Positions 1 through 25,838 of a stretch of DNA of 25,838 bases are shown here, in pieces; position 1 is the first letter of the stretch; each line of letters begins with the position of its first letter. The notes below the pieces were generated by a model. The model ran no database searches and was not told the origin of the DNA. It saw nothing but the letters and a program-made list of their open reading frames with translations. Made by a program: the position numbers and the translations under genes. Source of the stretch: a virus (taxonomy: Duplodnaviria > Caudoviricetes); the IMG/VR virus record IMGVR_UViG_3300037991_005720, positions 1 to 25,838 of that record. One strand, given 5' to 3'.

Positions 1-2
1 GG

Positions 3-128
3 GTCGCTCAAGCTAAATACGAATTACTAAGAGCAAGAGCTAAAGGTGGAGGAACCTTAGTAGAGTGGGACAAAGATTGGTCAGATAAGTTTTTTAAGAT
101 GGTTGACCCACCAAAAGAGCAAAGTTAA
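3..128 (+). CDS. 3' end of a hypothetical protein running in from the left edge (partial)
   Basis: Open frame from base 3 (VAQAKYELLRARAKGGGTLVEWDKDWSDKFFKMVDPPKEQS) ends at TAA 126-128, on the same strand as nearly all other genes. Confidence 0.6.
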   Translation, partial: VAQAKYELLRARAKGGGTLVEWDKDWSDKFFKMVDPPKEQS

Positions 129-224
129 CTCCGTATACAGAGCATATACAATTAAACACAAGGGGACTGCCCACTCTAACCCAATAGAGAGTTCTTTAAA
201 ACGCTACATTTGAGTAAAACTCAA

Positions 225-410
225 TTAAGGTTTTACATCAAGACCGATGCAAAACTTTGGCGGTAGCACTTTTGCTTCAATGTTCACGCCTACTCTGGTA
301 GCAGGATCAGTGAAAGGAACAGGAATGCTTGCCCCTGTGTTAAGTGACTCACAAGAAACACTGCAAGCTAACAAAGAAGCTGCGCCAATAAGGATAAGAA
401 TCTTTTTCAT
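225..410 (-). CDS. Small lipoprotein (61 aa)
   Basis: MKK, a hydrophobic stretch and a lipobox-like Cys (LLAC16 or SVSC20). It has its own divergent promoter just upstream and is the only convincing minus-strand gene. Confidence 0.75.
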   Translation of the reverse strand: MKKILILIGAASLLACSVSCESLNTGASIPVPFTDPATRVGVNIEAKVLPPKFCIGLDVKP

Positions 411-416
411 TCATCA

Positions 417-444
417 AAAATACACACTAACACAAATCAGTCAA
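417..444 (-). promoter_or_regulatory. Putative sigma70 promoter for the lipoprotein gene
   Basis: The minus strand reads TTGACT-16 nt-TATTTT. The -10 element ends 6 nt before the ATG at 410, which suggests a leaderless transcript. Confidence 0.45.
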
Positions 445-456
445 GGCTAATCAGTA

Positions 457-484
457 TTGACAAATATTCTACACGTGGTATATG
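457..484 (+). promoter_or_regulatory. Putative sigma70 promoter for the glycosyltransferase
   Basis: Perfect TTGACA at 457-462, then TGGTATATG at 476-484 (imperfect extended -10) shortly before the ATG at 492. Confidence 0.45.
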
Positions 485-491
485 AACCAAG

Positions 492-1199
492 ATGATACCC
501 AAAAAAATACATCACATTTATTTCAACTGGGACGGTGATGATCTTATACCAAACTATGTTAACGAAACGCATGACTTAAACAAAATAGAATTATACTCAA
601 AATGTTTATACAGATGCCAGACAATAAATAACGATTACGAGCATATTTTATGGAATAACCAAATGGCAACAGACTTGGTCGCTGACAAGTTCCCACATGC
701 ATTAGAGTTTTACCACAATATGAGATACGACATACAAAGATGTGATTTCATAAGGTACTGCATACTTTACGAGCATGGAGGGATTTACAACGATTTGGAC
801 ATATTAGCCTTAAAAAAGTATGACTCAATCTTGGACAGAGATCTTTTAATGTACAATTCCAACGATGAGTACGTAGAGCAAGACTTCATGGCTTCCGCAC
901 CAAGAAATCCGTTATGGAAACTTATGGTTGATGAAATCATAAGAAACTACAAGGAGAAAGAAAAAATAAAGATTTACGAAAAGTGGAAAGGTCGATTCGT
1001 GTTACAAACTACTGGACCGAGATTTGTCGGTAGATTTTTCAGAACCCATCTAAAAGATTACAAGCCAGAAAAAAACATAGTTTGGGGTAGGCATTCAGAA
1101 GCAGGAGGACAAGACAAAAGCAAGTGCATCGCATTAGATTACAAGCGTGGTGGTTGGTTACCAGAAGTGAACAAAATTTGGTGCGCTGACGAAAAATAG
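492..1199 (+). CDS. Glycosyltransferase, DXD sugar-binding type (OCH1/GT32-like)
   Basis: N-terminal IPKKIHH, RCDFIRYCILYEHGGIYNDLD (DxD motif), FMAS..P.NPLW and TTGP motifs. Confidence 0.88.
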   Translation: MIPKKIHHIYFNWDGDDLIPNYVNETHDLNKIELYSKCLYRCQTINNDYEHILWNNQMATDLVADKFPHALEFYHNMRYDIQRCDFIRYCILYEHGGIYNDLDILALKKYDSILDRDLLMYNSNDEYVEQDFMASAPRNPLWKLMVDEIIRNYKEKEKIKIYEKWKGRFVLQTTGPRFVGRFFRTHLKDYKPEKNIVWGRHSEAGGQDKSKCIALDYKRGGWLPEVNKIWCADEK

Positions 1200-1208
1200 A
1201 ACATTCAG

Positions 1209-1409
1209 ATGACTAAAATTTCAAAAGCAATCAAAAGTAAAGCAGGTCGAAAGCCTCTGCCCAAAGGAAACAAAAGGGAAATGCACTCTACCAGATTGGC
1301 TCCTGATACAATAGCCACACTCAAAAAGCTCAAGTCAATCAAGGGTAAACCAATGTCAAGAGTGATAGAAGACCTCATAGCAAAAGAAGCAAAAAGGCTA
1401 GGTCTTTAA
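1209..1409 (+). CDS. Small DNA-binding protein, ribbon-helix-helix/CopG-like
   Basis: Basic 66-aa protein with an AGRKP arm, a beta-strand (MHSTRL) and two helices ending SRVIEDLI. Confidence 0.6.
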   Translation: MTKISKAIKSKAGRKPLPKGNKREMHSTRLAPDTIATLKKLKSIKGKPMSRVIEDLIAKEAKRLGL

Positions 1410-1427
1410 TTATTTTAAATAAATGTA

Positions 1428-1456
1428 TTGACATAAATAACAAGAGAGACGATAGT
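1428..1456 (+). promoter_or_regulatory. Putative sigma70 promoter
   Basis: TTGACA (1428-1433)-17 nt-GATAGT (1451-1456), preceded by an AT-rich tract. The ATG follows at 1463. Confidence 0.5.
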
Positions 1457-1462
1457 TCACTC

Positions 1463-2032
1463 ATGTTAAATTCAAACTATGTATTCGTTTACGGAACCCT
1501 GCAAAAAGACTTCGGCAACCATAGAGTCATGGAAGCCTCACGTGGGTTATTCATTTGCAAGGGTGAAACAAAAGATATTTACCCACTAACAGTCGATGGG
1601 CTGCCCTATCTCCACGACATGAAAGGAGTCGGAGAAAATGTTTCGGGTGAAATATACAAGGTCGATGACTTAAGACTGTTGGATCAACTCGAAGGACACC
1701 CAATGTTCTACAGAAGATCGCTCATCGATATCAAGATTGATTCAAATTCACTTCGATTAGCTGAGTGGATTGAAGAAGAAGCCATCAGGAGAAGAGATGA
1801 CACTGAGTTTCTTTCAAACTGGAGAGGTGAGCCAATGCTTCAAGAAGATTTGTGGTATCACTTCGATCACCATCTTTTTGAGAAAGACATCACCTTGCCA
1901 GAGTCGCAAGATGAAGTATTGCCATGTTGGGCATACTTCATTCAGAACAGTTCACTACAAACTCTCGATGATTTCGAGGGAGTCAAAATGCACAAATCTT
2001 TTCACGAAGCACGTGAATACCAAAACCAATAA
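1463..2032 (+). CDS. Gamma-glutamylcyclotransferase (AIG2/YtfP-like) family protein
   Basis: VFVYGTL..NH, VSGEIYKV, LDQLEGHP.FYRR and CWAYF motifs. Confidence 0.85.
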   Translation: MLNSNYVFVYGTLQKDFGNHRVMEASRGLFICKGETKDIYPLTVDGLPYLHDMKGVGENVSGEIYKVDDLRLLDQLEGHPMFYRRSLIDIKIDSNSLRLAEWIEEEAIRRRDDTEFLSNWRGEPMLQEDLWYHFDHHLFEKDITLPESQDEVLPCWAYFIQNSSLQTLDDFEGVKMHKSFHEAREYQNQ

Positions 2033-2044
2033 CCAATAAAAACT

Positions 2045-2674
2045 ATGCTAGTATCAACACCATCACAACTACTACAAATGTCAGACGGCTCCGTGCCTGA
2101 GGCAATCACGGGAGTACTGACTAACCTTCAACCAAATCCAGTATCAGGAGGAGAAGGTGACAAGAAGTACAAATTTCAGAATGCGAACCTTACTCAAGAC
2201 GGAGAAAGCATCAGAATTGTTTTCAACAACAGGGAAGATGTTCCACAAGAGTTAGTCGGACAGCAAATCATTGCCAAGTGCAGAAAGAATGACAAGGGAA
2301 TGTACGGACTCAAGAGGAAGAAAGGTAGAGAGTACCAAGGCAAAACCCCTCCAGAGATATGGGTATACGCAGGTGCAGAGCTATCAGCACAAGGTCAGGC
2401 AACTGCACCCACTGAAGCTAAACCAAGCACTCCAACCCAATCTGCACAAGTACCTGACACTGATGCAGTAACGGAGGCTAAAAAGAAACTACTTCAAATG
2501 GGTAACGCCATGAGTATGTGCTACGATACAGCTTTGTGGGTAGCTAAGACTCAAGAGGAAAAGAACGATTATGTTATGACAGAAGCACAAGTCCAAGCAA
2601 TGGCTTCGAGCTTTTTTATCAAGTCGGATAGAGACGGGATCGTGAGCAGAATCCCACAGAAACCAATCAGCTAG
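2045..2674 (+). CDS. Putative single-stranded DNA-binding protein (RPA-like OB fold)
   Basis: The pattern ITGVLT...KFQNANL.QDGESIRIVF...EYQGK..EIWV resembles RPA/SSB OB-fold strands. A Pro/Thr/Ala linker and a helical C-terminus follow. Confidence 0.5.
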   Translation: MLVSTPSQLLQMSDGSVPEAITGVLTNLQPNPVSGGEGDKKYKFQNANLTQDGESIRIVFNNREDVPQELVGQQIIAKCRKNDKGMYGLKRKKGREYQGKTPPEIWVYAGAELSAQGQATAPTEAKPSTPTQSAQVPDTDAVTEAKKKLLQMGNAMSMCYDTALWVAKTQEEKNDYVMTEAQVQAMASSFFIKSDRDGIVSRIPQKPIS

Positions 2675-2687
2675 GAACTACACCTTT

Positions 2688-2772
2688 GGGTGTTAGGAAT
2701 AGAGGCAAGAGAGAACCTTGCACAAGGAGATGGATTCATAGTTGCTACTCCTGCATTTAACACCTAACACCC
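2688..2772 (+). ncRNA. Candidate structured intergenic RNA (three-way junction)
   Basis: A perfect 10-bp closing stem GGGTGTTAGG/CCTAACACCC encloses hairpins GCAAG/CTTGC (2705-2721) and AGGAG/CTCCT (2725-2752), followed by TCTTTTT. Confidence 0.55.
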
Positions 2773-2782
2773 TCTTTTTATC

Positions 2783-4624
2783 ATGAGACGAAAAATCAAA
2801 TCGATATACCTAGATAACATCAAAGGTCACTTCGACAGGAAGTACGAGTTGGGCGGTAGAGATACATTCCACGGAAAAAATGGACAGGGAAAGACTGCGA
2901 TACTTGACGCAATCAAGCTAGCAACCCTCGGTGAGCATGATGTATTCGGAAAGCAAGGCAAAAGCATAAAGCAACTGTCGAACGGCTCATCAGAGATGAC
3001 TGCGGAAGTTGAGTACACTGACGGCACAAACTCTACCTTTAAGCTCAAAGGCACAACTAAAACCACAACAGGAGAAATAACTGATCCAAGTTTTAGGCTA
3101 GGGCTAATGCCAGATAAGTTTTGGGACGCAAGCAAGAAATCCAAGACGCAACACCTACTGGATTCCGTAATGGCAAATCGGGAAGCAGGTGACCTAATCC
3201 CAATCGATCAACTACAGAAATCGATAACAAGAGTACGCCATAAAGACATGGTAACTAAAGGGGAGGACAGTGAACTGGACACCTTGAAAGAGTGGGCAGA
3301 TAAAGCAAAGGCAACAATCCAACACAGTGCAGATATAGAAGGCTTGAGAAAGTTAGAAGAATCAGCGAACAAACAAAAGTTGGAAGCCTCAAAGAAATAC
3401 AGAGATTTAAAGCGATTCATAGAGACTGAGAGAGAACCTAAGGATATAGACTTGAAAAAAGCTGAAGAGCTAAACCAAGAATTGCAAAGAAGACAGCAAA
3501 ACGAAGAAGAACTGCTCAAAGCCATAGAAGAAGGGTTTGAAGGTCCAAACCCCTGCTATGTTTTGGCAGAGTCCACAATAGTTGACGATATCAAGCAGGT
3601 TCGAGCAGAAATGCAGGAAAAGATGGACTTAGCAGAAATGGAGGCAAGGGAGATCAAAGCAGGAATCAAGGACACACAAGAATACCTAACCAACAATGCT
3701 GTAATAAATAAAGACAGAGTGTTCATGGATCACCCACCAACAGAAGGTAAGGAGGTAGCAATCACAGCCACAGCATACTACAAAGGCGATGACTTCATGC
3801 TCAAAGATGAAACCATACGTTGGAGCGACATTGAAGACAAAGGCATAGAAGTCAATCAGCATCTTTTGGCTAATCTTCAGTTAGAGCTATCCTCACTAGA
3901 AGAAAGCATAGCGCAATACCAAAAGCAGATAGATGAAGCAACAGAAAGCATAACGGAAACGCAGGAGCGGAATAAACAACAATTGATCTTCACAAAAGTT
4001 GCAGAACGCTTAGATGAAGTGGGTAGACCAATAGAGGAAACACAACGTCTCATAATTCAGCACCATGAGAATTTAGAGAACATAGCTTATGGATCATACT
4101 ACAAATCAAAAGAAAAGGAGTTGGCAAAGGCAGATAGAACTGTCGCTACCCTCAAAGCCATACACAAAGTAATCGAGCAATACTTAACTGACGTAACAGA
4201 CTCAATCGTATCAGACGTTCTTGGAACTTTAAATGTCGTGACAGAAAACATAATTGCGGAAGAAATAGAATGGAACGGCTCCACAATAGGAATCACAAAA
4301 GACTACGGGGATATGAACAAACAGTGGATACCGATAGAGGCATTCAGTGGTGCGCAACAAGCAGTAGCAAAGATAGCACTGGCAGTAGCAATGGCACAAG
4401 GAAGTTCACACAGGATAGTAGTACTCGATGAACTCAGCAGGTTAGATAAAGACAACAGGAGAAGATTGGTGATGAACCTCAACTTGGCGCAAACTAAAGA
4501 CATCATCGACCAATACATACTGTTCCCCATAGAAGGATGCTTCAGCAAGGATGTAACGCTACCTCCAGAGGGACAGAGAGAAGAGTTCGAGATAACATGC
4601 ACGGAGGTGAAAAGAAATGATTAA
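2783..4624 (+). CDS. SbcC/Rad50/SMC-like ABC ATPase with central coiled coil
   Basis: Walker A GKNGQGKT, a long coiled-coil region, signature FSGAQ, and Walker B/D-loop VVLDELSRLD. Confidence 0.85.
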   Translation: MRRKIKSIYLDNIKGHFDRKYELGGRDTFHGKNGQGKTAILDAIKLATLGEHDVFGKQGKSIKQLSNGSSEMTAEVEYTDGTNSTFKLKGTTKTTTGEITDPSFRLGLMPDKFWDASKKSKTQHLLDSVMANREAGDLIPIDQLQKSITRVRHKDMVTKGEDSELDTLKEWADKAKATIQHSADIEGLRKLEESANKQKLEASKKYRDLKRFIETEREPKDIDLKKAEELNQELQRRQQNEEELLKAIEEGFEGPNPCYVLAESTIVDDIKQVRAEMQEKMDLAEMEAREIKAGIKDTQEYLTNNAVINKDRVFMDHPPTEGKEVAITATAYYKGDDFMLKDETIRWSDIEDKGIEVNQHLLANLQLELSSLEESIAQYQKQIDEATESITETQERNKQQLIFTKVAERLDEVGRPIEETQRLIIQHHENLENIAYGSYYKSKEKELAKADRTVATLKAIHKVIEQYLTDVTDSIVSDVLGTLNVVTENIIAEEIEWNGSTIGITKDYGDMNKQWIPIEAFSGAQQAVAKIALAVAMAQGSSHRIVVLDELSRLDKDNRRRLVMNLNLAQTKDIIDQYILFPIEGCFSKDVTLPPEGQREEFEITCTEVKRND

Positions 4625-4823
4625 TCAGGACAGCTACCCAAATTGCGAAACAAAAGAGCAAGCACTCAACACTATAGGGAGACTAATACTACATAGAGCC
4701 ACTAGGAGAGAGATAGAGACATGGCTAGAGATAATGATAGAACATAACGCATTCCAACCATACCCACAGGATGAGAGCATAAATAAGACCATTAAGCATA
4801 ACTTCCTACATAGAGAGACATAG
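4617..4823 (+). CDS. Hypothetical protein
   Basis: The start overlaps the end of the ATPase gene and is preceded by GGAGGTG (SD-like). Confidence 0.6.
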   Translation: MINQDSYPNCETKEQALNTIGRLILHRATRREIETWLEIMIEHNAFQPYPQDESINKTIKHNFLHRET

Positions 4824-4942
4824 CCAGTACCCAGTAAGCCATAGCCAAAAAAATGTCTGGATGTTACCCAGATTCGCTTTGGAGAAATAACAAAAGGGGG
4901 CAGATGTCGCAAAACTCAAAAACAAACTAGAAATACAAACAG

Positions 4943-5158
4943 ATGCCAAAGCAAAAGAGACTGACGTTCAAGCCAACGATATACAAGCTAACGATATACG
5001 CCACACACTGGTGTGGGAGTGGAGCAAAGCAGAAGGAGAAGAAGGTAGACTTACGGGATGAGGTGGAGGAAATGATATGGAACATACCTGCAATGAATTT
5101 ACTTTCGCCCGTTTCAGTGGAGACTATAGCCATAGAGGAGAATAACGATGCCGAGTAA
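4943..5158 (+). CDS. Hypothetical protein
   Basis: Co-oriented ORF that overlaps the start of the next gene. Confidence 0.55.
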   Translation: MPKQKRLTFKPTIYKLTIYATHWCGSGAKQKEKKVDLRDEVEEMIWNIPAMNLLSPVSVETIAIEENNDAE

Positions 5159-5363
5159 CCACATAAGCAACGAACCGTACCATGAATGGCTAAGAGATAC
5201 AGCCAGACGCAAGGAACAAGAGAAGAAGATAGCCAACCAGTACGTATCTACACGTCCGCTACCCACTGGAGGATGGGAGATAGTGGTGCGAGTAACCAGT
5301 GACGATGAGTTGCCAGTTACACTCAGGAAAGTATACGAATCTATAGGAAAGAAGGCAGAATAG
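5148..5363 (+). CDS. Hypothetical protein
   Basis: GAGGAG upstream of the ATG. It overlaps the previous ORF and is the last gene before the non-coding interval. Confidence 0.6.
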   Translation: MPSNHISNEPYHEWLRDTARRKEQEKKIANQYVSTRPLPTGGWEIVVRVTSDDELPVTLRKVYESIGKKAE

Positions 5364-5451
5364 TTATGGGGGTACCTAAGGTTTTTTTTGACACGCCTGC
5401 CCTATATATACAGCGTTTGCGAATTATTTTACGTTTTAGGTATCTTTTTTA

Positions 5452-5479
5452 TTGATATACGGGCAACAAGTGCTAAGAT
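5452..5479 (+). promoter_or_regulatory. Sigma70 promoter driving the ncRNA cluster
   Basis: TTGATA (5452-5457)-16 nt-TAAGAT (5474-5479) with extended -10 TG and an upstream T-rich tract. The spacer contains the ACGGGCAACAA motif. Confidence 0.7.
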
Positions 5480-5487
5480 TCAAGTAC

Positions 5488-5536
5488 GTTAATTGAAATT
5501 AACTGCTTGGATGCGTTCAAGCCGATCTTTGAAAAC
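5488..5536 (+). promoter_or_regulatory. rrn-leader-like antitermination element (two hairpins plus boxA-like sequence)
   Basis: Hairpins GTTAAT/ATTAAC (5488-5503) and GCTTGGA/TTCAAGC (5505-5522) directly precede GATCTTTGAAAAC (5524-5536), which resembles bacterial rRNA-operon boxA. Confidence 0.6.
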
Positions 5537-5550
5537 AGCACATCGAATTG

Positions 5551-5699
5551 AGAGCTTCTATCAGCCTACTAGGTCAGATACGAAGTAGGCTCCTTGGGAA
5601 TAGTAGGCTAGGGTTTGATCACCAGAAGGTTCGACTCCTTCTCCCACGCAGAGTCAATGATCTTAGGAAGTGACACCCTAGTCGGTTGATAAAAGCTCT
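5551..5699 (+). ncRNA. Structured RNA domain 1, containing a tRNA T-arm
   Basis: Ends pair as AGAGCTT/AAGCTCT and TATCAGCC/GGTTGATA. The internal hairpin AGAAGG-TTCGACT-CCTTCT (5624-5642) has a canonical T-loop. Confidence 0.7.
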
Positions 5700-5704
5700 T
5701 TACC

Positions 5705-5852
5705 CAGTAACCAGAACAATATGCCAGTAGGCACGTAACACTGGAGACTCGCCAACGCTGCAGAACGCAACAGTGCCTCAGGTCATGCGACTAACAGGTT
5801 GGTAGGAAATAACCTAGAAAAGAAAAGTTGGTTTCGTGCCACTTGGTTACTG
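5705..5852 (+). ncRNA. Structured RNA domain 2, probable pseudoknot
   Basis: Closing stem CAGTAACCA/TGGTTACTG (9 bp). The loop of hairpin CCAGT/ACTGG contains GGCACG, which matches CGTGCC at 5835-5840. An inner stem GCCAAC/GTTGGT encloses further hairpins. Confidence 0.68.
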
Positions 5853-5858
5853 ACAATT

Positions 5859-5933
5859 TCGCCACCCAATGCCTCGAGGGACACTACCCAGAGATGGTAC
5901 CTAAATGTGAACGTAAATAGGGGTGGGTGGCGA
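5859..5933 (+). ncRNA. Structured RNA domain 3 (75-nt cloverleaf-like fold)
   Basis: A perfect 10-bp stem TCGCCACCCA/TGGGTGGCGA encloses CCTCGAGG, TACC/GGTA and CCTA/TAGG arms. Confidence 0.65.
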
Positions 5934-5944
5934 TACCTCTTTAT

Positions 5945-6032
5945 GGAGAAGAGTAGCTCGGGTGCCACTGACGAGTGGGTAACATCCTAGCTACAATGTT
6001 GGCAATTGCAGGTTCGATTCCCGCCTTCTCTT
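5945..6032 (+). ncRNA. tRNA-like RNA (non-canonical, no assignable anticodon)
   Basis: A 7-bp acceptor-like stem GGAGAAG/CTTCTCT stacks on the T-arm GCAGG-TTCGATT-CCCGC, and TAGCTC lies near the 5' end. The anticodon-like arm has a 10-nt loop and no CCA is encoded. Confidence 0.6.
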
Positions 6033-6096
6033 CACCTTTCATGGAAATGGCAAGTCATAGTAGACTGCCAAAACAAACATAAACACAAACTACATT

Positions 6097-6135
6097 AGCC
6101 TCACTGCGTTGGTAGTTGCGTAGTGAGGTTTTTTT
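6097..6135 (+). terminator. Rho-independent terminator closing the ncRNA cluster
   Basis: Stem AGCCTCACTGCG/CGTAGTGAGGTT running into a T-tract. Confidence 0.8.
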
Positions 6136-6140
6136 ATGCC

Positions 6141-6441
6141 TAGGAGCCACGAGGATCGTCCAGAGTTCTTTCCCTTAGATCAGACAGACATTTACAGCCC
6201 AATTACCTGCAGGCTCTTCTCGATCATTCTCGAGCTGTTTAAGGGAGGGGGCTTCGAATTCCGCCATAGGGGGGCTTTGCTGAGCTAACAATAAGCGAAC
6301 GCACAAATTTTTAGAGACAAAAGAAACAGACGGGCAACAATTTTGAAACCTTTTTATTAGGTTTGAAACAAGGTTTGAAAGGCTCGATCCACGAGAGGCT
6401 CCCAAACTGAAAAAAATTTCGCCAATCTGCTAACGCAGATT
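6141..6441. other. Non-coding repeat-rich region; candidate genome terminus, packaging site or origin
   Basis: G-runs (6243-6274), TTTGAAA three times (6342, 6362, 6374) including AGGTTTGAAA twice, imperfect flanking inverted repeats (6143-6158 vs 6385-6402), and hairpin AATCTGC/GCAGATT (6424-6441). Confidence 0.35.
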
Positions 6442-6483
6442 TAGAGAGTTGCCAAAAGAGAAAACAGTTATAATGTTTGTGGC

Positions 6484-6801
6484 ATGGAGCCTGAGAAGTC
6501 CATTATCAAAGAATTTTTAAACGGAGGTTGGCTCGTTCCCCTGATTGGGGCTGCTGCTATGTTTGCCAGATTACTATCAGGACAGAATGAGCTTTCTGCC
6601 AAGCAACAACTGAAAAGAATAGTTACAGCGGTTTTAGCTTCGGGGGTAGCATGGTTTGTTTTGGAGCAAACCGATGTTTCCTCTTTCACAAAAGCTCTGA
6701 CATACGGAATAATTGGAGTTGTTAGCCCAGAGGTTATAGGAGGTTTAGTGAGGTTGGGGCAAAAGTTTGAAAAAAACCCAGAAAAATTCATAAAAAAATG
6801 A
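6484..6801 (+). CDS. Putative holin
   Basis: 105 aa with about three hydrophobic segments and a basic C-terminal tail. It is the first gene of a cassette ending in an endolysin, with TATAAT at 6469-6474 upstream. Confidence 0.65.
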   Translation: MEPEKSIIKEFLNGGWLVPLIGAAAMFARLLSGQNELSAKQQLKRIVTAVLASGVAWFVLEQTDVSSFTKALTYGIIGVVSPEVIGGLVRLGQKFEKNPEKFIKK

Positions 6802-7403
6802 CACCACGACTAATTGTTTACTGTTTAGCTGCCATAACTTTGGCATTTGGAATAAAAGGCTTTTTGTTACACGATGATATCAAGAACACGTTGAAAGACA
6901 ACGCCAGACAACAGGAGGCTGCCACAATGGAGATTGGAATGTGCTTCGATTGGTACGGAGTGATCATTGTGGACTCGGTTGTGAAAACGGCAACGGGATT
7001 AATTACGCCAGAGATGATGATTGAAACTCTGGAAGAAGAAAGGGAAAACAAAAATGAGTATTTGAGGTTGTATAAACCAACAATCACCGAGGCAGAAAAA
7101 GAGAATGCAGAGTTTGTTTTCAGACAGGACAAAAAAATCAAGTTTTTGGTAGATAGACTCATAGAATTGGCAAAGAAAAACAATGTAGAGGGGATAGCAG
7201 AACTGATTCCGCCAATGTATGACCTGACAGACCCAACCATAGAGGCGATAAACGAGTTGATTGACGAAAAAATGTACTACAATGAAAGAAATGGAGAAAA
7301 GCTAAACAAAAAAGTCGACTCATTTTCAGAGTTTTTAGGGCTTCTTTTAGTTTTAAGTATCGTTTTGTGCGTATGCGTTTCTTTTACAAGAGTCTGCCCC
7401 TAG
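6798..7403 (+). CDS. Membrane protein: TM - chemoreceptor-type four-helix-bundle sensor domain (4HB_MCP-like) - TM, no cytoplasmic domain
   Basis: Hydrophobic helices at residues ~5-24 and ~179-197. YGVIIVD, Y..TITEAE and MYDLTDPTIEAINELID resemble conserved segments of MCP four-helix-bundle ligand-binding domains. ATGA overlap with the holin stop. Confidence 0.62.
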   Translation: MTPRLIVYCLAAITLAFGIKGFLLHDDIKNTLKDNARQQEAATMEIGMCFDWYGVIIVDSVVKTATGLITPEMMIETLEEERENKNEYLRLYKPTITEAEKENAEFVFRQDKKIKFLVDRLIELAKKNNVEGIAELIPPMYDLTDPTIEAINELIDEKMYYNERNGEKLNKKVDSFSEFLGLLLVLSIVLCVCVSFTRVCP

Positions 7404-7436
7404 TTGATTTAGGAAAAAAAGGAGCGATCTTTAGAA

Positions 7437-8078
7437 ATGAAGTTTGAAGGTAGAGACAAGATAGTAAAAGCGATTCAACGCAAGCTAGGAATAGTTGCAG
7501 ACGGGGTCGATGGACCTATTACTTGGAGAACAATACTTTCAGCGGTCACGGAAGCGAAGCCAACACTAAAGGATGCAGAGTTTTCGGGGGTAGCAAAACG
7601 CATGGTCGGATACGCAAGGGATGAAATAGGAGTTTCGGAAATAGATGGTAGCAATTGTGGACCCAGAGTCAACGAGTACAAAGCTGCGACTTGGCTGGAT
7701 GCAGAAAAACCTTGGCCGTGGTGCGCTGCTTTCATTTGCTGGCTAATACAAGAAGCAATCAAAGAAGAAAAGGTGACTTTCAAAAGACCTAGAACGGCTG
7801 GCGCATGGGATTTCGAAAACTGGGCAAGAAAAGAGCAAGAAAAAGGAGTCGGAATTGAGTTAATCAAGCCAATCGCAAACGAAGAAAAAATTAAGGCTGG
7901 GGATATAGTTGTTTTCAGATTTTCACACATAGGGCTAGCTGTTGGAGAGCCAAATCAAAGTGGCTATGTTGCAACCATAGAAGGAAACACAAATGGTGCT
8001 GGTAGCAGAGAAGGTGGATCTGTTTTGGAAAAAAGCAGACACATGAACAGCATCAGAAGCGTGATTAGAATATTGTAG
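7437..8078 (+). CDS. Endolysin: N-terminal peptidoglycan-binding motif plus CHAP domain
   Basis: IQRKLGIVADGVDGPITW (PG-binding), then PWCAAF, GDIVVF..SHIGL and TIEGNT (CHAP catalytic Cys/His). Confidence 0.88.
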   Translation: MKFEGRDKIVKAIQRKLGIVADGVDGPITWRTILSAVTEAKPTLKDAEFSGVAKRMVGYARDEIGVSEIDGSNCGPRVNEYKAATWLDAEKPWPWCAAFICWLIQEAIKEEKVTFKRPRTAGAWDFENWARKEQEKGVGIELIKPIANEEKIKAGDIVVFRFSHIGLAVGEPNQSGYVATIEGNTNGAGSREGGSVLEKSRHMNSIRSVIRIL

Positions 8079-8080
8079 AG

Positions 8081-8410
8081 ATGTACGAATACAATGCAAA
8101 GTGCTTGAGAGTGATAGACGGAGACACTATCGAAGCCAGAATAGACCTCGGGTTCTACGTGTGGGTAGAAAGAACACTGCGCCTCAGAGGAGTGAACACA
8201 CCAGAGATCAGAACAAAAGATTTAAGCGAAAAGCGCAGGGGGCAAGCTGCAAAAAAAAGAGTAGAGGATCTTATGGCAGAGAATAATTACGAGTTCAAAC
8301 TCATAAGCCACAACGTAGGGAAATACGGAAGAGTAGTCAGCGATATTATACTTCCGCAAGGTGATCTGGGAGATATTTTGATAATGGAGGACATGGGGGA
8401 GGCATATTAG
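8081..8410 (+). CDS. Thermonuclease (SNase-like) family protein
   Basis: VIDGDTI...DLGF, RLRGVNTPE and GKYGR motifs. Confidence 0.9.
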   Translation: MYEYNAKCLRVIDGDTIEARIDLGFYVWVERTLRLRGVNTPEIRTKDLSEKRRGQAAKKRVEDLMAENNYEFKLISHNVGKYGRVVSDIILPQGDLGDILIMEDMGEAY

Positions 8411-8470
8411 CACCCTAAAAGACTGTATATGTAGAGTTTTAAAAAAAGTAAAGAAAACTTAAATATTAAC

Positions 8471-8499
8471 TTTACTTGTTGCCCATCTAAAGCAATAAT
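8471..8499 (+). promoter_or_regulatory. Putative sigma70 promoter with TGTTGCCC operator-like motif in the spacer
   Basis: TTTACT-17 nt-AATAAT after an A-rich tract. The spacer begins TGTTGCCCAT. Confidence 0.55.
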
Positions 8500-8507
8500 T
8501 AGGTATT

Positions 8508-8864
8508 ATGCAAACAAAAATCAACAGAAAACAAACCCTCCAACTATGGAATGAGCTAGAAAGCCCAAAGCCAAGTTGGGAAGAATTCAAGCACATGCTT
8601 TTTGCCAACAATAACGACCCAATCAAGGTCATCATGAAGTGGAGGTCAAAGCATAAAGCTCAATGGAAAAATAGAAGTTTAGTTACTGAGGTAATCACAG
8701 TTACAGCAGATGAAACTTGGTTAGTAACAGTAAACGGAATACCTATCGAGGAGGACATTTGCCAAGGCAACTGCGCAGAGCGCATGATGGTTGAGCAGGA
8801 AATGGATCCCCATGCAAAAGTTGACATTATTTCAACAGGCAACGGAGAAAGTTTTACCAACTAA
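8508..8864 (+). CDS. Hypothetical protein
   Basis: 118-aa co-oriented ORF directly after a promoter. Confidence 0.7.
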   Translation: MQTKINRKQTLQLWNELESPKPSWEEFKHMLFANNNDPIKVIMKWRSKHKAQWKNRSLVTEVITVTADETWLVTVNGIPIEEDICQGNCAERMMVEQEMDPHAKVDIISTGNGESFTN

Positions 8865-8886
8865 CAAAACGAAACGAAAAAATAAC

Positions 8887-9354
8887 ATGAACATATTCAT
8901 ACTACACGAAAACCCACAGATTGCTGCAACTCACTCATGTGACAAGCACGTAGTCAAAATGATACTAGAGTCAGCGCAAATGTTATGCGCTGCTTTCCCA
9001 AACGGAACAGCTCCATACAAACGTGCTTTCTACAACCACCCTTGCACAATATGGTCAAGGTCTTCACAAGCCAACTATCAATGGCTGCTCGACCATGCCT
9101 ACGCTCTCCACGCAGAGTACGTAGAAAGGTTCGACAAAATACACAGATGCCTGCCAGTAATCGACTGGTGCGACGCACACAAGGCTGACTTGCAACTGCC
9201 CAACATCGGTTTGACAGAGTTCGCACAAGCAATGCCAGATGAGTACAAGGACAAATCAGCAGTAAAGGCATACAGAAATTACTACCTTGGCGAGAAATCC
9301 AAATTCGCTGCATGGAAGACAGGAAAAACACCACACTGGTACAGTTTAGCCTAA
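8887..9354 (+). CDS. Pyrimidine-dimer DNA glycosylase (T4 endonuclease V/DenV-like) family protein
   Basis: Start reassigned to MNIFIL at 8887. Motifs DKHVVKMILESAQML, YK....NHPCTIW, EY..RF.K.H, F.QAMPDEYK and AYRNYY. Confidence 0.8.
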   Translation: MNIFILHENPQIAATHSCDKHVVKMILESAQMLCAAFPNGTAPYKRAFYNHPCTIWSRSSQANYQWLLDHAYALHAEYVERFDKIHRCLPVIDWCDAHKADLQLPNIGLTEFAQAMPDEYKDKSAVKAYRNYYLGEKSKFAAWKTGKTPHWYSLA

Positions 9355-9394
9355 AACCCCTATAAAAACAGTATAAAAAAAGTTCATTATTTGT

Positions 9395-9422
9395 TTGCTA
9401 TGTTGCCCGTATATAGTAAAAT
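9395..9422 (+). promoter_or_regulatory. Putative sigma70 promoter with TGTTGCCCGTATA operator-like motif in the spacer
   Basis: TTGCTA-16 nt-TAAAAT. The spacer holds the exact reverse complement of the 13-mer at 5456-5468. Confidence 0.6.
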
Positions 9423-9452
9423 AAATCAACATTTAATTCAACCACTAAAAAA

Positions 9453-9992
9453 ATGACAGACGAACTAAGAGAATTCACAGGAGCCAACGCTAGCCAAATC
9501 GCTGACCAGATCGAAGATCGCAAGCAGAGAGAAATCGACGCATGGGAGAGAGAGATGGAAGCGCAGTCAGAGCAAGAACTCAGCAGTGCAGAAGTTACTG
9601 CCGAGTTGGCTGCTGAAGCAAATCCTACCCCTGTAGTTTGGGGTAAGCAAAAAACAGTCGCAAAAATGATCGACACTTTGACTTACAAAAACTACAAGCA
9701 CAACAGGGACATCAGCCCTCACTTGAAGCCAAAGCAGTTTTACTGCGTGTACGGCAAGGATCAAGTTGACCAGATGGAGCAGATCTACCAGATGGGAAAA
9801 ATAACATGGGACAGTATCACTGACGTAGAAGTCGAAGACATCAAAGGTTATGACGCTCCAGATTTCGTTGACGCTTACGTAAGCAGATGCTTGGTACACG
9901 GAGAAGAAGCAACTGACGAACAGTTGGATATAATCAACGACAGCGACCTCAGAGGTGAGATAGTAAACGACTACGTGTTCGGAGGTTGGTAA
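9453..9992 (+). CDS. Hypothetical acidic phage protein
   Basis: 179-aa ORF after a promoter, with an acidic C-terminal D.PDFVDAYV segment. Confidence 0.75.
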   Translation: MTDELREFTGANASQIADQIEDRKQREIDAWEREMEAQSEQELSSAEVTAELAAEANPTPVVWGKQKTVAKMIDTLTYKNYKHNRDISPHLKPKQFYCVYGKDQVDQMEQIYQMGKITWDSITDVEVEDIKGYDAPDFVDAYVSRCLVHGEEATDEQLDIINDSDLRGEIVNDYVFGGW

Positions 9993-10210
9993 TGAGAATC
10001 GTCAGAGAGTTTTTTCCAAACAAGATGCCACTTTTGGTGCAGGGGTCAGTCATCGATGAAGAAGTCGGTGTTGACCCTGACACCATTACAATTTACCCAC
10101 TTAATTTAGAGGAAGGCATAATAATGGAATCCTGCTTTGACTTCAACCCCAAGCAAAGACAAGTGCTTTGCATTAGATTAAATTATTACTTAGGAGAATC
10201 AAAAAAATGA
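9992..10210 (+). CDS. Hypothetical protein
   Basis: TAATG overlap with the previous stop favours the ATG at 9992. The end is coupled to the next gene by ATGA. Confidence 0.65.
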   Translation: MRIVREFFPNKMPLLVQGSVIDEEVGVDPDTITIYPLNLEEGIIMESCFDFNPKQRQVLCIRLNYYLGESKK

Positions 10211-10398
10211 AAATATACATAACACAAAGCGAACTAGACATGCTCGGAGTAGACTCAAGAGTTAGATGGTCACGAAATGGAGTTGTTACCAAAGGAATCG
10301 TTTACGATACCTGTTTTGAGAATGACGAAGTTGAACTGTTAACTCCACATGGCAAAGTTTGGGTAAGCCTTAACGATATACTAGCAGTTTACTCATAA
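10207..10398 (+). CDS. Hypothetical protein (small, beta-rich)
   Basis: ATGA overlap upstream and abuts the next gene. Confidence 0.65.
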   Translation: MKIYITQSELDMLGVDSRVRWSRNGVVTKGIVYDTCFENDEVELLTPHGKVWVSLNDILAVYS

Positions 10399-10399
10399 A

Positions 10400-11107
10400 A
10401 TGGATTTACCTCACTTATCAGCATCAAGTCTTAAAACTTGGGGTACTTGCAAGCTACAGTTTTACGCTGACAAGGTTCTGCAAGTACCCAGACAAGAACC
10501 TCACGAGCTTACAAAAATGGGCAGTGCCGTTCATTATGCTTTTGAGCGTTCTGAGAATAAAGACGCAATTAGCAAGATACCAGAAACCTGCGAAGAGCTT
10601 GAACTAACCGAAGAGTTATCAGAATTAGCCACAACACTGACTCAAACTTGTGAAGATTGGGGTTGGTGGGAAGGAATCGATGAGCTTGACCATTGCATAT
10701 CAGAACAAGAGTTCCTGATTGACATTGGAGAAGGTGTAAAGCTAAAAGGATTCATCGACAGATTGGACATCAAAGGCAATCAAGCAACAATACTGGACAT
10801 CAAAACGCAGTCAAAAAAGTTCACTGAAGAAGAGTTAAGGAAAAATTTACAAGCAGACATTTACAATCTCGCTGCCAGAAAGTTGTTCCCACAGATACAA
10901 GGAGTCATAAGTGTCGAGTTCTGGGTATTACGTCACGAAATACAATCAGTAAACAGGACTGAAAAAGACGCTGAAGAGACAGCCAACCGACTCAGGGAAC
11001 AGGGTGCCAAAATGTTAGCATGGGACTCTGACAAGCATCCTGACGCCAGTGCAGGTAACCACTGCAAATGGTGCAACTATTTAGATCAATGCCCAGAATG
11101 GAACTAA
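10400..11107 (+). CDS. PD-(D/E)XK nuclease, RecB/Cas4-like exonuclease
   Basis: HLSASS..TW..C, GSAVH, EQEF, GFIDRLD, ILDIKT, QADIY and C-terminal CKWCNYLDQC (Fe-S ligand pattern). Confidence 0.9.
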   Translation: MDLPHLSASSLKTWGTCKLQFYADKVLQVPRQEPHELTKMGSAVHYAFERSENKDAISKIPETCEELELTEELSELATTLTQTCEDWGWWEGIDELDHCISEQEFLIDIGEGVKLKGFIDRLDIKGNQATILDIKTQSKKFTEEELRKNLQADIYNLAARKLFPQIQGVISVEFWVLRHEIQSVNRTEKDAEETANRLREQGAKMLAWDSDKHPDASAGNHCKWCNYLDQCPEWN

Positions 11108-11120
11108 CAAAACAAAACGA

Positions 11121-12356
11121 ATGAACACAATACTAGAAAAAAAAGCCTTTGAGCAAAAAGAAATAGATATCATGCTGCCAAACGCTAACGGAAACCTAAG
11201 TGAATCTGCTAGCTCTATAAGCAAATACCTCAAATCCAATATACCAAACTTTATATACGAAGATTACATCAGGAAAAAATTTCAATTCCCAAGAACCCAC
11301 TACGACCCAAGGTTATATTCAATAACAGAGCTTATGCTAGCATTGCATAGCGGTGACTCTTTCGAGAGTCCAGATGGAAATGTAGATGTTACAACGAAAA
11401 AAATCACCCAACATGAACTGAGGTCTTTTCCAGATCATAGCAAGGTTACACTGGACGAAGATTTCAACTCTCACATAGTAAGAGACGCTCACCAACAACT
11501 CAGCAGTTTGAACTATCCAACTTATTTTCTAGACGAACAAACACTACAAATGCTGCTAAGATCAAAGTTAGCAGACAACATCAAACTAGAAGACATAACA
11601 TTTGCATTGCCATCAATGGTCATAAGCCTGCCAAAAAACACAATACAAACTCAAGGTCAAAACCTATGCAGCATTTCAATCACTAAGACCTACGAATGGC
11701 GTCATAATTTATCAGGCAGATATGAACTAATACCAAGCGTAAACAAAACATTACGAGAAAGAAAAAAACCATGGAGCGAGTTGAAAAAAACAGCTTACAA
11801 AGAAACCCTAAGAGATGAAGCCAAGGGAGAAATATGCCCTGCTTTGAGCATCGTGGGAATACTAGACGGGTTAGAATGCGTAACCATAAAATACCCCATC
11901 GACGGCAAAACCATTGCAGAAAGCATGACAGATAGCAAAAACTGTTTTCATGCTGACAATGAAACTATGAGGAGAATAGTCACTGGACAAGAAATAGACG
12001 AAGAGAAGCTAGAATCCGAAAGTTTGCAAGTGGAAGATGTCGCATTGCTTGGAATTAAGATACTGCTTTTTATGTCCGCCAAAAAAAACGAGTACCAAGA
12101 AAAGCAAAACAAAGTAAAAGAAGCCAAATACAGAAGAGGCAAGCTGTTGAAGGAGGCAGTTTGGGGAGCAAATTTTATAGGCAAGAACTACGGGAAAGAG
12201 CTAACAGAAAAAGGATACGGAAAGAAAGAAAGACAAGGAAGAAAACAAAGATACCACTGGAGACAAGGTCACTTCAGAGGACAATGGTACGGGAAAAATA
12301 GATCAAAATACAAATCAGTGGTAATTGACCCATACCCTGTCGGATTAGAGGATTAA
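11121..12356 (+). CDS. Hypothetical phage protein
   Basis: 411-aa ORF with a basic C-terminal HWRQGHFRGQWYG...IDPYPVG segment. Confidence 0.8.
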   Translation: MNTILEKKAFEQKEIDIMLPNANGNLSESASSISKYLKSNIPNFIYEDYIRKKFQFPRTHYDPRLYSITELMLALHSGDSFESPDGNVDVTTKKITQHELRSFPDHSKVTLDEDFNSHIVRDAHQQLSSLNYPTYFLDEQTLQMLLRSKLADNIKLEDITFALPSMVISLPKNTIQTQGQNLCSISITKTYEWRHNLSGRYELIPSVNKTLRERKKPWSELKKTAYKETLRDEAKGEICPALSIVGILDGLECVTIKYPIDGKTIAESMTDSKNCFHADNETMRRIVTGQEIDEEKLESESLQVEDVALLGIKILLFMSAKKNEYQEKQNKVKEAKYRRGKLLKEAVWGANFIGKNYGKELTEKGYGKKERQGRKQRYHWRQGHFRGQWYGKNRSKYKSVVIDPYPVGLED

Positions 12357-12399
12357 GTAATTTACTTATACAAAAACCGAGCAACAGTTAGCAAACGAA

Positions 12400-12807
12400 A
12401 TGAAACAAAAAGACGCAAGATACAAGATCACAAGCAAACAAATACAGGAAATAAAACAGCTAAGATCAACAGGACTCTCATATGCAAAAATAGCTGAAGC
12501 GATAGGCAACATCACTTGGGCTACAGCTTACTACTGGGCAAACGATGCGCAGAGAAAAAAAGCACGACAAAAAAACGCTCAACGAAGGCACACTGAAACG
12601 GAAAACAAAACTCGTATTAAACGAGACATGAAGACAAGAGAGAAGCGATGGGAAGAAAACCCCAACAGCAAACTTGCACATGAGATACGTTCAGCATTAA
12701 GTGACAAGCGATCAAGACGCAAAACAGTGAGAGGCATACCAATCGAAGAAGCCAAAAGGCTACTAGAAAGCGGAAAACTTAACACACCAAACAAGAAACT
12801 AGACTAA
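12400..12807 (+). CDS. Helix-turn-helix DNA-binding protein
   Basis: IKQLRSTGLSYAKIAEAIGNITWATAYYW HTH pattern in a very basic protein. Confidence 0.7.
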   Translation: MKQKDARYKITSKQIQEIKQLRSTGLSYAKIAEAIGNITWATAYYWANDAQRKKARQKNAQRRHTETENKTRIKRDMKTREKRWEENPNSKLAHEIRSALSDKRSRRKTVRGIPIEEAKRLLESGKLNTPNKKLD

Positions 12808-13397
12808 TGCAATACGAACAAAAAGACATCAGTGTAGATGATTTAATAGAAGCAGACTACAACCCTAGGCAAATATCACCAAATGACTTTGAATCACTCA
12901 AAGACAGTATATCAAAATTCGGAATGGCGGAGCCTTTAGTAGTAAACGGCAACGCAGAAAGACAAGGAATAGTAATCGGAGGTCATCAAAGATTACGAGC
13001 TTGCAAAGCTCTCGGCATGAAAAACGTGCCATGTTTTGTTGTTTCTTTGACAAAAGAAGAAGAAATGGAGCTAAACGTGAGGCTGAACAGAAACCAAGGC
13101 GAGTTTGATTACGATGCTTTAGCCAACATTTTCGACGCAGGTGACCTGATAGATTGGGGCATGACTGCAAGAGAGTTGGATATGGAGTTCGATCTACCAG
13201 ATGATGGTGAGCCAGAGCCAACAAAACAAAAAAAAGAAAAAGAATACAATTACAAACTATCATTCAACAACGAGTCAGAACTTGATGAATGGTATGAATT
13301 TTTGGCGGAACTGAAGTTGTCGACTGATGACGAAAAACTGCCAACAATAACCCAAAAAATACTAAAATACATAAAAGACAACCCAATACAAATATGA
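12807..13397 (+). CDS. ParB/Srx-like N-terminal domain protein
   Basis: DL...YNPRQI, LKDSISKFG..EPLVVN, IGGHQRLRA and LNVRLN...GEFD motifs. Confidence 0.85.
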   Translation: MQYEQKDISVDDLIEADYNPRQISPNDFESLKDSISKFGMAEPLVVNGNAERQGIVIGGHQRLRACKALGMKNVPCFVVSLTKEEEMELNVRLNRNQGEFDYDALANIFDAGDLIDWGMTARELDMEFDLPDDGEPEPTKQKKEKEYNYKLSFNNESELDEWYEFLAELKLSTDDEKLPTITQKILKYIKDNPIQI

Positions 13398-13714
13398 ACG
13401 AACTAACGATACGAGGCAAAGTCCTATTCGTCGACGAAGTAAAAGAATACGGACAAAACAACTTCAGAAAGCATGAAGTCGTTATCAAAACAGGAAATGA
13501 CAAATGGCCTAATCCAATATCAGTAGAATTTACAAAAGATGACATAAAACAAAGCAGTGCTATGTACGAGGGTCAAGAAGTCGAGATTCAATGCAGGTTG
13601 AATGGTAGAGAGTGGCAAGCGAAAGACGGCACAAAAAAATACTTTACATCCGTTCAAGGAACAGAGATAAATTTCATAGACCCGATTGCTGAAACGGGTG
13701 ATGGACCTTGGTAA
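13394..13714 (+). CDS. DUF3127-like OB-fold protein (probable ssDNA-binding)
   Basis: I.GKV, F.K.EVVI, PNPISVEF, L.GREW...DG..KYFTS and an acidic tail ending DGPW. Confidence 0.75.
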   Translation: MNELTIRGKVLFVDEVKEYGQNNFRKHEVVIKTGNDKWPNPISVEFTKDDIKQSSAMYEGQEVEIQCRLNGREWQAKDGTKKYFTSVQGTEINFIDPIAETGDGPW

Positions 13715-13732
13715 AAAATTCTACAGCAAGTC

Positions 13733-13780
13733 AGATAAGTGGGGGTGGGTTTTTTTGGAGGTTCCTGCCCTCACTTATCT
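13733..13780 (+). other. Long intergenic hairpin (regulatory or terminator-like)
   Basis: AGATAAGTGGGGGTGGG pairs with CCTGCCCTCACTTATCT (~17 bp including G-U). No downstream U-tract. Confidence 0.6.
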
Positions 13781-13808
13781 AGCAAATAAAACTAAAAAAC
13801 GAAACGAA

Positions 13809-14012
13809 ATGCCAGAAATAATACCAGAATTCAGAGGAAGGTCACGACTTCCAGAGGAGCAAAAGAAAAAACGTGTAACGTTCCGACTTTCACCAGAAGC
13901 AATAGCAAGACTCGAGAGTCACGTACAGTTGATGAGCTTGGGAGGTAATAAGATGACCAAGGCTCAGGCACTAGAAAACGCAATCAACAAGTTACCAGTA
14001 TGCGAATCTTAG
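13809..14012 (+). CDS. Ribbon-helix-helix/CopG-like DNA-binding protein
   Basis: Start reassigned to the ATG at 13809, after the hairpin and AAACGAAACGAA. Sequence GRSRLP...KKRVTFRLSPEAIARL...TKAQALENAI. Confidence 0.6.
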   Translation: MPEIIPEFRGRSRLPEEQKKKRVTFRLSPEAIARLESHVQLMSLGGNKMTKAQALENAINKLPVCES

Positions 14013-14692
14013 TAAGCGAAGATGAAAAAACATTTCACTCGCTCGAAATAACAGAACTCGAAAACTCAAAGCAAGTAGAGAATCTGATAAAAAGAGCTTT
14101 GCTGAAAAAAGAAAAGAGAAGCACCCCCCTTGATAATCCCCCCCAAGAGGAAAAGAAAAAAGGGGAACCCCCCTTACCCCCCTTAACAGAGCCAACTAAA
14201 AACCTCTTCGGGGAGGTTGAGCAAGCAAAAAGTTTAAAAAAAATTAACTCGCCTCCTTATCAGATGATATACGGGATGGCAAAAACCTATTTTCCAGACT
14301 GGAATTTCAGAACAACTACTGACAAAAGGAATAGAAAAATTAGAAAACTTTGGAGAGCTAACGGAAAAACTTCAAATGTATTCGAGGAGCTATTCAAGCT
14401 AGCTAAAGCTAGTGACTTTTTAAACTCAAGAAACGGACATTCATTCAAAGGAAGATTCACTCTTTCATGGGTGATAGACAGGGCAGAAGAAATACTAGAT
14501 GGAAAATATTCAAACGACAGAATGTCTTTCGCACTAAAAGAAGAAAAGAAAGTAGACGCAATAGTCGTTGGGGTTGGCAAAATGCAAGTAAACCCAGAGA
14601 AAGCGAAATACATTGGCGATGACGAGATAACAGGATTGCCAAAATACATACTAAACGAAAACGAAACGAATAATAAAAATGAACGCAGATGA
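14000..14692 (+). CDS. Putative replication initiator-like protein
   Basis: PPLPP linker, then SDFL..RNG....F.LSWVI....ILDGKY, resembling the C-terminal region of phage initiator-type proteins. It lies immediately upstream of the primase-helicase. Confidence 0.5.
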   Translation: MRILVSEDEKTFHSLEITELENSKQVENLIKRALLKKEKRSTPLDNPPQEEKKKGEPPLPPLTEPTKNLFGEVEQAKSLKKINSPPYQMIYGMAKTYFPDWNFRTTTDKRNRKIRKLWRANGKTSNVFEELFKLAKASDFLNSRNGHSFKGRFTLSWVIDRAEEILDGKYSNDRMSFALKEEKKVDAIVVGVGKMQVNPEKAKYIGDDEITGLPKYILNENETNNKNERR

Positions 14693-16529
14693 AGTTAAAC
14701 AAAGATTAGCAGATAACGCAGAAAATGTGTGCCAGTTACTCCTGCCAAACGGAGTGAGAAGAAGAAACGAATGGCATATAGGAAGCATTGAGGGAGAGGC
14801 AGGAAGCTCAATGAGGATTCACCTAGAGGGAGCAAAAGCAGGATTATGGTGTGATTTCAGCAGTGGCGACAAAGGTTCAAACCTCCTTGAGCTTTGGAGG
14901 GTAGTAAAAGACATACCATTCAAGGAAGCATTAGAACAAGCCAGAGAGTATTTAGGAATAGCACCAGAACGGCAACTACGCTCCGTGAGTACCCCCAAAA
15001 AGCGAAAGGAGCCAATAAAGCTGCCAGATGTAGAGGTTGGCACAGAAAGCGGTGTGAAGACCAAATGTGGAGCATATTTAAACGGGGAAAGGGCTATCGG
15101 GTTAGACATATTGAAAGACTATGACCTGCGCTGCGAAAATGGAAAAATAGTTTTCGTTTACTGGAATCAAAACAAAACAGAAATCGAAATGCTAAAGTTT
15201 ATGGCTTTAGAGAGGGAGGATGGCAAAAAACATATATTCACAAGCAAAGATGCAAAAAAAACTTTATTCGGAAAACAGACCATAACCGATGATTGCTCAA
15301 CGCTTGTAATCACCGAAGGAGAGTTGGATGCAATGAGTTACGCAGAGGCAGGAATACAAGCAGTCAGTGTTCCTTTCGGTGCTAAGTGGGAGACTGATTA
15401 TGGTTCAGACCCAAACATGGAATGGATACAGAACGACTATGATTTTTTGGAAAGGTTCACAACGATTGCAATTAGCATGGACATGGACGAAGCAGGAAGA
15501 AGAGCGACAGCCTCAATAGTAAAAAGGCTAGGAGAAAGCAGGTGCAGAGTAATCGAGTTGCCAGAGAACGATGCAAACGAAACTATGTTAAAGCATGGGT
15601 GGGACGCACTTACGGAAGCATTCGAAAGCGCAGTATATGTTGACCCAGAAACTCTACACGGAGTGGACAGGTACAAAGATGATGTTCACGATTTATTGTA
15701 TTCAGACGTATGCAAAGGTTTACCCCTGCCTTGGGGTGATGCGCCTTTCCATATCAGAATGAATGAATTAACAGTCGTCACTGGTTTCAACGGGTCGGGC
15801 AAAACAATGTTATTGAATTACCTATGCGTTTGGTTCGCCAGTTTGGGACAAAGAGTGTGCATAGCTTCGTTAGAGGTGCCTGTTAAAATGAACCTATCTT
15901 ACCTCGTGAGACAAGCACTTGGGAAAGAAGACCCATCTAAGAAAGATTTCGAACGTGGCATGAGTTGGCTCGGGAGAAACTTTTGGTTTTACGATCACGT
16001 AGGCAAAGTTGAAGCTGACGATGTTTTGCAGACTTTCATTTACGCCTACAAAAGATACGGAGTTAAGTTGTTCATAATAGACTCATTTATGAAACTAGGT
16101 TTCGGAGTCGACGAATATAACAAACACAAAGAATTTATGGACAAAATAACAGAGTTCGTAAACTCATACGACGTTCATGTGTTTCTGGTAGCTCACGCAA
16201 GAAAGAAGGAAAGCGAAAGAGAAAGGATAGACAAGATGGACATAAAAGGGGTTTCAGAAATAACAGACATGGCGCATAACTGCATAACATGTTGGCGGAA
16301 CAAACAGAAAGAACAAGAGGTGTATGAGTTAATGCAAGCAGGTGACGCAGACAGCATGGCGATGGCTCACGAAATACAGTCACTAAAATACGACGCTTTG
16401 ATGTCAGTCGTGAAACAAAGAAATGGAGATGGTGATGAACCACAAATAAAGTTGTGGTACGGTAAAGGAGATAGACAATATTATTCAAATGGGATTAAGC
16501 TGCCAGTAAGTTACGTAGACGATGAATAA
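14679..16529 (+). CDS. DNA primase-helicase (Toprim plus SF4/DnaB-like helicase; T7 gp4/Twinkle-like)
   Basis: ITEGELDAMS, SVPFGA, DMDEAG and DANE (Toprim). VVTGFNGSGKT, SLE, FIIDS, LVAHARK, DIKGVSEI and KQRNG (helicase). Confidence 0.93.
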   Translation: MNADEVKQRLADNAENVCQLLLPNGVRRRNEWHIGSIEGEAGSSMRIHLEGAKAGLWCDFSSGDKGSNLLELWRVVKDIPFKEALEQAREYLGIAPERQLRSVSTPKKRKEPIKLPDVEVGTESGVKTKCGAYLNGERAIGLDILKDYDLRCENGKIVFVYWNQNKTEIEMLKFMALEREDGKKHIFTSKDAKKTLFGKQTITDDCSTLVITEGELDAMSYAEAGIQAVSVPFGAKWETDYGSDPNMEWIQNDYDFLERFTTIAISMDMDEAGRRATASIVKRLGESRCRVIELPENDANETMLKHGWDALTEAFESAVYVDPETLHGVDRYKDDVHDLLYSDVCKGLPLPWGDAPFHIRMNELTVVTGFNGSGKTMLLNYLCVWFASLGQRVCIASLEVPVKMNLSYLVRQALGKEDPSKKDFERGMSWLGRNFWFYDHVGKVEADDVLQTFIYAYKRYGVKLFIIDSFMKLGFGVDEYNKHKEFMDKITEFVNSYDVHVFLVAHARKKESERERIDKMDIKGVSEITDMAHNCITCWRNKQKEQEVYELMQAGDADSMAMAHEIQSLKYDALMSVVKQRNGDGDEPQIKLWYGKGDRQYYSNGIKLPVSYVDDE

Positions 16530-17067
16530 ATCAAGCACAGGAGAAATATTAGCAGAAACAATAGACATGCTAACAAGTGGAAAGTTTGAAGTAAAAACTT
16601 TCACACAAGGAGAGGCGCAAGTTCACCAAATAATGGTTGATCGCAGTGAGTATGGGAAAGTATGCGGATCAAAAGGAAAAATGATTCGTGCAATCAAATA
16701 CATTTGGGAGGTTTGCATATCTAGAAATGAAGAAGTTCCAATACGAGTTAACCTCAAAGAACCAATCGATGGTTACTCAAAAGGCAGAAGTGCAGAAGTT
16801 CCATCAGAGTTGTTTGACCTAAATGATTTTTTAGAACTGATAGAAGACATTATGGACTTAGTTGGTCAAATAGAAGTCGAGTTAGATGACAGCGAAACAA
16901 GGCAATCACTAGGATGGGACGCAAGAAACAAAACTTATAAACTAAAAATTTACGTTGAAGACCCACCCAAATATTTAAAATCGGAGTTCGAAGAGGCTTG
17001 CCAAGTTCTATTTTTCGCAATGGCTAAAGCAAATGGAGGCTTAGTAGATATAATTTTTGATGGATAA
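16522..17067 (+). CDS. KhpA/YlqC-like KH-domain RNA-binding protein with C-terminal extension
   Basis: IMVDRSEYGKVCGSKGKMIRAIK parallels the KhpA pattern V..ED.GKVIGK.G....AIR, and the GxxG loop is intact. Confidence 0.65.
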   Translation: MNKSSTGEILAETIDMLTSGKFEVKTFTQGEAQVHQIMVDRSEYGKVCGSKGKMIRAIKYIWEVCISRNEEVPIRVNLKEPIDGYSKGRSAEVPSELFDLNDFLELIEDIMDLVGQIEVELDDSETRQSLGWDARNKTYKLKIYVEDPPKYLKSEFEEACQVLFFAMAKANGGLVDIIFDG

Positions 17068-17371
17068 AGAAATAAGACAAAAGTTAGAGGATGGCAGAAT
17101 AATAATGGAGTCAGCTTTAGATTTTTTATTCGAAACAAGCAGAGAAAAATCAGAAAGCCATTTGGTAGACCTTAGGAAATACGATGGAAGCGGAGCCTGT
17201 TGGTGCGAAAATTTTAGATTTAGAATAGAGCCAAAGCTCAAATCTGGGGAAATAAAACCTCATGAAAAAGAAAGCCAATGCAAGCACATCGTTACAGCAA
17301 GAGCAATACTTGCTCAAAAGCTCATAGACGCATCTAGGAAAATAGAAAATGAACAGAAAAGTTCCGCTTAG
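17060..17371 (+). CDS. SWIM-type zinc-finger protein
   Basis: GACWCENF...QCKHI fits the CxC-n-CxH pattern. Confidence 0.7.
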   Translation: MDKEIRQKLEDGRIIMESALDFLFETSREKSESHLVDLRKYDGSGACWCENFRFRIEPKLKSGEIKPHEKESQCKHIVTARAILAQKLIDASRKIENEQKSSA

Positions 17372-17705
17372 AAGAAAAACTCCACTCAAAAGAAAAACCC
17401 CACTGAAACGTGGAGGCAGACTAAGACCTTATTCCAAATCGCCAAAAAAGGTAGAAAAGAGAAAACTGTACGAAAGAAACAGAAAAGAATACCTGAAAGA
17501 GCATCCGAACTGCGAAATCTGCGGACATTCTGGCAGAAGAGATTTACATCACAAAGCTGGCAGAACAGGCAAAAGCCCAAACGAAAACGGAGACATGGAA
17601 TTCAATTTGACCAATAAAGCAACATTCATGGCAGTTTGCAGAATCTGTCACGAGTACTTACACAGAAACCCAAAAGAAGCCAGAGAAAGAGGATGGCTAG
17701 TTTAG
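17349..17705 (+). CDS. HNH endonuclease-like protein
   Basis: CEICG...DLHH...AVCRICHEYLH, after a basic N-terminus with (R/K)KTPLKR repeats. Confidence 0.78.
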   Translation: MNRKVPLRRKTPLKRKTPLKRGGRLRPYSKSPKKVEKRKLYERNRKEYLKEHPNCEICGHSGRRDLHHKAGRTGKSPNENGDMEFNLTNKATFMAVCRICHEYLHRNPKEARERGWLV

Positions 17706-17734
17706 TTGTTGAACATTTTCTCTATAGATATACT
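17706..17734 (+). promoter_or_regulatory. Putative promoter for structural genes
   Basis: TTGTTG-17 nt-TATACT, with the ATG at 17743. Confidence 0.4.
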
Positions 17735-17742
17735 TTTTAGTT

Positions 17743-18519
17743 ATGATTATCAAAGGAATAGTGGATCTAGATACTGGACATTTGCTTAACGCAGAAGGCA
17801 CAGCAGAAATGCCTGCTCTAGAGATACAAGCACAAGAAACAGTAAGATTTGATTTACAGTTTCAAGAAGCAGGAATACCAGTCAGTGACCATAACACTAT
17901 CGATGATATGGATATAGTCTTCGCTGCGAAGCCAACCACAGATTACACAGGAACAGACTATTTCGCTTATCAAGCTACTTGGACTAAAACAACTACACCT
18001 GTCGGATACAAAGCCACAATAGATTTTTACACATCAGAAATAGTCACAGGTTTGGCAAATACAGCTTCCTTGTCAATGCACGGACAGCTAAAGATAAACG
18101 ACTACCCAGACTCAGGATCTGGAGATGGACACACAAGGTTCAGTCAACTTTTCCCAATCACGCTAAAAAATAGCGTCATAGCTTCATCCGCTACTTCTTC
18201 CCCATCGATACACCCATTAAACGAGCAAACTGGCACAACCTACACTTTGGTTTTACTCGATGAAGGGAAAGTTGTCACTTCAAGCAATTCGAGTGCTCAA
18301 ACAATTACGGTACCCCCAAACTCATCAGTAGCATTTCCTGTAGGGTCTGAGATACTTGTGGTTCAAAAAGGAACAGGACAAGTCACAATAGCAGGAGGCT
18401 CAGGTGTTACAATAAATTCAGCGGATGGCGCACTAAAAACAAGAGTTAGGTACAGCGGAGTCACGTTATTGAAAGTTGGAACAAATAACTGGTACGCATT
18501 TGGAGACATAACCACCTAA
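17743..18519 (+). CDS. Probable virion structural or fibre-associated protein
   Basis: Thr/Ser/Gly-rich and acidic. The C-terminal NEQTGTTYTLVL.D.GK...ITVPPNSSVAFPVG...GTGQVTI...W...GD module is typical of tail-fibre ends. Confidence 0.65.
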   Translation: MIIKGIVDLDTGHLLNAEGTAEMPALEIQAQETVRFDLQFQEAGIPVSDHNTIDDMDIVFAAKPTTDYTGTDYFAYQATWTKTTTPVGYKATIDFYTSEIVTGLANTASLSMHGQLKINDYPDSGSGDGHTRFSQLFPITLKNSVIASSATSSPSIHPLNEQTGTTYTLVLLDEGKVVTSSNSSAQTITVPPNSSVAFPVGSEILVVQKGTGQVTIAGGSGVTINSADGALKTRVRYSGVTLLKVGTNNWYAFGDITT

Positions 18520-19766
18520 TGAGAATACCACTCACCACAGCAGGAACTGTACAGTCGAGCTACTTACCACTAGATCATTTCGGTGACAGTTGCGTGGGAG
18601 CATATTCGCTACGAAACCTAAAGACAGGAATCGGACGTGTGGTCAGATTGATCCGAACAGGCGATTCAGCGGAAGCTGATTTCACTGCGGAGGAAATAAT
18701 GGACGGAACTGCTACCGCTTGGATAGCAAGCAACTCAGGATCTCAAGCAAGGGTTAGAACCTTGTACGATCAAAGCAGAAATTTTCCCAACCTAATATCA
18801 AATGGTCAGTTCCATAATGACATATCAGGTTGGGGCGTAGCAGGAAACCAAGGTGAAACCCATTTCAGATGGGACAGCGCAACACGCAGAGCAGAAAGAT
18901 TTGCAGGATCAAGCAGTCAAAACTCAGCACTCACGCAGAACATTTCTATAGTATCAGGAAAAACTTACAGCGTAGAGTTTGATGTGACACACACATCTGG
19001 AAACGCTTTATCAAATGTTTTTATAGACACAGGAGGAGGCAATATAACTATCGGTTCCACAAGTGGATCAGGACACGTATCCACAAGTTTTACCGCTGTA
19101 AGCACGAAAACTATGACCTTCACCCTGTATGGGATAGGTACATTTCGTGGCTTTTGGGACAATGTTGCAGTTAAAGAAGTAGGCAGCAACGCAAATCAAT
19201 CATCTTTTTACAGCTGCCCAATAATAAGTGACACAAGTGGCAATATTTACAAGGATTCAAACAATAGACCTTGGATAGATTTCGATGGCAGTAACGATTT
19301 CATAGACTTAAATATAAGCCTAAACCTACAATCGATAAGCTCATTTTGCTGCGGAAAGTTTGACAACGCCATAGGAAGTGGAACAAATGTAATGGAGCTG
19401 ATGTACAGTTTGGGAAAATCCGCCAACAACAGCAGATGGTGGGTAGGAAATTTCGACGGGAAATGGTATTTCCCAAACGCAGACGAATGGAATGCGGTTG
19501 TCGCAACAGGAGCAGATACAAACCAACATGTATTCACAAACATTGGAGGCTCAAGTAATGCTCAGTTTTACTTGGACGGGACATCAAAAGGAACAGATAC
19601 ATCAGTAAACGTCAGTAACTTAACGCCATACGGGATAGGTGGAGCGACTGTTGCTGATTTTAATCTGGATGGAAAGTTTCAAGAGTTGCTAGTGTTTAAT
19701 GTCGACAAAAGTACAGAACGAGCAGAAATAGAAGCAGAGTTAAAAAGATTTTATTCCACACCTTAA
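18519..19766 (+). CDS. Virion fibre/adhesin with lectin-like (ConA/LamG-type) domain and inserted carbohydrate-binding-like module
   Basis: GAYSLRNL...VVRLIR...EADF, TLYDQS, FDGSNDF and GKFQELLVF, with the insert NLISNGQF....GW...DNVAVKE. Confidence 0.65.
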   Translation: MRIPLTTAGTVQSSYLPLDHFGDSCVGAYSLRNLKTGIGRVVRLIRTGDSAEADFTAEEIMDGTATAWIASNSGSQARVRTLYDQSRNFPNLISNGQFHNDISGWGVAGNQGETHFRWDSATRRAERFAGSSSQNSALTQNISIVSGKTYSVEFDVTHTSGNALSNVFIDTGGGNITIGSTSGSGHVSTSFTAVSTKTMTFTLYGIGTFRGFWDNVAVKEVGSNANQSSFYSCPIISDTSGNIYKDSNNRPWIDFDGSNDFIDLNISLNLQSISSFCCGKFDNAIGSGTNVMELMYSLGKSANNSRWWVGNFDGKWYFPNADEWNAVVATGADTNQHVFTNIGGSSNAQFYLDGTSKGTDTSVNVSNLTPYGIGGATVADFNLDGKFQELLVFNVDKSTERAEIEAELKRFYSTP

Positions 19767-20041
19767 TGAAATATCTAATTTTCAATAATCCTGAAGATGC
19801 ATACAATCGATCTGATGAAGCTGGAGAAACTTTCGGATTGCTATACCATCAAGTTGACGCAGATGGGAACAAAAACGAGAACGGATGCAGGTATTTATGG
19901 CCTGTTTTTTTGGAACACAAAGAATCATCCCCAAGAGCAGCACTATGCATAGAGGGAAGCGAAGACCAGTTGTCAGAAACAGAGATAAGTCAGTTGCAAG
20001 ATGAGCTTCCAGAAAACTGGCAGAGCTTAACATCTGATTAA
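19766..20041 (+). CDS. Hypothetical protein (possible fibre chaperone or accessory)
   Basis: TAATG-coupled to the fibre gene. Small and acidic. Confidence 0.7.
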   Translation: MKYLIFNNPEDAYNRSDEAGETFGLLYHQVDADGNKNENGCRYLWPVFLEHKESSPRAALCIEGSEDQLSETEISQLQDELPENWQSLTSD

Positions 20042-20068
20042 ATATCAAGGTTACTTAGCAATCGCAGT

Positions 20069-20097
20069 TTGACGTTGGCAATCGTACGATGTAATTT
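20069..20097 (+). promoter_or_regulatory. Putative sigma70 promoter
   Basis: TTGACG-17 nt-TAATTT preceded by TG, with the ATG at 20107. Confidence 0.5.
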
Positions 20098-20106
20098 TAC
20101 ATCATT

Positions 20107-20454
20107 ATGGCCACTTTAGACGAAAGAACATTAGGAGAGCAGGAATGGGGTACAAATGGATTTTATTATGAAAATTCTACCACTTCTGCGGATACATCAT
20201 CATCATCAAACGCTGCTTACAATCAAGACTTTGTATTCTGTGCTTTGCACATATTAGATGACACAAAGTTTCATACATTAACCTTTTTGAACACAGATTC
20301 TTACAAAGGAGATTTAAGCGCATTAGCAAACAGCACAAGCTCATCTGCCGATACATTACCTGCTGGAACAGTTATATATGGATACGTATCAGGCTTTCAG
20401 CTTCATAGCGGAAAAGTAATGGCGTACTACGCAGGGGCTCAAAGAAACAGTTAA
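20107..20454 (+). CDS. Small probable structural protein
   Basis: Ser/Thr-rich 115-aa protein ending TLPAGTVIYG.V..FQLHSGKVMAY, directly before the giant fibre gene. Confidence 0.65.
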   Translation: MATLDERTLGEQEWGTNGFYYENSTTSADTSSSSNAAYNQDFVFCALHILDDTKFHTLTFLNTDSYKGDLSALANSTSSSADTLPAGTVIYGYVSGFQLHSGKVMAYYAGAQRNS

Positions 20455-20459
20455 AACAT

Positions 20460-23400
20460 ATGCCAAAAGGACTTGGAAGCAATTTCGGCAAGTTTGGTAA
20501 AAATTATGATAGGAAAAACCCTATCAGTTTGGATATCAAATTTGATCAAGATCAGGATGCAAACTGGGATGAAATAGGGCTAGTACATACTAGACCATGT
20601 TCAGCTATACAGCGAAACTCAAATGGCGCATTAGTTTTCGCTCCTGAGAACCGTATTGCAAATTCTGAGAACTTAGCAGCATTACTAACAAACAACACAA
20701 GTGCAGGTGGAGGAGCTACTGTCGAAGCAGCCTCAAGTATAACAGACCCATTTGGAGGTAATGCAGCTTACAAAATAAAAGAAGCTGCTTCATCAGCAGG
20801 TAATATATATCACACTAAGTTCCATACTGTTACAGGTTTAAAAACTGGCGAGCAATATATATGCTCAATCTACGCAAGAGCAGGGGAAACTCATGGATTG
20901 TTTCTTGAGTCACACGGAGCTTCTACCAGTAAAGATCACGCTCGTTTCGGTCTTGGTGGAGACAAAGGAAGACAAGGTGGAGGGGCAGGTGCTGCTACAA
21001 AATCTGGATACATAGAAAGAATAAATAACGATTGGTATAGACTCAGCATAGTAACAGTAGCTGCTTCAAATCAAATCCATTTCGGCGTAAGAGTACTAAG
21101 GCAGTACAGTGTTGTAGGAAACGAGTCAACTGGAGATGGTAATACAGGTCTATACCTCTTCGGGATGCAAATAGAACGCTGCATCAAAAGAACAGGCGTA
21201 AACAGTCAGAACACGCATGTGTTTATGCCAGATTACCATAAGCCATCTGCATACAAAAAAACAACTGGCACTGCATATTATGGACCAAGGTTTGATTATG
21301 ACATAGACGGAAATGCGAAAGGCTTGCTGATAGAGCAAGAATCAACGAACCTGATAACCCATTCTCAGAAAGTTATAGCTGGAACAGGCTGGTCAGCAAC
21401 TAATATCACGACCGATGCAAACGCTACTGAAGCACCAACAGGAGAGAAGGAAGCATCAAGAATAAAGACCACAACTGCTAGTGGTCTGCATATAATTGGA
21501 CCTGCAAGCACTCCAAGTATACCTGCATCAACGAATTTCACGTATTCAGTTTATCTTAAAAAAGATTCAACTGATTACGCAAAGATATATCACAATGATT
21601 CTAATTCAATGATGCTTCAAGTTGACTTGAATAAAGGAAAAATTACTAATACTGGCTCAATAAACGGAAGATCATTTATCGAAGATGCAGGAAATGGATG
21701 GTACAGAGTTGGTTACAACCACAAAACACCTTCAACTCATGCTGTAGGAAGCATGTTTATCTACCCCACTGATGTAAACGGAACAATAAATCACTCAGGA
21801 AATGAATGGAGTATATTTGCTTGGGGAGTTCAAGTTGAGCTAGGGGGTGCTGCAAGTTCTTTGATTCCTACATTTGGAGCGACTGCAACCAGATCAACAG
21901 ATGTGGTGAAAATTACTGGAGACAACTTCACAAAATTTTTCAATCCAAATCAAGGGACAGTGGTTTTCGAAGGTTCTGTAATAAAGGGACTGAAAGAGGA
22001 CAGTGTTTACAATAGGCTTTTTGAATTTCACAACGGATCAAATAACAATGATCGTATACTTGCCTACCTAAATAACAGCCAAGTAGCTGTAGGCTCATTG
22101 CGTTCTGGAGGCACAACCCAAATATCTGCAGGTGGCACAAACAGCAAAACGACATCTGGCGATGTATTTAACTTTTCTTTGACCTATGGAGAGAATTACT
22201 TTAAGCCGAATGCCGACCAAAGAAACAGCACTACTACAACTTCGCTAACTTTACCTACAGGAATAAACACTTTAAACATTGGCACCGATCGCCCGAATGC
22301 TAAAGGGCTAAATGGTTGGGTGAAAAAATTTACCTACCACAAAAGAAAAAGATCAGAGGATTGGAACCAACAAAGCACTAAAAACCTAAACGTACTTTCA
22401 GAAGTTAGAGGAGGTTTGTCTGCGCTAAGTCTACGAAATGTTTCAGGAAAGCCTAAGCAAAAAGTAGTTAGAGTAAGAAGAGGATTAGATGACATAGAGC
22501 AAGATTTTACAGCACTACAAGTAGCAGACGGATCACTCGCAAGTTTCTGTAAATTTAACACAGACACCTTGCCCCTAAACAAAGCTCTTCCAGTTGCAGA
22601 ACTAGTGACAAACGGGGATTTTAGTTCAGCTACAGGTTGGACACTCAGTGGAGCTACCATAAGCGGAGGTAAGCTAAATTTTGCTAACTCTGTTTTTGAT
22701 ACAGCAAAACCTGCTGGACTGAAAGGCGATAACGTATCGAACTACAGAATGTCTTTTACAGTTGATTCAATATCAGGTGCACTTTTGTTCATATGGCCTG
22801 GAGGGTTCTTCAATCCTACAATAACATCGGCAGGAAGTTATGTTTATGAATCCACATCACCAAGTAGCAATGAATTTATCATGGCTAACAATGGTGGCCC
22901 CATCGTTATTGATGATTTTTCTGTGAAGAAAATAACTGCTGATGGAAATGAAGTTGCAGGAATGGGAGTTTCAACAAGAAAAATAAGCAGTGCCACTTTA
23001 GACCCTGCTATGATAGTGAGGCGAGCAGATGACAACATTGAAGCTATTGTTAATTACGATTCAAACGGAGTAATATCTGCCAACAGCAGCATAGCAAACC
23101 CATCATACAACTTGGTTCCAAACAGCAAAGACATGGAAGATTGGGACAATGATGAAACACCACAAATCGGTCAAAACTACAGAATAGAAGATGGAGTTAC
23201 GGACGCATTTGGCACCAATACCGCCCAAAGACTTCACACAACAAGTTACAGCAACTCTATACCAAGACAGCGTGTTGCTATCGAAAAAGGCGAGGATTAC
23301 ACTCTAACTGCATACGTGGAAAAGAAAACTATATCAGGTGGCTATGCACCTACCATATTGTTATACCCGTATGACATAAACAAAGTTCAACCTGTTTATA

Positions 23401-25838
23401 ACACTTACGGTCATAATTCATCTGTAGCAGGATTCTTTATCGATGTAACAAACGGGCGAGTCGGATATATAGGAAACGGCAACTCAGCCCAGTGGCTAAA
23501 GTTAGCAATCAAAGAAGAAAACGGATTCTACAAAGTTACAGCCCATTTCAAAGACCCTTTATTCCCATCCACAAAAGATGGATACATGGTTTTGACACCA
23601 AAGCTAGACTCTGCTGCAAACTTGTACACCACAGGCACTTTCGGAGGAGCTCCTGCTGGAGCTAGAGATCTAGCTTGGCATAGTTTCCAAGTCGAAAAAA
23701 CACAATACGGAACACTCAGTGAAGAGAAGTTAACAAACGGAGATTTCTCAAGCGATACCATTTGGTTTAAGAGTTCAGCTTTCTCTATCGCAAATGGAAA
23801 AGCAAATTTCTCTGGGTCATCAACTGGAAAAATATCTCAGAAATGCCACTTCAACAGAGCAAGAACATATCAGTTAACTTTCACTGTTTCTGATTCATCT
23901 TCCACAGCCAGAATTTTCATTGGCAATCACGATGGAAACAAAAGCTATAATCCTTTGCAATCTGGTTACAGCAATTTCGCAAATGGAACTCACACAGTGG
24001 ACCTCAAGGTGACAAATAGTAATGAAGGCTTGCTAGATAGCTCCAACGCAAACGGAGTTCCAAGAGACTTAGCAATATGGGGGCATTCAGACAATGGCAG
24101 TTTCAAGTTAGACAATGTAAGCCTAAAAGAGAAGCAGGTAGAAATAGTTACAAACGGATCATTTGCTGCCGACAGCGACTGGACTAAAGCTGCCGACTGG
24201 ACAATCAGCGGAGGCAAAGCAAACCTAAATACCACAACAACAGGAAGAACACTAGCTCAAAACTCTATCGGACAAGGTGGAGGAAGTTATGAAGTAACAT
24301 ATACAGTTTCCAACTACGTAGCAGGGGATGTAAGAATAAAGCTAGGAAATGCTTATGGCGAAACAAGAAACGCCAACGGAACATACACTGACATTATCAC
24401 GCCAATAATTCCAATGGAAGGCACAGAGTCAGGAGTAACTTGGACAGACAGAGCAGCAGAAGTTGCTAATCTTCATTTCGAAAACGTAACAGCCACAACT
24501 AATCTCTCAATCGATAATGTTTCGATGAAAGAGAGAATAGAAATACCTCGAGCTTATCAAGAAACACCCACCACTCCGAACGGAAACGTACCATTCGGAG
24601 GTGTAACTGACGCACCAAACAGTGATGCAGGGGACACAGACGCAAGCACTTTGGGTGGCTTCTTGAATAAAGAAAATTTATTCTTAAACAGTGAAGATTT
24701 CACAGATGGAATATGGCTCAAAAGCAATGTTTTAGTCGAAAAAAGCGATATAACTGACCCATTTGATGGTTACAACAGTTACCTCATAACATCAGATGCC
24801 AACGGAATCGGAGCTATACTACAAGACAACCTAACAACAACTGATGATAAATACGTGGTTTCTGTTTACCTTAAAAAAGGAACAATGGATACCGTGCAAT
24901 TCGGGCTAGTTGACCAAGGAAGCGCATCAGTTAGGGCAGAAGTAAATCTTACTGATGGAACTATATCTTCTTCAGCAGGTTCTCCAACAGAAATGACCAT
25001 AACACCAGTGGGTTCTGATGGTTGGTTTAGATGTAGTTTAGCTTATACTTTACCAGCAGGAGGCTCTGATACTTTCCAGTTGAGATCAGGTTCAACTAGC
25101 AAGAGTGGCGAAAATTTTTATGCTTTCGGTTACCAAGTAAACACTGGTTCATTGAAGGATTATCAAAAAACTACTGGAACAGCTTTGACTGGAAATATCC
25201 ACGTAGTTCAATGGATAGGACAAGGTGGAATCAGAGGATTCGTGCAAGACACAGCAAGCCTACAACCAAGATTAGCTGCTGGTGGGGAGCTTGTGAAAGA
25301 CAGCAATGGAATACAAAGTGTTGATTTCAATTCACAGAGAATGACATCTGAGAATGATTTGAAGGACTACACAAGGCTGGATACGTTCATGCACTTGGAA
25401 ACAAGTGATGAACAGTGGATCTTGTTTTCTGATTCTTCATCAACTGACAAATATGGATTTACAGTTCAGAATGGCGACACTTCTAACAACAGCACTGCTG
25501 ACGCTCAAAATTACGGTTACAATCATTTGTTTTTTGTAGACAATAAACAGACTACAGGAAACACAAGAAACGAAATGCATGACAGACTAAGCGGTAAACC
25601 TCATGTGCTTTCCGTGAAAAATGCAGCAACAATAGGTTGGGGTGATGTTTCAATCGGAAAATGGGACGTTAGTTCAGATTGGGACTTTAAGGGCAAAATA
25701 TCTGAGATTGTAATGTATGGCAATGTTGTACCTGACGATTCAAGGTCAGAGGTAACATACGAAATGCTACAGGCAAAAGGTATAAACTTAGTAGACTCAG
25801 ATTTCTCAACAAGTGATGGATTCACACTAGCAGCAAGT
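20460..25838 (+). CDS. Giant multi-domain fibre/spike (adhesin-like) protein, partial, at least 1793 aa (absent from the ORF track)
   Basis: ATG at 20460 (MPKGLGSNFGK...). Spot checks stay in one frame to the window end (...LVDSDFSTSDGFTLAAS), and the track lists no stop-terminated + ORF here. Repeated NL..NSE/GWYR modules, PRFDY...GLLIE, and repeated ELVTNGDFS modules. Confidence 0.85.
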   Translation, partial: MPKGLGSNFGKFGKNYDRKNPISLDIKFDQDQDANWDEIGLVHTRPCSAIQRNSNGALVFAPENRIANSENLAALLTNNTSAGGGATVEAASSITDPFGGNAAYKIKEAASSAGNIYHTKFHTVTGLKTGEQYICSIYARAGETHGLFLESHGASTSKDHARFGLGGDKGRQGGGAGAATKSGYIERINNDWYRLSIVTVAASNQIHFGVRVLRQYSVVGNESTGDGNTGLYLFGMQIERCIKRTGVNSQNTHVFMPDYHKPSAYKKTTGTAYYGPRFDYDIDGNAKGLLIEQESTNLITHSQKVIAGTGWSATNITTDANATEAPTGEKEASRIKTTTASGLHIIGPASTPSIPASTNFTYSVYLKKDSTDYAKIYHNDSNSMMLQVDLNKGKITNTGSINGRSFIEDAGNGWYRVGYNHKTPSTHAVGSMFIYPTDVNGTINHSGNEWSIFAWGVQVELGGAASSLIPTFGATATRSTDVVKITGDNFTKFFNPNQGTVVFEGSVIKGLKEDSVYNRLFEFHNGSNNNDRILAYLNNSQVAVGSLRSGGTTQISAGGTNSKTTSGDVFNFSLTYGENYFKPNADQRNSTTTTSLTLPTGINTLNIGTDRPNAKGLNGWVKKFTYHKRKRSEDWNQQSTKNLNVLSEVRGGLSALSLRNVSGKPKQKVVRVRRGLDDIEQDFTALQVADGSLASFCKFNTDTLPLNKALPVAELVTNGDFSSATGWTLSGATISGGKLNFANSVFDTAKPAGLKGDNVSNYRMSFTVDSISGALLFIWPGGFFNPTITSAGSYVYESTSPSSNEFIMANNGGPIVIDDFSVKKITADGNEVAGMGVSTRKISSATLDPAMIVRRADDNIEAIVNYDSNGVISANSSIANPSYNLVPNSKDMEDWDNDETPQIGQNYRIEDGVTDAFGTNTAQRLHTTSYSNSIPRQRVAIEKGEDYTLTAYVEKKTISGGYAPTILLYPYDINKVQPVYNTYGHNSSVAGFFIDVTNGRVGYIGNGNSAQWLKLAIKEENGFYKVTAHFKDPLFPSTKDGYMVLTPKLDSAANLYTTGTFGGAPAGARDLAWHSFQVEKTQYGTLSEEKLTNGDFSSDTIWFKSSAFSIANGKANFSGSSTGKISQKCHFNRARTYQLTFTVSDSSSTARIFIGNHDGNKSYNPLQSGYSNFANGTHTVDLKVTNSNEGLLDSSNANGVPRDLAIWGHSDNGSFKLDNVSLKEKQVEIVTNGSFAADSDWTKAADWTISGGKANLNTTTTGRTLAQNSIGQGGGSYEVTYTVSNYVAGDVRIKLGNAYGETRNANGTYTDIITPIIPMEGTESGVTWTDRAAEVANLHFENVTATTNLSIDNVSMKERIEIPRAYQETPTTPNGNVPFGGVTDAPNSDAGDTDASTLGGFLNKENLFLNSEDFTDGIWLKSNVLVEKSDITDPFDGYNSYLITSDANGIGAILQDNLTTTDDKYVVSVYLKKGTMDTVQFGLVDQGSASVRAEVNLTDGTISSSAGSPTEMTITPVGSDGWFRCSLAYTLPAGGSDTFQLRSGSTSKSGENFYAFGYQVNTGSLKDYQKTTGTALTGNIHVVQWIGQGGIRGFVQDTASLQPRLAAGGELVKDSNGIQSVDFNSQRMTSENDLKDYTRLDTFMHLETSDEQWILFSDSSSTDKYGFTVQNGDTSNNSTADAQNYGYNHLFFVDNKQTTGNTRNEMHDRLSGKPHVLSVKNAATIGWGDVSIGKWDVSSDWDFKGKISEIVMYGNVVPDDSRSEVTYEMLQAKGINLVDSDFSTSDGFTLAAS

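Follow-up and report, generated by a model that had tools for sequence, protein, structure and literature searches.

Positions 5452–6135 of the window (the whole stretch of DNA analysed here, 25 838 nucleotides) form a phage non-coding cassette, in which a promoter and a boxA-like leader are followed by four RNA units, each closed by its own stem, and by a terminator (Table 1). It contains at least one new structured RNA motif, unit 2. The explanation that we prefer overall, with somewhat better than even confidence, is that the cassette holds exchangeable modules on a boxA-protected precursor, which would be processed in the manner of tRNAs to four RNAs serving as decoys.

The window is an entire virus record of 25.8 kb (IMGVR_UViG_3300037991_005720) from a tailed phage, about 43% complete, and its genes include those for an SbcC-like protein, an endolysin, an exonuclease, a ParB-like protein, a primase-helicase and tail proteins, and one for a KhpA-like protein (16522–17067). 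The cassette occupies an intergenic gap. A 71-aa gene stops before it, at 5363, and a 105-aa, weakly holin-like gene begins after it, at 6484; the latter and a CHAP endolysin gene lie downstream. AT skew is c. 0.39–0.40 in the genes before the cassette and drops to 0.07 within it, though the downstream genes are low as well (0.13).

Control elements, folding and presence in RNA libraries

The preliminary description of this DNA agrees with our findings on the placement of every element, from the promoter, leader hairpin and boxA-like word through the four closing stems to the trailer hairpin and terminator. It had given the linkers between units as 5–11 nt; that between units 1 and 2 measures about 4–5 nt (TACC), with the first position of unit 2 immediately behind it.

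Table 1. Features of the non-coding cassette (positions in the window)
Feature	Position	Strand	Description
Sigma70-type promoter-like site	5452–5479	+	TTGATA-16-TAAGAT, extended -10 TG upstream
Leader hairpin	5505–5522	+	Pair probability c. 0.8
boxA-like word TCTTTGAAA	5526–5534	+	Likely Nus-factor antitermination site, judged by sequence against the presumed consensus
Unit 1	5550–5704	+	Stem-closed RNA of c. 150 nt; internal T-arm-like hairpin 5624–5642; 3' tail TACC
Unit 2	5705–5852	+	148-nt RNA; predicted H-type pseudoknot enclosed by the closing stem; 83% homologue in G001
Unit 3	5859–5937	+	75-nt RNA; 10-bp closing stem, two hairpins; 3' tail TACC
Unit 4	5945–6036	+	tRNA-like; 7-bp acceptor 5945–5951/6025–6031, T-arm 6008–6024; 3' tail TCACC
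3' trailer hairpin	6048–6070	+	Predicted by folding, then A/C-rich single strand; kept in variant lacking unit 4
Intrinsic terminator	6097–6135	+	13-bp stem and T-run

The promoter taken by itself is not above chance, as nine such sites were found between 3500 and 8500 and 8.5 were expected. A natural variant (5477 G>A) brings its -10 element nearer to consensus (TAAAAT), and its counterpart in the related phage fragment G001 (described below) is perfect (TTGACA-17-TATAAT). The leader is variable among contigs of one public sequencing run (X3), and G001 has no equivalent of the leader hairpin. The word TCTTTGAAA occurs twice in the window (0.83 expected), which is not significant alone, and is common to three otherwise unrelated leaders: those of the window, of G001 and of one X3 contig (a loose end at 5712). 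It partially matches the E. coli boxA consensus. At the other end, the stem and T-run at 6097–6130, with 13 pairs, are the longest among seven terminator-like sites (4.5 ± 2.3 expected), and the stretch 6040–6140 folds with z = -4.1.

The 656-nt region as a whole has a predicted energy of -205.8 kcal/mol (z -3.5; none of 20 shuffles as low), and the individual units give z-scores of -2.9, -1.7, -2.7 and -2.2 for units 1 to 4. When the contig was tiled into 172 windows of 150 nt, the two lowest energies fell in the cassette, although by z-score (10 shuffles each) these ranked only 4th and 11th. All four closing stems were recovered among the inverted repeats of the window (I1, I24, I11 and I15). 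In the full-length ensemble those of units 1 and 3 have pair probabilities mostly of 0.85–1.0 (one end pair 0.73), whereas those of unit 2 (c. 0.46) and unit 4 (c. 0.25) are weak; the closing stem of unit 2 finds its support in covariation instead. The pairing expected between units amounts to no more than about 4 bp for any two of them, compared with 23–49 bp within units.

Contigs from three public runs (X1, X2 and X3, which were themselves found using this stretch) were aligned to the region. In X1, a seawater metatranscriptome according to its record, the single contig on 4800–7000 corresponds to 5613–5857 of the cassette with one difference; that the coding flanks are uncovered does not establish a higher expression of the cassette. 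In X2, a marine metatranscriptome, a contig joins a foreign unit to 5705–5796. The cassette sequence is present, then, in RNA libraries of two studies, which is not proof of transcription: these are assembled contigs that reveal no strand, ends or level, and the libraries may contain DNA. The preliminary description had proposed mapping metatranscriptome or small-RNA reads for ends at the domain boundaries; in these contigs no RNA ends are seen and both bridge a unit junction, so that they would represent precursor or unprocessed RNA rather than mature units.

We consider it very probable that the cassette specifies a real structured non-coding transcript. That it might be chance folding of intergenic DNA, an element acting at the DNA level, or a small protein gene at 5799–5990 seems scarcely credible. 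The promoter and boxA matches are individually within chance and the single-unit z-scores are moderate, but the compensatory pairs of unit 2 (with a G-U to G-C change among its substitutions), the T-loop motifs and the RNA-library contigs all tell against such accidents. The earlier judgement that no credible protein gene lies inside is borne out, since the open reading frame at 5799–5990 has no candidate homologue among 5.8 billion proteins and its frame is not kept in G001, where the start codon is lost and a stop follows after 18 codons.

Unit 2, its homologue and its possible catalytic role

G001 is a fragment record (51% complete) that was reached by following a neighbouring gene, and it shares several genes with the window at 30–90% protein identity. 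Its cassette has the same gene setting, being preceded by the SbcC-like and 71-aa genes and followed by a 179-aa gene, and runs from the promoter through TCTTTGAAA to a copy of unit 2, three other stem-closed units (about 140, 85 and 150 nt) and a T-run. It folds with z -4.6 (0 of 100 shuffles as low), and its three other units have no sequence likeness to units 1, 3 or 4.

The predicted pseudoknot of unit 2 combines 5724–5728/5740–5744 with 5730–5739/5831–5840 and carries a branched domain in loop 3; the model also includes a conserved A-rich linker, and many unpaired purines are invariant. Between the two copies (83% identity), six of 43 pairs are changed on both sides, one on one side (from G-U to G-C) and two are broken, so that 12 of the 23 substitutions make up six two-sided compensatory pairs, which are spread over four helices. 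For this named structure, 4 of 500 shuffles scored as high, and structures slid along the alignment gave 0–1 such pairs; a looser null, which allowed any helix of at least four pairs over the whole alignment, gave no significance (5 observed; at least as many in 41 of 300 and in 53 of 300 nulls). The comparison is of two sequences, with a structure partly drawn with both in view. Two of its helices (I24 and I25) had been found from the window alone, with the homologue not yet known, and in these six of seven differing positions are compensatory. The first pseudoknot helix is invariant between the copies and is therefore predicted rather than demonstrated. From these sequence comparisons, unit 2 appears to keep its predicted pseudoknotted fold by compensating mutations, and it matches no catalogued RNA family. 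Covariation among homologues, which the preliminary description had proposed to test, is thus available for unit 2, from one distant homologue with six compensatory pairs, and units 1, 3 and 4 could be compared with close variants only.

Further relatives were sought in several ways. Patterns built on unit 2 found true matches at 1 of 25 and 1 of 17 viral loci and 1 of 2 metagenome loci, all of them G001 sequence, and two such patterns gave no match in GTDB genomes. A model designated R1 matched 2 of 50 records, namely the window and G001, and neither phage T4 nor the three loci L148, L150 and L151 that are described below. The stem pattern of unit 3 found no viral locus, nor did any distant homologue of unit 3 emerge. 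Among GenBank phages the cassette had no match, and the G001 cassette was matched at the level of its promoter only (56 records). Of 125 loci located through a 201-aa neighbour gene, 80 were retained, none of which contains the cassette, and scans anchored on the SbcC-like, primase and 209-aa genes revealed no further one. A DNA search of 45 out of 50 records gave five weak matches (E 0.05–0.09), of which the four inspected were due to chance. Full-text literature searches located no description of the cassette; the searched parts of Fremin et al. (PMC10690425) do not mention it, and unit 2 could be among the 10 006 candidates of that study.

Might unit 2 be an undescribed self-cleaving or processing ribozyme that frees the 3' end of the preceding unit? 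By analogy, theta ribozymes have been described with a cleavage site adjoining phage tRNAs (PMC10879173). Unit 2 is the only constant unit, is apparently pseudoknotted, has invariant unpaired purines and adjoins an ACC or ACCA end in two of its four contexts. Against this, it has no Rfam ribozyme match; a crude HDV-type descriptor (a nested double pseudoknot, unvalidated on known ribozymes) gave no match; its 5' strand pairs with its very 3' end, unlike the HDV fold; it comes first after the leader in G001 and in one X3 contig; and the X1 and X2 contigs run through the position at which it would cut. We regard such a ribozyme as improbable. Whatever its role, unit 2 is compact, covaries and is absent from the catalogues, and this pseudoknotted RNA is open to direct tests of structure and catalysis.

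Exchange of units and the proposed maturation of the transcript

Unit 1 has about 16 interrupted closing pairs and an interior with several alternative folds, where the second T-loop hairpin of the cassette is situated; the continuous 23-bp stem first drawn for it exists as one among several folds, and the minimum-energy fold splits it. A fold of unit 1 with an inner T-arm and a mini-acceptor was rejected, as forcing it costs 7 kcal/mol. In X3, unit 3 has a variant in which a G-C pair becomes G-U and the tail reads TAC-T. In the best fold of unit 4, one long hairpin replaces the D and anticodon arms, and the T stem has an A-C mismatch that an X3 variant repairs (6010 A>G, 6009 C>T). A tRNA-like 3' part (T-arm and acceptor, no canonical anticodon arm) is present in unit 4 and absent from units 2 and 3. 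The earlier statement that no unit is a canonical tRNA or a recognised RNA holds in that no family is matched at its cut-off, but unit 4 is recognizably tRNA-like: it scores 17.2 bits against the Rfam tRNA model (cut-off 29; E 0.0098 over the contig). As a canonical tRNA it was rejected, the score being under the cut-off and the cloverleaf forms (-6.1 or -12.0 kcal/mol, against -30.8 for the three-way fold) being 19–25 kcal/mol worse and requiring loops of 13 nt in the D arm and 10 nt in the anticodon arm. ARAGORN found no tRNA gene and no tmRNA in the window; in relaxed mode its intron-containing calls number 19 over the window, which deprives the one at unit 4 of any weight as evidence. A hammerhead in unit 4 was also dismissed, the word CTGACGA having no downstream GAAA partner.

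The contigs of the public runs reveal exchange at the borders of units. In X2 and X3 contigs, an unrelated unit ending TTACCA replaces unit 1 and adjoins 5705 exactly; one X3 contig has unit 2 shortly behind the boxA-like word, with a different leader, and in another the sequence diverges after 5700. Including G001, unit 2 has been seen in four contexts, as the first unit, as the second or beside unrelated neighbours. Two loose ends in X3 connect 5936, in the tail of unit 3, with 6040, in the trailer, unit 4 being absent; the junction has substitutions of its own, and these favour a distinct genotype over a jump during reverse transcription (the X3 library type is not on record). As units are swapped or lost whole at their borders, they appear to be modules rather than domains of one fixed RNA, and these exchanges and losses, with the scarcity of pairing between units, favour autonomous RNAs.

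The preliminary description had left a choice between an operon of several small RNAs and one large multi-domain RNA. Modular exchange and the covariation of unit 2 strengthen the former, in which the cutting into separate RNAs is presumed; the latter is weakened by exchange at unit borders, even though both RNA-library contigs bridge a unit junction. A single unprocessed RNA of 650 nt, in which the stem-closed domains would be interchangeable beads on a scaffold, as in a large ornate RNA with a variable part, would suit those contigs well. It fits poorly with the shifting position and neighbours of unit 2 and the dispensability of unit 4, with the paucity of pairing between units, with the tRNA-like tails and T-arms, which suggest free ends, and with the failure of the GOLLD and ROOL models to match, and we think it unlikely. 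Maturation of a precursor into separate RNAs seems to us the probable course.

Where would the cuts fall? In three of the four units (1, 3 and 4) an ACC lies no more than 5 nt behind the closing stem, compared with 7 of 348 control helices in coding DNA, by a criterion chosen after the data were seen. It is absent after unit 2 in both phages, after unit 4 of G001 and after the four listed closing stems of the locus L150; in G001 two of four units have it, only with the last stem pairs left open. Where unit 4 is missing, unit 3 has TAC-T as its tail. A full free NCCA is lacking from the encoded sequence of every unit in the window. RNase P is reported to read a 3' RCCA and to cut non-tRNA substrates that include the phage C4 and M3 RNAs (PMC11143913), and a role of boxA in antitermination of untranslated operons has likewise been described (PMC10250234).

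On this basis we suggest that host RNA polymerase would transcribe the cassette from 5452–5479 as one precursor, and that the boxA-like word would recruit Nus factors, permitting the untranslated 650-nt RNA to escape Rho. Cuts of the RNase P type at the foot of each closing stem may then release four small stable RNAs, a single cut at 5704/5705 sufficing to leave unit 1 with ACC at its 3' end and to form the 5' end of unit 2, and 3' trimming to the NACC tail, possibly with CCA repair, might follow. Alternatively, RNase III could excise the units at their closing stems in the style of rRNA operons, the ACC tails being incidental. An rRNA-type leader with a boxA-like word, the interrupted closing pairs of unit 1, and the units of L148 and L150, which are closed by long stems without ACC, would all accord with this. 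RNase III substrates span about two helical turns, though, and the closing stems of units 2–4 have only 7–10 bp; moreover, a cut within the stem would open the unit, yet the stem of unit 2 covaries. We hold excision by RNase III to be highly improbable.

What the RNAs would do after tRNA-type processing is the most speculative part of the proposal: they may be decoys for host proteins that bind RNA or serve in defence, and unit 4, as an anticodon-less tRNA mimic (acceptor and T-arm), might occupy host proteins that attack or sense tRNAs. Rapid exchange of unrelated cargo at one locus is the behaviour of accessory counter-defence genes. The exchange of cargo, the anticodon-less tRNA mimic and the lack of excess complementarity to the phage's own genes lead us to judge protein decoys the likeliest role, for which, supposing that the RNAs are matured separately, we would put the chances a little below even. 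If the units are decoys, exchangeable RNA cargo would be added to the means of phage counter-defence.

Regulation by base pairing is a different possibility, the units being either antisense RNAs of the C4/CI type matured by RNase P, or together a cis-acting leader of the downstream holin-like and endolysin genes. C4/CI RNAs have about 77 nt, with a closing stem and two hairpins, and unit 3 resembles them in size and outline; C4 RNA is an RNase P substrate (PMC11143913), and the weakly holin-like and CHAP endolysin genes lie downstream. In a search confined to the contig (about 43% of the genome), though, exact matches of the cassette to other parts reach at most 12 nt, and those of at least 10 nt number 31, compared with 26.6 ± 4.8 after shuffling, and the Rfam C4 model has no match. 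A strong terminator separates the cassette from the downstream genes, whose G001 homologues (of the 105-aa and 201-aa genes) are 9 kb away on the other strand. Regulation of either sort is distinctly unlikely.

The leader offers a further handle. A pattern of promoter and boxA-like word, applied blind, matched four viral loci: G001, L148, L150 and L151. Besides G001, two of the three precede a stem-closed non-coding RNA. L148 has a long one that scores 28 bits on the manA model (cut-off 55), just downstream of a tmRNA gene, and L150 has about five stem-closed units; L151 has none. Apart from G001, the likeness of these loci to the window is confined to short stretches that match, in units 1 and 4, the T-arm or the 3' end. 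Thus a strong promoter with a boxA-like word provides a search rule, which yielded two further stem-closed phage RNA loci among three independent matches.

Put at its broadest, and held only tentatively, with considerable doubt, the proposal would be of an RNA-only accessory locus: a chassis of promoter, boxA and terminator on which unrelated folded RNAs with tRNA-style ends, swapped in the way of anti-defence genes, are matured by the tRNA machinery of the host and neutralize its defence or surveillance proteins, with unit 2 founding a new, possibly catalytic, class of pseudoknotted RNA.

Comparison with known systems

The units had been called unrecognised. Their sequences indeed match no Rfam family at cut-off: covariance models (GOLLD, ROOL, OLE, tmRNA, RNase P RNA, SRP and 6S included) gave no match at E ≤ 1 over the window; over 5350–6500 at E ≤ 10 the tRNA model alone matched (E 1.9), and the G001 cassette gave one irrelevant match. 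As a kind, the units do have a precedent in the small stable RNAs of T4, considered below.

GOLLD and ROOL are also phage-encoded, pseudoknotted, of similar total length and of unknown function; they are single RNAs, often near tRNA islands, whereas the cassette consists of independent modules that are exchanged. The leaders of rrn operons (boxB-boxA) have a comparable hairpin and boxA-like word just past the promoter of an untranslated operon, but the cassette has no rRNA and its closing stems are short. YrlA RNAs are T-arm-bearing non-tRNAs of c. 100–150 nt, one of which is cut by RNase P and has CCA added (PMC4201824). Their arm order is permuted and that of the cassette is normal; the YrlA motif GNCGAAN(0–1)G (PMC4201824) has no match in the cassette of either the window or G001, and neither record has a Ro60/TROVE gene, within about 4 kb of the cassette or elsewhere. 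Unit 2, predicted to be pseudoknotted and directly 3' of a CCA-like end in some contexts, recalls theta ribozymes, but it lacks an HDV-type match, is much larger than theta or HDV-like ribozymes and is closed end to end.

The nearest parallel is with RNA C (species 1) and RNA D (species 2) of T4, small stable RNAs whose roles are described as unknown (PMC3014915, PMC9697503). In the T4 annotation, RNA C (139 nt) and RNA D (119 nt) lie head to tail beside tRNA-Arg, with linkers of 1–6 nt. The 3' part of RNA C is a T-arm with an acceptor-like strand, as in unit 4, and a tRNA-clan model scores the two equally weakly (17.5 and 17.2 bits); RNA D ends CACC. In 24 pairwise comparisons of rnaC and rnaD with 12 units, the only match to a unit of the window was to the generic T-arm of unit 4. 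RNA C and RNA D have no Rfam family, so that absence of an Rfam match does not mean a new kind of RNA. The T4 RNAs are part of a tRNA-type transcript, whereas the cassette has no tRNA (none above cut-off in the window or G001, fragments of 43% and 51%); unlike them it is furnished with a promoter, a boxA-like word and a terminator of its own, and phages differ by exchange of its units. The cassette, then, would work like the T4 stable-RNA system yet is not a member of it, having no tRNAs and no homology beyond the T-arm. RNAs like RNA C and RNA D are encountered here apart from tRNAs, in a setting where natural swaps and presence or absence variants mark out the boundaries of each RNA.

Variation among the units and the X3 library

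Several sequences, two copies of AGTAGGCT among them, are possible pairing partners of AGCCTACT, the 5' arm of unit 1 (see the table). A conserved switch in this unit is doubtful, because in a variant from the public sequencing run X3 small indels delete the second AGTAGGCT copy. Run X3 also has a loose end at window position 4867, where the 22 loose letters, which we take to resemble a template-switch cDNA adapter, are the reason for thinking that the library may be RNA-derived; the run covers both the cassette and the coding flanks.

The linkers on either side of the tRNA-like unit 4 (5935-5947 and 6034-6045) are short near-repeats (ACCT..TTT..ATGGA), and such sequences would provide a possible recombination route to its gain or loss. 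As for unit 2, its copy in the distant phage record G001 (L081:1663-1805) has numerous GGA and AGGAGG words, and on these motifs it might act as a sponge, either for a CsrA-type protein or for ribosomes.

Flanking stretches, gene order and a KhpA-like protein

The second non-coding stretch has an imperfect long hairpin (at about 6163-6255), three TTTGAAA words (6342-6380) and the 11-mer ACGGGCAACAA, which matches the spacer of the promoter (5459-5469) letter for letter; compared with shuffles, its folding showed no excess (z -0.1 and -1.5). The stretch upstream of the promoter (5364-5450) has a T-run and contains GGGGGTACC; it may be what is left of a terminator, or else an UP element or a signal at the DNA level.

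Features discussed in this section (coordinates are those of the window unless a record is named)
Feature	Position	Strand	Remarks
Unit 1 5' arm and possible partners	5563-5571, 5584-5592, 5601-5609		
Second non-coding stretch, 3' of the terminator	6140-6480		
KhpA-like KH-domain protein, phage-encoded	16522-17067	+	181 aa; Pfam PF13083, E 1.3e-7, score just under the cut-off
ORF running off the contig end	20460-25838	+	>1790 codons
tmRNA gene, then promoter, boxA-like word and stem-closed RNA (~340 nt)	L148:371-757 and 1044-1381		
L150 array	downstream of pattern match 1001-1046	-	

The gene pair for proteins of 105 and 201 aa (6484-7403) is inverted and relocated relative to G001 (27858-28777), where it adjoins the counterpart of the small gene at window 225-410. 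The truncated ORF probably encodes a tail or virion protein, and the contig's lowest folding z-score (-6.5, from 10 shuffles) is that of the 150-nt tile at 24451. The KhpA-like protein, which is a candidate for binding the cassette RNAs, has 17 relatives (43-98% identity); no homologue was seen in the G001 fragment.

Other loci with a promoter and boxA-like word

A second array with the cassette's design is present in L150, a 165-kb phage record in which a promoter and boxA-like word are accompanied by stem-closed units, roughly five in number and unrelated in sequence, that are 100-150 nt long and have no Rfam match. In the viral record L148, the stem-closed RNA matches manA weakly (28.2 bits, E 0.0002), a hint that manA-like RNAs may in some cases be transcribed on their own.

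Follow-up and report, generated by a model that had tools for sequence, protein, structure and literature searches.

Proteins that regulate holins are well described. In phage T4 the antiholin RI is a partner of the holin T and sets lysis time from the periplasm; T has one membrane helix and a periplasmic domain to which RI binds, and the signal is superinfecting DNA, according to the sections cited here (PMC11413866, PMC9636201). Regulators encoded separately from the holin are also reported, in the cited parts of each source, in the holin loci of ICP1 (TeaA and ArrA; PMC7182436), of phiKZ (gp142 and gp143, the latter cytoplasmic) and of P1 (LydA and LydB; PMC12894885 for both). In N4, the pinholin gp63 is paired with gp62, which the cited section describes as a non-essential protein with two membrane helices and both ends inside (PMC12642591). 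Across the open literature covered, lysis inhibition after superinfection is the known way in which lysis time is set from outside. Bacterial sensors of the 4HB type (4HB_MCP_1 or TarH; PcaY_PP 6s18, MCP2201 9kup, Vc1313 8bsa, NarQ, Tar, Tsr) have a helical bundle between two membrane helices, TM1 and TM2, and in Tar ligand binding is described in the cited section as sliding helix 4 into TM2 (PMC10735184). The Corynebacterium protein GlnX is a 4HB membrane protein that has no catalytic output and signals to a separate protein, in the cited account (PMC9769921). We found no description in the open literature of a holin partner derived from a chemoreceptor. Here we compare with these systems a phage locus in which a predicted holin gene overlaps a gene for such a partner.

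The locus lies in the window, a stretch of 25,838 nucleotides that covers positions 1 to 25,838 of IMG/VR record IMGVR_UViG_3300037991_005720. This record is linear, is 43% complete and carries replication and tail genes, and the public runs that match it best are marine metagenomes; its source is an uncultured marine phage. A single stop-free frame of about 1790 codons extends from 20460 to 25838, the end of the record, and likely encodes a large tail or receptor-binding protein. Three plus-strand open reading frames were found exactly where the original prediction had placed them. The first (6484..6801) encodes H, a 105-aa membrane protein with three helices and a predicted holin of the lambda S / LydA type (superfamily III). 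The second (6798..7403) encodes a 201-aa protein, here called the partner, with a predicted four-helix bundle between TM1 and TM2 and an origin in the N-terminal half of a chemoreceptor. The third (7437..8078) encodes a 213-aa CHAP-domain endolysin with its own AGGAG at 7420-7424. A staphylococcal-nuclease-family gene (Pfam SNase; 8081-8410) starts 2 bases past the endolysin stop, in a slot that another small gene occupies in the marine relatives.

H and the partner share a plus-strand ATGA stop/start overlap (6798..6801), also as predicted, which would couple their translation. The junction in relatives is an ATGA or TAATG overlap, and in four loci with partners of 77 aa it is an overlap of 11 bases. 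In one locus (L190, 5673-6047) H extends to 124 aa and its overlap with a full-length partner shifts frame, either a natural variant or an assembly error. In the window a seven-A run precedes the stop of H in the correct frame relation for a -1 frameshift, which would fuse H and the partner into a five-helix protein. However, many relatives have an interrupted A-run and the T4-like lineage has none, and there is no protein of about 305 aa among the 32 representative matches described below. The junction is thus not a conserved slippery site, and we regard a fused product as very improbable.

Upstream of H, a possible -10 element (TATAAT, 6469..6474, plus strand) lies 9 bases 5' of the start codon and would give a short-leader transcript; it is a weak candidate, absent from the promoter-scan output and at a position that is not conserved across relatives. 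No Shine-Dalgarno-like motif was found at -18 to -4 in 123 distinct H upstream regions, which may be a hint at the host group. About 1.1 kb of the window before H (5364-6483) has no convincing gene. Two stretches of this region, near 5627 and 6010, resemble tRNA T-arms by eye, a terminator-like hairpin occupies 6097-6130, and the segment 6150-6460 is skewed; ARAGORN found no tRNA and Rfam gave no match upstream of H. A terminator-like hairpin lies immediately 5' of H in many marine loci.

Independent marine assemblies span the region with no gaps or insertions in the partner gene, and 14 of 15 changed codons in contigs from other runs are synonymous. Contigs from RNA libraries carry pieces of all three genes, which cannot show transcription. 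These gap-free assemblies, together with 189 relatives of the partner and a dN/dS of 0.05, indicate that the partner locus is not a product of chance.

Hydropathy peaks at residues 5-23 (TM1, 6810..6866) and 179-197 (TM2, 7332..7388), both on the plus strand and both retained in all short forms of the protein, enclose 155 residues (24-178, 6867..7331, plus strand) that the structure model places in a predicted periplasmic domain. The C-terminus lies four residues past TM2, and no HAMP or signalling domain is present. The original prediction had described precisely such a protein, with TM1, a domain of about 155 aa, TM2, an end close to TM2 and no signalling domain, and the sequence motifs that it quoted are present in the 201-aa protein. 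The structure model (pLDDT 90) has a four-helix bundle between two membrane helices, the predicted layout of a 4HB sensor module. When the model was compared with 48,161 solved chains, the top five matches were all receptor sensor domains (Z 14.1-15.4, rmsd 2.2-2.7): PcaY_PP was best (Z 15.4, rmsd 2.2, 137 residues aligned), followed by MCP2201 (Z 14.9), Vc1313 (14.6), Adeh_2942 (14.2) and HK9 (14.1). Designed helical bundles scored just under these receptors in the same comparison (Z 13.0-13.4). A Foldseek search, which had been proposed as a check, listed the same receptors but gave no match at E<=0.001.

The long helices of the partner, and its place inside a lysis cassette in the window, would also suit a spanin-like disruptor of the outer membrane. 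The predicted fold is the four-helix bundle that had been anticipated rather than a spanin coiled coil: it has two membrane helices and a closed bundle, not one anchor and an extended coil. Forms of the partner of 49-57 aa are too short to span the periplasm, relatives have a separate overlapping gene pair upstream of which one product is lipoprotein-like (read by eye), and the partner itself has no lipobox as judged by eye. A spanin role is therefore highly improbable.

The chemoreceptor origin that had been proposed for the partner was upheld by phmmer, profile comparison and fold. A phmmer search of 1.84 billion representative proteins returned 32 matches, mostly proteins of 195-232 aa with the same architecture, and also matched a complete MCP (P0148, E 7.6e-5) and an MCP fragment. 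The family profile aligned with this full MCP with a probability of 98.5 over 157 columns (hhalign), and the partner matched Atlas clusters that carry 4HB_MCP_1 at 0.97. The proposed likeness to 4HB_MCP_1 is real as judged by this MCP homology, but the single protein falls under the Pfam gathering score (E 0.0018, 18.3 bits against a cut-off of 27), and 4 of 69 close members match 4HB_MCP_1 at E<=0.01. Full-length partners of different lineages are 20-31% identical. D51, K63, Y92, E100, Y141 and P146 are the commonest residues at their positions in 21-26 of 27 phage-type rows, and all six are common to both MCP rows too. The carboxylate-binding arginines of MCP2201 are without a conserved counterpart among the 27 partner positions compared, so no ligand class can be named for the partner.

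Other searches delimit the family. With the partner as query, a sequence search of solved structures returned designed helical proteins only, and a viral scan with one group of relatives (P0124) gave no matches. No relative of 353-2000 aa, which would be a longer or fused sensor form, was found among 1797 candidates, which is weak evidence. No sensor relative was found among 31 pattern matches in bacterial genomes. Cultured phages gave no match to the partner or H, and CHAP matches there were distant only. A match to a repeat protein (P0135) was spurious and was dropped. Together, homology and the modelled fold identify the partner as the front (sensor) half of a chemoreceptor, captured by a phage and lacking an output domain.

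H is probably a holin, with matches to superfamily III that are weak but consistent. It falls under the cut-off for Pfam Phage_holin_3_3 (E 0.0048), 11 of 12 members of its family match this model at E<=0.1 (best 1e-5), and distant members match the PHROGs holin families 6384 and 785 (E 3.5e-6 and 2.6e-5). The H profile aligned with lambda S at 34% over 50 columns (probability 76), and its look-alikes in the Atlas are holin clusters. In build, with 105 aa, three membrane helices and a charged C-terminal tail, H fits holin superfamily III (about 100-110 aa), and its hydropathy peaks are modest (1.4-1.6). The H family comprises at least 1409 proteins, and identity between distant lineages is 46-63%; holins are usually far less conserved. 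In bacterial genomes there was one real match to H, on a 1.8-kb phage-like contig in a metagenome bin (L203), and two weak ones.

Both genes are present in 196 of 202 loci among the matches listed, redundant loci included. Three loci have a sensor only, each with less than 70 bases of upstream DNA, and every sensor locus with upstream DNA among the matches listed carries H; a further locus (L334) likewise has both genes. The pair was found in unrelated phages: marine ones of about 100 kb, T4-like ones where a head-tail adaptor gene lies alongside, and others. Among the matches listed, the closest relatives of the window are L001 (sensor 81%, H 90% identical) and L002 (sensor 79%, H 91%). In their SbcC-like proteins, the window and L001 share only 31% identity. 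This distance, and the lack of an endolysin next to the pair in L001 and L002, indicate that the pair moves as a module. Identities of H and the partner correlate across 22 representatives (rank correlation 0.88), which follows from shared descent and is not evidence of contact. In 73 of the first 80 loci a protein of 223-230 aa with a signal peptide, the look of an outer-membrane barrel and a weak MipA match (as at L003, 4942-5613) is encoded near H, usually just upstream; it is not at the window site.

We surveyed the gene that follows H in 174 distinct H loci, drawn from the 327 of 330 loci with H; the scans behind this census took the best 80 of 203, 514 or 361 matches, and its counts are not population frequencies. 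Among the matches listed, the next gene was a full-length partner in 113 loci, a form of 77-81 aa in 13 and a bare hairpin of 49-57 aa in 15; 20 loci had no partner gene, 4 had a remnant or an unrelated gene, and in 9 the gene was truncated where the contig ended. When the count was restricted to loci found with holin queries (128 distinct), the same classes numbered 69, 13, 15, 20, 4 and 7 among the matches listed, so full-length forms are in the majority there too. All short forms keep both membrane helices. The 81-aa relatives lack the bundle core (about residues 37-156), and two loci (L256, L286) have clean deletions of 120 and 135 residues. In two others (L296, L297) the overlapping start after H is retained but its reading frame ends within 6 codons, and this may be what is left of the partner. 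A CHASE2 and adenylate/guanylate cyclase protein, another captured sensor among these phages, is encoded 1.5 kb upstream of one partner-less H (L308, 746-2803).

For 23 of the 24 short forms compared, the best match to the C-terminal half was the full-length partner from the same lineage. Full-length partners occur on both sides of the deepest split in the H tree (48 rows), on which the partner label changes 11 times, at least 6 of these forced by well-supported branches; four loci were scored as having no partner in the tree and a mid-length one in the census. Deletion of the bundle thus arose separately in at least three lineages with the helices spared, and the whole partner is dispensable in several. 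The simplest history is that the front half of an MCP was captured once, downstream of H, that the bundle was then deleted several times, and that the gene was sometimes lost altogether. The sensor domain named in the original prediction is therefore real, but it is dispensable, and many relatives keep only the two membrane helices.

This pattern bears on an alternative that had been raised from the start, in which the partner acts independently of the holin and jams host chemoreceptors or sensor kinases through mixed dimers or as a ligand sink. Its true chemoreceptor ancestry and missing output domain would fit such a role. However, among the matches listed the partner never occurs without H where upstream DNA is present, and hairpin-only forms, which have no bundle, persist in the same slot coupled to the holin. 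We consider this alternative improbable.

A stronger alternative is that the hairpin regulates the holin and the bundle does no sensing, being merely a dimerisation or spacing module or a folded leftover. The independent losses of the bundle with the helices spared are as this alternative would have it, as are the lack of a conserved arginine pocket and a pair of loci with partners of 51 aa (L219) and 202 aa (L223) in T4-like neighbourhoods that otherwise match. Against it, dN/dS is as low in the bundle core (0.049) as in the helices (0.049 and 0.080; H 0.024), these values being from 156 of 4656 pairs that were picked to avoid saturation and are not independent. In addition, the polar residues common to MCPs persist at 20-30% overall identity, and full-length forms are the majority of the holin-query loci (69 of 128 among the matches listed). 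The bundle is under purifying selection where it is kept, and we judge a purely structural bundle to be rather unlikely.

The link between the pair and lysis was assessed from its neighbours. The window endolysin matches Pfam CHAP at the cut-off (E 1.3e-5) and PHROGs endolysin 21825 (E 2.8e-13), and has no obvious signal or anchor sequence. Among the matches listed, a wall hydrolase adjoins H in 93 of 113 full-length, 7 of 13 mid-length, 0 of 15 hairpin and 12 of 20 partner-less loci. Conversely, again among the matches listed, all 15 hairpin loci and 15 of the 113 full-length loci have enough flank but no adjacent wall hydrolase of the three types searched; these full-length loci include L001 and L002. 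All 93 full-length loci with the order H, partner, endolysin come from two of the six H clusters with full-length partners, and an endolysin after the partner occurs in one marine lineage only, among the matches listed. Conservation of the linkage to lysis genes, as originally envisaged, therefore holds for the overlap with the holin-like gene, and the endolysin link is lineage-specific. The conserved unit is the pair of holin and partner, not a three-gene cassette. A third type of hydrolase was suspected at L318 and L325, but Pfam gave no match and it was excluded from the counts.

These neighbourhoods leave room for the idea that H and the partner form a mobile membrane module with no part in lysis, acting for example in superinfection exclusion or control of membrane potential; holin folds can be co-opted. 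The pair lies away from wall hydrolases in T4-like and other lineages, beside head-tail adaptor genes or within tRNA-like regions; H is 90% identical between the window and L001 against 31% for the SbcC-like proteins; and other small holin-like genes occur nearby. One such second gene, identified by eye and without Pfam verification, lies within 78 of the 174 H loci among the matches listed. Against this idea, H adjoins a wall hydrolase in separate lineages and in different arrangements: CHAP downstream in the marine group, L203 and L332, CHAP upstream in L310 and L311, and Amidase_2 upstream in 10 loci of the L248 group. The 12 partner-less H loci with a hydrolase, among the matches listed, adjoin CHAP or Amidase_2, two unrelated enzymes. 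The window endolysin also lacks a visible export signal, and T4-like phages scatter their lysis genes. On balance, we hold a non-lysis module to be unlikely.

The reading that we favour, tentatively, is that the partner is a non-essential regulator of the holin that works through its membrane hairpin, with the bundle as an optional input. The hairpin is the part that survives deletion of the bundle, so the partner probably does its main work in the membrane, with H as the likely target. The gene overlap would couple translation and set the ratio of H to partner, the partner would alter when holes form by packing its two membrane helices against the holin, and the periplasmic bundle might bind something in the cell envelope and so change the grip of the helices on the holin. 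With no HAMP domain, a movement of the helices would be readable only by a membrane neighbour. Within this scheme, hole formation by H, contact between H and the partner, the direction of the effect and ligand binding by the bundle are all inferred. A more specific form, in which a periplasmic small molecule moves helix 4 and TM2 and thereby advances or delays lysis as a chemical switch, is possible but doubtful. If it were true, aquatic phages would time their exit by water chemistry or host crowding, and natural sensor-less alleles would represent the unregulated state.

A holin partner built from a chemoreceptor, if that is what it is, would let a chemical cue act directly on bursting in aquatic phages that are widespread, and would be relevant to how viral lysis tracks nutrients. 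The family contains natural controls, since near-identical holins are accompanied by partners that are full-length, 81 aa or 51 aa long, or by none. Even if no ligand is involved, phages have clearly captured half of a bacterial receptor here and trimmed it. Holin regulators are already known, and there is a real chance that this one works by a ligand-gated mechanism of a kind not yet described.

Set against the known systems, H resembles the lambda S and LydA holins in its length of about 105 aa and its three helices, and differs in having no visible dual-start motif and in being unusually conserved. In contrast to T4 T, H has three helices and a short outer loop only, so any contact with the partner would be within the membrane. 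As in ICP1, phiKZ and P1, the putative regulator is separately encoded in the holin locus; unlike the partner, neither ArrA, gp143 nor LydB is described as chemoreceptor-derived in the sections cited (PMC7182436, PMC12894885). N4 gp62 likewise has two membrane helices, a likeness by description, and no chemoreceptor domain is reported for it in the cited section, unlike the partner (PMC12642591). GlnX differs in being bacterial and in having four membrane helices and two bundles, with a binding protein and a kinase as its partners in the cited account (PMC9769921). The 4HB sensors have the same TM1-bundle-TM2 layout and are related to the partner in sequence and predicted fold; in contrast to these receptors, the partner has no HAMP, signalling or kinase domain, is encoded by a phage and coupled to a holin-like gene, and carries a bundle that can be removed.
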